A stretch of 64,000 bases of DNA, taken from NCBI GenBank assembly GCA_963727895.1, contig CAVSHT010000013.1, positions 96,001 through 160,000 of the forward strand, in the 5' to 3' direction. Below the pieces are notes generated by a model. It worked only from the letters and a program-made list of their open reading frames with translations, was not told the origin of the DNA and searched no databases. The first letter of the stretch is position 1. Each line of letters starts with the position of its first letter. Shown here in pieces: positions 1 to 64,000 of this stretch. A program made the translations under genes and the position numbers. Source of the DNA: an uncultured Methanosarcinaceae archaeon (lineage in GTDB: Archaea; Halobacteriota; Methanosarcinia; Methanosarcinales; Methanosarcinaceae).

Positions 1-236
1 AGTGATGACCGATCACTGGAGAGCATATGCAGAGTTTCTTCCAGAAAAGATCCATACTCAATCAAAAGCAGAAACGTATACTGTTGAAGGATATAACAGC
101 ACATTGAGGCACTTTCTGGCAAGATTGAGAAGAAAGACAAAGTGTTATACGAAGAGTCTTGAAATGCTAAAGTACTCGGTTATTCTATTGATGAAATAAA
201 GAAATAAAGAGTTAAATATGTTTAGTTAACAATACC
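1..236 (+). mobile_element. IS1-family element, 3' part (insB-like region plus right IR), cut by window edge; premature TAA
   Basis: ORF 2-199 (TDHWRAY...RHFLARLRRKTKCY) is near-identical to four other copies. It ends in TTAACAATACC at 236. TAC>TAA removes the YRNKELDIVK tail seen in the 3696 copy. Confidence 0.9.
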
Positions 237-535
237 CATAATTTAATAATCTGACATTTCTAGACGTTCAATCATTCAAGTTTATATCTCAATTTTCAGA
301 ATATACATTTTTGTCTTCTCGTAGATTAGTTTGAAACATAGATTAGCCAAAATATATTCAAAGAAAAGTCTCAATCAACAAAAAATCATAACTGACCTAT
401 ATAGTAAATATATTTAAGTTAGTAAACTAATTTTTTCTTTTTTATATTGTGACTAAATCGAATAACTATATATAGAGCTCTCTGAATTCTAATTCCAATA
501 GTTGAAAAGAAAATGAGTGAGATAGAGGAATAAAT

Positions 536-1279
536 ATTAAAAAAATAGTACATATTTCAGATATTCATTTCTCAGAAGCATATTATATGCCTGAGATTGC
601 AGATTCAATGATTGCAAATATAAATAAAAATTCTCCAGATATTGTAGTAGTTACTGGCGATCTGACAGAAAATGGACTTGCAGCTGAATATAATGGGGCA
701 AAAAATTTCATTGATAGGATTGACTGCAAAAATAAGATAATAGTTCCTGGTAACCACGATTCAAGAAACGCCGGTTACCTCTTTTTTGAAGACCTTTTTA
801 AAACCAGATCGACATTTGGACAATTTGGTGAAGTTACTGTTGTGGGGCTTGATTCTTCCCAACCGGAACTTGACGAAGGACACATAGGAAGAGAAAATTA
901 CAGCTGGATAGAGAATACTTTTTCAGTAAATTGTTTCAAAGTTTTTGCCCTGCATCACCACCTTATTCCAATACCCAGAACTGGAAGAGGAAATAACGTA
1001 CTTGTAGATGCAGGAGATGTTCTGGAACTTCTTGACCACTCAGGTGTGAACCTTGTGCTATGTGGACACTGGCACATTCCCTGGGTCTGGAGATTAAATG
1101 ACATGCTTGTAATCAGTGCTGGAACTGTCTGCTCTTCCAAAATTCGTGGAAAAATGTCTCAGTGTTATAACTTAATCGAGATTGATGCGCCAGAATCCGA
1201 TTGCAAATGCTGGCATATACAGGTTTATAGAGTGTTTTCTCAAGGAGAAAAAGAGAAAGTTGTAGACAGCATAATTTGA
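536..1279 (+). CDS. Calcineurin-like metallophosphoesterase (Icc/CpdA-like)
   Basis: Motifs DxH (SDIH, upstream of the track ATG at 587), TGDL, GNHD, HH and GHxH. The frame is open back to TGA at 518; ATT at 536 follows GAGG. Confidence 0.85.
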   Translation: MKKIVHISDIHFSEAYYMPEIADSMIANINKNSPDIVVVTGDLTENGLAAEYNGAKNFIDRIDCKNKIIVPGNHDSRNAGYLFFEDLFKTRSTFGQFGEVTVVGLDSSQPELDEGHIGRENYSWIENTFSVNCFKVFALHHHLIPIPRTGRGNNVLVDAGDVLELLDHSGVNLVLCGHWHIPWVWRLNDMLVISAGTVCSSKIRGKMSQCYNLIEIDAPESDCKCWHIQVYRVFSQGEKEKVVDSII

Positions 1280-1356
1280 GCAAAATAACGATGGAAAAAA
1301 TATGAGAGTTTGTATTGAGACATTATAATAAGGATACAAAGAGCCCTTATATACTC

Positions 1357-2328
1357 TCAAATTTTTCCTATGGCTTCCAGACAGTTCTTTGCTTCTCTCA
1401 AAGGATAATCTCTGTAGTTTTTATTAGATTTAAACATTGCAATTCTCAGCATGCCATAAGCCATATAAAAAGGAAGAATTTTAGTTATTTTGTAGAATTC
1501 GTTTTCATCTTTACTGTAGTGTTTCAGAAAATGATGAATATAAGGTTCTGCTCTCTGACTCGATCCTTTCCTTGCAAAATAATATTTAAGTTCAGCACAA
1601 AATATCCCCAGATCACATACAAAATTTCCATGTTGAGATGAAAGTTCGAAATCCAGTAAAAATGGTTTTCCCTTGTGAAATACAAAGTTTATAGGAGTAG
1701 AATCGTTATGAATCATACAGCCGTTTTTTATATTCAGAAGGGAACTATGCCACCATTTTCCAAGCAGGCGTTTATATTCTTTTTTCATACATCGGCTGAT
1801 TTTGAGGTGATTCAAAACATAATGAATTTTTGAAAATTCGTTTTCTTTATCATAATATGTCTTAGTATTTTCGTGAAGCTTTCTAAGCATATCTGCTATA
1901 AGTTCTAACTTTTTCATAAGATCTTTCCTGTGTTTGAAATTCCAGAATAAAGGTTTTCCAGGCACATATTTACTAACCAGAACACAATTAAACTTTTTAT
2001 TTATTGCAATAGGTTCCGGGACATCAATTAGTTTTCTGGCTTTTTTAAAATCTTCAAATTCTTTCTTCATCAAACTATAACTATCATATTTTTTGATTAT
2101 TCCTGTAGGTATTGCAAAAAATTTGGCTATAACTGTTAGTTTTTCCTCTTTAAACTCATATTTACAGATCTGATGAGATGCATGACTGAGTTTAAAAATT
2201 CGAACTTCACAACTCTTATTATGTATTCTATCCCCAAGCACCTCTACAAGCCAGTCCCTAAAAGTATCACCTTGCTTCATTGTGCTAACATATTCAAAAG
2301 ATGCTACAAAACCCCCTCCTCCATACAT
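1357..2328 (-). CDS. Aminoglycoside phosphotransferase / choline kinase-like protein
   Basis: HxDxxxxN (HNDSTPIN) and DFE motifs; VIAK lysine. Start position uncertain. Confidence 0.8.
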   Translation of the reverse strand: MYGGGGFVASFEYVSTMKQGDTFRDWLVEVLGDRIHNKSCEVRIFKLSHASHQICKYEFKEEKLTVIAKFFAIPTGIIKKYDSYSLMKKEFEDFKKARKLIDVPEPIAINKKFNCVLVSKYVPGKPLFWNFKHRKDLMKKLELIADMLRKLHENTKTYYDKENEFSKIHYVLNHLKISRCMKKEYKRLLGKWWHSSLLNIKNGCMIHNDSTPINFVFHKGKPFLLDFELSSQHGNFVCDLGIFCAELKYYFARKGSSQRAEPYIHHFLKHYSKDENEFYKITKILPFYMAYGMLRIAMFKSNKNYRDYPLREAKNCLEAIGKI

Positions 2329-2524
2329 TAATTGCTGTGGATCTTGATTAATGTAGCTATCAAGTAACAGTTTATACCTTAAAATAAATAAAAAAGTAAG
2401 ATTATTATAAAGGACAAGCAGAAAAGAATGTTGGGAAAAATTGTAAATATCGATATAGAATATCCAATTGATTGTAAATATCTACTGTAAATTAAATTAA
2501 GTCATAAAACATTTAATAGGTTTT

Positions 2525-3667
2525 TTAATCAAGTTTTTCAAATAAGGCAGGATACCTTTCTTTTAACTTTATGAATAGTTTTTCATCTAATTTTGCATTA
2601 TAAAGCGTTTTTACATTAGAAAACTGGTCAATTAATAAATGTTGAGCCCCTTCAAGATTTGCGTCCTTAAATTTAACCCCTTGAAGATTAGCATTTCTAA
2701 AGTTAACCCTTTGAAGGTCAGCTCCATTAAAATTAGCCCCATTAAGGTTAGCTCTTTGAAAGTTAACACCTTCAAGTTTAGCTTTTATAAGATTAGCTTC
2801 TTGAAGGTTAGCTCCCTGTAGATTAGCTTTTTGAAGCTTGGCTCTTATAAGTTTGGCTTTCACAAGTTTAGCTTTTATAAGTTTAGCTCCTTTGAGTTTT
2901 GCCTCTTCAAAGTTAGCTTCCTCACATTTAGCCTCCCTTAGATTTGCTTCTTTAAGGTTAGCTTTTTCAAGGTTAGCTTTTCTAAGATCAGCTTCCTTAA
3001 GGTTAGCCTTTCTAAGATCTGCTTCCTTAAGGTTAGCTCCCTGAAGATTAGCTCCTTGAAGTACTGCTCTTTGAAAGTTAGCTTCTTCAAGTTCAGATCC
3101 TTGAAGGTTAGCTCCCTGGAGGTTAGCTTTTTCAAGACCAGTTTTTTCAAGGTTAGCCCCTTTAAGGTTAGCCCCTTGCAGATTAACTTTTTCAAGATCT
3201 GCTCCTTGAAGATTTGCCTCTTGAAGATTCGCCTCTTGAAGATTTGCCTCTTGAAGATCAACTCCACAAAATGTAGCTCCTTGAAGTTTAGCTCTTTCAA
3301 GGTTTGCTTCTATAAATTCAGTCCTTTGCAGATTCGTTTCTTGCATATCAGCATCTTGTAGATTAGCTCCTTGCAGATTAGCTCCTTGCAGATTAGCTTT
3401 TTTAAGATTGACCCCTTGAAGGTCAGCTCCCTTAAGATTAGCTTCTTGAAGTTTAGCCCCCTTAAGATTAGCGTCTTTAAAATTAGCTCCTTGAAGGTCA
3501 GTTACCTGAAAATTCGCTTTCTCAAGGTTAGCTCCTTTAAAGTTAGTACCTTTGAGATTTGAACCCATAAAATTTGCTTTTTCAAGATTAGCTTCTATAA
3601 AGTTGGTTCCTTCGAGATTTGACCCTCGAAGATCTTTTTTATCATTTTCGTCCATAAAATCACTCAT
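2525..3667 (-). CDS. Pentapeptide repeat protein (roughly 65 repeats)
   Basis: Continuous A(N/D/K)(L/F)xx repeats (ANLQG, ANLEK) with a short non-repeat C-terminal cap. Alternative start at 3655 after GAGTGA. Confidence 0.95.
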   Translation of the reverse strand: MSDFMDENDKKDLRGSNLEGTNFIEANLEKANFMGSNLKGTNFKGANLEKANFQVTDLQGANFKDANLKGAKLQEANLKGADLQGVNLKKANLQGANLQGANLQDADMQETNLQRTEFIEANLERAKLQGATFCGVDLQEANLQEANLQEANLQGADLEKVNLQGANLKGANLEKTGLEKANLQGANLQGSELEEANFQRAVLQGANLQGANLKEADLRKANLKEADLRKANLEKANLKEANLREAKCEEANFEEAKLKGAKLIKAKLVKAKLIRAKLQKANLQGANLQEANLIKAKLEGVNFQRANLNGANFNGADLQRVNFRNANLQGVKFKDANLEGAQHLLIDQFSNVKTLYNAKLDEKLFIKLKERYPALFEKLD

Positions 3668-3688
3668 TCAAACTTATATAAAATTTTA

Positions 3689-4428
3689 GGTATTGTTACT
3701 TAACTATATCTAGTTCTTTATTTCTGTATTTCATCAATAGAATAACCGAGTACTTTAGCATTTCAAGACTTTTTGTATAACACTTTGTCTTTCTTCTTAA
3801 TCTTGCTAGAAAATGTCTCAATATGCTGTTATATCCCTCAACTGTAAATGTTTCTGCTTTTGATTGAGTATGGATCTTTTCTGGAAGAAACTCTGCATAT
3901 GCCCTCCAGTGATCTGTCATCACTTCTCCAATCTCTTTTTTCTTCAATTTTTCCCAGAGTAGTTTTCCAGTTTCCGTTCCTCTGCTACCAAAAGAGCAGT
4001 TGATAAACTTTTTCCCAACTCTATCAACAGCAATCCAGATCCAGCAATATTTTTGTTGTTACCGATGTAAGTGTGCATCTCATCCATTTCAACAATAGAT
4101 ATCTCATTTTCGCTTTTTAGGTCCTCTAACTCCTGACCAAATTTCTTGATCCATCTTTGGACAGAAACATGACTCACCCCTAAAACTCTTCCTATTGAAC
4201 GAAAGCCCAATCCTTCAAGATAAAGTTGTAAAGCCTGTTTTTTAACAGAGACGGAAAAAGCAGTTGATTTTAGCTCTACTGTATAGTTATAACCACAATC
4301 AGAGCATTTGTACCGTTGACGCCCGCCAACTATACCATTATTTTTGTGACTGGAACTATTGCATCTGGGGCAGTTCATGAAGAAATATACTTTCTAATAG
4401 TATATAACTATGTTTAAGTATCAATGCC
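3689..4428 (-). mobile_element. IS1-family insertion sequence, most complete copy (insA 3944-4378, insB in -1 frame ending 3696)
   Basis: Terminal IRs GGTATTGTTACTTAA / GGCATTGATACTTAA. InsA zinc ribbon (CPRC..CSDC) plus HTH. The -1 frame reads YCWIWIAVDR...TDHW...EGYN. Confidence 0.92.
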
Positions 4429-4768
4429 AAATAGAGTTTTGTAATGAACTTGATTTGGATTAATTAACTCAATAAAAGGTATATAAATTAGCACTAACTA
4501 ACATTAGTAATCTCAGATAATACCTTATTCTTGCCTCGTATTTAATTTATAAAAAATTAGAATTATTTGTATTTGAACAAATACTTTCACACTGCTAAAT
4601 CTGGATGTCTATGTCTTCAAATAAAAGTTTTCATTAAAAGGCTTTGTAGAAATCCACTAAATTCTATTTTTACCCAAAAAATATATAAAAAACAAGGGTT
4701 TAAAATTACTCTTTATTTTTTGTTCCTACAAAAAAAGGAGCATTTTTTATTTAATCAACTAAGTGTAT

Positions 4769-4902
4769 AAGCTTATCCCAAAACTGAAAATTGGTTTTCT
4801 GAGTTTCAAATATTGAGAAATCACTCACTCAATTTCTTTTCATCAAATATGGGTCTGAAATTTTTATTGATTTAAGAAGAAACAAGGCTTTGGGATGAGC
4901 TT
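4769..4902. mobile_element. MITE-like non-coding element (~134 bp), family A
   Basis: 16-bp terminal IR AAGCTTATCCCAAAAC / GCTTTGGGATGAGCTT (14/16 match); internal similarity to 11859-11988. Confidence 0.7.
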
Positions 4903-4947
4903 CATATAAAAAAAGATAAAAAAGGAAACTTTTAGATATTCTCAGTT

Positions 4948-5547
4948 TCAGCTTTCCTCTACCTTTTGTCTTCCCATTTCAAAAGCCCTAAGATTCACTT
5001 CAACTGTTTTCTGTGGCACAAGAGCCTTAACACTCTCAAGCATAATTTCTTTTGAAATTGGAAGATGGCCTGAGACTGCCCCGACCATCACAACATTCAT
5101 CGCAAGCCTGTTTCCTGCCTCAAACGCCACCTCATCGGCATTAAAAGCTTTAACTATGTATTTTTGAGAAAGAAAATCAAGAATATCTGGGACTTCCGGG
5201 TATTTCGTAATGCCTGAGGTAACAGTTACAGGAATTATTGGCTGCGTGTTTACTATTACAATTCCGCCATCCTTCAGAAAATCGAGATATCTGACCGCTT
5301 CCATAGGCTCAAGAGCAAGCAGAATGTCTGCACCTTTTTTCGGGATCATGGAACCGTAATCATTTCCGACACGGATGTGGTTCACAACCGAACCTCCACG
5401 CTGAGCCATGCCGTGGGTTTCAGCAGCCCTGATAGGAAGACCTTCAGTAACTGCAGCCTTTCCAATAATGTCAGAGGCAAGGATTGCTCCCTGACCTCCT
5501 ACTCCTGTAATAAGGAGGTCAAGTTTCTTTGCATTATCTTGACTCAT
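4948..5547 (-). CDS. iorB: Indolepyruvate:ferredoxin oxidoreductase beta subunit
   Basis: GVGGQG and ETHGMAQRGGSV motifs; overlaps the iorA stop. Confidence 0.93.
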   Translation of the reverse strand: MSQDNAKKLDLLITGVGGQGAILASDIIGKAAVTEGLPIRAAETHGMAQRGGSVVNHIRVGNDYGSMIPKKGADILLALEPMEAVRYLDFLKDGGIVIVNTQPIIPVTVTSGITKYPEVPDILDFLSQKYIVKAFNADEVAFEAGNRLAMNVVMVGAVSGHLPISKEIMLESVKALVPQKTVEVNLRAFEMGRQKVEES

Positions 5548-7346
5548 TTCTTCACCTCCTTAATAGCATCACACTTACAGATCTGGGCACAGACACCACA
5601 CCCACTGCAAAGATTTGTTATTAAAGCATACTTCTTTTCCTCATTAAATTCTATTGCAGGGCAACCGAATTTAACGCACTGCTTACAGCCTTCGCATTTT
5701 TCAGGATCTATAAAATACGGAGTTAAACGTACACCTGCTCTTTTCCTTGAAATCACACAGGGCTGCCTGGTAATAACCACAGCTGTACCATTAAACTCCT
5801 TTGCCGCTTTAAAAGCTTCCTGAGTCTCTTCAAGCTTGTAAGGATCAACAATCGAGACAAATTCAGCACCCATTGCTTTGCAAAGTTCGGAAAGTGAAAC
5901 CTGTACTGTTTGTTCTCCTGTTGCAGTATAACCAACACCAGGATTTGGCTGGTGACCAGTCATGGCTGTAATGCGGTTGTCTAGAATAGTAACCGTAATA
6001 TTCGCTTTATTGACAATGGCATTCAGAAGCGAATTCATGCCTGAGTGGAAAAAGGTTGAGTCTCCTATAGAACAGCATATTGGACGCTTTTCCCCGGAAT
6101 GGTAAAGCCCTGAAGCAATGCTTATGCTTGAACCCATGCAGAGTGTTGTCTCAACAGTTCCGCTCTGAATTCCTAGAGTATAGCAGCCAATGTCGCTTGG
6201 GTAAATTGCATCATTTCCAAAGACCTTTTTCATTGAGTAAAACGTTGCCCTGTGAGAGCAGCCTGCGCAAAGGGAAGGAGGGCGGGGAGCAAGCTCAAGG
6301 GTAGCCTCTGATGATGTGGGTTTTGTATCCATCTCAAAAGTTTTCTTAAGCGCTTCAAGGAAAGAACTTACATTGAGTTCTCCTTCTCTTGGCACAAAAC
6401 CGTTGGTTTTCCCGAGAATAGATACTTCAATGCCGACTTCCTGTGCAATTATTTTTACCTGTTCTTCCACAATAGGTTCAAGTTCCTCGAACACAAGCAC
6501 GGTATCGACGTTTTTAAGTAGCTCAAGAATAAGCTTTCTTGGTACTGGATAAGCTCCAATTTTAAGGAAAGAAACCTCTAGTCCTAGCTCTACAAGTGCT
6601 TCTTTTGCATATACTGAAGCAATACCTGCACCTATTACTCCAAATTTAGCATCGGTTTTCAACTCAAGAGAGTTCCAGGGAGATTCGGCAAGGGCATCCT
6701 CAATAGGCTGCTGAATCGAAAGGACGTGAGTATGACGTGGACGGGCATTTTTTGGAAGCATAACCCAGCGATCAAGAAGCTTTTCAAAATGTGGAACAGA
6801 TTTCTCTACAGGGATTTCTCCAAGTTCAATATCAGATTTCCCGTGTGAAATTCTGGTTGTAGGCCTGAAGATTACAGGAACCTCGAATTTTTCGGAAAAT
6901 TCGAAAGCATAGGGAAGCATGTCCTTTGCTTCCTGAGGAGTTGAAGGATCAAAACAGGGTACAAGCGCAAACTGGGCATAACGCCGAGTATCCTGTTCAT
7001 TCTGGGAAGAGTGGCACGAAGGGTCATCGGCAACGATTGCTATCAGCCCGCCTTTTGTACCTGCGTATGCAAGAGTCATAAAGGGATCAGCTGCAACGTT
7101 TAGCCCGACATGTTTCATTGTCACTACAGAACGAACTCCTGCCCAGGCAGCTCCAACTGCAACTTCCATTGCAACCTTTTCATTAACAGACCATTCTACA
7201 TGGTAATCGCGGTTTTCTCGAGCTGCAAGCGTATCTATAATCTCAGAAGATGGAGTTCCGGGATAGCCTGAAAGAACCTGAACACCGCCTTCGAGAAGAC
7301 CACGCGCAATTGCAACGTTTCCAAGCATGTAATCATGAATTGTCAT
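5544..7346 (-). CDS. iorA: Indolepyruvate:ferredoxin oxidoreductase alpha subunit
   Basis: GYPGTPSSE, NEKVA, KHVGLNVAADP, TPP-binding GDSTF..N and C-terminal 2x[4Fe-4S]. Start placed at ATG 7346 after GGAG (track start 7361). Confidence 0.95.
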   Translation of the reverse strand: MTIHDYMLGNVAIARGLLEGGVQVLSGYPGTPSSEIIDTLAARENRDYHVEWSVNEKVAMEVAVGAAWAGVRSVVTMKHVGLNVAADPFMTLAYAGTKGGLIAIVADDPSCHSSQNEQDTRRYAQFALVPCFDPSTPQEAKDMLPYAFEFSEKFEVPVIFRPTTRISHGKSDIELGEIPVEKSVPHFEKLLDRWVMLPKNARPRHTHVLSIQQPIEDALAESPWNSLELKTDAKFGVIGAGIASVYAKEALVELGLEVSFLKIGAYPVPRKLILELLKNVDTVLVFEELEPIVEEQVKIIAQEVGIEVSILGKTNGFVPREGELNVSSFLEALKKTFEMDTKPTSSEATLELAPRPPSLCAGCSHRATFYSMKKVFGNDAIYPSDIGCYTLGIQSGTVETTLCMGSSISIASGLYHSGEKRPICCSIGDSTFFHSGMNSLLNAIVNKANITVTILDNRITAMTGHQPNPGVGYTATGEQTVQVSLSELCKAMGAEFVSIVDPYKLEETQEAFKAAKEFNGTAVVITRQPCVISRKRAGVRLTPYFIDPEKCEGCKQCVKFGCPAIEFNEEKKYALITNLCSGCGVCAQICKCDAIKEVKK

Positions 7347-7725
7347 AATTAGCATCTCCATTATTAAAAGGAAAAAATACTGTTATGGTAACAGATTAAG
7401 TATATTATTATTGATTGAAGCCAGTAAACTTGAGTTTTGTCAAGTAACATCATAAATTGACGTTCAAGATAGGGAATTCAACAAGCAAAAGCTGTTGTCA
7501 GAGATCACTCAAAACTTTTACATTATTCAAATAACATGATCAATAATATACTTTCGGATAGTTTAGGGTGATTCTACTGCATGATAGGAAAACAGGCAGA
7601 GAAATAAATGAAAAACAAAAAATTTTGACTTAAATAAGGAATGAATGAAAGAAGTATAGTATAATCAAAGAAAATATAGTTTAATCAAAGAAAATTCTCA
7701 AAGAAAGCACTCAATGCCAAAATCA

Positions 7726-8532
7726 TTATAATAATTTAATTTTTTCAAGGAAGTTTGCAAGCTTTTTGATTTCACTCAGTTCAAAATTAAGTTCTTTGCC
7801 TTTAAGAGACGCTTTAAAAACTTCTCTTTCTTCTGGAATTTCAGCTACTATATTCTCAGAGTTCACTGAAGCCAGCATTTCATCTCTTATATCCGGTTCA
7901 ACTTTATTAAGCACAAAATAAACCTTGCATCCACACTGTGCACCGAACTCATGGAACTTATTTGATAGCCTGAGAGATTCGTAGGAAGGATCAACAACCA
8001 CCAGAATTAGGTCAAAGTCTTTATCAACTCCGCGCCCAAAGTGTTCAGTGCCAGCCTCTGTATCCACGATTACAATATCTTCTTTTCCCAGATCAAGATT
8101 CTCAAGAAACTCCCTTGTCAGAACTCCCATAGGACACGCACAGCCCTCTCCAAAGTCATGGATTTTTCCAACAGCCATCAGCTTGACTCCATTCTTTTCT
8201 TCAACAGATTCCGCTGGAATGTCGGAAAAATTCCCTCTCTTATTAAAAAAGCGGGATTGTTGTGCCGGCTTTGAAGTACTTCCATTGGCTGCAAGCCCCA
8301 AAAATTGCGTTTTTTTCGGGGAAGCCCTTTGTTTTTCCTTAAAGCCTTTTTTTCCTCCAAAATATCCCATAAGATCTTTTGGAGCAGCCATTCCTAACTG
8401 ACTGTGCAGCCCGTAATTGGACTCGTCAATATCAAGCACAAGCACATTTTTAGTTTTTGCCATTTCTTTTGCGAGGAGAGCCGAGATAGTACTTTTTCCG
8501 CTTCCTCCTTTCCCGCACACTGCTATTTTCAT
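7726..8532 (-). CDS. CooC/AcsF-like nickel-insertion ATPase (MinD/ParA family)
   Basis: GKGGSGKS Walker A, GCACP metal motif, DTEAGTEHFGRG. Confidence 0.88.
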   Translation of the reverse strand: MKIAVCGKGGSGKSTISALLAKEMAKTKNVLVLDIDESNYGLHSQLGMAAPKDLMGYFGGKKGFKEKQRASPKKTQFLGLAANGSTSKPAQQSRFFNKRGNFSDIPAESVEEKNGVKLMAVGKIHDFGEGCACPMGVLTREFLENLDLGKEDIVIVDTEAGTEHFGRGVDKDFDLILVVVDPSYESLRLSNKFHEFGAQCGCKVYFVLNKVEPDIRDEMLASVNSENIVAEIPEEREVFKASLKGKELNFELSEIKKLANFLEKIKLL

Positions 8533-8967
8533 GTCCAGTTCACCTACCTCAGTAATTTATTCTGCTGAATTAAAAACGCTTCCTTTTAACATCTTCTTTT
8601 CTGAAATCTTTTCTGAAAAATCGGATCAAAGAAAAGAGAAAAATAGTCTCCATAAAAAATATACTAATAGAAAGGACAACAAAATGATAGCCAGATAAAT
8701 ATGAGACTGGAAATCAAGAATGAATATAGGCACTGAAAAAAATTACCGTTTTTAAATGGAGATTAACAAATAGCCATGGAAAAGCAAAAGATATGAAAAC
8801 TTCTTTCCAGATGGCAGGTTGGAAATTTAAGGGGTGAGCGAATCCCCATAAAGAATTATAGGTTTTCAGTATATAATTGAATATGTTTTGATTTTTATGG
8901 CAATTCGTGTATTTGGGCTCTTCTTTCCTTTAATGAGTTTACAACCTGATTAAAAAGAACAATCTTT

Positions 8968-9025
8968 GTGCCTCAGAACTCATAGGGCTCATCATGAAAT
9001 CAGCAAAATTTTTCATCACAGGCAC
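8968..9025 (-). ncRNA. Box C/D guide sRNA, predicted to guide Cm34 of intron-containing tRNA-Met (sR-tMet-like)
   Basis: Minus strand reads GUGCC-U-GUGAUGA(C)-AAAAUUUUG-CUGA(D')-UUUC-AUGAUGA(C')-GCCCUAUGAGUU-CUGA(D)-GGCAC, with a 5-bp terminal stem. Confidence 0.88.
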
Positions 9026-9124
9026 TCAATTGATATTTACACAATGTACACAATCAATATAAGAAGTACCTAAGAAGTATCTCTATAATAAAAAGGTCTT
9101 AAAAACCTGTCTTAACAAGGCTAT

Positions 9125-9790
9125 TCAATTTTTTCCCTTGATTTCTGCCTCAATTTCAGCAGCAATTTTGCGGGCAGCTTCTCTGGGGGACTCTGCTTTG
9201 TAAATGCTTCTTCCCACGATTACCCAGTCTGCACCTGCAGCAATAACATCAGATGCTTTTCCTCCCTGCACACCGACTCCAGGCGAGATTATAGTAAGTT
9301 TGTCACCGATAATTTTCCGAATATTTTTTACTCTTTCCGGTCTGGTCGCAGGGGCTACCAGGCCGAAAGATCCTGCGTCGACTGCCATCCTTGTAATTAC
9401 TTCTCCGACAGGCTGAAGGAATTCAGATCCTCCAGGGTGGCTCATTTCACTTACTACGAAAACACTTTTCTTGTACTCGGAAGCAACCTCAATACAGGCA
9501 TCAAGACTGTCACGGCCTGTAAAGCCCTGGGCAATGATGGCATCAGCTCCTGCCTTAAAGACCTGCTCGCAAATGAGGCGGTTGGTATTGGGGATATCTG
9601 CAATCTTGAAATCAGCTATTATTGGAGCGAATTTAGCAAGTTCCCTGACAATTCCAAGTCCGGTAGCAAGGACAAGAGGATAGCCCACTTTAATGGCATC
9701 TACAAATTCCGAGACATCTTCTGCAATTCTAAGTGCTTCTTTTCTATCGGTAACATCCAGAGCAAGAATCATACAGTTTTTTCTTTCCAT
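9125..9790 (-). CDS. pyrF: Orotidine 5'-phosphate decarboxylase
   Basis: [33 protein letters not shown] 9790 follows GAGGTGA. Confidence 0.96.
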
Positions 9791-9794
9791 AAAA

Positions 9795-10748
9795 TCACCT
9801 CTTTGAAAGGCGCGTACGTACAGCCGCAACCATAAGGGGGAGAGTTATTGTTGCGTCTGCGTATACAGTTACAGCTTTTGCATTTTCTCCTACCTTTCCC
9901 CAGGATTGAGCTTCATCAAGGGTTGCTCCACTCAGGCCGCCGGTTTCAGGATGATCCATTGTTAACTGAATTGCATAGTCGAAAGATTTGGGAGTCACAA
10001 GCATGGACTGCAGGATATAGTTTTTGGGAACACCGCCACCAAGCAGCAGAGCCCCTGCACTTTCAGCGGCATAGCAGATTTCCATAAACTCATGCATATC
10101 AGCAAATGCGTCAACATGAAGAGGATTTCCTTCCTTGTAGAGCCAGGCCTGAAGCCCTATAACTGAATCCTGAAGAGCAGGGCAATACACAGGTACACCC
10201 ACCTCAGCTGCCGTTTTCAGGATTGAGGAATCATCATTGAGGTTCTTTCCTATTTCGGTAAGCACCTGCCGGATAGAAAGTTTTTCTTTAGGAAGCCCGG
10301 AATATACACTCTGCAAAAATTCCTCAAGGTCTGTAAAATGCTGATCAGGAAGATAAACATCGTAAATTCTGTCAATGCATTCATCCCTTAGCTGAATGTC
10401 GTTTGCACAGTCTGTTCCCTTATAATGGTGAAGGCCCAGAGCTTCAACAGTATCGTGTACCATATTGGCACCGGTTGTCACAAGAACATCGATATAACCA
10501 TCACGAATCAAATCAGCAACAATATTTCTCATGCCTGCAGGAGTCATTGCCCCTGCAAGCCCAAAAAATTTAGTAGTTTTCTCTGAAGCCAGCATTTCAT
10601 GGTAGATATCCACGGCTTTAGCCAGCCTGCCAGCTCCAAAGGCACAGCCTTTGTATTCCCTTACAAGCTCGTCAACACTCATATTGGGATTGATCTTTGC
10701 AGATTTTATTGGGGTTGAAAGTTTTTTGTTTGGAGTATTACAATCCAT
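9795..10748 (-). CDS. dys: Deoxyhypusine synthase
   Basis: [34 protein letters not shown] motifs. Confidence 0.93.
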
Positions 10749-11126
10749 TCAGTTTCCCTCATAAAAAGGTATGATAGGACCTATATTGAAAAGTATCAAT
10801 TTTAGATTATTTTGATCCGATATTGGATTACCTGAAATACATAGTATATGATAAACTTTCTCTTTGTACCTGCCTGCCAAAATATTACATACACGGTAAC
10901 TTATAGTGTCAGATTTGATACAATTACCTTATTTACAGATATTCTTAACTTTATATTAAACCTTAATAGGCTTTCGTAAAAAACTATCATAATCGGGTCC
11001 AAGAGACTGAAATAAAAAGAGTACTAGTATAAAGCTACTTATTTCAAATTAATAGATTTCGTTAGAGGATTCTACATGAGCCAAAAAACAAAAGGCTAAG
11101 GATACCTTCACTGAAGTGAAGGCAAT

Positions 11127-11519
11127 TTACACGTATCCTGTAATATCCTGTCCTATTGGCGTGCTTTTTCTTATACACTCTTCCCCATAATTAATCATAT
11201 CTTTTAGTGCTTTTTTCAGTATTGAAGGATAGATCTGGCCCACTTGTTCCCATACAGGTTTTCCATCACAGAAAAACTTAAAGGTTGGCGTGCCCTGAAC
11301 TCCGTACCTTTCAGTAGTCCAGGGATTTGTTTCAATGTTAATACGAGCAAAAACTACAGAATTCTGGAATTCTCCCGCATAGTTCATAAAATAAGGTTCC
11401 ATAACTTTGCAATAGGGACAGGTAGAGCTGTAGAACATTACTATTACTGGTTTTTTAGAGGTTTCAACCAATTCTCCCCACGTACTATCTTCAATTTCGA
11501 TCACATTGCTTTCGTTCAA
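11127..11519 (-). CDS. Thioredoxin family protein
   Basis: CPYC active site; GTPT cis-Pro loop. Confidence 0.9.
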   Translation of the reverse strand: MNESNVIEIEDSTWGELVETSKKPVIVMFYSSTCPYCKVMEPYFMNYAGEFQNSVVFARINIETNPWTTERYGVQGTPTFKFFCDGKPVWEQVGQIYPSILKKALKDMINYGEECIRKSTPIGQDITGYV

Positions 11520-11858
11520 CCAATTACCCCCAAAGGTAGTAAATAAATAGAATGAGTTACTAAAAAATTAAGCCTGTTGAATTGATAATTCTATTTGATT
11601 TATATATCTATTTACTCCTCAGAGATACCAATCTCTGTTTATTAAATTAATATTCTTTACTTTTATAATATTAATGTTTATGCCTCATAAATTGATGGAA
11701 TTCTTCTATATGATAAATAGATTAAAAATATTCTAAAAGAATGAATTTTAAAAATATTCTAAAAAAGTCCATTTTGAAAAATATCCTGAAAGGATTATTT
11801 TTTAAAAAAGAGAATACTTCGATAGATAAAAAATAGATTAGTAATTAATATTATAAAT

Positions 11859-11988
11859 GAGCCGATCCCAAAACTCAAAATTGCGTATTTAGATCTTGAA
11901 TTTGCAATCATCACTTGAGCTTTGGATTATGACAGCAATACTGAAAATTTTATGATTTAGAGAATAAAGTTGGTTTTGGGATGGCCTC
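11859..11988. mobile_element. MITE-like non-coding element (130 bp), family A
   Basis: Terminal IR GAGCCGATCCCAAAAC / GTTTTGGGATGGCCTC (14/16 match); similar to 4769-4902. Confidence 0.72.
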
Positions 11989-11990
11989 AA

Positions 11991-12090
11991 TTAGTACTTA
12001 ATATTATAAATTAGTACTTAATATTATAAATTAGTACTTAATATTATAAATTAGTACTTAATATTATAAATTAGTACTCAATATTAAAAA
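11991..12090. repeat. Tandem repeat, 20-bp unit TTAGTACTTAATATTATAAA x5
   Basis: Four perfect units plus one variant; no spacers. Confidence 0.95.
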
Positions 12091-12131
12091 ATTCAAAAAT
12101 AGGGAGTTAAGTTTACAGATATGGGTCCCAT

Positions 12132-12479
12132 TTAGATTTTTTTGTCTGCATTCTCAGAAATCATTATTTCGGAAAAACATGTGCTACAGACATATCTGTC
12201 GTCAAGACATTTTTCGTTAAAGTCCACTTTAGGACCGCCTGGTTTTGTGGTTGCATCCCTGAAAACATAGAACTTTTCATTAAATTCTATTGGCTGACCA
12301 CATCTCGAACATACGAAAGGTGGATTTTTAATAGAATCAATTGCACATTCAATGCATATCAGATCGGACTTATCCCCGTGAACTTCTTTGAACTTTATTG
12401 GCTTCATATCCAAACTGGTATCCACAACCAGTACATCTTCCAGCAACTCCCTACCACAAATATTGCAGTAATCTTTCAT
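12132..12479 (-). CDS. Hypothetical protein with four CxxC motifs (double zinc ribbon)
   Basis: CNIC, CIEC, CSRC, CSTC. ATG 12479 follows GGAGGT. Confidence 0.75.
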   Translation of the reverse strand: MKDYCNICGRELLEDVLVVDTSLDMKPIKFKEVHGDKSDLICIECAIDSIKNPPFVCSRCGQPIEFNEKFYVFRDATTKPGGPKVDFNEKCLDDRYVCSTCFSEIMISENADKKI

Positions 12480-12874
12480 TGCGTTACCTCCTTTGTTCAG
12501 AGGATTTTTCGCCAATTCTTGTGTTGAGCCTACACAAGATTCCAATGTCTCCATGCTTGCACTCAAATCTTATTCCCCTTTTACTTTATTACCCTATATT
12601 CACTCGAATTGGCCTATTTCGAGGTTTCCAATCCGTAGTTCTTAACACTGTTAATTTATGTTTTGCCTACCAGTGTTAGTTGATAGTACATAATCTCGAG
12701 AAGATTGGTCCAGAGTTGGAACAGCAGATCGGAACCGATGAATACTTTTTTTAGTGGTGTTGTTTAAGAAATATCGTTTTCATCTTGAATTAAAACAACA
12801 TAAAAAACACTTTATAATATAATTTTTAAATAGCTTTCTAGCCTCTGGTAATAGCTTCCCTATGAAAATATACG

Positions 12875-13078
12875 TATTAAAACTATATACAGTTATTGAT
12901 TTTAATCAAAAAGCAATAGAATAAAGAAATAAATGAAAACTATAATATTATAAAAAAATAAAAAGTTAGTAGGTAAACATACATATTAAAACTATAAACA
13001 GTTATTGATTTTAATCAAAAAGCAATAGAATAAAGAAATAAATGAGAGTTATAAAAAACAAAAAAATAAAAGGTCAGT
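12875..13078. repeat. Direct duplication, ~109-bp period with a ~60-bp near-identical core
   Basis: TATTAAAACTATA(T/A)ACAGTTATTGATTTTAATCAAAAAGCAATAGAATAAAGAAATAAATGA occurs at 12875 and 12984. Confidence 0.85.
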
Positions 13079-13165
13079 AAATAGAAGGGATAAAACAAAG
13101 AATTTTATTGATCCTTGATCAATATATAAGATGGGAAAGAAGAACATTCAAAAGGGTTAAAAAGA

Positions 13166-13912
13166 ATGCTTAAGCAGAGATTTGTGCTGGACACTACGGC
13201 ATTAACGGATCTGCAGACGCGAGAAGTAATGGGTTATGCGTCCCTTTGCGAAGGGATGAAAAAGATTCTTGATCTTATAGCTGAGGCTCGTCTGCGATTA
13301 GATATAAGTTGTTATATACCTTACCCATCGGTATATAAGGAAATGTACGAGTTTGCAAGCCGCAATGGCTGTGACAGTGAAGTTATGGCTAAAATAGATA
13401 CATGGCTTGTGAAGAAATCTCCTGACAGGTATAGAGTTAACGTAACCTCTCAAATCTTCCAAGAATATGTAGCTTATATGCGAGAAAGGATCAACCGGGG
13501 AATGGGAGTTGCCGAAGATGCGATATGGGAGGTAGCTACTGAATGCCTCTTTATGGAAAATCCTCAAAACAAGGAAAAAGAGTACAAGGAAGAAATTGAG
13601 AGGGAAGTTATCGGGGGGATTATTGGCAAATTCCGGAATAAGTATCGTGCTGCCCTGAGATATGGAATTCTTGATAGTGCTCCTGATATCGATGTGCTAA
13701 TTCTTGCCAAAGAGCTTGATGCCGCAGTTGTTGCGAGTGATTATGGGATTGAAAAATGGGCAGAGCAGCTTGGAGTCCGCTTTGTGCCTGCAAATACTTT
13801 TCCCATGATGATAAAAGAGTACCTGAAACATCTTCCACGAAGTAAAGAGTCCGAGTCCGAAAGCAGAGAAAAAATCAAAAAAGAATCATCTAATGAAATA
13901 GAATTTATTTAA
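13166..13912 (+). CDS. HARP, RNA-free ribonuclease P (PIN-like; also annotated as RNA ligase partner protein)
   Basis: [35 protein letters not shown] motifs of the Aq_880 family. Confidence 0.88.
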
Positions 13913-14087
13913 CAGCTTCAGCTTCAAAACCTGATAAGTCTACAAGCTTTAGTCTCAAGATTTAATTTTAGATTAGGGTACGAGTTAAGTTGGAGACGAA
14001 ACTTTGGATAGTTGGAGAAGTGTCTTCAGATGCTAACTGAGCTGTGAATATCAAGGAAAAATTAAATCTTAATTACTAATTATCAAG

Positions 14088-14185
14088 CCTTAAGGAAATT
14101 AATATCTTTTAAGGAATTAACGTCTTTTAAGAAATTAACCTTTAAAGAATTTGTTTCTTAAAGAATTTGTTTCTTAAAGAAATCT
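14088..14185. repeat. Degenerate 15-19 bp tandem repeats (TTAAGGAATT / TTAAAGAATTTGTTTC)
   Basis: Visible short-period repeats upstream of mat. Confidence 0.6.
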
Positions 14186-14234
14186 GTACACTCATAGAAA
14201 AATGTTTCTTTAGATAATCTTGGGGGGTAAGAGT

Positions 14235-15467
14235 TTGAGAAACATAGTAATAGAAGAATTAAAAGCATCTGAAGTTTACCGTCAAAGGGTTGAGGTTGTT
14301 GAGAGGAAAGGACTGGGACATCCTGATTATATCTGTGATGCCATAATGGAACAAATCTCATTAAGCCTCAATCAGAAGTACCTTGAAACCTTTGGGACTA
14401 TCCTGCACTATAATATAGACAAGGGCATGCTCGTTGCAGGAGAAGTTGAAGGAAAATTTGGGGGAGGCAGAATCTTAAGCCCAATGAGGCTTATAATAGG
14501 CGATAGGGCGACTTTTAAAGCACAGGGAATAGAAATTGACGTTCCTGAACTTGCAATAAGTACAGCACAAAAATGGTTCCAGGATAATCTTCGCTTCGTA
14601 GATCCTGAAAATCTTATCTACCAGGTAGAGCTAAAAAAAGGTTCTGCAGAGCTTACAGATATATTCAGTAGAAAAAGTGGGATTCTTGGAGCAAATGATA
14701 CCTCCGCAGCAGTTGGATATGCACCTCTTAGTCCCACTGAAATACTTGTTTTTGAATGCGAAAGGTATCTGAACTCAAGAAAGTTCAAAAAAGAATATCC
14801 TGAATCTGGAGAAGATATAAAAGTTATGGGGCTAAGGCACAGAGAAGATGTGCATCTTACTGTTGCAATGCCTCTTGTAGACAAGTTCGTTGAATCTGAA
14901 GAAGAATATTTTAAGAAAAAAATCGAACTTCACGAACGAATTGAAGAATTTACTGCCGAATTTGCAGAGAAAGCAAGAGCCGAAATAGAAGCCTGTATGT
15001 GTCTGAAACCAACTGCTTCTTTGAATACTCTGGACGCTCCGGGGAGAGGGCTGCAAGGAATTTATACCACTGTAACGGGCACTTCTACAGAAGACGCAGA
15101 TGGTGGGGAAGTTGGAAGAGGAAACCGCGTAAATGGGTTAATTCCTTTAAATCGCCCTGTTAGCAGTGAAGCTGCAGCAGGTAAAAATCCCGTAAGCCAC
15201 ATAGGAAAGATCTACAACCTTCTCTCCCACAGGATTGCAGCAAGGATCTATAGAGAAGTACCTGATATTTCCGAGGTTTATGTCTGGCTTCTTAGTGAAA
15301 TAGGAACTCCAATAGACCAGCCTCAGATTGCAACTGCTCAGATGATAATGAAAAAAGGATCTATGAGTGACGTAGAAAAAGATGTTGCCGAAATAATGGA
15401 AAAGGAGTTGGAGAATATACGGGCTTTCTCAATGGAACTTGTTGCAGGAAAATGTCCTATCTGCTGA
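14235..15467 (+). CDS. mat: Archaeal-type S-adenosylmethionine synthetase
   Basis: VERKGLGHPD, ANDTS, GEDIKVMG, GRGNR, EAAAGKNP.SHIGKIYN. TTG start after GGGGGGT. Confidence 0.95.
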   Translation: MRNIVIEELKASEVYRQRVEVVERKGLGHPDYICDAIMEQISLSLNQKYLETFGTILHYNIDKGMLVAGEVEGKFGGGRILSPMRLIIGDRATFKAQGIEIDVPELAISTAQKWFQDNLRFVDPENLIYQVELKKGSAELTDIFSRKSGILGANDTSAAVGYAPLSPTEILVFECERYLNSRKFKKEYPESGEDIKVMGLRHREDVHLTVAMPLVDKFVESEEEYFKKKIELHERIEEFTAEFAEKARAEIEACMCLKPTASLNTLDAPGRGLQGIYTTVTGTSTEDADGGEVGRGNRVNGLIPLNRPVSSEAAAGKNPVSHIGKIYNLLSHRIAARIYREVPDISEVYVWLLSEIGTPIDQPQIATAQMIMKKGSMSDVEKDVAEIMEKELENIRAFSMELVAGKCPIC

Positions 15468-15493
15468 GAATGAATTGTTCGGGGAGAGCTAGC

Positions 15494-16363
15494 TCATACC
15501 CCGGCAATAAAAGCAATAAGAGCAAAAAACATTGCAATCTTGAACATTTTTGAAGATTTAGTAAGATTGTCGCGAGATATAAGCTGATAGATAGCTGCAA
15601 GAAATCCAAGATCTGCCAGAAGAACAAGATAAAGATAACGAAGACCAAGTATTGACATAAGGTAAGGAAGAGGACTCAAAAATACAGCTAGAAACCCAAT
15701 AAAAACTGCAAGGTAACTTGCTTTTTTCGCTCCAATCCTGAGAGGTAAGGTATCTGCTCCTTCTTTTTTATCTCCTTCCATGTCCTCTAGGTCCTTCACA
15801 ATTTCTCTGGCAGTGATTGCAAGGGCTGCTAGCAGGAATAGTATAAAGAGGGCTTTAAGACCTTCAAACCCAAAAACAGAAGCTCCAAATAGAAAACTTG
15901 AGCCTGTCAGGTAGCCTATGCTCAGATTTCCTAATAGAGGAGTACTTTTGAGAGTTTTTGCATAGAATATAAGCAGTAATGAATTAAACAGCGCAATAAG
16001 TCCACACATTAGATTTATAGAGAAAGCCATAAACGTTCCAAAAGCAAACAAGATATAAGAGAAGTAAAGAGCTTCCTTTAACTTTATCCTGCCTGAAGGA
16101 ATAGGCCTCTCAGGACGATTGATGGAATCTATTCTGACATCAAAATAGTCGTTAATGGTATTTCCGGCACCTGAAATTAAAAATACAGCCAGAAAAACAA
16201 GGCCTGCATAAAAGAAAGGAAATATATCAGAGTTATAGGAAATAAAGGCATCCGAGGTCAGGATATTAAAAGCTATCAATGTTCCGATTATAGATGCAAA
16301 ACCTGCCATAAGACAGTTTTTGTATCTCATTAATTCCAAATATGTGCGTACGCCTGTAGACAT
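15494..16363 (-). CDS. Digeranylgeranylglyceryl phosphate synthase (UbiA family)
   Basis: [19 protein letters not shown] and REIVKD.ED.EGD aspartate-rich motifs; multiple TM helices. Confidence 0.9.
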
Positions 16364-16728
16364 CAGAAGAAAGCAGTATTATAAAGTATTAAAGGTATCG
16401 GATTTTCTCACCTGAATTTCATTTTTCGTGTTTTTATTGCTTTTGTATCTGAATAAATCCTTTAAACTCCAACTCCTGTAAATTATTCGCAGCGTTTGAT
16501 GATTAATCGATTCTCTCAAATACGATTATTTAGAAAACTTTAAGCTCCGAAAACACATATTTTAATTGCTGTTTAAATTACTACTCTGGGACTTGAGGTT
16601 ATTTTAAGCTGACTTCGGGAAGATGTATCTGCGTTTTTATGTAATACTACATTTGTGTGATTATCAAATCTAAATCTTAGTGTAAAGAGGTGAATTGTCC
16701 CACTTATTATCTAGAAGGAGTAAAAGGC

Positions 16729-17022
16729 ATGCATGACACAAGACTGATCAAGGTACTTGCAGAATATCTCGCAAGATGCGCAGAAATCCATGCTAGGAAC
16801 GAGTCAATACCGCCAGAAATCCTGGAAACGTTTATGATTGATATCGTAAGCTGTCTGGAAGTGGGTGGTATTTACGACTTTGGAAAAGAGCTGGTTCCGC
16901 TCAAAAAAGCACGTGCAACTATCAGGCTTGCAAGACGTGAATTTGAGTGGCAGTGCGACAATACAGACAACCCGGAAGACTGGGAAACCTGCCTGCGGAA
17001 CGCAGTTTCTGAAAACGTATAA
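16729..17022 (+). CDS. Hypothetical protein (97 aa)
   Basis: ORF with GGAG RBS before ATG 16729 and a T-rich tail after the stop; no motif recognised. Confidence 0.65.
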   Translation: MHDTRLIKVLAEYLARCAEIHARNESIPPEILETFMIDIVSCLEVGGIYDFGKELVPLKKARATIRLARREFEWQCDNTDNPEDWETCLRNAVSENV

Positions 17023-17466
17023 TTTTTTAAAGTCTGCTTAGAAATCTGTGACCTCGCGGGTATTTTTCAAGTTTTATTCTGCAAAACTATTACTGAAAGA
17101 GCCTTCTCATTGTCTGAAATTCTGAGATGGGCACATATCTAATTTTATGGAGGTATTTTGTGTCTTTGTGTCAAATCACGTCCTTGTATTAAAGATAAGA
17201 ATTGAAATCACAAATCAAGGACAATTTTCAAGTTAGATATTTATCAGAAACTTAGATAAGTTTATAAAGAAAAACAGAAAAACAATAATTGTAAAATTTG
17301 TGAAAATTAGATAGTGGGAGTCGATTCCTGTGAAATATTATGCAGTAGGAAGGCTCATAATCCAATCAAACAAAGTGAATTGACACATTTTAGACCTGGC
17401 CAAAACCCCCACTAATATTTAGCCATGATTCTTATTGATTTTTTTCAATAAAATTGCTTGAATTCT

Positions 17467-18108
17467 TCAGGTACGCAATCCCTTGAGATTTAAATCATTT
17501 CCTTTCCAGGATCCTGGTATATAACGATGCTTGTAACTACTATTCCCATCCCTCTTTGGAGTTTCTTTAATTCCTTTCCATGAACCTGGAACATATCGAG
17601 GTTTGTAACCAGCTTTTTCCTTAGTTTCTTTCCAGAGCCCAGAAATATAACGCGGTTTGTACCCGATATCACTTATTTTTGGATTCTCTTTTGTTCCTTT
17701 CCAGAACCCAGGGATATATTTTGGCTTGGAACTAATATTTTTACTTGTTTTCTTATTCTCTTTTGTTCCTGTCCAGAATCCAGGAATATAATGCTGCATA
17801 TACCTGATAGTCTCTATTTTTGGATTTTCCTTTCCAGATTTCCAGAATCCAGGTATGTATTTTGGCTTATTATTTGTCTTTTCTATCTTAAAAAAATCAT
17901 TGGTTCCATTCCAGAGGCCAGGAATGTAACGCGTTCTGTTTTTTATGTTTTCAATCTTTGAATTCTGTTTAGTTCCTTTCCAGGAGCCGGGAATGTAATG
18001 AGGTATGGAGGCAAAATTTTCATTTAGTCTTGAAGATTTTTTAGCTTCTGTTTTTGTTTTCTTAACTGCTTTGCCAGCTCCCTCTTTTAGTTTATGATTT
18101 TTATGCAT
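17467..18108 (-). CDS. Lys-rich protein with eight YIPGxW(K)G repeats
   Basis: ATG 18108 follows GAGGT. Repeats are conserved in protein while codons vary. Confidence 0.8.
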   Translation of the reverse strand: MHKNHKLKEGAGKAVKKTKTEAKKSSRLNENFASIPHYIPGSWKGTKQNSKIENIKNRTRYIPGLWNGTNDFFKIEKTNNKPKYIPGFWKSGKENPKIETIRYMQHYIPGFWTGTKENKKTSKNISSKPKYIPGFWKGTKENPKISDIGYKPRYISGLWKETKEKAGYKPRYVPGSWKGIKETPKRDGNSSYKHRYIPGSWKGNDLNLKGLRT

Positions 18109-18451
18109 GCGACTAACCTCTCTATTTAATGTATACAGTTTAACTGCGAAACTAATCGCATAAAAACTAAACCCGCTAGATAATACACTCTTAACATATA
18201 AATAAATATTTGACAGTTTTGGGGGACATGGCCTTAATTTTTTGTATCCATACGTAGGTATTTTCACATAAATTCGTTCTAATCTGGCTCTAACGCCAGA
18301 CGAAATTTCTGAATTATTAAGTTTTATGAGGCAATAATTCAAAATAGTTATTTTAAAAAAGGTAATTCAACGACTGTCAAGAAGGATTAATTGTTTAAGT
18401 ATTTTTTAAAAAATAGATATAATTAGTAAGTGCAACATAATAAAACTGTAT

Positions 18452-18868
18452 TCAACAACTATTTTTTCTTATAAGTCCATTTGCTCTCGTTTCTGCTTCT
18501 TCTTTTGTCTGGAATATCTCATCGGTACAGTTACATTTTCGCGTGCTAGAGTTGCAATGACAAATAATATACAAAATATCGGAAAGGTTGTCAGTGGGGA
18601 CATAACTTAACTCGGTAATTTCCTTGCCTATACGGGTATAATCTTGTCCGTCAATCTCAATTTCGCCTGCATCTTTCATTGGATCATATCCAAAAAATAT
18701 TTCGCTGTCCAGTGCTGCTTGCCATTCCTCTACAAAATATTCGGGCTGCCCTTCAATGTACTCTATCTCAAAATCCGCAGTACCATTAGTTTTTACATAC
18801 TCAAACATGCTTTCATATACATCCACTGATTTTACTTTTCCATAATACAATATGTTTAGATTTCTCAT
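18452..18868 (-). CDS. Hypothetical acidic protein (138 aa)
   Basis: Intact ORF with purine-rich RBS; C-terminal CHC/CNC. Confidence 0.7.
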   Translation of the reverse strand: MRNLNILYYGKVKSVDVYESMFEYVKTNGTADFEIEYIEGQPEYFVEEWQAALDSEIFFGYDPMKDAGEIEIDGQDYTRIGKEITELSYVPTDNLSDILYIICHCNSSTRKCNCTDEIFQTKEEAETRANGLIRKNSC

Positions 18869-19272
18869 TCCTGTCCTATCTCCCTTGAAGTAATATTACA
18901 TTTTAGATACCTAATCACATCTTATACTTAAAGTATTAAAGAAAAAAGCTGATTTTCTTTCAGTTTAAGCAACTCATATGTAAATAACTATACAGAAACT
19001 TTGTTTGTTTCCTTGTCAATCCCAGAATTTTGTTTTTATTTTCCGTTATGCCCCATTAATATAAATCTCCAGGTGCCAACAAACTTATAAAAATCTATTG
19101 AAAGAGTATTGGAAGATATAAAATTATAACTGAGCTGGAAATAACAACTTAAAAGTAATTATAAAAGTAATTATAATTGAAAAAGAACAAAAATTTAAAA
19201 ATTAAAATTTAAAGAAAATATAAGAAAAAAGTTGAAAGAAATGTGAAACCAAAAATAATTAGACTTTCTTCT

Positions 19273-20316
19273 TTAGCATACTCTGGGAATCGGGTCTCCT
19301 GCAGGTACATCTACAAAACGCATACCTCCAAAGCGATTTTTCAGAACTACTTCTTTTTTATCTGGAGTAACTTCTCCTATAACAGCTGCGTCCTTGCCGT
19401 AAGGATGTTGCCTCAAAATTGAAAGAACTTCATCTTCAAAACCGGATTTGACCCCGATAACTGCTTTTCCTTCATTTGCAACCTCAAGGGGATCCAGGCC
19501 CAGCATTTCACAGGCTGCGGAAACGGCTGGTTTGAAAGGGATCAAGTCTTCTTCAATAAGAATACCTGCTCCAGATTTTGCTGCCATCTCGTTCAGGGCA
19601 TTTGCAAGTCCCCCACGCGTAGGATCTTTCATTGCCGTAATCACGGGCTCGCCATCTGGAGTTCTTAGTTTTAGGAGGGGTTCGATGAGTTTCCAGAGTG
19701 GAGCTGAATCTGAGGCAAGGTCAGTATCAAAATCAAAACCTTCCCTGTGAGCCATGAGCGAGATTCCATGATCACCAATAGTTCCTGTCACCAAAATTTT
19801 ATCTCCCAGCTGAAGCCCTGAATCTCTTACAGGACTATCCGTAACCCCCAAACCTGCGGTGTTCAGGATAATCGAATCAAGTGCTGTTTTCTCCACGGTC
19901 TTCGTATCACCTGTTATTATGGGAACTCCAACCTCTGCCGCCGTTTCATCCATTGTTTTAATAATTTCCTCAAACTCCTGAAGTGAAAATCCTTCCGGAA
20001 CTATGACTGCACAGGTGAGAGCAAGGGGTTTAGCTCCCATAACAGTAAGGTCATTGACGGTGCCTGAAACTGCAAGCCTTCCTATATTGGTATTTGGAAA
20101 AAAAGCAGGTGTTATCACGTGACTGTCAGTAGTCAGTACGAGTTCACATCCCTTTTCAAAACCTTCAAGCTTTACTGTGGATCCATCATCAAGACATTCA
20201 AGCCCTATCGAGCCTGCGCTTTTATTGTGAAAGTTTTTTAGAATTATTTCTCCTATCAGTGCTTGCATTACTTCTCCGCCTGCACCGTGTTCAAGAGAAA
20301 TGGTATTAGATTTCAT
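19273..20316 (-). CDS. hypE: Hydrogenase maturation carbamoyl dehydratase HypE
   Basis: HGAGG, TTDSHV, GDTK, DPTRGG, ANEGK, C-terminal PRVC. Confidence 0.97.
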   Translation of the reverse strand: MKSNTISLEHGAGGEVMQALIGEIILKNFHNKSAGSIGLECLDDGSTVKLEGFEKGCELVLTTDSHVITPAFFPNTNIGRLAVSGTVNDLTVMGAKPLALTCAVIVPEGFSLQEFEEIIKTMDETAAEVGVPIITGDTKTVEKTALDSIILNTAGLGVTDSPVRDSGLQLGDKILVTGTIGDHGISLMAHREGFDFDTDLASDSAPLWKLIEPLLKLRTPDGEPVITAMKDPTRGGLANALNEMAAKSGAGILIEEDLIPFKPAVSAACEMLGLDPLEVANEGKAVIGVKSGFEDEVLSILRQHPYGKDAAVIGEVTPDKKEVVLKNRFGGMRFVDVPAGDPIPRVC

Positions 20317-20412
20317 ATGAGTCTCCTTTTTCCGTTTTCTAAACCCTCTGGATCATCTCAACCGACTTTAATTCTCTTTAACCTGCCTTTTTAAATTCTT
20401 TTTTAACCTACC

Positions 20413-21090
20413 TTATTTATTCTGAGCTTCTTTAACTCCAAGCTCGATAAAACTAATCCAGGTTTCCAGGCTTTCCCAATCATGCTTCGAAGTCAGGATT
20501 ACCGGCACTTTCGGGTTTAAAGAAAGGATGTCATCTCGCATTTTCTCAGCTTCAACATCCACTGCATGTGCAATGTCAACTTTATTTATAACCGCAAGAT
20601 CTGCAGTCTTGAAAATCATAGGGTGCTTCAGGATAATGTCGTCTCCTTCGGTCACACTAACGACTACAACCCTAAGATGCTCTCCAAGTTTGAAGTCCAC
20701 AGGACAGATCAAATTCCCTACGTTCTCAATAAACAGGAGATCAGTATTAGCAAGATCAATTTCATCCAGAGCTTTTTCCACAAGCTTTGCATCTAGATGG
20801 CATTCTTTACCGGTATTCACTGGAATAGTAGGGACATCGAGTTTCCTGAAACGGGAAGAATCCATCTCTGCGATTACATCCCCTGCGATCACGGCTATTC
20901 TATACTTATCTTTGAGTTGCCTGATTGCTTCTTCAATAAGGGTTGTTTTTCCTGAGCCAATTGCTCCCATTACATTTACTGAAAAAACTTGATTTTTGTC
21001 AAGTTTGTTTTGGTTTTTTTCAGCAAGTTTGTCATTTGCTTTGTAGACATCGTGTTCCATATGGATTACATGCATTAACATAAACATCAC
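20413..21090 (-). CDS. hypB: Hydrogenase nickel incorporation GTPase HypB
   Basis: GSGKTT, CHLDA, ENVGNLICP, NKVD. Confidence 0.97.
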   Translation of the reverse strand: MMFMLMHVIHMEHDVYKANDKLAEKNQNKLDKNQVFSVNVMGAIGSGKTTLIEEAIRQLKDKYRIAVIAGDVIAEMDSSRFRKLDVPTIPVNTGKECHLDAKLVEKALDEIDLANTDLLFIENVGNLICPVDFKLGEHLRVVVVSVTEGDDIILKHPMIFKTADLAVINKVDIAHAVDVEAEKMRDDILSLNPKVPVILTSKHDWESLETWISFIELGVKEAQNK

Positions 21091-21122
21091 TTGGAAAATT
21101 CTTTTTAATCATACCTGCTTGG

Positions 21123-21524
21123 TTAATCCTGTTTTTCGGTTTCTATCTCTATACTTTTAATAATCAACTCTCGGCCACCAGTAATACTTGCTTCCTTTCC
21201 ACAGATTGGGCATTCCATGGCTGCTACATAAGCTAGAAGTTCGCTTTGGAACTGACAACTTTCTCGGATCTGTTTTTCATCTATTGTTCCCTTGTACCCG
21301 CATTCGCATTCAAGTGAGGGAGGCACCATTTCCACAATAAGATCCGCATCTTTGGCAATACTTTCATCTGCAAGGACTTTAAAACAGAAACTCAATTGTT
21401 CGGGATTAGTATGCGATAATTTACCCATTTGAAGGGTCACATGCTTGACTTCAGTAGCTCCATGTGCATTGGCCGTGGCCATAACCTGCTCATAAATTTC
21501 ACACGCAATGGAAAGCTCATGCAA
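21123..21524 (-). CDS. hypA: Hydrogenase nickel metallochaperone HypA
   Basis: MHELS N-terminus (TTG start), CEC and CPIC zinc ligands, GREL. Confidence 0.95.
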   Translation of the reverse strand: MHELSIACEIYEQVMATANAHGATEVKHVTLQMGKLSHTNPEQLSFCFKVLADESIAKDADLIVEMVPPSLECECGYKGTIDEKQIRESCQFQSELLAYVAAMECPICGKEASITGGRELIIKSIEIETEKQD

Positions 21525-22635
21525 ACCTGTTACCTCCTTCTCTTGAGTACCTGAACCAGTTGTAACACATGCCTTCCTGACTTACCATACAGGGGCCCGC
21601 AGGGTTTTTGGGGGTACAGTATTTCCCAAAATTAAGGCATTGTGAAGGCTTTGCTTTTCCCGTAAGGATAGCTGCGCAGATACAATTCTTTTTGTCTTTA
21701 CTTCCTGTTTTCGTTCGAACTTCTTCAAGAGCAGAGATATAAAGGTCTTCGTACTTTATTGCGGCGTTTTTTTCCTCAAACTCTTTCCTAAGTGCAAGTC
21801 CTGAATTCTCTATTCTTCCTATGCCTCGCCACTCAGAATCAGAAGTTTCGAACACCTTGTCCATGATTTTTAGAGCAATCTGGTTTCCTTCGGGTTTTAC
21901 AGCTCTTGGATAACCATTTTCTATTCTCGGACTACCTTCCTCTGCCTGCATCTGCAATAGATATATCCCAAGGAGTATATCTGCGGGTTCAAATCCGCTT
22001 ACAACTACAGGAAAACCTTTTTCTGCAAGAGGTTCAAACGGTTTTGTGCCTATTATGGTTGCCACATGCCCTGGAGCTATAAAGGCATCAACTTCTGTAT
22101 CTCTGGCAAGGAGCTCGACTGCAGGAGGAGTTTTCTTCTGCGAAACAAGGAGGCTGAAGTTTTCGGATGTGTATCTTAAAAGAGCGGCAGCATTTGAAGG
22201 AACTGTTGTCTCAAAGCCTATTCCAAAAAAGGCAACTTCAAGTTCGGGTTTCTTCTCTGCAAGGGCAATTGCATCGTCAATGCTGTAGACCATCCTTACA
22301 TCTGCCCCTTCAGACTTAGCGTCCAGCAAACTTTCTGCCGAACCGGGAACTCGCATCATATCTCCAAAGGTGACAACAGTTACTCCACTTTTCGCAAGGG
22401 CGATTGCAACATTTATATCTTCTTCAGGCGTAACACATACAGGGCATCCTGGCCCGCTTATTACCTCGATGTTTTTCGGAAGGATACTCCTTAATCCATA
22501 TTTTGCTATAGTTCGCTCATGAGTTCCGCAAACATGCATTATACGGAGAGGTATCTTCGAACCGTTTATTCTTTCCAGAAGCTTTTTTTCAAACTCAGGG
22601 ACCAATGGCTTTGAAGAGAGATTCCCATTTTCCAT
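21517..22635 (-). CDS. hypD: Hydrogenase formation protein HypD
   Basis: CGTHE, GPGCPVC, GFETT, PGHV, CMVSQEG.C. Confidence 0.97.
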   Translation of the reverse strand: MENGNLSSKPLVPEFEKKLLERINGSKIPLRIMHVCGTHERTIAKYGLRSILPKNIEVISGPGCPVCVTPEEDINVAIALAKSGVTVVTFGDMMRVPGSAESLLDAKSEGADVRMVYSIDDAIALAEKKPELEVAFFGIGFETTVPSNAAALLRYTSENFSLLVSQKKTPPAVELLARDTEVDAFIAPGHVATIIGTKPFEPLAEKGFPVVVSGFEPADILLGIYLLQMQAEEGSPRIENGYPRAVKPEGNQIALKIMDKVFETSDSEWRGIGRIENSGLALRKEFEEKNAAIKYEDLYISALEEVRTKTGSKDKKNCICAAILTGKAKPSQCLNFGKYCTPKNPAGPCMVSQEGMCYNWFRYSREGGNRFA

Positions 22636-22654
22636 TTTTTATCATCATCCGTTT

Positions 22655-22915
22655 TTATGGAGATTCACTTTCGCAGTTATCTATTTCTTCAAGTCCCGCA
22701 ATCTGTCTGAGAAGGTGCATTGTTTCTTCACTTTCTTCTTCTGAGATTTCCGTTATCGCATATCCAACATGGACAAGAAAATGTTTTCCGATTATGGATT
22801 CATTGGCACCGCCCATGAGGTCCATATTGACGTCTCTGCAGACTCCACCCATGTCGATCTTTGCAGTATTCTCATTTACTATGGATATTACTTTTCCAGG
22901 AATAGCTATACACAT
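22655..22915 (-). CDS. hypC: Hydrogenase chaperone HypC
   Basis: MCIAIPG N-terminus (ATG 22915), LVHVGYA. Confidence 0.95.
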   Translation of the reverse strand: MCIAIPGKVISIVNENTAKIDMGGVCRDVNMDLMGGANESIIGKHFLVHVGYAITEISEEESEETMHLLRQIAGLEEIDNCESESP

Positions 22916-23945
22916 GTTTCCTCTAACTCTTTTTTTTCTCAATTATTTATAATCCTTTTTTCCATGAGATAAATCCCTGTATTAAAGTTTTCACAAGAAT
23001 TATTTTATAACAGATATATATTTGCAGGGTATATAAATTTACAGGTTTCAACTGACAAAAACCCTCAGTTATATTTTTAACTAGTTAAACAGCTTCTATT
23101 GCCTTACCTGTTTATACTTTCCTACTGCTGATCCTGACTATCTATTTTTTATTACTTCACTTGCCGCAAATAGAAAAATGAAGATATAGTGAACAAGAAC
23201 TGGATTCTACATTTTGGGCAAACATATTGTCAAAAATTGTTTTTTGAGGTTTTATAGTTCTATATTATAATCTTTTTGTTTTTTTATTTTGCACCAATTA
23301 TTTAAAAATGTTTTTGTATTATATTGAACTTGCTGTAGAAGTGCTTTAGAAAAAGTTCTAAATTTTTCTTTTAATCATATTCTATAATAATATCACTTGT
23401 TCTACGATTTTAGACAAATAAACAGACTTATTAGCATTCTTTTTCATATTGAGTTTTTAAAAAGCGCTCTTTTCCAGGCACTACAGATTAAAGTTGATAA
23501 AGCAAATTCGACATAAAAATTCCTCATAGATTAAAAGGACCAAATAATCCACGTTTCATGAGACTTCAAACGAGGTCAATAGTCATAATACCAAAAATAT
23601 ATAATTATGATATAACTTTATCGGAAACATATGACATTTTAAATTATATATATCAGTGTGATTTTATTTATTCTTTCAAAATGAGTTTGTGTAGCGTTTA
23701 AGTACTATAAAGTACATGATTGGGCATTCAACTACATTATTTATTTAATTAGTTTTTTATATATCTCGTCAAACTGTTTATCTTCAACGCAGCCAATAAA
23801 TATATTTATCGACTTGTGTAAAAAACCTTAAATACTATTCCCTCATTGAAAAACATTAGTTGTAAATTTATGTATACATTTATATAATTACGATGGACAA
23901 TTATTAACACTCTTTCAAATGTATAAATTTGGGTAAAATCAAGAT

Positions 23946-25106
23946 GTGGTAGAGATGAGTACTGGAATCAAAAATCTTGTCCATACACTGGACAGTGTGG
24001 ACTTTTTAAAAATGGACCGACGCACTTTCATGAAAGCTGTAGGTGCAATGGGTGCAGCTCTATTCTTGGACACTTATGGAGCTCAAATGGCAAGTGCGAT
24101 TGAGTTCGCAGAGACAAAGGTTCTTTGGATCCACGGTTCCGAATGTACCGGCTGTTCCGAATCAGTCTTAAATGCTGGCAATCCTGACATAGTACAGGCA
24201 CTACAAAAGCTTAATGTCAATCTTGCCTACCATGAGACTCTTTGTGCACAGCAGGGAATCTGGAATGATGGTAAGCTTGTAAACACCTCTGAGCTTAACT
24301 CCGAAATTCTCCAGGAAGAAATCTATAAAGAAGGAAAGTATATCCTGGTCGTTGAAGGCTCAATTCCAAATGGTCCGGATGGTTCAGGACGATACCTGGT
24401 TATTGGAAACAAACCTTTCAAACAAACCCTTGGAGAGGCTGCAAAGAATGCTACTGCTGTCATTGCAGTTGGAGCCTGTGCTTGCTGGGGAGGAATTACC
24501 AGTGCAGACAGCGATATTGCCAAAGATACGGACTATAGAGGAGTAGCATTTGCAAAAACCGATGCATCAAAAGGCATGCTTAAAGAACTTGGCATCGATA
24601 AGCCCGTAATTAACATTCCGGGTTGTCCTTCTCATCCTGATTGGGTACTTCTTACCCTGGGTGCAGTTATCCTTGGAAAGATCAAGCTAAACGATCTCTC
24701 ATCCGTTCTGGACGAGTACAACAGGCCAAAAGTTTTCTTCCCTCCAGACCATGTTGTCCATGACAACTGTCCTCGCCGCGGATACTATGACCGTGGAGAG
24801 CTTGATGAAGAGATTGGTGGGCCAGGATGTCTGTGGAAACTTGGATGTAAAGCTCCTTATGCCCATGCAGACTGTGCAATCCGCAGATGGAATGGTTCAG
24901 TAAGTATGTGTACACAGGCAGGAGGTCCCTGTATTAATTGTGTGGATCCTGAATTCCCTGACGGTTCAAGGCCTCTGTTTGTAGAAGCTGAAGATAAAGG
25001 CGTAGTTCTCGGAGCGAACATTGATACCGTGGCCAAGGTCGCAATCGGTGCATCTGTAGTTGCTGCGGGTGTACATGCCGTTAGGAGAATGGGAAAAGGA
25101 GAGTGA
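23946..25106 (+). CDS. vhtG: Methanophenazine-reducing (F420-nonreducing) hydrogenase small subunit
   Basis: Tat motif DRRTFMK, ECTGC, GACA, PGCP, HDNC..R, C-terminal TM anchor. Confidence 0.93.
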   Translation: MVEMSTGIKNLVHTLDSVDFLKMDRRTFMKAVGAMGAALFLDTYGAQMASAIEFAETKVLWIHGSECTGCSESVLNAGNPDIVQALQKLNVNLAYHETLCAQQGIWNDGKLVNTSELNSEILQEEIYKEGKYILVVEGSIPNGPDGSGRYLVIGNKPFKQTLGEAAKNATAVIAVGACACWGGITSADSDIAKDTDYRGVAFAKTDASKGMLKELGIDKPVINIPGCPSHPDWVLLTLGAVILGKIKLNDLSSVLDEYNRPKVFFPPDHVVHDNCPRRGYYDRGELDEEIGGPGCLWKLGCKAPYAHADCAIRRWNGSVSMCTQAGGPCINCVDPEFPDGSRPLFVEAEDKGVVLGANIDTVAKVAIGASVVAAGVHAVRRMGKGE

Positions 25107-25113
25107 GTGAAAA

Positions 25114-26886
25114 ATGGTAAACGTTACAGTAGATCCCTTAACCAGAATTGAAGGCCACCAACGCATATCCGCTGAAGTTGATGCTGACGGTAAGATTACC
25201 GATGCACAGTCATCTTCCCTTATATTCAGGGGTTTTGAACGCATTCTGCAGAAACAGGACCCAAGAGATGCGGCTTTTCTTACGCAGAGAATTTGTGGTG
25301 TATGTCCTCTTGCTCATGGATTAACAGCCACAAATGCTCTTGACGATCTTTATGGCGTGGCTGATCAAGTTCCAAAAGACGCCCTGATGATGAGGAACAT
25401 TTTCCAGGGTCTGAACATGGTTGCAAGCCATGCAACTCACATATATGTTCTCTTTGGTCCTGACCTTGCAAACCCAGCATACAAAAATGTCCTTACAACG
25501 CTGGGAGACACCGGAAACGCAGTCTGGAAAGAGCTGGTCGGAAGGTTTGCCCCAATCAGCTACAAGATGGATGGTGTGGCTGTACCTGTGGGAAGCTCCT
25601 ATCTTGCAGCAATTCCTGAGAAGAAACGCCTTCAGGAAGCTATTGCACTCATTGCCGGTAGAATGCCCGGTCCATCAACTCTTTACCCAGGTGGATATGC
25701 CTACCCGGCTACTGTTGCAGATGTGACCAAACTTGCCTCTTATTATCTGCAGGTCATGGACTTCGTATCCAAACACACTCTGAAAGTTGATTTCGATACC
25801 TGGATCCAAAATACCTATAAGGCAACTTCTCCTCAAAAAGCAGTAAGCTTTGTTACTGAACACCTGACTGACCTCGTTAACAAATCAAAGAACAATGACT
25901 TCTCCAAAGATGCAGGTTGGGGAGATGTGGAATTCTATGCAGCGTTTGGTTCAGAACTCGTAGGAGAAAAACTTCTTGGTCTTCCAGCAAGCCTTAAACA
26001 TGATACAATCGGTGGGTACAAAGACCCCTCAAAGATCTGTTTCGTTGCATACGGTGGATATTACAAATACAAAGACGGATACGACCCAAGGAGTCCTGCA
26101 GGAGACCGCATTTTCACTTCAGGTGTGGTAACAGGAAATCTCGAATATCAGAAATTTGATCCAGATAAAGTTACGGAGAGTACTGCTCACTCCTTCTACC
26201 AGAACAGTGCTAACGACCTCGCACCAGCAAAAGGTGAAACCGTTCCATATACGGATGCAAATAAAATCGCCTTCACAGGAGGTTCAAATAGCCAGTACAG
26301 CTGGGATAAAGCTCCAAGATACAATGGAATCCCAGGTGAAGTTGGACCTCTTGCACGCATGTTAAATATAAAAGAACCACTTGTAACTGGTCTGGCTCAA
26401 ACCTTTGCTGAGAAAGGTTACTCTGCAGCTAATGTTTACACCAGAATGTTAGCTCGTATGCAGGAAATGGCAATTCTCGCATATGAACTTCTCAACTGGG
26501 TGACAGTTGACTATACACCGGGAGGCAAAATTTCCGTGCCTATAGACCTTAATGCCGCTAAAAATAATCAGGGACTGGGTCTCTGGGAAGCACCTCGTGG
26601 AGCCCTTGGTCACTGGATCTCTGCTGGCAGCGATGGAAAGGTTTCCAACTATCAGGCTATAGTTCCAGGTAGCTGGTTAATGTCTCCAAGAGACAGCAAA
26701 GGCATTCCTGGTCCACTAGAACAGTCTCTCATTGGTTCAAAAATTAACCCAGTTGGAAATGTCGATTATACCAATCCAGTTGGTATCTTCCATATGGGCA
26801 GGTCCTATGATCCTTGCATTTCATGTGCAGTCCACACCATTGACCTGACTGGAAAGAACGCTCCAAATACTCTAAGAATACTTTAA
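25114..26886 (+). CDS. vhtA: [NiFe] hydrogenase large subunit
   Basis: RIEGH, RICGVC (L1), DPCISCAVH (L2) plus a cleavable C-terminal tail. Confidence 0.95.
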
Positions 26887-26912
26887 GTATAATACAAGGG
26901 AGATGACCCATA

Positions 26913-27671
26913 ATGAAATCAAATAACAACCAGTCAATGGTTGTTGAGCGCTATACCGTTCCTGACAGGATAGCTCATACTGTACATGTCATAACGATGC
27001 TGGTGCTCATCATCACCGGGTTAAAAATCTATATGGGATGGAGCTTTATGAGTTTCCATACTGCTCGTGGTCTTCACATGATAATGGTCCCGTTCCTGCT
27101 TGCAGTGAACTGGATCCTTATCCCTTACAACATCTTCTCTGAAGGCCATGGGTTAATGGGAAAAATATCCCACTTCATAGATACTTATATTTTTTTGCCT
27201 AAAGATGCAGTGCGTCTGGCTAAGGGAATTTTCAGCAAGGGTAGCAAGTATCCAGCGTTTAGTATCTATGATGAAGAAACAGGCCACTACAAAAACAAAC
27301 TTCACCCTTTAATGAAGGTCTTAATCCCAATTGAAGGTCTGGCCCTCTTCTTAATTGCGCTTTCGGGTATTGTTCTGTACAAGCTTGACTGGTCGCTCTT
27401 TGGCCTTCCAATAGCTTCATGGATCCTGTCTGTAGGAAATATTATTGCACCGATATTCAATATGAATTCCTTGGAGTTCCTCAGGACTGTTCACCTGTTA
27501 ATGACTTACTGGTTTATCTTTGAATTGGTAGTGCATGTTGGTATTCTGGAATTTGATCCTCATGTTTGGAAGTATTACAAAGCTATCTTCCTGACAGGAA
27601 AAGAAGATTTCTCAGATACTCATTACTCCGAGAGTATGACAAAGTATTTCCCTACAGAGGAAAGGCCCTGA
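26913..27671 (+). CDS. vhtC: Hydrogenase cytochrome b subunit
   Basis: TM helices with conserved His residues; operon position. Confidence 0.9.
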
Positions 27672-27765
27672 AAATCTCTAAAGAAAATATTAAATTTAAG
27701 GTAGTATAGGCATGTTGAAAAGCCTGTACACACCTTTTAACTTCTTTTTTTGTTTGAGTGAAAAT

Positions 27766-28251
27766 ATGTCTATACTAAATACTCCTGTTCGCATTCTTGG
27801 CTTTGGAAGTCCATTAATGGGAAATGATGGTGTTGGGCTTAAAGTCATTGAAGCTCTTCAAAAAACCGAACTGAAAGACCTCAAAGATCTTGATATTGTA
27901 GACGCAGGGGTATGTGGACTTGACCTTTTGAATCTTCTCGATGGCGCCAGGAAGGTCATTATAGTTGACGCAATTTTAGCTAACAGCTCTCTCGGTTCAG
28001 TCCATCGTATAGAAGGAAAAGATCTACTGGCTGGCACTGAATTTCACCCTCTGATTTCGGTACATGACCTTACAGTTACAGATGTATTGAAAATAGGGGA
28101 ACATGTACAGTCGCTTCCGGAAATTGTGGTCATTGGGATTGAGATAGGATCAATTGTCACGGAAGCTACGCAAGAAATCAGTCCAGATGTCCTTAAAGGT
28201 ATGAATAAAGCCATAAAGCTCATAAGGGAAGAGATTTCTCAATCATTATAA
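27766..28251 (+). CDS. vhtD: Hydrogenase maturation protease
   Basis: G.GSPLMGNDGVG, IIVDA, SVH motifs. Start ATG 27766 (track start 27712). Confidence 0.92.
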   Translation: MSILNTPVRILGFGSPLMGNDGVGLKVIEALQKTELKDLKDLDIVDAGVCGLDLLNLLDGARKVIIVDAILANSSLGSVHRIEGKDLLAGTEFHPLISVHDLTVTDVLKIGEHVQSLPEIVVIGIEIGSIVTEATQEISPDVLKGMNKAIKLIREEISQSL

Positions 28252-28398
28252 TTATTTTTATTAAATATACTTTAATTTTATTAAATGTACTTTGGTTTCG
28301 GTCTATTTTTTCGTTTTTCCAATTAATCGATATCATGAATTCGAGCGAAAAAATAAAGAAAGATAATGCTGTTACTAAGGCTTTTTTTCTTTTAATGA

Positions 28399-29494
28399 TT
28401 ATTCGGATTTTCCCGGCACCCAGTTGCTATAGAGTTTTCCACTCAATTAAAGAGTTTTCACTGTCGGTTTCGATGTAAAATCTCCATATAAAGGGTTCTT
28501 CTATTGCTGAGAATTCAAAATCTACAAGTGTATCAGGTAAAAGTACAGATTCTTTTGCTTCTCCTGTATTTGTTTTTATTGTAATGCTTGACTCCTTGAC
28601 ATTAAGGTTACGTACTTCAAGACGCACGGATGTTCCAGCCTCAGCTTCAAAAGAAGAATCACTCCCACTCCAGTTCCTGCAGCATGGAATTTGCGTCCCT
28701 GACTATCAACAGTATGAGGTAGTCGAGTTATAGGTGGAGTTATGGGTTTGGTCACGTGAACCGGAGTTTGTTCAAGCGGAACAGCCTGTGTCGCCAGAAT
28801 TGGAGGTCTTGCCACCGGTACTTCAGGTATTTTGATTGTAGGTGCTTCTACCCTTACCCTTGGAGCCTTAGGTGCCTTTAACGACTGGATTTCAGGTGCC
28901 CTTACAAGGTCCTCTACTGGAGATGCCCTTACAAGGTCCTACTGGAGATGCCCTTACAAGGTCCTACTGGAGATGCCCTTACAAGGTCCTACTGGAGATG
29001 CCCTTACAAGGTCCTACTGGAGATGCCCTTACAAGGTCCTACTGGAGATGCCCTTACAAGGTTCTACTGGAGATGCCCTTACAAGGTCCTACTGGAGATG
29101 CCCTTGGTGTCTGAACCGGAGATTCCGAAGATAATGGAGTTGGAACCTCTGAAATATATGGTTCAGTTGTTGGTAAAGCCGAAGGTTCGGGTACTCCAGT
29201 GATAAATTCCTCATCCAAACTTTCTATAGTCTCTGACCTTATTACTCCATCAACCTTTAGTCCTCGCGACTCTTGGTAACTTCTAAAAGCCAGCTCGGTT
29301 TCATCACCAAAGATGCCATTAGCACCAACCCCGGGTACAGGAAAATCAAGAAATATCAGTGCCTGCTGAATTTTCCTCATTGCAGAGCCATGATCTCCTT
29401 TTTGGAGAACTCTTTCATTGTCATAACATGCCTCCAGAACTTCATCGCTTGCAAATCTCGACGACCTTAAGTCGTGACCATCCCCAATAGTCAT
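28399..29494 (-). pseudogene. Peptidoglycan-binding-domain protein with Pro-rich linker, broken by a repeat array and two more frameshifts
   Basis: N-terminal PG_binding_1 pattern (LQKGDHG..IQQAL..ANGIFG..T..YQ..GLKVDG). Fragments 29054-29494, 28576-28815 and 28427-28627 join across frameshifts. Confidence 0.8.
28899..29105. repeat. Tandem array: one 27-bp unit plus seven 25-bp units (CCCTTACAAGGTCCTACTGGAGATG)
   Basis: Units at 28899-28925 (27 bp) and 28926-29100 (7x25 bp, one with a C>T change); no spacers. Confidence 0.97.
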
Positions 29495-29765
29495 ATTTTA
29501 TCCCCCATATGTGCTGCATAGTTCTTCCCTTAGATAAAACACTATAATGTTACTAACCTTAAAATTTCAATAAATAAAATAGTAATATTAAAATATATAA
29601 GTTTTTAGAAAATAATGTTTATTAAATGTAATCATAAAGATGTGATAGCCTTTAATATATTGGAGTCTATTTTTTTATAAATAATTAGATAAATATTATA
29701 TGTAACATGGGGGGAGTGGAACGGATAATGAAAACTTACTTGAAAAGTTTCAAAATCTCGATTTT

Positions 29766-30953
29766 ATGAAAATGGATAGACGGACTTTTATAAAAGCTGT
29801 TGGGATGTTAGGAGCCTCGTTTTTTTTACAAACATATAAAAGTGATATAGCAAAAGCCCTTCAACTTTCAGAAACTAAAGTGTTATGGCTTCATGGGGTA
29901 ATGGATAGTGGCTGTACTATATCAATGCTGGATGGAGGATCTCCTGATATCATAGAATTCCTTCAGGAGTATAACCTCAAACTTCTCTATCACGAAGTCT
30001 TGATGATGCAGCAGGGAATTTTCGTAGACGGGAAACTTGCAAATACCAGTGACCTTAATTCTGAAATTCTGCTGGATGAGATATTGGAAAAAGATCAGAG
30101 TTATGTACTGGTCTCTGAAGGAGCAGTTTCAAATGGACCTCAAGGTTCCGGTAAATATCTTATGCTTGGGGGAAAACCCTACAAGGATATTTATGCAAAA
30201 GCTGCAAAAAATGCCTCAGTAATTATTGCAATTGGAAATTGTGCGACTAATGGTGGAGTGAACGCTGCTAAGAGCGAGATAGCTGAACTCCTGGATCCAC
30301 GTGGAATTGCTTTTACTATGGAAGATTATTCAAAGGGAATTTTAGGTATCCTTGACATCAAAAAACCTGTAATTAATCTTAGTGGTTGCCCCACTCATCC
30401 AGACTGGGTTTTTTTGACAATAGGTGCAGTTGTTCTGGGAAAGATAAAGGTACCAGATGATTTGTCTTCTGTGCTGGATCACTGGAAACGGCCAAAAGTT
30501 TTCTTCCCGCCTGACCACGTTATTCATGATAACTGTTCCCGTCGCGGATACTATGACCGTGGAGAATTTGAGCTGACAGTGGGCGGACCCAAATGCCTCT
30601 GGAAATTGGGATGTAAGGGGCCTTATACCCATGCAGACTGTGCTACTCGCCACTGGAACGGTCATCTTAATTTCTGTCCTCAGGCGGGTTCTCCATGTAT
30701 TGGCTGCGTTCAACCAGGCTTCCCAGATAGCACCAGACCTTTTTTTGTGGAAATTGAAAAAACAGGAATTGTGGGCACGAATATCACTACTGTAGCTGGA
30801 GTGGCAATAGGAGGTGCATTACTTGCCGCAGGTGCTCACGCTGTAAGAAGAACTGTCATGAAAAGACCTGAGGACGAGGGGGAGATTGCAAAAGAAAGCA
30901 TTCCAGAAGAAACGGGAGAGGAAACAGGAGAAGAAACAGGAGGTGAACAATAA
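29766..30953 (+). CDS. vhxG: Second membrane hydrogenase small subunit (Vhx)
   Basis: Paralog of vhtG with Tat motif DRRTFIK. First CxxC is replaced by DSGC. May start upstream at ACG 29721. Confidence 0.88.
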
Positions 30954-32743
30954 TGGTACAGGTCACTGTTGATCCTGTTTCGAGAATAGAAGGACACTAC
31001 AGGATCAATACTGAAGTAGATGGGGAAGGCGTAATTACTGACGCTCAGAGTAATGGCTTGCAATTAAGAGGTTTTGAACGTTTTCTACAGCATCAGGATC
31101 CCAGGGATGCAGCACTTCTGTCCCAAAGAATCTGTGGGGTTTGTCCGGTTAGTCACGGAATAGCTGCAGCAAATGCTCTTGATGAACTTTTTGGGGTTGC
31201 AGGTGAAGTCCCAAAAGACGGTCTTTTAATGCGAAATGTTCAGCAAGCTTTGAATTTTATAGCCAGCCATGCAGCACATATCTACGTTCTCTGGGGTCCT
31301 GATCTTGCAAACCCGGCTTACCGTGACATCCTGGCAAAATATGGAGATGTTGGAAATGCAGTATGGAAAGAGCTTCAAGGGCGTTTTGCACCTTTGATTT
31401 ATCAGATTGATGGTACCAGTTATCCGGCTGGCTCGTCCTATATAGGTGCTATAGAAGAGTTTCGTCGCCTGCATGAAGCTATTTCTTTGATAGCTAGCAA
31501 AATGCCCCATCCGGTTCTTCAGCATGTTGGAGGAGTAGTTTATTCTCCAACAGTTGCTGATATTGGGCAAATTTATAGTTACGTCTCGAAAACGATGGAA
31601 TTTATTGAAGCATTTACCCTTGGAGTATCTCCAGATACGTGGATTGAAAATACATACAGGGCTTCTTCCCCAGAAAAGGCTGTTAATTTTGTAATCGAAC
31701 ACCTGAAAGAACTTCTGAACAAATCCCTTACAAACAAGGACTTTTCGCACTCTGCAGGCTGGGGAGACGTTCCGCTATTTGCAGCTTTTGGCTCGGAGTT
31801 AATAGGAGAGAAACTTCTAGGTCTGCCTATCAGTATGAAAATGGATCTTGCAGGGACTTACAAAGATCCTGATAAAATCGGTTTTCTTTCTAATGGAGTT
31901 TTCTTTAAACCGGAAAAAGGAGATGGATACGATCCAACAAGTCCTGCAGACAGTAGGGTTATCCCTTCTGGCTATATGAATGGACATTTCAAGCTTGAAA
32001 AATTTGACTATAAGAAGATATCAGAAAGCGTTAGCCATTCCTTTTATATTGACAACGTAGAAGACCGTCCTCCCTGGAAAGGGGTTACAGTTCCAGAAGG
32101 AGACCCTGAAAAAATCGATTATACAAAAGGATCAAAAAGTCGTTACTCATGGGCAAAAGCTCCCCATTATAATGGAATTCCGTGTGAGGTCGGGCCTATT
32201 TCTCGTATGATAATTATGAGAGAACCGCTTGTTACGGGATTGGTAAAAACTTTCCAGGACAACGGTTACTATCCTGTAAACAACTACACCCGTATGATTG
32301 CAAGAATGCAGGAAATTCTTGTAGTGGTTCCAGAACTTATAAAATGGCTCACACAGGATCTTCAAGCAGGCGGAAAAGTTGCTGTGTATACAGATCTTTC
32401 TATGGCAAAAAATTCCACAGGAATGGGTTTATGGGAAGCTCCGCGAGGGGCACTTGGACATTGGATTGCCACGGGGTCGGATTCTATGGTTACCCTTTAC
32501 CAGGCTGTGGTTCCGAGTACCTGGAACCTTGCCCCCAGGAATTCAAAGGATATTCCAAGTCCTGTTGAGCAAGCTCTGATAGGTACCAAAATTTCAGCTG
32601 CCGAAAATGCACTTGGAGTGGATTATTCAAATCCTCTTGGAATTCTGCATACTGCTCGTTCTTATGATCCATGCCTGGCATGTGCAGTGCATACAATTGA
32701 TAAAACCGGAAAGCAGCCGGATCACATAATCAAAGTGATTTAA
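30953..32743 (+). CDS. vhxA: Second [NiFe] hydrogenase large subunit (Vhx)
   Basis: RICGVC and DPCLACAVH; paralog of vhtA. Confidence 0.9.
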
Positions 32744-32756
32744 AGGAGGCTAAAAT

Positions 32757-33548
32757 ATGGTAAAATCTGCTGAAAAATCTGTCTCTACAAGAATGGTTGT
32801 TGAACGCTATACCTGGCTTGAGAGGGTTACTCATCTGGTGCATCTTATTACCTTGTTTGTCCTGCTTATTACAGGATTCAAAATCTATTCTGGCTGGGAC
32901 TTTATGGCTTTTCAAACCGCTAGAACCTGGCATATGATTGCTGTGCCTTTTTTCCTAGTTGCAAACTGGATTCTAGTCCCATACAACCTTTTTTCCTGTA
33001 AAGAGGAAAGATGCAGTGTCAGAGACAGGATAGTTCATATTAAAGACTCTTACATTTTTGGAAAAACTGATGCAGAACGTCTCAGCGACATAACAAAAAA
33101 CTTTTTTGGAAAGGGAAGATATCCGGCTTTTACTATCTATGATGAACATAAAGGACATTATGTAACCAAGCTTCATCCTTTACTTAAAATTCTGATTGTC
33201 CTTGAGAGTATAGCTATTGTCATTGTAGCAATTACAGGAGTAGTGCTTTACAATCTTAACTGGGCTCCTTTAGGAATCCCTATTTCAGAATGGATACTTT
33301 CTATAACCTGGTATTTTACATCTTTTTTCAACATCAATGCTCTGGGGCTACTTCGCTTGTTACATCTGATTGCAGCCTACTGGTTCGTTTTTGAACTTGT
33401 GGTCCATGTAGGAATTATTGAATTTGATCCATACGCATGGAAATATCATAAGGCAATCTTCTGGTCTGGAAAAGAAGATCTCTCAGACAAGCACTTTGTC
33501 AAAGTAATTGAGGAGGAAGAACACAAAGGAGTAGCAGGCGAAAATTAA
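32757..33548 (+). CDS. vhxC: Second hydrogenase cytochrome b subunit (Vhx)
   Basis: Paralog of vhtC; no downstream protease gene. Confidence 0.88.
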   Translation: MVKSAEKSVSTRMVVERYTWLERVTHLVHLITLFVLLITGFKIYSGWDFMAFQTARTWHMIAVPFFLVANWILVPYNLFSCKEERCSVRDRIVHIKDSYIFGKTDAERLSDITKNFFGKGRYPAFTIYDEHKGHYVTKLHPLLKILIVLESIAIVIVAITGVVLYNLNWAPLGIPISEWILSITWYFTSFFNINALGLLRLLHLIAAYWFVFELVVHVGIIEFDPYAWKYHKAIFWSGKEDLSDKHFVKVIEEEEHKGVAGEN

Positions 33549-33659
33549 CCGCAAATAAAAATATTATAAAAGAATATGAAGATTCAAACGATGATATTCA
33601 TCTACTCATTTTTGAAGCAGTAATCATTAAATTTGTCGAAGAGGCTCTAAAAATATATT

Positions 33660-34331
33660 TTATGGTTGGTGATAATAAAGAAGTGGAATAAAGATATCAT
33701 CAACGACCTCATAGATTATTTTATCAGATACAGGTTCATGAGTTGTAAGCAGTTCATATCGTAGTAAATCTACAGGTAGTGAGATAGTTCGAGGACTGAT
33801 TTTTTCAAGTTTGATCTCTCCTCGCATCTCAGCGTTTTTCAGAATTGTTATCATGGATGTTGTTAATTTACTTTCGTTTTTTGGACCTATAATTTGTGGA
33901 ATTGAAGAAATTTTATCTTTAACAATGTCTTCGATCATGAGACCATGTATGGTTTCAGCACCAATAGTTTGCAGAGGCTTTGCTATTCCATGAAGAAATA
34001 AAAAAATATCATTACGCAGGTCTCCAGTATTTGGTACTTCTTTAGGATAAAGCGGAAGCACGAATTTGCGTAAAATTGACAAAACTAGTGTTGGTTTGTT
34101 AGCCCAACGACGATAAACGACCGCTTTATTGGTTTTTGCTCGTGAGGCTACTCCTTCCATCGTAAGACGGTTGTAACCGACATCACAAAGTTCTTCCCAT
34201 GCGGCTTCAAGTATAGCATCTTCAAGTATTTTTCCACGGCGTCGTGTTTCTTTGTGGATATTTTTATCACTTTCAGATTGACGAGACTGTGATAGATTTT
34301 CATTGTAGTTATTATCCATGCTTATCGACAT
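33660..34331 (-). CDS. TetR/AcrR family transcriptional regulator
   Basis: ILEAAWEEL..GY..LTMEGVA.RAKTNKAVVYRRW HTH. Confidence 0.93.
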   Translation of the reverse strand: MSISMDNNYNENLSQSRQSESDKNIHKETRRRGKILEDAILEAAWEELCDVGYNRLTMEGVASRAKTNKAVVYRRWANKPTLVLSILRKFVLPLYPKEVPNTGDLRNDIFLFLHGIAKPLQTIGAETIHGLMIEDIVKDKISSIPQIIGPKNESKLTTSMITILKNAEMRGEIKLEKISPRTISLPVDLLRYELLTTHEPVSDKIIYEVVDDIFIPLLYYHQP

Positions 34332-34577
34332 TTTTGTTATAAAATATTATAAAATTGTTGTATTCCCTAGATCTGTTAAGATCTATTATTTCATATGGAA
34401 CTTATACTTAGACTTTAGTATGTTTTGTATTAAATCTTCACCACTAATCCCATAACCAAATCTACTGTTATAGCGCAATCGAAGACTGTAAGATTGAATA
34501 AGATTGTTTATATTTTCAATCATTTTGACAAAAAATAATAAAGAAATTTTTCACGAGCCTTTTGACAATTATTTCCA

Positions 34578-35690
34578 TCATCTAATTGAATCTTTCTGAA
34601 CATTTATCTGCACCGCTGAATCTGGCCTTGTAACTGGCTCATTGTTACTTTTTGACAGTAATAGTGCGGGAATAATTGTAATTATTGTAAAAACAATCAA
34701 CAACCAAAAGGCAACGTTGTATGCACTTGCAACAGTTTGAGTACCGGATACTGAGCTATAAGAAAGTTGGTTCTCGACAATTGTTGCAAGTATAGCCGAT
34801 CCGAAAGCTCCCCCAATTGTATTTAAAATTCTTGTTGCAGTACTGGTATGAGAAATTTGATCTCTGTTTAATCCAATATATGCTGAAGCCATTATTGGAA
34901 TTAATAATCCTCCTAGACCTGCTCCTCTTAGAAGCAGTGCCGCTATCAATAAAATTTGATTTGTATTCGAAGTAGCAAAGGCAAATGGTAATGTACCGAT
35001 AGCCGTAACAATAAGGCTTATGACAACTATTATACGAGAGCCTATACGGTCGACTAGCCTTCCAATCCAGCTTCTGGTCAATAACATACCAACTCCTTGG
35101 GGAATTAATAAAAGACCGGCAAATAGAACGCTTTCGCCACGTACTTGCTGGTAGTATAGAGGTAGAAGAAGCATAGATCCATTCATGATGATGCCTGACA
35201 GAAAGAGCGAAGCAGTTGAAGCGGAAAAATTACGCGATTTAAATAGATGAACGTCAAGTGCTGGAGACGTTTTCTTATGTAAGGCATAGACAATATATAT
35301 GGCCATAAGAAGCAAGCCAATAACCAATGGAACAACTACCTCATTACAATTAAAGCTGCCATGAGAGCTTACCTGAGAAATAGCATAAATGAGTATAGCA
35401 AAAGCTGGAGACAACAGAAAAATGCCGATAATATCAAGAGATTGCTTACTGTTGTAAGGCTTCTCAGTCGGTAATCCCCACCAAGCCAGAAATAAAGCTA
35501 TAATAGTGACTGGAATATTTACATAAAAAATCCAACGCCAGTTTAAACTATTTACAATAATCCCACCCAGGACTGGACCCAGAATTGGTCCCAGCAATGC
35601 AGGTATGCTGACAAATGACATCATACGTCCTAAATTCTGGCCACCAGCAGCCTGAACAAGCATTGTTTGCAAAGTTGGAATCAGTATTGA
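34578..35690 (-). pseudogene. EmrB/QacA (DHA2) MFS efflux transporter, 5'-truncated
   Basis: Begins mid-protein at LIPTLQTML..LGPILGPVLGG..WRWIFYVNIP. The first TM helices and motif A are absent and upstream DNA is non-coding. Confidence 0.8.
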
Positions 35691-35913
35691 TAGTGTATCG
35701 AATATAGTACAATGTAGTAACTGACGATGAGTATGATTCTGAAAAAATTCATAGTCAACTTAAAGAAGAAATTAAAAACCAATAAAAGGAAAGGAAATTC
35801 TTTAATCGGGTCAAAGAAATAAAAATTAAATTTATATTACCTATAATAAAAACCAAAAAATTATAAAAAATTGTATAAATTAAGGATTTATATAAAGCCA
35901 TGAAACTCAAAAA

Positions 35914-37092
35914 TCATATCACCAGCTGAAAACTATTAGTCCAGAACACCATCAGAAAACCTTGTAAAAGAGCAAAGGATAGCAGAACAAGATCTTCTGA
36001 AATGCGGTTTTTAGTAATGTCCGCAAAAAGAATGTAAATTGGAAAAATTACAAGAATAAATCTAGGCATTGACCAGATTCCTGTAGAAAGTGGAACTAAA
36101 ATAGAATACATACAAAATAGCCAGTAAGAGAACCGGATTTTTTTGTAAAAAAATATAAAAATAAAGAGAGCAATGGAGGCAAAAGCGGCGTTAAAAGCTG
36201 TGTAGATATCTCCATGATAACCTCTAATTAGAATATCCATAGGATTTCCAGGATGTCTGTTCCACATTACTTGGGCGTGTGCAAAAGCCATGAAATCCCC
36301 AGTTAGATGATAATTATAAATCATAAATAAAATTGTGCCCAGGGGAATTAATGAAAGATAAAACAAGGGTAATATCTCATTTTTAGAATTTTTAAGATTT
36401 TTTAAGCTTTTATTTTCTATTATCAAGGGCATAAGACCTTCGTAAAGCAAAGGTAACACAACAAAAACACCAGTAGACCTTGTTAAGGACAAAAAGAATC
36501 CTATGATACCAACCAGACGCCATTTACCAGTTCTGGCATAATAGAAACACATCAAAGTAAGAGCAAGATAAAGAGATTCGGTGAAAACTCCCGAAAGGAT
36601 AAAAGAAACCGGAAAGAGAAACAGGTATTTTATCGCTTTAGTTGATGTATCTTCATCATAATCGAGCTTTACTAGTTGATATAAATAAATACAGGAAACT
36701 ATTAAACAAAAATTTGATATGAGTAAGCCAGAGATGTAATCATTTCCTATAATCAAACCTAAAAATCTCATAATTAATGGATAGAGTGGAAAAAACGCAA
36801 TATTAGCCTGATGTGAAATTATCTGTTCTGGGGAAAATGGAGTGTAACCTGCTTTAGAAATTCCCATATACCATCCTGTATCCCAAACACCCCATATATC
36901 AAGCCAGCTGTGATGTGTCCATTTAGGTTGGCAGATAAATTGAGGCAGTCCATAAAAAGATATACCTGCTAAAACTTTACGGGATAGTACACCGATTATA
37001 CTCAAAATTATTCGCGTAGTGAAGAACATCAACAGGATATATTTTATTTTAGGAATCTGAAACCTATATTTAGACAATGAGATTGTATTCAT
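35914..37092 (-). CDS. GT-C fold mannosyltransferase family protein (PIG-V-like)
   Basis: WDTGWY..I...GY, AFFPLYP, FTESL, R.TG, SMPRF motifs; polytopic membrane protein. Confidence 0.85.
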   Translation of the reverse strand: MNTISLSKYRFQIPKIKYILLMFFTTRIILSIIGVLSRKVLAGISFYGLPQFICQPKWTHHSWLDIWGVWDTGWYMGISKAGYTPFSPEQIISHQANIAFFPLYPLIMRFLGLIIGNDYISGLLISNFCLIVSCIYLYQLVKLDYDEDTSTKAIKYLFLFPVSFILSGVFTESLYLALTLMCFYYARTGKWRLVGIIGFFLSLTRSTGVFVVLPLLYEGLMPLIIENKSLKNLKNSKNEILPLFYLSLIPLGTILFMIYNYHLTGDFMAFAHAQVMWNRHPGNPMDILIRGYHGDIYTAFNAAFASIALFIFIFFYKKIRFSYWLFCMYSILVPLSTGIWSMPRFILVIFPIYILFADITKNRISEDLVLLSFALLQGFLMVFWTNSFQLVI

Positions 37093-37472
37093 GCGTTATT
37101 TTCCTGCTTAAATCATTTTCTTTTTTTAGATAAAAAATGCAAGTTTTTGAACTTAATATCACTCATTTTTAAAACCATAATCGTGAATTTACAAGTTCTC
37201 AAAGATTAAATGAACTTTTTATTTCAAAGCAGTAGCAATAATCAGGTGAAAATATAAAAAAGTTTTTTGAATAAGATCATAGAATCTGTTACTGTTTATA
37301 ATTCATAATAGTTAATACAATTACAATAGTTAATACAATTGGGGTGATAGATGCAATTATCAAGATACTATATAAAAAATATCAACCAGTTAGTGATTAA
37401 GAACACATGCCTTCCATTTTATATCTCATACAACCGAAATCCTTATTGTAAAGCTTGCGTTATGGCAGAAGT

Positions 37473-38003
37473 ATGGAAATGCAAAGGGAAATCCAGGTAA
37501 TTTGCGGGAACGTAAGTATTCCGAAGCTTTCTGACTTCCTTAAAACAATAAATTCGATTGCTTCAGAAAATGAAGTAACTATTCAGGGTTTGAATGCAGA
37601 CTTGATCGCAGGAGAAAGGCATTTACATTTTGCAGTGGGAAAAGCTCTTCGTGCAATTGCTGCGGGCAAGAATATAGCAAAAGATCCTGGGATCGAGATT
37701 ATGCGATATGCTTCAGGAGAAAGGCAGATTGAAAGAAGTTTCTCGATAGGGCTGCGTGAAGGAGAAAACAATGCTGTCTTCGTACTGCTTGGAAAAATGG
37801 ACAATCTGATTCTGGCTATTTCTGAAATCAAAAAATTAATCCACGAAAGACCCTGTTCTGAGATTCTTGCTTATTCTGAGTTCAAAAAGAAGGGAATTCT
37901 TTCTATTTTTGGAATTACGGACACTGAAATTGAAGCTTCTGGCGAAGAACACATTCCAGAGTTTGTGATTGAGAGAGTAGCACTGGCAGATTTTGCAAAA
38001 TAA
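37473..38003 (+). CDS. cgi121: KEOPS complex subunit Cgi121
   Basis: IAGERHL..A..KA, EIMRYASGERQI, ERVAL. Start ATG 37473. Confidence 0.88.
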   Translation: MEMQREIQVICGNVSIPKLSDFLKTINSIASENEVTIQGLNADLIAGERHLHFAVGKALRAIAAGKNIAKDPGIEIMRYASGERQIERSFSIGLREGENNAVFVLLGKMDNLILAISEIKKLIHERPCSEILAYSEFKKKGILSIFGITDTEIEASGEEHIPEFVIERVALADFAK

Positions 38004-38054
38004 AAATAATCTGAGACTAATCCCAGGTATTTTTCGAGACTAAAAAATCCTTTT

Positions 38055-38779
38055 TCAGTCATTTTCAGACTTACATTTTTCTTCAAACCAGTCCATAAGA
38101 GAAAAAGCCAGATTCATGGAATTCTCAAAATAGTTTTCCTGGTTATAGATCTCTTTTTCAGATTGAATATATTTTCCTGGAACAAGTTCGTGCCCAGACG
38201 TCTTGATAAGATTTCTTATCCATTGTCTATCAGCCTCAGGATGGAACTGCAGCCCCAGAACGTTTCCATTGTAGATGAATCCCTGATTTGGACATGCTTC
38301 ACTTGCAAAAAGCTTTATTGCGCCGGTTGGAATTTCAAAAGTGTCCCCATGCAACATAAAACCGGTAAATTCAGGATACATACAGGATGGAAGTCTCAAA
38401 TTTCTTACATCTTTCTGGTCTTTTCCTTCCACAGATCTTACTTTATGCCATCCGATTTCCTTATATTGATTCCTCGTAACTTTTCCACCCAGTACGTCAG
38501 CAATAATCTGTCCCCCTAAACAGCTGCCAAACACGGGATTTCCTGATTCGAGTACTGTTCTTACGAATTTTTTTCAGGCTTTAACCAGGGATATTCTTCT
38601 TCCTGATAAACACTCATGGTTCCCCCCATTATAAGGAGCGAATCGAATTCATCAGGGTCAGGAAAATGAGAATCTTCAAAAAGCATGGTTTTCGTAAGTT
38701 TATGTCCTTTTCTGGCTATCAAGGCACCTATATTTCCTAAGGTATCGTTTTTCAGATGTTGAATACAGTAAATTCTCAC
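38055..38779 (-). pseudogene. Type 1 glutamine amidotransferase split by a single frameshift in an A7 run
   Basis: Fragments 38561-38779 (IMGG.MSV) and 38055-38534 (GSCLGGQ, HGD, QFHPE) join if one A is added at 38568-38574. Confidence 0.85.
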
Positions 38780-39173
38780 GGATGTTTCCTCTTTAAGTAA
38801 ACTGAACAGAAAATGCTACTTTTAAACTACTTTTAAACTACTTTTAACTACTTTTCAAATTCTGATTCCGGCCAAGTTTTAAGTTATGAAGGCAAATTTA
38901 TAAATAAAGCTTTTTTACTAATATTAATTCAGGACTTTTTTAGCCACTTTTTTATACTTCCTATCTGTATGCTTTATTTTGAAGCCTAAAAGCCCTCTCT
39001 ATTCAAGGGGCTCTCTTTGATGAACGTTTCATAACATAAATATATGATTCCATTTTAGCCAAAAGATTCATTAATATACTATTTGTGTTATGAGATCAAT
39101 TAAATATCAAGAGTAATTACCTGAAAAAGATTTCATAATCAGGAAGCATATTATCCAAAACAGATTATGGGAG

Positions 39174-40271
39174 TTGATTATTATATCTCATCCAAAAACC
39201 GTAGAAGAAATGATTGATTGTGCAGGGCCCATTGAGTGTGAGTTATTGCCCAAACTTATTCAGGTGACCGAATCTGCTGCCATTGCCGCAGCCTACCAGA
39301 TGGGACGTGGAAACAAAAGTTTTGCCGATCAGGTCGCAGTCGCCTCCATGCGAAGAATGCTGAACAAGCTTGATATGAAGGGCATAATCAAGATAGGAGA
39401 AGGAGAAAGAGATGAAGCTCCCATGCTTTATATTGGGGAGCAGGTAGGGACGGAAAAGGGAAACCTTGAAGTCGATATTGCAGTAGATCCTCTTGAGGGA
39501 ACAAACCTTACCGCTGATGGAGGTCCTGGTTCAGTTGCCGTTATGGCAATGGCAGAAAGAGGCGGAGTTTTCCATGGACCAGATATCTATATGGACAAGA
39601 TCGTTGTCGGTCCAGATGTAGTAAGATATGAAGAGGAACATCCTGACGAAAAGATTGACCTGGATGCTCCTGTAAAGCACAATCTTGAGATCGTCGCAAA
39701 GGCTCTAGACAGAAGTATTGAAGAGCTTGTCGTTGTAATTCTTGACCGGCCAAGACACTTCCAGAAAATAACCGAGATCCGAGAAGCAGGAGCTCGTGTG
39801 AAGCTGATAACTGATGGAGACCTTATGCCAGGAGTTTCAACTGCAATCCGCGGGTCAGGCGTTCATATGGTAATGGGTGCAGGCGGTTCAGGTGAAGCCG
39901 TACTCACAGCAGCTGCAATTAAAATCCTTGGAGGAAAAGTCCTTGCAAGACTTGTGCTTCCAACAATTGCAAATGGAAAGAGCCAGGATAAAATCGATGC
40001 AGAAATCGAAGAAAAAATGCCAAGGCTCGAAAAAATGGGAATCACTCTTCAAAACATCAATGATGTTCTTGATACCAACAAGCTTGTGCCAGGAAGCGAC
40101 GTGATCTTTTCAGCATCAGCTGTAACTCCAGGCCATTTCCTGCGAGAAGTTAATCTTTTTGGTGGCGGAGATGCCAGAGTGCACACAATTTCTATGGGTG
40201 CATCCGGAGCTATCAGGTTTACTGACAGTATTTATATAAAGGACAAGAGAGAGACCCCTCTCTACCTGTAA
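39174..40271 (+). CDS. glpX: Class II fructose-1,6-bisphosphatase
   Basis: IGEGERDEAPML, AVDPLEGT, LDRPRH, ITDGD motifs. Start ambiguous. Confidence 0.93.
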   Translation: MIIISHPKTVEEMIDCAGPIECELLPKLIQVTESAAIAAAYQMGRGNKSFADQVAVASMRRMLNKLDMKGIIKIGEGERDEAPMLYIGEQVGTEKGNLEVDIAVDPLEGTNLTADGGPGSVAVMAMAERGGVFHGPDIYMDKIVVGPDVVRYEEEHPDEKIDLDAPVKHNLEIVAKALDRSIEELVVVILDRPRHFQKITEIREAGARVKLITDGDLMPGVSTAIRGSGVHMVMGAGGSGEAVLTAAAIKILGGKVLARLVLPTIANGKSQDKIDAEIEEKMPRLEKMGITLQNINDVLDTNKLVPGSDVIFSASAVTPGHFLREVNLFGGGDARVHTISMGASGAIRFTDSIYIKDKRETPLYL

Positions 40272-40452
40272 ATTCCATTTTACTTCTTTCTATTTTTTCT
40301 TTTTTTTAAAAATGGATTTTTAAGATACATATAAAATTAAATTTAATAAAAACTAGATTGAACTATTAATTAGAGCACTAAAATTCACGGAATTAAAAAG
40401 TATAATTTTTAAAAATTTATAATTAAATAATATAAAAATTTAGAGTTAGAAT

Positions 40453-41763
40453 ATGAAAGTATATCTTGAAAGTTTTGGCTGTTCGGCAAACCAGGCATCA
40501 GCTGAAATCATGAGGGCAAGCGTCGAAAGGCTCGGGCACAAACTATTAGGTCTCGAGACCGCCGATCAGGCAGATGTTTATATCTGCAATTCCTGTACCG
40601 TAAAGTACACTACAGAACAAAAGATCCTTTATAAGATCCGCAGAATGGGGGAGCTGGGTGTGCAGGTCATAGTTTCTGGATGCATGCCAGAGGTGCAGCT
40701 TGAGGATATTCTTCACGCAAATCCCGAAGCCAATATCCTGGGAGTAAATGCAATTTCTAGGGTTGGTGAACTTCTTTCACTAATCGAACAAAGAAAAAAG
40801 AAAGGGTTGTCAAAAGGAGCACACTTTGAACTTAAGACTTCTGAGCCTCTGGGTTTTCTCAATGTTCCGCGTGAACGTTCCAACCCGAATATTCACATCT
40901 GTCAGATCTCTCAGGGCTGTAATTTTGCCTGTTCATACTGTATTGTAAAAAATGTAAGAGGTAAACTGCATTCATTTCCTCCAGACGAGATTATTGAAGA
41001 TATCCGCACATCTGTTGCAGAAGGATGCAGGGAAATCTGGCTCACTTCTCAGGATGATAGCCAGTATGGAATGGATACCGGCATCAAACTCCCTGAACTC
41101 CTGCGAATGATTTCGGAAATTCCTGGGGACTTTAAAGTGAGGGTTGGAATGATGAACCCCTTTTCTGTTCTTCCAATCCTTGACGACCTGGCAGAGGCTT
41201 TTGATTCTGACAAGATTTTCAAACTTCTTCACATCCCCATCCAGTCTGCTTCCTATTCTGTCTTGAAGAGGATGAATCGTCCACACAAAATGGATTCAGT
41301 AGATACGATAATTAATACATTCTGTGCTCGTTTCGATGACCTCTCCCTTTTCACTGATATAATTGTTGGCTTCTGCGATGAAACTGATGATGATTTCAAA
41401 GAAACTGTTGAATGGGTAAAAAAACACCGCCCTGAAAAAATTAACATTTCAAGATATTCTCCTCGTCCACACACGAAAGCTTTTTCCTTCCGAAACCTGG
41501 ACTCTCGAATTCCCGCACAGCGTTCACATGAACTGCATAAAGTATGCGAGCACATCAAGCTTGAATCAAAGCAGGCAATGATCGGCTGGAAAGGCAGAGC
41601 TTTTGTCTCAAAATACACTGAAATGGGAGACGTTCTCACCCGTACAGATTCTTATCGCCCGGTTGTTATAAGTGGTTCGAATCTGAAACCTGGTCAGTAT
41701 GCTAATGTGGAAATTGTTGCAGCAAAACCTGGTTATTTCCTTGGAAAATTAGTTGAAAATTGA
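40453..41763 (+). CDS. tRNA t6A37 methylthiotransferase (archaeal MtaB-type radical SAM with TRAM)
   Basis: UPF0004 (FGC..N, NSCTV, SGC), CNFACSYC radical SAM motif, RVGMMNP, C-terminal TRAM. Confidence 0.9.
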   Translation: MKVYLESFGCSANQASAEIMRASVERLGHKLLGLETADQADVYICNSCTVKYTTEQKILYKIRRMGELGVQVIVSGCMPEVQLEDILHANPEANILGVNAISRVGELLSLIEQRKKKGLSKGAHFELKTSEPLGFLNVPRERSNPNIHICQISQGCNFACSYCIVKNVRGKLHSFPPDEIIEDIRTSVAEGCREIWLTSQDDSQYGMDTGIKLPELLRMISEIPGDFKVRVGMMNPFSVLPILDDLAEAFDSDKIFKLLHIPIQSASYSVLKRMNRPHKMDSVDTIINTFCARFDDLSLFTDIIVGFCDETDDDFKETVEWVKKHRPEKINISRYSPRPHTKAFSFRNLDSRIPAQRSHELHKVCEHIKLESKQAMIGWKGRAFVSKYTEMGDVLTRTDSYRPVVISGSNLKPGQYANVEIVAAKPGYFLGKLVEN

Positions 41764-41915
41764 TTAATTCTGAAACATAAGTAATTTTATATGAAATAAT
41801 AGAACAGGTCTATAGATCTAATCTGCATACTTGATGAATCTGCATACTGACTGTTTTCAGTTTCTCTAAAACTTTTTTTGATATTTTCAATGAAAGCTAT
41901 ATCTTTTCAAAATTA

Positions 41916-42653
41916 GGTATTGTTAACTAAACATAATTAACTCTTTATTTCTGTATTTTATCAATAGAATAACCTAGTACTTTAGCATTTCAAGACTCTT
42001 CGTATAACACTTTGTCTTTCTTCTCAATCTTGCTAGAAAATGCCTCAATATGCTGTTATATCCTTCAACAGTATACGTTTCTGCTTTGGATTGAGTATGG
42101 ATCTTTTCTGGAAGAAACTCTGCATATGCTCTCCAGTGATCTGTCATTACTTCTCCAATCTTTTTTTTCTTCACTTTTTCCCAGAGTAGTTTTCCAGTTT
42201 CCGTTCCTCTGATGCCAAAAGAGCAGTTGATGAACTTTTTCCCAACTCTATCAACAGCAATCCAGATCCAGCAATATTTTTGTTGTTACCGATGTAAGTG
42301 TGCATCTCATCCATTTCAACAATAGATATCTCACTTTCACTTTTTAGGTTCTCTCACTCTTGACCAAATTTCTTGATCCATTTTTGGACAGAAACATGAC
42401 TTACCCCTAAAACTCTTCCTATTAAGCGAAAGCCCAATCCTTCAAGATAGAGTTGTAAAGCCTGTCTTTTAACAGAGGCGGAAAAAGCAGTTGATTTTAG
42501 CTCTACTGTATAGTTATAGCCACAATCATGACATTTGTAGCGTTGACGACCACCAACCATACCATTCTTTTTGTAATTAGAACTATTGCATCTGGGGCAG
42601 TTTGAAGAAATATATGTTATAAGCATATATATCTATTTTTGTTTACCAATACC
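41916..42653 (-). mobile_element. IS1-family element, full length but inactivated
   Basis: IRs GGTATTGTTAAC / GGTATTGGTAAAC. insA ATG lost, TGA in insA, TAG in insB, slippery run interrupted. Confidence 0.9.
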
Positions 42654-42735
42654 CCATTATAAAAAGAATTAAAGTCTACTGTTGGTATGACTTTTGTATT
42701 ATAATTAGTTTTTTATGGGATATTTGGCTTCCGCA

Positions 42736-43374
42736 TCTTTCTTCTCAATCTTGCCAGAAAGTGCCTCAATGTGCTGTTATATCCTTCAACAGTATACGTT
42801 TCTGCTTTTGATTGAGTATGGATCTTTTCTGGAAGAAACTCTGCATATGCTCTCCAGTGATCGGTCATCACTTCTCCAATCTCTTTTTTCTTCAATTTTT
42901 CCCAGAGTAGTTTTCCAGTTTCTGTTCCTCTGCTACCAAAAGAGCAGTTGATGAACTTTTTCCCAACTCTATCAACAGCAATCCAGATCCAGCAATATTT
43001 TTTTTGTTACCGATGTAAGTGTGCATTTCATCCATTTCAACAATAGATATCTCATTTTCACTTTTTAGAGCCTCTAACTCCTGACCAAATTTCTTTATCC
43101 ATCTTTGGACAGAAACATGACTTACCCCTAAAATTCTTCCTATTGAACGAAAGCCCAATCCTTCAAGGTAAAGTTGTAAAGCCTGTTTTTTAACAGAGGC
43201 GGAAAAAGCAGTCGATTTTAGCTCTACTGTATAGTTATCCACAATCATGGCATTTGTAGCGTTGACGCCCACCAACTATACCATTCTTTTTGTGACTGGA
43301 ACTATTGCATTTTGGGCAGTTCATGAAGAAATATATGTTATAAGCATATATATCTATTTTTGTTTACCAATGCC
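42736..43374 (-). mobile_element. IS1-family element, right end deleted, frameshift in insA
   Basis: Left IR GGCATTGGTAAAC ends at 43374. Homology stops after RLRRK at ~42736. 2-bp deletion near 43238. Confidence 0.88.
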
Positions 43375-43377
43375 ATA

Positions 43378-43962
43378 TTATTTTCTGCTGTATTTTCCCA
43401 TCAATTCTCCTTCGGCAATAATATGTCCTATCATTGCATTTTCGAGATCTTTTCGTCCTGTCCCTGCTTTAAGTTCTAGCTTCTTATCCAGAGCATAAAC
43501 ACGGAAGAAATACCTGTGTGTACCTGAAGGTGGACATGGCCCTCCATATCCTATTTTTTTGAAATCGTTTAGTCCTTCGACCCCAGGTATACTATCTTTT
43601 TCTATTTTCGCCACAGGCTCTATGTTCCAGACAAGCCAGTGTGTAAATGTCTTCGTTGGAGCATCAGGATCGTCTACTATAAGGACTAAGCTTTCAGCTT
43701 TTTCAGGAATGCCTTCGAATTCCAGAGGCGGATTTATGTCCTGACCATCACAGGTATATTTTCGTGGAATACTACCGTTAGCTACAAATGCGCTGCTAAA
43801 AACCTTTATAGTTTGAATGTTCATAGTCTCATATCCTTTACCGGTATCGAGAGACTCCTTATTTACAGGTGCCTCTGCTTTTTCATTTTGAACACATCCA
43901 GAAATGAAAACCATTAATGCAAACAAGAATATCAGAACAACTGCACTGGTTTTTATATTCAT
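43378..43962 (-). CDS. YbhB/YbcL (PEBP / Raf kinase inhibitor-like) protein, probable lipoprotein
   Basis: DDPDAP, FTHW, YGGPCPP, HRYFF.VYALD; lipobox ISGC. Confidence 0.9.
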   Translation of the reverse strand: MNIKTSAVVLIFLFALMVFISGCVQNEKAEAPVNKESLDTGKGYETMNIQTIKVFSSAFVANGSIPRKYTCDGQDINPPLEFEGIPEKAESLVLIVDDPDAPTKTFTHWLVWNIEPVAKIEKDSIPGVEGLNDFKKIGYGGPCPPSGTHRYFFRVYALDKKLELKAGTGRKDLENAMIGHIIAEGELMGKYSRK

Positions 43963-44262
43963 ATATAGCAACTCCTGACAGCAGGAGAACTGCTTGACAA
44001 TGAAATATTAAAGCTAAAGAGATATAACTTTAAGGCTCAGTTACATGGCGTACGCTAAAATATTGTTCAAAGACTGAACTTTACAGTGCATTTAAAGTCG
44101 AATTAAGGTTTACTTTATCGGATGTGTGAAGATCTTACCTGAAAATCCAGCAGGTACCAACACAAATTCCTCATCTAATTTGATGTATATCGGATGATAT
44201 CAAAAGAAAAGACCTTTTAATCGACCTCTGAAAACTCTAGACTGAAACCCTTATACAAAGAA

Positions 44263-44469
44263 TCAGTCCTCTACATCAAGAGATTGAATAATATCGTGAA
44301 CTGTAAGTTCTCCTTTAGCTACGCGCTGGACAAGCGGATAGATAAATGAACAATCATCCATAGCAGCCCACCGTGCTTCCCCGACTCTTCTTACAACTTC
44401 ATCCATTATTTCTCCACATGTCTTGCAATATCTTCCTTCACTCTCTGCTCCACAAGATTCGCATTTCAT
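44263..44469 (-). CDS. Small hypothetical zinc-finger protein (68 aa)
   Basis: MKCESC...CKTC; ATG after GGAGGG. Confidence 0.75.
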   Translation of the reverse strand: MKCESCGAESEGRYCKTCGEIMDEVVRRVGEARWAAMDDCSFIYPLVQRVAKGELTVHDIIQSLDVED

Positions 44470-44641
44470 AAAAATCCCTCCATAATCTATGGGAACGTAG
44501 AAAATAAATAAATTATGGTAATACGTGAGCATATTTACACAGTAGTGATAAAACATAGGCAAAGGGAAAACTACGAAGCAAACAGAGATAAAAGTACTTT
44601 GGCAAATATTTGAGATGATAGGAGAAATTAATAAAAAGGAA

Positions 44642-45841
44642 TTATGGATTTAATTTGCACTCACACATTTCTATAAGTGCTCCTTCCCCAATCCTTGAAC
44701 CGCGTGCAATGAGCATATCTCCTGCCTGGACAACCGTATTACCTTTTGGAGCATAGACCCAGCGGTCAGCTCTTTTGATTGCCATTACATGCAGCCCGGT
44801 TTCAGTCTCAAGCTTCAATTCAAAGAAGGTCTTTCCAACTATAGGAGAGCATTTTTCTACCTGAAGCCGGGTGATAACCTCTTCGGAATTCCTTACTGCG
44901 AGAGTGATGATAGGATGAAGCTCTATATCCCTGAGCACAGTATCCGCAATTCCGTAAGCAGCATCGGAAATACTTTCAGAAGCACTTGCAAGGTGCAGAA
45001 TTCCCCTGAGCTGGTTTACATCCTCAACATGTTTTGCAGTTTCAAGAACCCAGTGCTGAAGTTCGTATTTCATTGAATCCATTTCAGATTCGAGGGCATT
45101 TACCTCATATGCAATGTCCTCGTTATCAAAAAGAATAGCAGAATATGCAAGCCCTACGGACAATTCGGACATATTTTTCATATCCACAATAATGTCCAAA
45201 GCATGTTCAAGGTCTTTTAAAAGCTTATTATGCTCTATTTCTTTTGGGACGAATTTCTTTGTCGTGACCATCTCAAAAAATAGTGGAACTCCTTCATCAT
45301 GCCCTCTAGCAATTAAAACATCCCCTTGCCTGAGACGAGTTTCCTTGTCAGGGTCATAAATCCAGTCTTCATTTCTCCGGATAGCAATTATCCACATACC
45401 GGTTTCTAAATCGAGCTCAAGGTCACCGAGAGTACGTCCTGCCATTGAAGATTCTGCTGCGACTGTTGCCCTGACTATTGTTTCTTCAGCTTCCCTTAAG
45501 GCTACCTTCAATTCCATCGGAATTCCCATATTCATGAGCACTATTTTGGCAATGTCGCCTGCGGCATTTGCAATATTTTCCAAACATGCAGCAACCTGTA
45601 AAACTCCAAGAAGTCCTTCTGCCTCATCAACCCTGCGCGTACTTAACATCGCAGCCATTTTCATATGATAATCGAGGGTGTCCATCTTATCTTCAAGATT
45701 AAGCACCTCTTCTGCAATGTCCTCGTCATTATAAATCATTGCAGAGTACGCAAGATCTACCATGAGTTCGGAAGTATCCTTCATCTCAGTCAAAAGGTCT
45801 TTAAGATTCTTTGGACTGTATCTGAATTCTTTAGGGAACAT
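44642..45841 (-). CDS. PhoU/TrkA-C (RCK_C) duplicated-domain protein, potassium-channel-associated family
   Basis: Two MK..SEL.V.LAYSA helical repeats, each followed by an RCK_C (G.TL..L.L..ETG..I.AI.R). Confidence 0.85.
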   Translation of the reverse strand: MFPKEFRYSPKNLKDLLTEMKDTSELMVDLAYSAMIYNDEDIAEEVLNLEDKMDTLDYHMKMAAMLSTRRVDEAEGLLGVLQVAACLENIANAAGDIAKIVLMNMGIPMELKVALREAEETIVRATVAAESSMAGRTLGDLELDLETGMWIIAIRRNEDWIYDPDKETRLRQGDVLIARGHDEGVPLFFEMVTTKKFVPKEIEHNKLLKDLEHALDIIVDMKNMSELSVGLAYSAILFDNEDIAYEVNALESEMDSMKYELQHWVLETAKHVEDVNQLRGILHLASASESISDAAYGIADTVLRDIELHPIITLAVRNSEEVITRLQVEKCSPIVGKTFFELKLETETGLHVMAIKRADRWVYAPKGNTVVQAGDMLIARGSRIGEGALIEMCECKLNP

Positions 45842-46005
45842 AGTCTCTATATCAACTCTACCTTATGTTGGTGTATATGATTTATACTTCATAGTAATTA
45901 TTAATTTTTGAATTATATAGGCTTTTCAAAGCCTTGTTAAAATATAATAAAACTAAATAATAATAAAACTGACATTTAATAAAATAAAACTGGTTATAAA
46001 ATATT

Positions 46006-46584
46006 TTATAAAATATTTAATACATGCAAAGCTATAAAAATTCCTGTAACCCCTACGAGATCTCCAAGGCTTGCTATGAAAGGGATTACTGTATCGTCTG
46101 GATCGATCCCGAACCTATGAGAGATAAAGGCAATGGCAATTGTTGCGCAGTAGACAACAGAAAGTTCTATGACCATGGCTATAGAACTAATTTTTAAAAG
46201 CGTAAAAAACGGCATCTCAAAGCCCAAGAAACTGCTTGCCAGAAAAACCAGTATAGTGACAGAAATTGATGAGACAAATCCTACAATTGAAGCTGCAATA
46301 ACGCTGTTGTGTGCAACTGGGTTACTCTTGATGTTATCTCCGAGCCCCATATGGAAAGCCGATGAAAGCCTGGCTCCAAGCATACTGCCGGTATCGCCTC
46401 CAATTTTAATGAGGGAGGGGATAAGAATCAATATCGCTGGCATAGAGATAAGGTTTTTTTCTCTTGAGTTTAAAATTTGTCCGACAAGAATTCCCATTAT
46501 ACATGTAATAAAGAGTACTGGAAGCCCTCGTTGGATGATTCCGTTTACTGTATAGTAAGGGGTTAGATGCCCTGTTTTTCTCAA
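46006..46584 (-). CDS. MgtE-like divalent cation transporter membrane subunit
   Basis: GG..GS.LGARLSS and G.DPDD..IP...SLGD motifs. Confidence 0.87.
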   Translation of the reverse strand: MRKTGHLTPYYTVNGIIQRGLPVLFITCIMGILVGQILNSREKNLISMPAILILIPSLIKIGGDTGSMLGARLSSAFHMGLGDNIKSNPVAHNSVIAASIVGFVSSISVTILVFLASSFLGFEMPFFTLLKISSIAMVIELSVVYCATIAIAFISHRFGIDPDDTVIPFIASLGDLVGVTGIFIALHVLNIL

Positions 46585-47213
46585 AACATCACCACCAGTT
46601 TTGCCGAGAGGAAAAGCATAAACATGGAGATAATATCTCCAAGAGTTGCAATAGAAGGCGTGACAACATTATCAGGATCAAAACCAAATTTGAACATTCC
46701 TATAGCTAGTAGAGCTGCAATAAAAGAGAGAATTATTCCGGACGTAAAGGATGCAATCACACAGATAAGAACAAGTTTAATTATACCGGCACTTTCGAAG
46801 CCCAGAGCAAGGGTTACAAAGTGCCCGAGAATTCCAAGCATTACAGCAGCAATAATACTAAGGATAAGAGAACCGGAAATATTATTCATGAGTTCGGGAT
46901 TATGCCTATCAAGATCTGTAATTAGCCCAAGATGAATTGCACTGCCAAGCCTTGAGCCAAGAGTAGATGAAATATTTCCCCTAAGTCCGAGCACACCTGG
47001 ATAAATGACAATCAATCCCGGGATCATTTCAAGTTCATTTGTCATTCCCGAAAATATAATTCCTGCAGCTACTCCCCCAACAGTAGCAATAAGTTCAAAA
47101 GGCAGAGCCTCGCGTACTATTGATGAAATACTTGCATACTCACCAAGATATTTATCAATATACTGAGATTCTAAAGTATTTTCATCCTTGCGTGACTCTG
47201 AAGACATGTGCAT
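46581..47213 (-). CDS. MgtE-like divalent cation transporter membrane subunit
   Basis: GLRGNI...LGSRLGS and DPDNV..P..ATLGD motifs. Confidence 0.87.
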   Translation of the reverse strand: MHMSSESRKDENTLESQYIDKYLGEYASISSIVREALPFELIATVGGVAAGIIFSGMTNELEMIPGLIVIYPGVLGLRGNISSTLGSRLGSAIHLGLITDLDRHNPELMNNISGSLILSIIAAVMLGILGHFVTLALGFESAGIIKLVLICVIASFTSGIILSFIAALLAIGMFKFGFDPDNVVTPSIATLGDIISMFMLFLSAKLVVMF

Positions 47214-47405
47214 GTATTATACACTGATATTATAAAATAATCGCCGATTGAAGAACATCATATATGTTTATAAAATATTAAAATCTGGGCTTTGAATTGT
47301 TTAGTGAATAAAGTAAAGAGTACAAAACTATCCCAATTTAGAAAGTTTTTTGACCCCCGGAAAAAAGATAAATAACTTGCAGCCGTTACCTGATAAAAGG
47401 TATTT

Positions 47406-47636
47406 ATGGTAATAGGAGTAACAATGATAAATGTGATGCCAGGTTATGAAAAGGCAGCATACAGAGAATGAAGGAATATTGAAGGGATTAAAGACGTTTA
47501 CCACGTTTTTGGGGAATATGATTTTGTAATAATCATAGATGTTGAGGATCTGAATAACCTTAACGACGTGGTAGATATGATAAGAGAAAGTGAAACCGTC
47601 ACAGCTACCAAGACAATTGTAGGGGCAGATCTTTAA
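47406..47636 (+). pseudogene. Lrp/AsnC ligand-binding-domain protein with in-frame TGA (not in ORF track)
   Basis: MVIGVTMINVMPGYEKAAYRE*RNIEGIKDVYHVFGEYDFVIIIDV...TKTIVGADL; TGA at 47469-47471. Confidence 0.85.
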
Positions 47637-48168
47637 GTTCCTTTACACTCTTTTAAATTAGTGCAAGTTATGTAAAATGATATATAGTGAATTATATATT
47701 TTATTAATTTTTGGCTTTTGAATTAACTTTTATTCCGCTCTTATTTTTACTCTATACCTAATCAATTTCCTATATTCTGGCAAGCTTAAATAAGATATAA
47801 TTAAGCAAAAATATTAAAAGATAAAATATCAACCACTTAATAATTCACGACCAGTTTAGTAGAAAAGTGTGGGTGTTAGTGTAAGCTCATGTATGTCTCT
47901 GCCTAAAACTATCTTCCTCTAATCAGATTAACGTTATATATTAAGTATTCTATTGTAGTATATAAGGACAGATTAAATAAATGAAAAATATGTTTGTCGA
48001 AAACATATATAAATCAGCTTCAATAAATTGAAATGAAACGAGAATATGTACCAAGTTAATTTTTTTCGAATTAATAGCATTCTTAATTTTAGAGGCTTTC
48101 TACATAGCCTAATAATAAAAAATTAAGGATTTCCTAATTAACTATAGTTATTTATTATGAGAACCTCT

Positions 48169-48866
48169 ATTTCTTCATTAACTGCCCCAGATGCAATAGT
48201 TCTAATTACAAAAAGAATGGTATAGTTGGCGGGCGTCAACGCTACAAATGCCATGATTGTGGCTATAACTATACAGTAGAGCTAAAATCAACTGCTTTTT
48301 CCGCCTCTGTTAAAAAACAGGCTTTACAACTTTACCTTGAAGGATTAGGCTTTCGTTCAATAGGACGATTTTTAGGGGTGAGTCATGTTTCTGTCCAAAG
48401 ATGGATAACGAAATTTGGTCAGGAGTTAGAGGACCTAAAAAGTGAAAATGAGATATCTATTGTTGAAATGGATGAAATGCACACTTACATCGGTAACAAA
48501 AAAAATATTGCTGGATCTGGATTGCTATTGATAGAGTTGGAAAAAAGTTCATCAACTGCTCTTTTGATAGCAGAGGAACGGAAACTGGAAAACTACTCTG
48601 GGAAAAATTGAAGAAAAAATAGATTGGAGAAGTGATGACCGATCACTGGAGAGCATATGCAGAGTTTCTTCCAGAAAAGATCCATACTCAATCAAAAGCA
48701 GAAACATTTACAGTTGAGGGATATAACAGCATATTGAGGCACTTTCTAGCAAGATTGAGAAGAAAGACAAAGTGTTATACAAAAAGTCTTGAAATGCTAA
48801 AGTACTCGGTTATTCTATTGATGAAATAAAGAAATAAAGAACTAGATATATTTAGTTAACAATACC
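48169..48866 (+). mobile_element. IS1-family element, left end missing, stops in insB
   Basis: insA start reads ATT; intact A8 slippery run; TAG near 48620 and TAA at 48827; right IR ends AACAATACC at 48866. Confidence 0.88.
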
Positions 48867-48905
48867 AAATTAATTATCAAATGGAAAAAAGAAACAAGAT
48901 TAATA

Positions 48906-50351
48906 TTGATGGAAAAGATCATGAAAAATATTACCCTTGTAAATGGATATGTGGAAAATCGAAAATATTCTCTATTTCTTATATTTCTGGTATTATCCGG
49001 ATTTATATTAAGATTTTATCACCTTGGCTTCGATTCTTTATGGCTGGATGAGGCAGCCACCCATAGCTACGCAAAAGAGTCATTTTTAGGAATATTGCAA
49101 TCAACCCTCATGGGAACAGAATTTCATCCCCCTGTATTTTACTGGCTTGAACACATAATGCTTTATTGTGGAGATAATGAAGTTGTTCTTCGTTTTATTC
49201 CTGCTATCGTAGGTGTGCTCACAATTCCTATATTTTATCTTATTGGAGTAGAATATATAGACAGAAACACTGGTTTATTATCAGCAACCCTGCTAACTTT
49301 TTCGCCTTTTAACATATATTATTCTCAAGAAGCAAGATCTTATACTCTATTTATGCTTCTTTTTTCAATTTCACTTTTATTCTATCTCAAGACCTTGAAA
49401 TCAACCAATGTAAGGAATTGGATATTGTTTGGAATATTTTCTTCGCTCACTCTTTGGATACACTACTAAGCTTTAATTCCTATAGGGTTACTTTATTTTC
49501 ATTCCTTAATTATTAATTCAAGAAAAAGAAAGGAGAATATTAAAAGCGTTAGTTATATAGGGATATCTTTTTTCACATTCATTTTGTTGAGTTTTCCGTT
49601 AATTATTAAAGTAATCAGTCTCTTTCTTGTAAAGACTTCTTCAGCTCCAACCTGGGGAATGGAAGGAACAAGAATAATATCACAAACTTTTATACAATTT
49701 TCTGATTACAATAAAATAGTTTGCATCATATTTTTGCTTTTATTCATTGCTGGGATTGCTTTTAATATTACTACAAATATCAACAAATCCCTGCTCTTGA
49801 TATACTTGATGTTTTTCTCCTTATTGATTAGCTATATTATCTCACCAAAGATGTCTATGGAACCTCGTTACCTGATTTATCTTTTTCCAATTTTTTCCCT
49901 GGGAATTGCTTCTTCTTATAATGCATTTAATTTAAAAGTTAATACTAAAAGTGTAATTTATTTAGTAATTATTCTCACAATTGTGACTAGCTTCCCTTAT
50001 TTAAGTCATTATTATTCGGGTTTTCATAAAAACGACTGGCGAGGGTTTTCAAAAAATATTCAGCAGATGACATATGAGAATGATGTCGTCGTTGTACTTC
50101 CAAAATACATGGCAAAGCCTCTTAATTATTATTACGATAATAAGAGTGATCAAACTTATGAATATAAAACATCAAATTCCGTACAGCTCCAGAAAATATA
50201 TAGTCATAATAAAGGTCACCAAATATATTATGTAGTGGGCATAGCCCATCTTAATGCGGCAAATCCTGAGGGAGATGCATCTCAATGGTTAAAAAACAAT
50301 ACAAAGTTATTGAAAAAATATAGGGGTATCTATTTATATAGCTCTAAATAA
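48906..50351 (+). pseudogene. GT39/PMT-like membrane glycosyltransferase with one in-frame TAA
   Basis: SLWLDE, HPP, YSQEARSY, WIHY* (TAA at 49467). Frame continues into ORF 49584-50351 (PRYL, DWRG). Confidence 0.85.
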
Positions 50352-50460
50352 TTTTTATGATAAATAAAAGCTAAGTTTATTTTAAAACGATTTATTTTCA
50401 CAGCAAAAATTGCAAACCTCTTTCCAAATCAAAAACTTAATAATATTTTAGACACATTTG

Positions 50461-50654
50461 AGAGCTATTCGATAAGTCCTGATGCTATAAATTGCAGTTA
50501 TCCTCTATTGGCACTTAGAAAAATGTCTGCTGGAAGTTCTCAAGTTTGATGACATTCCAGAATTCGGTAGAAATATTGTAATAGTACCAGTTTTTTCGTG
50601 TTTTCATAACCGAAATTACCCCAAAATTTATTAATTCTACTTTTCGGATAGGCT
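50461..50654. mobile_element. Possible degenerate MITE-like element, family B
   Basis: Imperfect terminal IR AGCTATTCGATAAGT / ACTTTTCGGATAGGC (11/15 match); non-coding interior. Confidence 0.4.
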
Positions 50655-50993
50655 TTTTGCGGACTCTAAATATTTTTAGTTATTAGAATTTTATATTAGA
50701 CTCCACTTCCATAAAAACGAGATTCAAAAATCAAATTGTAAGTTTAAGATTAAGCTCATGATTTTAAGTACCTGAATAAAAGTTTTAATTACTAATCGCC
50801 TTAAACCAATTGTTAAGAACTTCAAATTTCACAATCCCAGAAAGTTTTTATACTCATTTAGAAGGTTATCATTAACTTCAATACATATCTCCAAAAAGTC
50901 CGAATATAAACAATTATAGTAAAGCAGAAATCTTACTCTGGATATTTGCAAATTAGAAATTTAGATCGATTTTTCAACATGAGGTAAAATTTC

Positions 50994-52859
50994 ATGGAAA
51001 TCCCTATTGCAGAAGAACTTGCCAAAAATCAAAAATCAATAAGTGTCGCAGAATTTTTTGAAAAAAACAGGCAAATCCTTGGTTTTGACTCGGCTCCTCG
51101 AAGCCTAATAACAACTGTAAAAGAAGCTGTTGATAATTCACTGGATGCCTGCGAAGAAGCAGGTATTCTGCCTGATATTCTTGTCCAGATAGAAAGAACT
51201 GGACAGGATTATGTCACTGTAATTATAGAAGATAACGGTCCTGGAATTGTAAAAGAGCAAATTCCTAAAGTCTTTGCCAAGCTTCTCTATGGTTCCAGGT
51301 TTCATGCCCTCAAACAAAGCAGAGGACAGCAAGGAATAGGGATTTCCGCAGCCGTACTCTATGCCCAGATGACTGCAGGCAGGCATACGAAGATTCTTTC
51401 TAAAACCAGTTCCAACGCCCCTGCACACTATTATGAGCTTATGATCAATACCAGCACGAATGAACCAGATATCCTGAAAGACGATATAAAGGACTGGTTC
51501 CGCCCGCATGGAACTCAGATCGAGCTGGAAATGAAGGCTGCTTATGTAAAAGGAAGGAGACAATCCATTTACGAGTACCTCAAAGCCACAGCAATTGTAA
51601 ATCCCCATGCGAGAATTACCTTAATAGATCCAGATGGCATTGAAGAGGTCTTTGAAAGAGCCACGGATAAAATGCCCAAGCCGGCAGAGGAAATACTTCC
51701 CCATCCTGAAGGCATAGAGCTTGGAACTCTTATGAAGATGCTTCATTACACTGAACGCCAGAAGCTTGCTCCATTCCTTCGTTATTCTTTCTGCAAAATA
51801 GGTCTGTTTACTGCCGATGAAATCTGCAAAGCTGCAGGGCTTGACCCTGAAATCGACCCTCATTCTCTGGGCCGCCACGAGGCCAGAAAGTTAATTGAAG
51901 CTTTTGAAAAAGTAAAGATCATGGCTCCTCCTACTGATTGCCTTTCCCCAATTGGAGAAGAACTTATTTATAGAGGACTTGAAAAAGAAATAAATGTGGA
52001 TTTTATTGCCACAAGCACTCGAAAACCTGCGGTATATTCCGGAAATCCTTTTGTAGTGGAAGTTGGGCTTGCCTATGGTGGAAACCTTCCGAAAGAAGAC
52101 AAAATAAGCATAATGCGTTTTGCCAACCGTGTACCTTTGCTGTACCAACAGGGAGGTTGCGTGACTACACATGCAATAGAAGACATTAAATGGAAGCAAT
52201 ACGGCTTAAACCAACCAGGAGGAGGAATTCCTGTTGGTCCTGCTATCCTTCTTATTCATGTTGCTTCTATTAACGTTCCATTTACCTCGGAATCAAAAGA
52301 TGCAATTGCTGATATCCCTGTAATAAAGGACGAAGTAGACCTTGCAGTAAAAGAAGTTGCAAGGAAACTCAAACATTATTTGAGCAAACAGAGCAACCTT
52401 AAAAAGCGAAGGGAAAAAGAAATTATCATTACAAAGGTACTTCCTAAAATGGCAGTAAAAGTTGCAAATATCTTAGAAAAAGATGTTCCTGACATCAACC
52501 CTGTTGTTGCAAGGATTATGGGAAATTTGCTTGTACACAGGAAAGTAAAGAAAAACGAGGATGGAACTGCAGATGTCAGAATAAAAGTTAAGAATTTTGG
52601 AACTTCTACGTGCGCTTTTAAAGTTCATGAGATGCTGCCCTGGACAGTAATCAAAGCAAGTCCAGAGCCAAAAGTTGTGACTCTGGGCAATGATTACGAT
52701 TATGTATGGGATATTTCAGCAGCAGTCGAGTCTTCAAAGATTCTTAGCTATAGAATAGAATCTGTAACGGATTACGAACTTGGAAAGCTTCCTGACCTGA
52801 TTGTGGAAGGGCTAGAGGAAGAGCTTGTAACCGGCGCAAAAGCCTTTAAGAGGGTATAA
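50994..52859 (+). CDS. top6B: DNA topoisomerase VI subunit B
   Basis: [31 protein letters not shown] (GHKL), [15 protein letters not shown]. Confidence 0.97.
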
Positions 52860-52860
52860 A

Positions 52861-53970
52861 ATGGCCAGCGAAACAAATAGCAAAACAGCCCAGGGAGACG
52901 CTCTTGCAAAAGAAAAGCTGCTTGAACTTGCAGAGAAAATATACAACCAGTTTGAAGATGAGGTTGTCCCGAGTGTTGTTCTTCCGAGCCGGACAAAGGC
53001 AAACATAGAATATTCCGATGAGAGTGATGTCTGGGTTTACGGAAACAGAGAAAGCGAAAGAAGCGCAAAAACCGTAAAAGGAGCATTTCAGCTTCTGAAA
53101 ACCACTTATGTGACAGATTTTCTTATAAATGAGCATTTATCCCATAACCGCGGCTCAACACTTCGAGAACTTTACTATATTTCAGAAGGCTGGGAAGCTG
53201 CGAAATTCAAAGAGCAGGCTGAAAGTGATCGCCTGATCGAAGACCTTGAACTCCTTACAACCCTTCAAAGAGAGTTTTTCCATATGCGCCCTGAAGAAGA
53301 CGGGGCTACCATGTTTGGACCTATTGAAATCATAGAAAAGACAAAAAGGGGAGAACGGAATATCCATTGTCAGAAGGACGTGGGAGAAGGAGGATATCAG
53401 ATCCCTTTTAACGTTGAAAACATCGAATTTAAAGTCCATGATGCAAGCATGATAATTGCTATAGAGACTGGTGGTATGTACGCACGTTTGATGGAAAACG
53501 GGTTTGATGAAGCTTACAATGCGATTCTTGTTCATCTCAAAGGCCAGCCTGCAAGGTCAACCCGCAGGATTATCAAACGTATGAACGAGGAATTAGGTAT
53601 CCCTGTAGCTGTTTTTACAGACGGCGACCCCTGGTCTTATAGAATCTATGCCTCTGTTGCCTACGGGGCTATAAAAAGTGCCCATCTATCGGAATATATG
53701 GCAACTCCTGCAGCGAAATTCCTTGGTCTTCAACCTTCAGATATAGTCGAATACGAACTATCGACTGACAAACTTACCGATCAGGATATTAACGCACTGA
53801 GGAGTGAACTTTCCGACCCGCGTTTTGAATCTGACTACTGGAAAGAACAAATCCAGCTCCAGCTTGATATAGGAAAAAAGGCTGAACAGCAGGCTTTTGC
53901 AGGCAAAGGTCTTGATTTCGTAACTGAAGTATACCTGCCAAATAGGCTCAGAGAAATGGGTATGCTATAA
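52861..53970 (+). CDS. top6A: DNA topoisomerase VI subunit A
   Basis: TLRELYY catalytic Tyr, TOPRIM IE..G, KGQP, TDGDP, KAEQQA. Confidence 0.97.
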
Positions 53971-53972
53971 CG

Positions 53973-54064
53973 CCCGAGTCCCGTCTCGGGAGGACGGTGC
54001 CCTTTTCGCTACCCGAATTTCGCTTCGGGAGCACGAAGCCCTTTTCGCTTCGCTCAAGAGGGCT
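53973..54064. repeat. GC-rich cluster of three hairpins after top6A (REP-like)
   Basis: CCCGAG..CTCGGG, CCCGAA..TTCGGG, AGCCCT..AGGGCT; repeated GCCCTTTTCGCT. Confidence 0.6.
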
Positions 54065-54666
54065 AAGTTATGGACAAAAGAATCGTGTTTTAATAAAAGT
54101 CCCAGTTAAATTTTTAGTGAGTTATGATGTAAAAAAACTTTGTTTATATATTAAGACATTATAAGTGTATTTTAGTTGACCCATTAGTTTAGAAATTACT
54201 TTTGAATTATAGAAAAATATACCCTGAGAACTTAATACGTAAAGGTCTGTTAAAAAATATTTAACTGCCGTGACTTGTACTTTGGACCTACTGTGGAAGA
54301 CGAATTTTTCCTGGCGAAACAGCGAATATTAATTTAAACTAAAGACGTACTAAAAAATTAATATGAAAGGGGTATAATTTGGTTCAAAATTATGCTAAAA
54401 ACATCTGTTTTGAGAGGATGAATTCTGAAAAATCTTATATAATTTTCAGGGAATCTAAAGGCTTAAAATGTATGAGCGCATATTGAATTTTATTCGTGGC
54501 AGAAAAGATGATGTAAAAGTATAAAAAGCTGAAAATAAAAATTGTAGGCTTATAGAATTGATATGATTTCTAAGATCTATTTTAACAAAAGTTTCCCCGT
54601 TAATTTTTAAAAAAAAGAATAATGTCACATGATTTAGCTAATCTACTAGATTTTTATGGAGAATAA

Positions 54667-56574
<1,908 letters not shown>

Positions 56575-56585
56575 GGTGGCGAAAA

Positions 56586-59402
56586 ATGGCAAAATATGAA
56601 GATGAGAAGAAATCCGAAGATGAATTGAATAAATCTTATCAGGCTACCCTAATCCCCGAAGATAAAGATGATGAGGCGGAAAATGAGAACGGTTCAGCCG
56701 CCCTTACACAGAAAGATTCGGGCAAAAAACTGGAATTAAATGTATCTGACCCTTCTTCGGATGAGCCTGAGGATGAAGATCCAGAGCCAGAAAGAAGTGG
56801 AGTTACTACCACCCTTCTCGAAAACGAGATGAAACGTTCTTACATCAACTACGCAATGAGCGTAATCGTTGGAAGAGCGCTTCCAGATGCCCGTGACGGT
56901 TTAAAACCAGTTCACCGCAGAATCCTTTTTGCAATGAAAGAGGCAGGGATTACCCATGACAAGGCTTACAAAAAATCAGCCCGTGTGGTGGGAGATGTGC
57001 TCGGTAAATACCACCCACATGGAGATACTGCGGTTTATGACAGTATTGTGCGTATGGTTCAGACGTTCTCACTTCGTTATCCTTTAATTGATGGACAGGG
57101 AAACTTTGGGTCTATTGATGGAGATTCGGCTGCTGCCATGCGTTACACTGAAGTCCGCATGGACAGAATCGCAGAAGAAATGCTGGTAGATATTGATAAG
57201 GAAACCGTTCCCTTCATGCCAAATTATGATGGGTCACTAGAAGAGCCCGAGGTTCTTCCTGCAAAACTTCCGAACCTTCTTGTCAATGGATCCACAGGTA
57301 TTGCAGTGGGAATGGCAACAAACATGCCTACCCATAATATAGGCGAGGTAATTGACGGAACCCTCATGCTTATCGAGAACCCTGAAACTACGATTCCAGA
57401 TCTTATGACTGTAATCAAAGGGCCTGATTTCCCTACAGGTGCACATATTATCGGAACTTCAGGCATGAAATCAGCATACATGACCGGACGAGGATCTTTA
57501 AAGATTCGAGCAGTTGCTGAGATCCAGGAGATAAAGAAAGACAAACAGCAGATTATCGTAACCGAGCTTCCCTACCAGGTAAACAAAGCCAGGATGATTG
57601 AAAATATTGCCCAGCTAGTTCGGGAAAAGACAATCGTTGGAATCTCAGACCTTCGAGATGAGTCTGACAGGGACGGAATCAGGGTTGTTATCGAGCTTTC
57701 TCGGGGTACAAATCCAAAAGTTGTTTTAAACCAGCTTTATAAGCACACTCAAATGGCGACTACTTTTGGGATAATCAATCTGGCTATCATTGATGGAAAA
57801 CCAAGAGAGCTGAACCTGAAGGAACTTATTGAGATTTACCTGGAATATAGGATCGAAATTATCCAGAAGCGGACGCTTTATGACCTCAGGAAAAGTGAGG
57901 AAAGGGCCCATATCCTTGACGGGCTCAAGATTGCCCTGGATAATATAGATGAGATAGTGACTCTTATAAAGGGATCAGCAAATGCTGAAGAAGCAAAGCA
58001 GGGGCTAATTGAGAATTATTCCCTTGATGAGATTCAGTCGAAAGCCATTCTTGATATGCGTCTGCAACGCTTAACAGGGCTTGAAACCCAAAAGGTGATT
58101 GAGGAGCTTGAAGGCCTTGTAAAACTAATTGGCGAGCTTAATAAAATCCTTGAAAGCGATGAGATCAAGTACCAAATAATTAAAAACGAACTTCTGGAGC
58201 TCAAGGAAAAATATGGGGATGCCCGCAGGACAAAAATCGTGCAAGATACGTCTGAGGTCAGGGAAGAGGATCTTATTCATGAAGAGGATGTTGTTGTCAC
58301 GATTACAAATGGAGGCTACATAAAACGCATCCCACTCAAAACTTACAGCATGCAGCGCCGTGGAGGAAAGGGCATAATAGGTATGGAGATGAAGGAAGAA
58401 GACTTTGTGGAAAATCTCTTCATTTCTTCAACCCACAATTATATTCTTTTCTTTACAAATCTTGGCAGGCTTTACTGGCAGAAAGTCTATGAAATCCCTG
58501 AAGGTTCCAGGCAGTCAAAAGGTAAAGCCATAGTAAACCTTCTGGAGCTTCAGGAAGGCGAAACGATCAGCGCCATGATCACTATCAAAGAGTTTGATGA
58601 AAACCACTATCTGCTTATGGCAACAAGGTCAGGTACTATTAAAAAGACCGCTCTGTCGGAATTCAAGAACCCGAGGAAAGCTGGCATAATTGCAGTTACC
58701 CTAGAAGAGGGTGACGAGCTTGTGAGAGTGCTCCTTACCGATGGAAAAAGAGAAGTTTTGATGGTTTCAAAGAAAGGCAAAGCTATCCGCTTCCCTGAAG
58801 AGGAGGTCCGTCCCATGGGCAGAACCGCAAAAGGTGTCCGTGGTATGACTCTTGAAAGCTCTGATGATGAAGTTGTCAGCCTTGACCTTGTTGACGAAAC
58901 TACAACCCTCCTGACCGTGACTGAAAACGGCTTCGGCAAGCGAACCAGATACTCCCAGTATCCCCCGCACCACCGCGGCGGAAAAGGCGTGATAACAATT
59001 ATTACGAATTCGAGGAACGGGCCGGTCTCAAGAGTTAGATCCGTAGCCGATGACGATGAACTTATTTTCACCAGCGCTGACGGTATCATTATCCGTATTC
59101 CTGCAAAAGAGATCTCGATCCAGGGCAGAAACACCCAGGGTGTAAGAATTATGAATCTGAAATCCGGTGACAAAGTAGCAGGTATAGCGAGGATCGAAAG
59201 TGAAAAAGACGATAAAAACCTGAAACTCACAGCTTTTAACGGTAAAGAGATCGCAGAAGCAATTGAAACCGAGGATGAAGTAGAGGTTTTTGAAGGAGAA
59301 GCTGAAGAACTCGATGAGTTTGACGAGTTAGAAGACATTGAAGCTGCCGACGAAGCCGAGGAAACCGAAGAATTAGAAAAGGATGACGACAAAGAAAAAT
59401 AA
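56586..59402 (+). CDS. gyrA: DNA gyrase subunit A with acidic N- and C-terminal extensions
   Basis: [21 protein letters not shown], GyrA-box QRRGGKG, beta-pinwheel CTD. ATG 56586 follows GAGGTG. Confidence 0.98.
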
Positions 59403-59461
59403 AGACGAAAACGAAATTTAATAAAAGAGAATAAAATTGAATAAGACTGAATAACACACAC

Positions 59462-59540
59462 GAGTGAAGAAAAATAATTCTTCACTCAAAGTGCTGCCGG
59501 AGTAAAGCTTTTTTTTGGAATTATTTTTCGGCAGCGGACT
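59462..59540 (+). terminator. Stem-loops and T-runs downstream of gyrA
   Basis: GAGTGAAGAA-6-TTCTTCACTC perfect 10-bp stem; GCTGCCG..CGGCAGC stem; nearby poly-T. Confidence 0.45.
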
Positions 59541-60102
59541 TTTTGTCCAAAAGGAAACCAGTAAGTGAGCTTAGTTTTTGGGACGAGTTTTTGAACTTTT
59601 TTATATTTAGTGCTAGAAGGTATAGTTCTTAGAATTATCAGATTTATCATCAGATCTTATTCTGCGAATCTGAAAATTTGTTTAGGCAATTTTTGTTGGC
59701 ATTTTTAAGTTTTATGAATAAAAGCTAAACTAGAATATTATTTATAGAAAAATTTAGATATTTTCTGATTACCTGTTGATTATATGGATTATTGTTTTTA
59801 AAGATGATTTAGTTTTGTTACTTTTTAAAAACCAATTCAATAGCAGCTAAGTTTACAGAATGAATAAAGAAAATTCTGAAAGATTGGATATAAAGTAACA
59901 TTTATAAAAAATTATATAAATAAAGATTGCCAAAATAAAATATTTTTTATATAAAATATTAGCCGATGTGAAAAAGTTGTATATACTTGAACCGCCTTTT
60001 AACTTATAACTCACCATTAAACGAAATTAAAGAAAGTATGTTTATAAAAAATATAGTCCGACTAATGGTGGGGGGGGGGTTAGCACAAAAGGAGGAAAAA
60101 GA

Positions 60103-60417
60103 ATGCAAAAAGTAGAGTTATTGCCACCTATTAATGCAAAAGTTGGAGAGACATTTGAAATTTCGATACCATCAAACCCCGCTTCAACCGGCTACAATTG
60201 TTTACTGTCAGAGATGCCAGGTTGTGTTTATTTTGTAGAATCAAGCTTTGTACCCGACCAGCCCACTATGCCAGGAAAAGGTGGAACTAGCAAGTTTAAA
60301 TTTGTTGCAGTAAAAAAAGGCGAAGGCAAAATTAATTTCCACAGCGTGAAATTCTCTCATCCTCTTGATATATTGGACCCTACACCTATGCAACAAAGAT
60401 TTGTTAAAGTCGAGTAG
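60103..60417 (+). CDS. Chagasin-family (I42) cysteine protease inhibitor
   Basis: SNPASTGY (NPxTGY-like) and PG.GG...FKF motifs; GGAGG RBS; no signal peptide. Confidence 0.82.
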   Translation: MQKVELLPPINAKVGETFEISIPSNPASTGYNCLLSEMPGCVYFVESSFVPDQPTMPGKGGTSKFKFVAVKKGEGKINFHSVKFSHPLDILDPTPMQQRFVKVE

Positions 60418-60750
60418 TAAAATGGCTTTATTTTTTCCATTTATTTTTTCATTTTTTGACATAACTATTCATTCTATTTTACTCTGATTATTATTCAATA
60501 ACCTATCCTCAACATTTTTTTGCAGATTTTTCATACTCAGGGTCGTTTTGATTTTCGATGAATCTTAAAACAGGGTACCATAGGACTGCAAAGTAGGCGG
60601 CGAAGTGAGAAAATTATGAAATGATTTATGAGACTTTCCTAATGAATCGTAGTCATCAGGAGTTTCTATTTTATATAATCTCGTTTAACAATGTTGTAAG
60701 ATATTTTAAAAGAAAGTAAGTAAATAAAAATAGGTTTTAAAAATCAGTTT

Positions 60751-62536
60751 TTATTTATCGGCTTTTTCACTTGAACATTTAGAAGCCACTTTCCAGAGAT
60801 AACATAGACTCAATGCAAGCCACCACAGGTATCTAATCTCAAAAGAAAATTTATACTCATTATAATCAATCAGTCCGTGTGCCATTCTATTTCTCAAGTT
60901 TGAGCCATAACGTTCAATTAGTAAACCTCTTAAATCAAAGACAATGTCTTCGGACACGATTTCGTTAAGTTCTCTCATTTTTAAAGTGACGTTAAGATCA
61001 TACTCGTTTTGAATTCCATTTTGATCCAAACCTAATGCAATTATCCCATTATTGGTAAGAATGTATCTAATGGAATTCTCCAGTTGAGGAATAAGTAAAT
61101 GTATGCTTGTTAAGTAATCTCCATCTAATCCAGCAAAAAGACCAGAAGCATATATAAATTCTCTTCCTATAGGAACAAAGGGACTATTTAAAACTAGTGG
61201 AAGAAAATCCTGGGCTGTAATTATATCCTGATCTTGAGTTATTTGTTGTCTCGTAGGTTCAATTGTACCCAAGAAGGAATAGTGATGATAAATCTTTGCA
61301 TGTTTGAACATGTTATTCTTAATAGCTTTATCTCTTTCTTCTGGATCGCTTGAAAGTGCTGACCCCCCACTAACTATTTGTTTACCGTCTTCATTCAAGA
61401 TTTTAGTCGAAAAAAGGTGAGCCATTGGATAATCAGTTGCCATTTTTTTAACTTCATCTTTCAATTTAGAAATTTTAGGCGGGTGTGTTATTGATGCAAG
61501 TGTAAAAATAGCTTCTTGGAGTGTTTTCCCCTGAACAAGTTCCTTTACTTTCATAATTTAGTTCTCATGAATTGATATTTCGAACGGAATTTGACACATT
61601 TGTAACACGGATTTAGGTTGATACTCAAGGAGAAGGTGATGCAAATTTTCAATACGGGTTTTTTCATTTCCTATTTTTCTGTATTCTTGGATCGCATTTT
61701 CGATATGCCCGCAAGCGTTCAAGTAATCAGAAGGATTTTTGAGAATATCATTCTCTGCGTTTTTTACATAAGTTTCTGCTATATTTTTTAAAGCTTCTCT
61801 CTCTTCATTTTTATTTCCTCCCATACGATGCCATTTTGTCTTTGTTCTCCATGCACTTTCGGCTTTCCACCAGTTGTGATCTTTTTCCGCTTCTAGTGCT
61901 ATTTTCTCTGAAAGCAATGCATACTTTTCAATATCTCCCTTTTTATATTCTTGAAGAAGCTTCATCAGCTCTATAGATAGGAATTTTGGATCATCTCCTT
62001 TATATTTTTCAAGAACCACTTCAACATGCTTAATAGTATTTTCGAACGGTTGTGCCTTCTTCCCGATAGTTGCAGCTAAATCAACTGCTCTTTTGATTCG
62101 ATAAAAAGATGATATCCAGTGTTCAGGATCTTCCAATATCTTCGATGAATCTATATAAGAATCAATCGCAACTAACGCACATTTGTAATCCTTCTTTTTT
62201 ATCCAAAATACATCTGAAACTCTTGCTCTCATCTCTGCATCTGAAATATCTGGTATTATTTTTTTTAAAATTTCAAGGTACTGCTCACTGATGTTATCCA
62301 GTTGCTCACATAAAATAAATGGCATTTCCCCGCCTTTCGTCAAAAACCGGAATGGTGATGAACTCTAAGATTTGAAATATTTTTTTGTTTATTAGGTCTC
62401 CTCTTAATTCTGCTTCTTTTGCTTGATTAGAGAATTTTGTTCTATATTGAGAGCATTCTTTTTTATCACAGCTTAAAATAACATCCTGACAGTTGGCTTT
62501 TTCAAAATCCTCTTTACTTAATAGTACATCCTCCAA
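60751..62536 (-). pseudogene. DUF4209-type protein with C-terminal HEPN-like motif, broken into three pieces
   Basis: HLLIPQLENSIR and GSNLRNRMAHG (RxxxxH). Frameshift at ~62330 and in-frame TAA at 61558. Confidence 0.75.
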
Positions 62537-63219
62537 AATTTCATCTCCTTTATTCTCTAATCCTCTGAAATAAATTGTGACATTATTTGCCTATATCTTA
62601 ATCTGATATCAAAGTAAAAAGACTAATCGAAATTCATAGAAATTCATAGAAAGTACATATAAATAAAACTAATCAAATGTTAAAAACAATTTTGAAATAA
62701 TCCTAGTTTATTCAAACCGATTATCCTCCAATCCCTCCTCCCTTTTCCTTTTCCTGATGGCATATGCAACAATTCCCTGCTCTCCTTATCAAAAAAGAAC
62801 CTGCAAACCGTTTTGAAATAAACCCAGTATTTAACATACTGATCTCTCATCGCTCAGCACGATAGTTATTGAACCATTTTCTTCAGACAGAAAATCTGTA
62901 GCATGATAATCGACTTTTTAAAAATATCTGTGCAGTAAAGTTTTTCTGCTCTCTTATAAAGAGCCAATCTGGAAGACTTCTCAGTTTTAAGAATTATATC
63001 AATAAATTTAATATACTTATTTGATTACATAGGAATTGTTCTTTATTTTTAGTGGGGACAAAAAATAAGAGCACTTTTATAAATAGTGTAAAGTTGATTG
63101 AATAACCAAAAAATCGAAGATTTCTACAAAGTTCCTGAATAAAAAAAGGATTTATATACCACATATATCATGTGGTGTATTTTGTGGGCATTAGTCAAAA
63201 AACATAAAAGGTTGATACT

Positions 63220-63648
63220 ATGAACCATGATACAAATCGGGACAGAAAGAGTGAAGAAATAGAAAATTATGAAGGGGCGGAACTTGAGCTTCGTGACATA
63301 TCCATTCCAAACACGGACAATATACTATATTCAATTTTAAATTCCTTAAACAATAATATTGCAAACTTTTATGCTTACACGAAGTTCAAAGACTATATAT
63401 CTGATAAAACACTGGATATGGAATTGCTCAAAAAAAGCATGAGCATCCACAGGGATTTTTCAGCTCTATTATTGCACACCAAAGAAGAGCTAGTACTTGT
63501 TTATCCAGATTTTATGGAAAAAGCTGAAAAGCTTTTATTTAAGGGAAAAACAGACACAGATTTTGTAAATTATACTCGTAAGATGTGCAAATTAATAAAA
63601 GAGTATAAGATAATACTATACAAGGAAGGATGTTTGCCTGATATTTGA
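63220..63648 (+). CDS. Hypothetical protein (142 aa)
   Basis: Intact ORF with AGGTTGAT RBS; no motif recognised. Confidence 0.65.
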   Translation: MNHDTNRDRKSEEIENYEGAELELRDISIPNTDNILYSILNSLNNNIANFYAYTKFKDYISDKTLDMELLKKSMSIHRDFSALLLHTKEELVLVYPDFMEKAEKLLFKGKTDTDFVNYTRKMCKLIKEYKIILYKEGCLPDI

Positions 63649-63743
63649 TGAAACCTCGCTGAGGTATTTCTGATTTTTGGCATTTTCCCAAAACAACAAA
63701 ATAAAACATTTTTTACAGGAAGATCTTGAAAGAGGTCTGTCAA

Positions 63744-63939
63744 ATGGTAAAACGAATGATAGTAAAAGTTGATGAAAAAAGTGTACAGGCTGCGGAAAAT
63801 GTATTGCGCCCTGTGCCGAAGGTGCCCTTAAAATTATCAACGGAAAGGCAAAAAAGTCGTATCTGAAGAATTTTGTGATGGAATGGGATTTTGCGTCGGC
63901 ATCTGCCCAGAAGGTGCACTTTCTGTCGAATGCTGGTGA
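63744..63939 (+). pseudogene. 2x[4Fe-4S] ferredoxin-domain gene with two frameshifts in A-runs (not in ORF track)
   Basis: MVKRMIVKVDEK/CTGCGKCIAPCAEGALKIINGKAK/VVSEEFCDGMGFCVGICPEGALSVE; GAGGT RBS. Confidence 0.8.
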
Positions 63940-64000
63940 TGTAGAATTTAGAGTCTTTTTAATTTTTTCTGGTTTTTCTGCGATTCTATAATAACAATGG

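Follow-up and report, generated by a model that had tools for sequence, protein, structure and literature searches.

An unannotated box C/D sRNA of Methanosarcinaceae predicted to guide methylation of wobble C34 in intron-containing pre-tRNA-Met

Results

Anatomy and surroundings of the sRNA gene

The stretch of DNA analyzed here, which we refer to as the window, comprises 64,000 nucleotides of a contig from an uncultured archaeon of the family Methanosarcinaceae. On its minus strand, between pyrF and a gene for a P-loop NTPase, lies a 58-nt sequence with the complete anatomy of an archaeal box C/D sRNA (Table 1). The original prediction had described four perfect boxes enclosed by a GUGCC/GGCAC stem within these 58 nt, a description that is exact on reading of the sequence, and a single U separates the 5' strand of the stem from box C on the minus strand. 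It had also named the surrounding region as the pyrF-cooC intergenic space. The pyrF half of this designation is borne out by its protein family match (PF00215, 173.6 bits), whereas cooC can be upheld only to the level of a CooC/MinD-type P-loop NTPase. A CooC-type gene also follows the 3' end of the sRNA in another genome of the set, G010.

Table 1. Positions of the sRNA, its parts and its neighbors in the window, and of loci in related genomes that bear on integration
Feature	Position (window unless stated)	Strand	Basis or remark
CooC/MinD-type P-loop NTPase, downstream neighbor	7726..8532	-	PF01656 CbiA, 40.7 bits
T-rich run TTCTTTTT, possible archaeal oligo-T terminator	8952..8959	-	Motif in the sequence, 9-16 nt downstream of sRNA
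Whole box C/D sRNA, 58 nt	8968..9025	-	Sequence, covariance-model match and sub-threshold Rfam matches
Terminal stem, 3' half, GGCAC	8968..8972	-	Covaries with 5' half
Box D, CUGA	8973..8976	-	Invariant in 27/27 homologues
D guide, 12 nt, GCCCUAUGAGUU	8977..8988	-	N+5 base is G at 8981
Box C', AUGAUGA	8989..8995	-	UGAUGA core unchanged in 27/27
D'-C' loop, UUUC	8996..8999	-	Sequence and length variable among homologues
Box D', CUGA	9000..9003	-	Invariant in 27/27 aligned homologues
D' spacer/guide, 9 nt, AAAAUUUUG, probably orphan	9004..9012	-	3' half variable within genus
Box C, GUGAUGA	9013..9019	-	UGAUGA core (nearly) invariant in 27 homologues
Terminal stem, 5' half, GUGCC	9021..9025	-	Pairs with 8968-8972
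TATA-like TTATATT, possible own promoter	9056..9062	-	Motif in the sequence, 31-37 nt upstream of sRNA
pyrF, orotidine-5'-phosphate decarboxylase, upstream neighbor	9125..9829	-	PF00215, 173.6 bits
Element loci in G017	L075, G017:C15:30000-37700; L074, G017:C15:13300-14300		
Loci listed for the integration pattern	L010, L017, L019, L021, L024, L083, L091, L092, L094; L073 (G004)		

A search of both strands of the 3.67-Mb genome with a strict four-box pattern returned two matches, namely this sRNA and a second element on contig C12 that is described below, and the same pattern found nothing in any of 20 block shuffles of the genome. The four-box element is far beyond chance. Guides of archaeal C/D sRNAs are typically about 12 nt long, and the D guide has exactly this length; the D' spacer, at 9 nt in the genus and 10-12 nt in other families, makes the D' half depart from this norm.

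The TATA-like sequence upstream of the gene has a counterpart among close relatives, where the motif TTCTTATATT is found at the same distance upstream of the sRNA in a subset of same-genus loci. The T-rich run on the other side fits the general picture of archaeal transcription termination at oligo-T stretches. Together, the TATA-like motif and the T-rich run suggest that the sRNA would be made as an independent transcript from which short flanks are trimmed. An extended helix joining the leader and trailer of the sRNA was also considered and is not claimed, because it is weak in the organism's own fold (z of -1.6, with 15 of 200 shuffles equally good) and its downstream partner in relatives is part of the integration-site repeat treated below.

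Conservation and covariation

Strong blastn matches to the sRNA were obtained in 23 of 24 genomes of the same genus and in 4 genomes from three other families, where the matching part was the half running from box C' through the guide to box D. The sole same-genus genome that gave no strong blastn match is an 81%-complete assembly of 520 contigs. A covariance model (R1) was built from an alignment of 27 homologues and found a full-length match (model positions 1-58, E-value of 1.8e-8 or better) in all 151 sampled genomes of the class, a sample that spans 27 genera and 5 families. The organism's own sRNA scores 89.4 bits over model positions 1-58 (G000:C13:104968-105025, minus strand, corresponding to window positions 8968-9025).

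Within the alignment of 27 homologues the D-guide core CCCUAUGAGU and the boxes are invariant (box C invariant or nearly so); the flanks vary, and so do the D'-C' loop and the 3' half of the D' spacer. The same core CCCUAUGAGU is kept in 22/22 further loci that were read from the covariance-model matches. The terminal stem shows compensatory changes: 99.3% of its 135 cells are paired among the 27 homologues, compared with 9-59% in slid controls; changes on both sides occur in two of the five pairs; and the covariation score was reached by none of 500 shuffles. Covariants of the GUGCC/GGCAC stem include AUGCC/GGCAU, ACGCC/GGCGU and GCGUC/GGUGC, and the 22 loci beyond the alignment add GCGCC/GGCGC and UUGCC/GGCAA. 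The identification of the element as a box C/D sRNA, which had originally been made from a single sequence, is thus confirmed by the invariance of the boxes and D guide, by the covarying stem and by the presence of the RNA in every genome sampled.

At three loci in other families of the order (L033, L034 and L036, in G036, G027 and G028, respectively), the sRNA, as read by eye, starts at or within the 3' end of an upstream pyrF-like frame, and box C seems to supply the stop codon of that frame. Linkage between the sRNA and pyrF looks old on this comparison of loci and, if the by-eye reading of pyrF holds, would predate the promoter-like TATA motif of the genus.

Relationship to annotated sRNA families

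At gathering thresholds, Rfam returned no matches in the whole window. A permissive scan placed the sRNA strand against the full sR41 model (RF01126, model positions 1-53) with 46.2 bits against a gathering threshold of 54 (E-value of 4e-10), against sR-tMet (RF02163) with 27.8 bits against a threshold of 50 (E-value of 0.0014), and against sR3 with 27.9 bits. The D guide GAGCCCUAUGAG is aligned identically in the sR41 and sR-tMet consensus sequences, and this common guide upholds the kinship with haloarchaeal sR-tMet that had been proposed at the outset. The sRNA is 'hidden' only from threshold-based annotation. Judged by its sequence, it is an unannotated member of the known sR-tMet/sR41 system and not a new mechanism.

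The haloarchaeal sR-tMet, represented by Haloferax volcanii (RF02163) and listed in PMC4033218, shares with the present RNA an identically aligned D-guide core, GAGCCCUAUGAGU, as well as the kind of target, an intron-containing elongator pre-tRNA-Met with C34 at the N+5 position (here shown in relatives). Both are encoded by a separate, 'exonic' gene outside the intron (PMC2584109). They differ in build: the haloarchaeal consensus has degenerate boxes and 72 positions with a large insert, whereas this RNA has four perfect boxes in 58 nt. The Pyrococcus sR41 (RF01126) is the best Rfam match and is alike in size (53 versus 58 positions), box layout and D guide, but differs in the D' spacer and at both ends, and the score lies below its gathering threshold. 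A Pyrococcus guide for Cm34 of tRNA-Met is named sR49 in PMC2584109, which does not imply its identity with the sR41 of Rfam, and PMC7994747 lists a Pyrococcus sRNA directed at the first position of the tRNA-Met anticodon.

The wider setting of these guides is given by Grosjean et al. (PMC2584109), who describe Cm34 of intron-containing tRNA-Met as being guided by an exonic C/D sRNA, cite the prediction for Pyrococcus, and report 18 such guide candidates across the archaea. According to the same source, part of the intron pairs with the guide, such that methylation must precede splicing. No paper naming a Methanosarcina tRNA-Met guide was found in the literature searched; the genus may already figure among the 18 candidates of PMC2584109.

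The elongator pre-tRNA-Met of relatives

The predicted target was found in related genomes. In G004, a complete genome of the same genus, a 111-nt tRNA match is called by ARAGORN as a tRNA-Met(cat) of 74 bases with a 37-nt intron, which is inserted after the A following the anticodon (A37) and begins with GGG. The gene for elongator tRNA-Met was found in 19/24 same-genus genomes and in 15/16 genomes of other families. All 20 of the same-genus copies given to ARAGORN were called as tRNA-Met(cat) with an intron of 36-39 nt after A37, starting with GGG. For the other families, 11 loci were read via their blastn alignments and 4 further matches were left unread; every one of the 11 carries CCAGACUCAUAGGG at the anticodon/intron junction, the remainder of the intron diverges, and ARAGORN called a tRNA at none of them. 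The CAU tRNA with an intron at 37/38 beginning with GGG, whose existence the original prediction had presupposed, is therefore present in relatives.

In 23/23 genomes that hold both genes, guide and target form an unbroken run of 10 or more Watson-Crick pairs that places C34 at N+5, and the paired region extends over tRNA positions 31-37 and the first three bases of the intron. The N+5 pair itself is a Watson-Crick G-C in each of the 23 genomes. The arithmetic behind the prediction was right in that G at 8981 pairs with the C of CAU in RACUCAUAGGGY, and the placement of C34 at N+5 is reproduced wherever the two genes could be compared. The claim that the whole 12-nt guide is complementary to this sequence needs amendment: the real target, GACUCAUAGGGA, offers 10 Watson-Crick pairs and one G-U pair rather than 12 of 12, with one terminal mismatch, in most genomes. 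Two variant guides are known from the set, namely UCCCUAUGAGUC in G023, with 12/12 pairs to the target, and GCCCUAUGAGUC in G006, with 11/12. As we read these sequences, both variants are shifts towards better pairing with the target.

Once the tRNA is spliced, 8 pairs with the guide are left, and 9 Watson-Crick pairs are the criterion used by Lui et al. (PMC6009581). The guide would be unable to hold the spliced tRNA well, since three of its pairs lie in the intron.

The junctions were also inspected by eye for the structure that is recognized in splicing. Bases 32-35 (CUCA) can pair with a conserved UGAG near the 3' end of the intron, and intron bases 2-3 (GG) with the CC that immediately precedes UGAG, which together give a bulge-helix-bulge motif. 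The minimum-free-energy fold of a relative's pre-tRNA contained no cloverleaf with a splicing motif, and in it the anticodon was paired with the intron. In a separate observation, the introns of 19 tRNA-Met copies of the same genus (L042-L059) contain UAUGAG and then GGCGUC, a combination whose complement spans the 5' strand of the anticodon stem together with the anticodon loop. The sRNA guide, too, contains the hexamer UAUGAG, so the intron copy might be an internal 'guide mimic' in competition with the sRNA; in L060 (G018), AAUAAG stands in its place.

Target searches in the organism's own genome

In the organism's own assembly, which is 84% complete, no exact or near-exact tRNA target was found, and the sole exact match to the target pattern is the complement of the sRNA itself. 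When up to two mismatches were allowed, 134 matches were returned, compared with 192 for a reversed control pattern. The two matches with one mismatch lie in ordinary sequence and not in a tRNA. With introns allowed, ARAGORN found in this genome only two CAU tRNAs, both of them intron-less; archaea are stated always to have three (PMC2584109). A DNA search of the assembly with a relative's pre-tRNA returned chance-level matches only, and the flanks of the relatives' tRNA-Met loci led to no syntenic place or contig end. We regard the missing elongator tRNA-Met as a gap rather than a contradiction because of the incompleteness of the assembly. Since the gene is missing, the pairing is known from relatives and not from the organism itself. 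Among the other tRNA calls in this genome, a tRNA-Pyl(CTA) on C12 fits a pyrrolysine-using methanogen, and a tRNA-Val with a 1528-nt 'intron' (C5) and a tRNA-SeC (C17) both look false.

Against the organism's own rRNAs and tRNAs, the D guide has a best rRNA match of 8 pairs, and its best tRNA matches are rich in G-U pairs. The D' guide gave no match to an rRNA or to a real tRNA of the organism. The suggestion that the D' guide is vestigial or orphan is a reasonable one in view of its 9-nt length, its variability among close relatives and this lack of a match.

Machinery, other C/D elements and expression

The genome encodes fibrillarin (287 bits), an adjoining Nop5 (Nop domain, 182.7 bits) and L7Ae (93.8 bits). 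Three C/D elements were found in it: this sRNA, the intron of tRNA-Trp and the C12 sRNA. A member of the same order likewise has three C/D sRNAs by Northern blot and a C/D guide in its tRNA-Trp intron (PMC5378194, PMC5499594).

The organism's own tRNA-Trp(CCA) (G000:C7:46077-46270, minus strand) has a 118-nt intron with box C, D' and D motifs, and on these motifs we identify the intron as the known intron-encoded C/D guide. That guide, which is responsible for Cm34 and Um39, resembles the present sRNA in its use of the same machinery and in the methylation of C34 of an intron-containing precursor. It differs in being carried by the intron of the very tRNA that it targets and in using both guides, whereas the sRNA studied here is a separate gene with one guide.

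The second sRNA (G000:C12:22089-22139, minus strand) was the only other match to the four-box pattern. Its 12-nt D' guide forms 9 Watson-Crick pairs with the organism's own 23S rRNA around position 1939 (in the 23S gene as defined by Rfam), and its 10-nt D guide is without a clear target in the organism's rRNAs and tRNAs. The haloarchaeal 23S Gm guide of PMC2584109 may be its counterpart.

Small shares of the region are contained in 8 metatranscriptome runs. Contigs assembled from 4 of these runs cover parts of 8864-9400 with 90-99% identity; such contigs cannot show ends, strand or transcription, and carry-over of DNA is possible. They include read-through from pyrF into the sRNA, and two of them stop at 9023, which supports neither view of the transcript.

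A candidate integration site at the 3' end of the sRNA gene

Comparison of same-genus loci pointed to a possible second role for this gene. A stretch of 23.8 kb in G017 is bounded on both sides by a 27-nt direct repeat of the sRNA 3' end, which runs from the eighth-last base of the guide through box D and the 3' strand of the stem to 10 bases past the gene. The stretch starts 50 nt past the sRNA with an integrase (PF00589) and also encodes a DUF927 protein. An open reading frame of 390-397 aa that is homologous to the G017 integrase is found 50 nt after the sRNA in 9/35 same-genus sRNA loci, and partial copies of the sRNA 3' end in a conserved element-end context occur in 5/24 same-genus genomes. 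A copy of 17 nt of the sRNA 3' end was seen in G004 at a distance of 6 kb; the intervening DNA holds no integrase.

From these repeats and integrase genes we lean towards the view that the invariant 3' part of the sRNA gene is used, in the fashion of tRNA genes, as an attachment site for tyrosine-integrase elements in the genus, in addition to guiding Cm34. The attachment part would begin within the guide, 8 bases before box D, take in box D and the 3' stem, and end at most 10 bases past the stem. Positions 8952-8977 of the window look like an empty site, in which the sRNA is followed by the CooC-type gene as in G010. In a 2021 review of archaeal tyrosine recombinases, a full-text term search found neither 'snoRNA' nor 'non-coding RNA' as targets, and a literature search listed no paper in which a C/D sRNA gene serves as attachment site.

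Discussion

Taken as a whole, the findings are best explained by an sRNA that guides Cm34 formation on intron-containing pre-tRNA-Met, and we consider this reading very probable. Established here are the anatomy and conservation of the RNA, the covariation of its stem, the complementarity of guide and target in relatives, and the presence of the three protein genes. From these we infer the assembly of the complex, the methylation, its order relative to splicing and the ends of the transcript. Once assembled with L7Ae, Nop5 and fibrillarin, the sRNA would act in trans: the D guide would span the exon-intron junction of the elongator pre-tRNA-Met, pairing from position 30 or 31 to position 37 and on through the first three intron bases, GGG. 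Fibrillarin is then predicted to 2'-O-methylate the wobble C34, the base that faces the guide nucleotide five positions upstream of box D. Methylation should precede splicing, because the landing site of the guide is the same sequence that must fold for splicing, and the two events would be mutually exclusive on one molecule. The D' half most likely serves as a structural second k-loop only and is without a target, given its drifting 9-nt spacer and the lack of an rRNA or tRNA match. The conservation of GGG at the start of the intron is no proof by itself of selection by the guide, since the splicing helix, as read by eye, also needs GGG.

The overlap between the guide's site and the splicing structure lends itself to a different reading, in which the sRNA acts as a chaperone or timing device that holds the anticodon/intron junction open and thereby delays or orders splicing, with methylation secondary or absent. 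The guide site does overlap the central helix and the 5' bulge of the by-eye splicing motif, so that binding and folding would exclude each other, and PMC6009581 describes guide-target pairs that are conserved seemingly for the interaction itself and not for the methylation. Those cases are mismatched at N+5, however, whereas the N+5 pair here is Watson-Crick in all 23 genomes with both genes. Four perfect boxes and a fibrillarin gene in the genome also argue for methylation, and the homologous Haloferax guide is reported to methylate C34 (Joardar 2011, as cited in PMC4033218 and PMC6601510); we therefore hold the chaperone or timing role to be improbable. The guide might instead act on spliced or intron-less CAU tRNAs, that is, on mature elongator tRNA-Met, initiator tRNA-Met or the CAU tRNA-Ile, rather than being specific for the precursor. 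The mature elongator still offers eight contiguous pairs, and an initiator-like tRNA of the organism gives a run of 8 with two G-U pairs. Eight pairs are nevertheless short of the 9 Watson-Crick pairs applied in PMC6009581, and the three guide Cs whose only partners lie in the intron are kept in 27/27 homologues and in 22/22 further loci, although these positions could drift freely if the mature tRNA were all that counted, which makes action on such tRNAs decidedly improbable.

Archaeal C/D guides are mostly directed at rRNA, and an 8-pair match to the organism's own 23S rRNA exists, so one may ask whether the sRNA targets an rRNA site, or an mRNA, and matches tRNA-Met by coincidence. This best rRNA match has an internal G-U pair and mismatches on both sides, compared with 10-12 pairs with the pre-tRNA-Met in every relative, and two curated Rfam families share this guide, one of them bearing the name of tRNA-Met. 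We give a coincidental match very little credence. Contigs from RNA libraries that run through from pyrF could further be taken to mean that the element is a chance cluster of motifs or part of the pyrF 3'-UTR or terminator and not an RNA gene at all. Since none of the 20 shuffles contains such a pattern and 151/151 genomes hold the RNA, and since the boxes are invariant and the stem covaries between diverging flanks, such a reading is effectively refuted by conservation. We accordingly return to guided methylation of C34 on the precursor as the preferred reading.

The discovery value of the sRNA itself is small, since the guide, its target and the logic of their interaction have been described for haloarchaea and predicted for Pyrococcus. 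An RNA found in every one of the 151 sampled genomes of the class nonetheless scores below both Rfam gathering thresholds and is for this reason missed by routine annotation, a gap that could be mended with the alignment and covariance model obtained here. If its use as an integration site is true, the sRNA gene would add a new type to the attachment targets of archaea.

Cm34 of elongator tRNA-Met is conserved from archaea to humans. Human SNORD97 and SCARNA97 (PMC6601510) do the same job on C34 of elongator tRNA-Met and are likened to the archaeal guide by function; they are eukaryotic and intron-encoded in host genes, with two cooperating guides and a target that is not an intron-bearing precursor. 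In the archaea studied here, the guide core stays unchanged from family to family, as do the first three bases of an intron that diverges elsewhere, such that guide and intron fix each other. The genus includes genetically tractable relatives, in which the role of Cm34 in elongator tRNA-Met is accessible.
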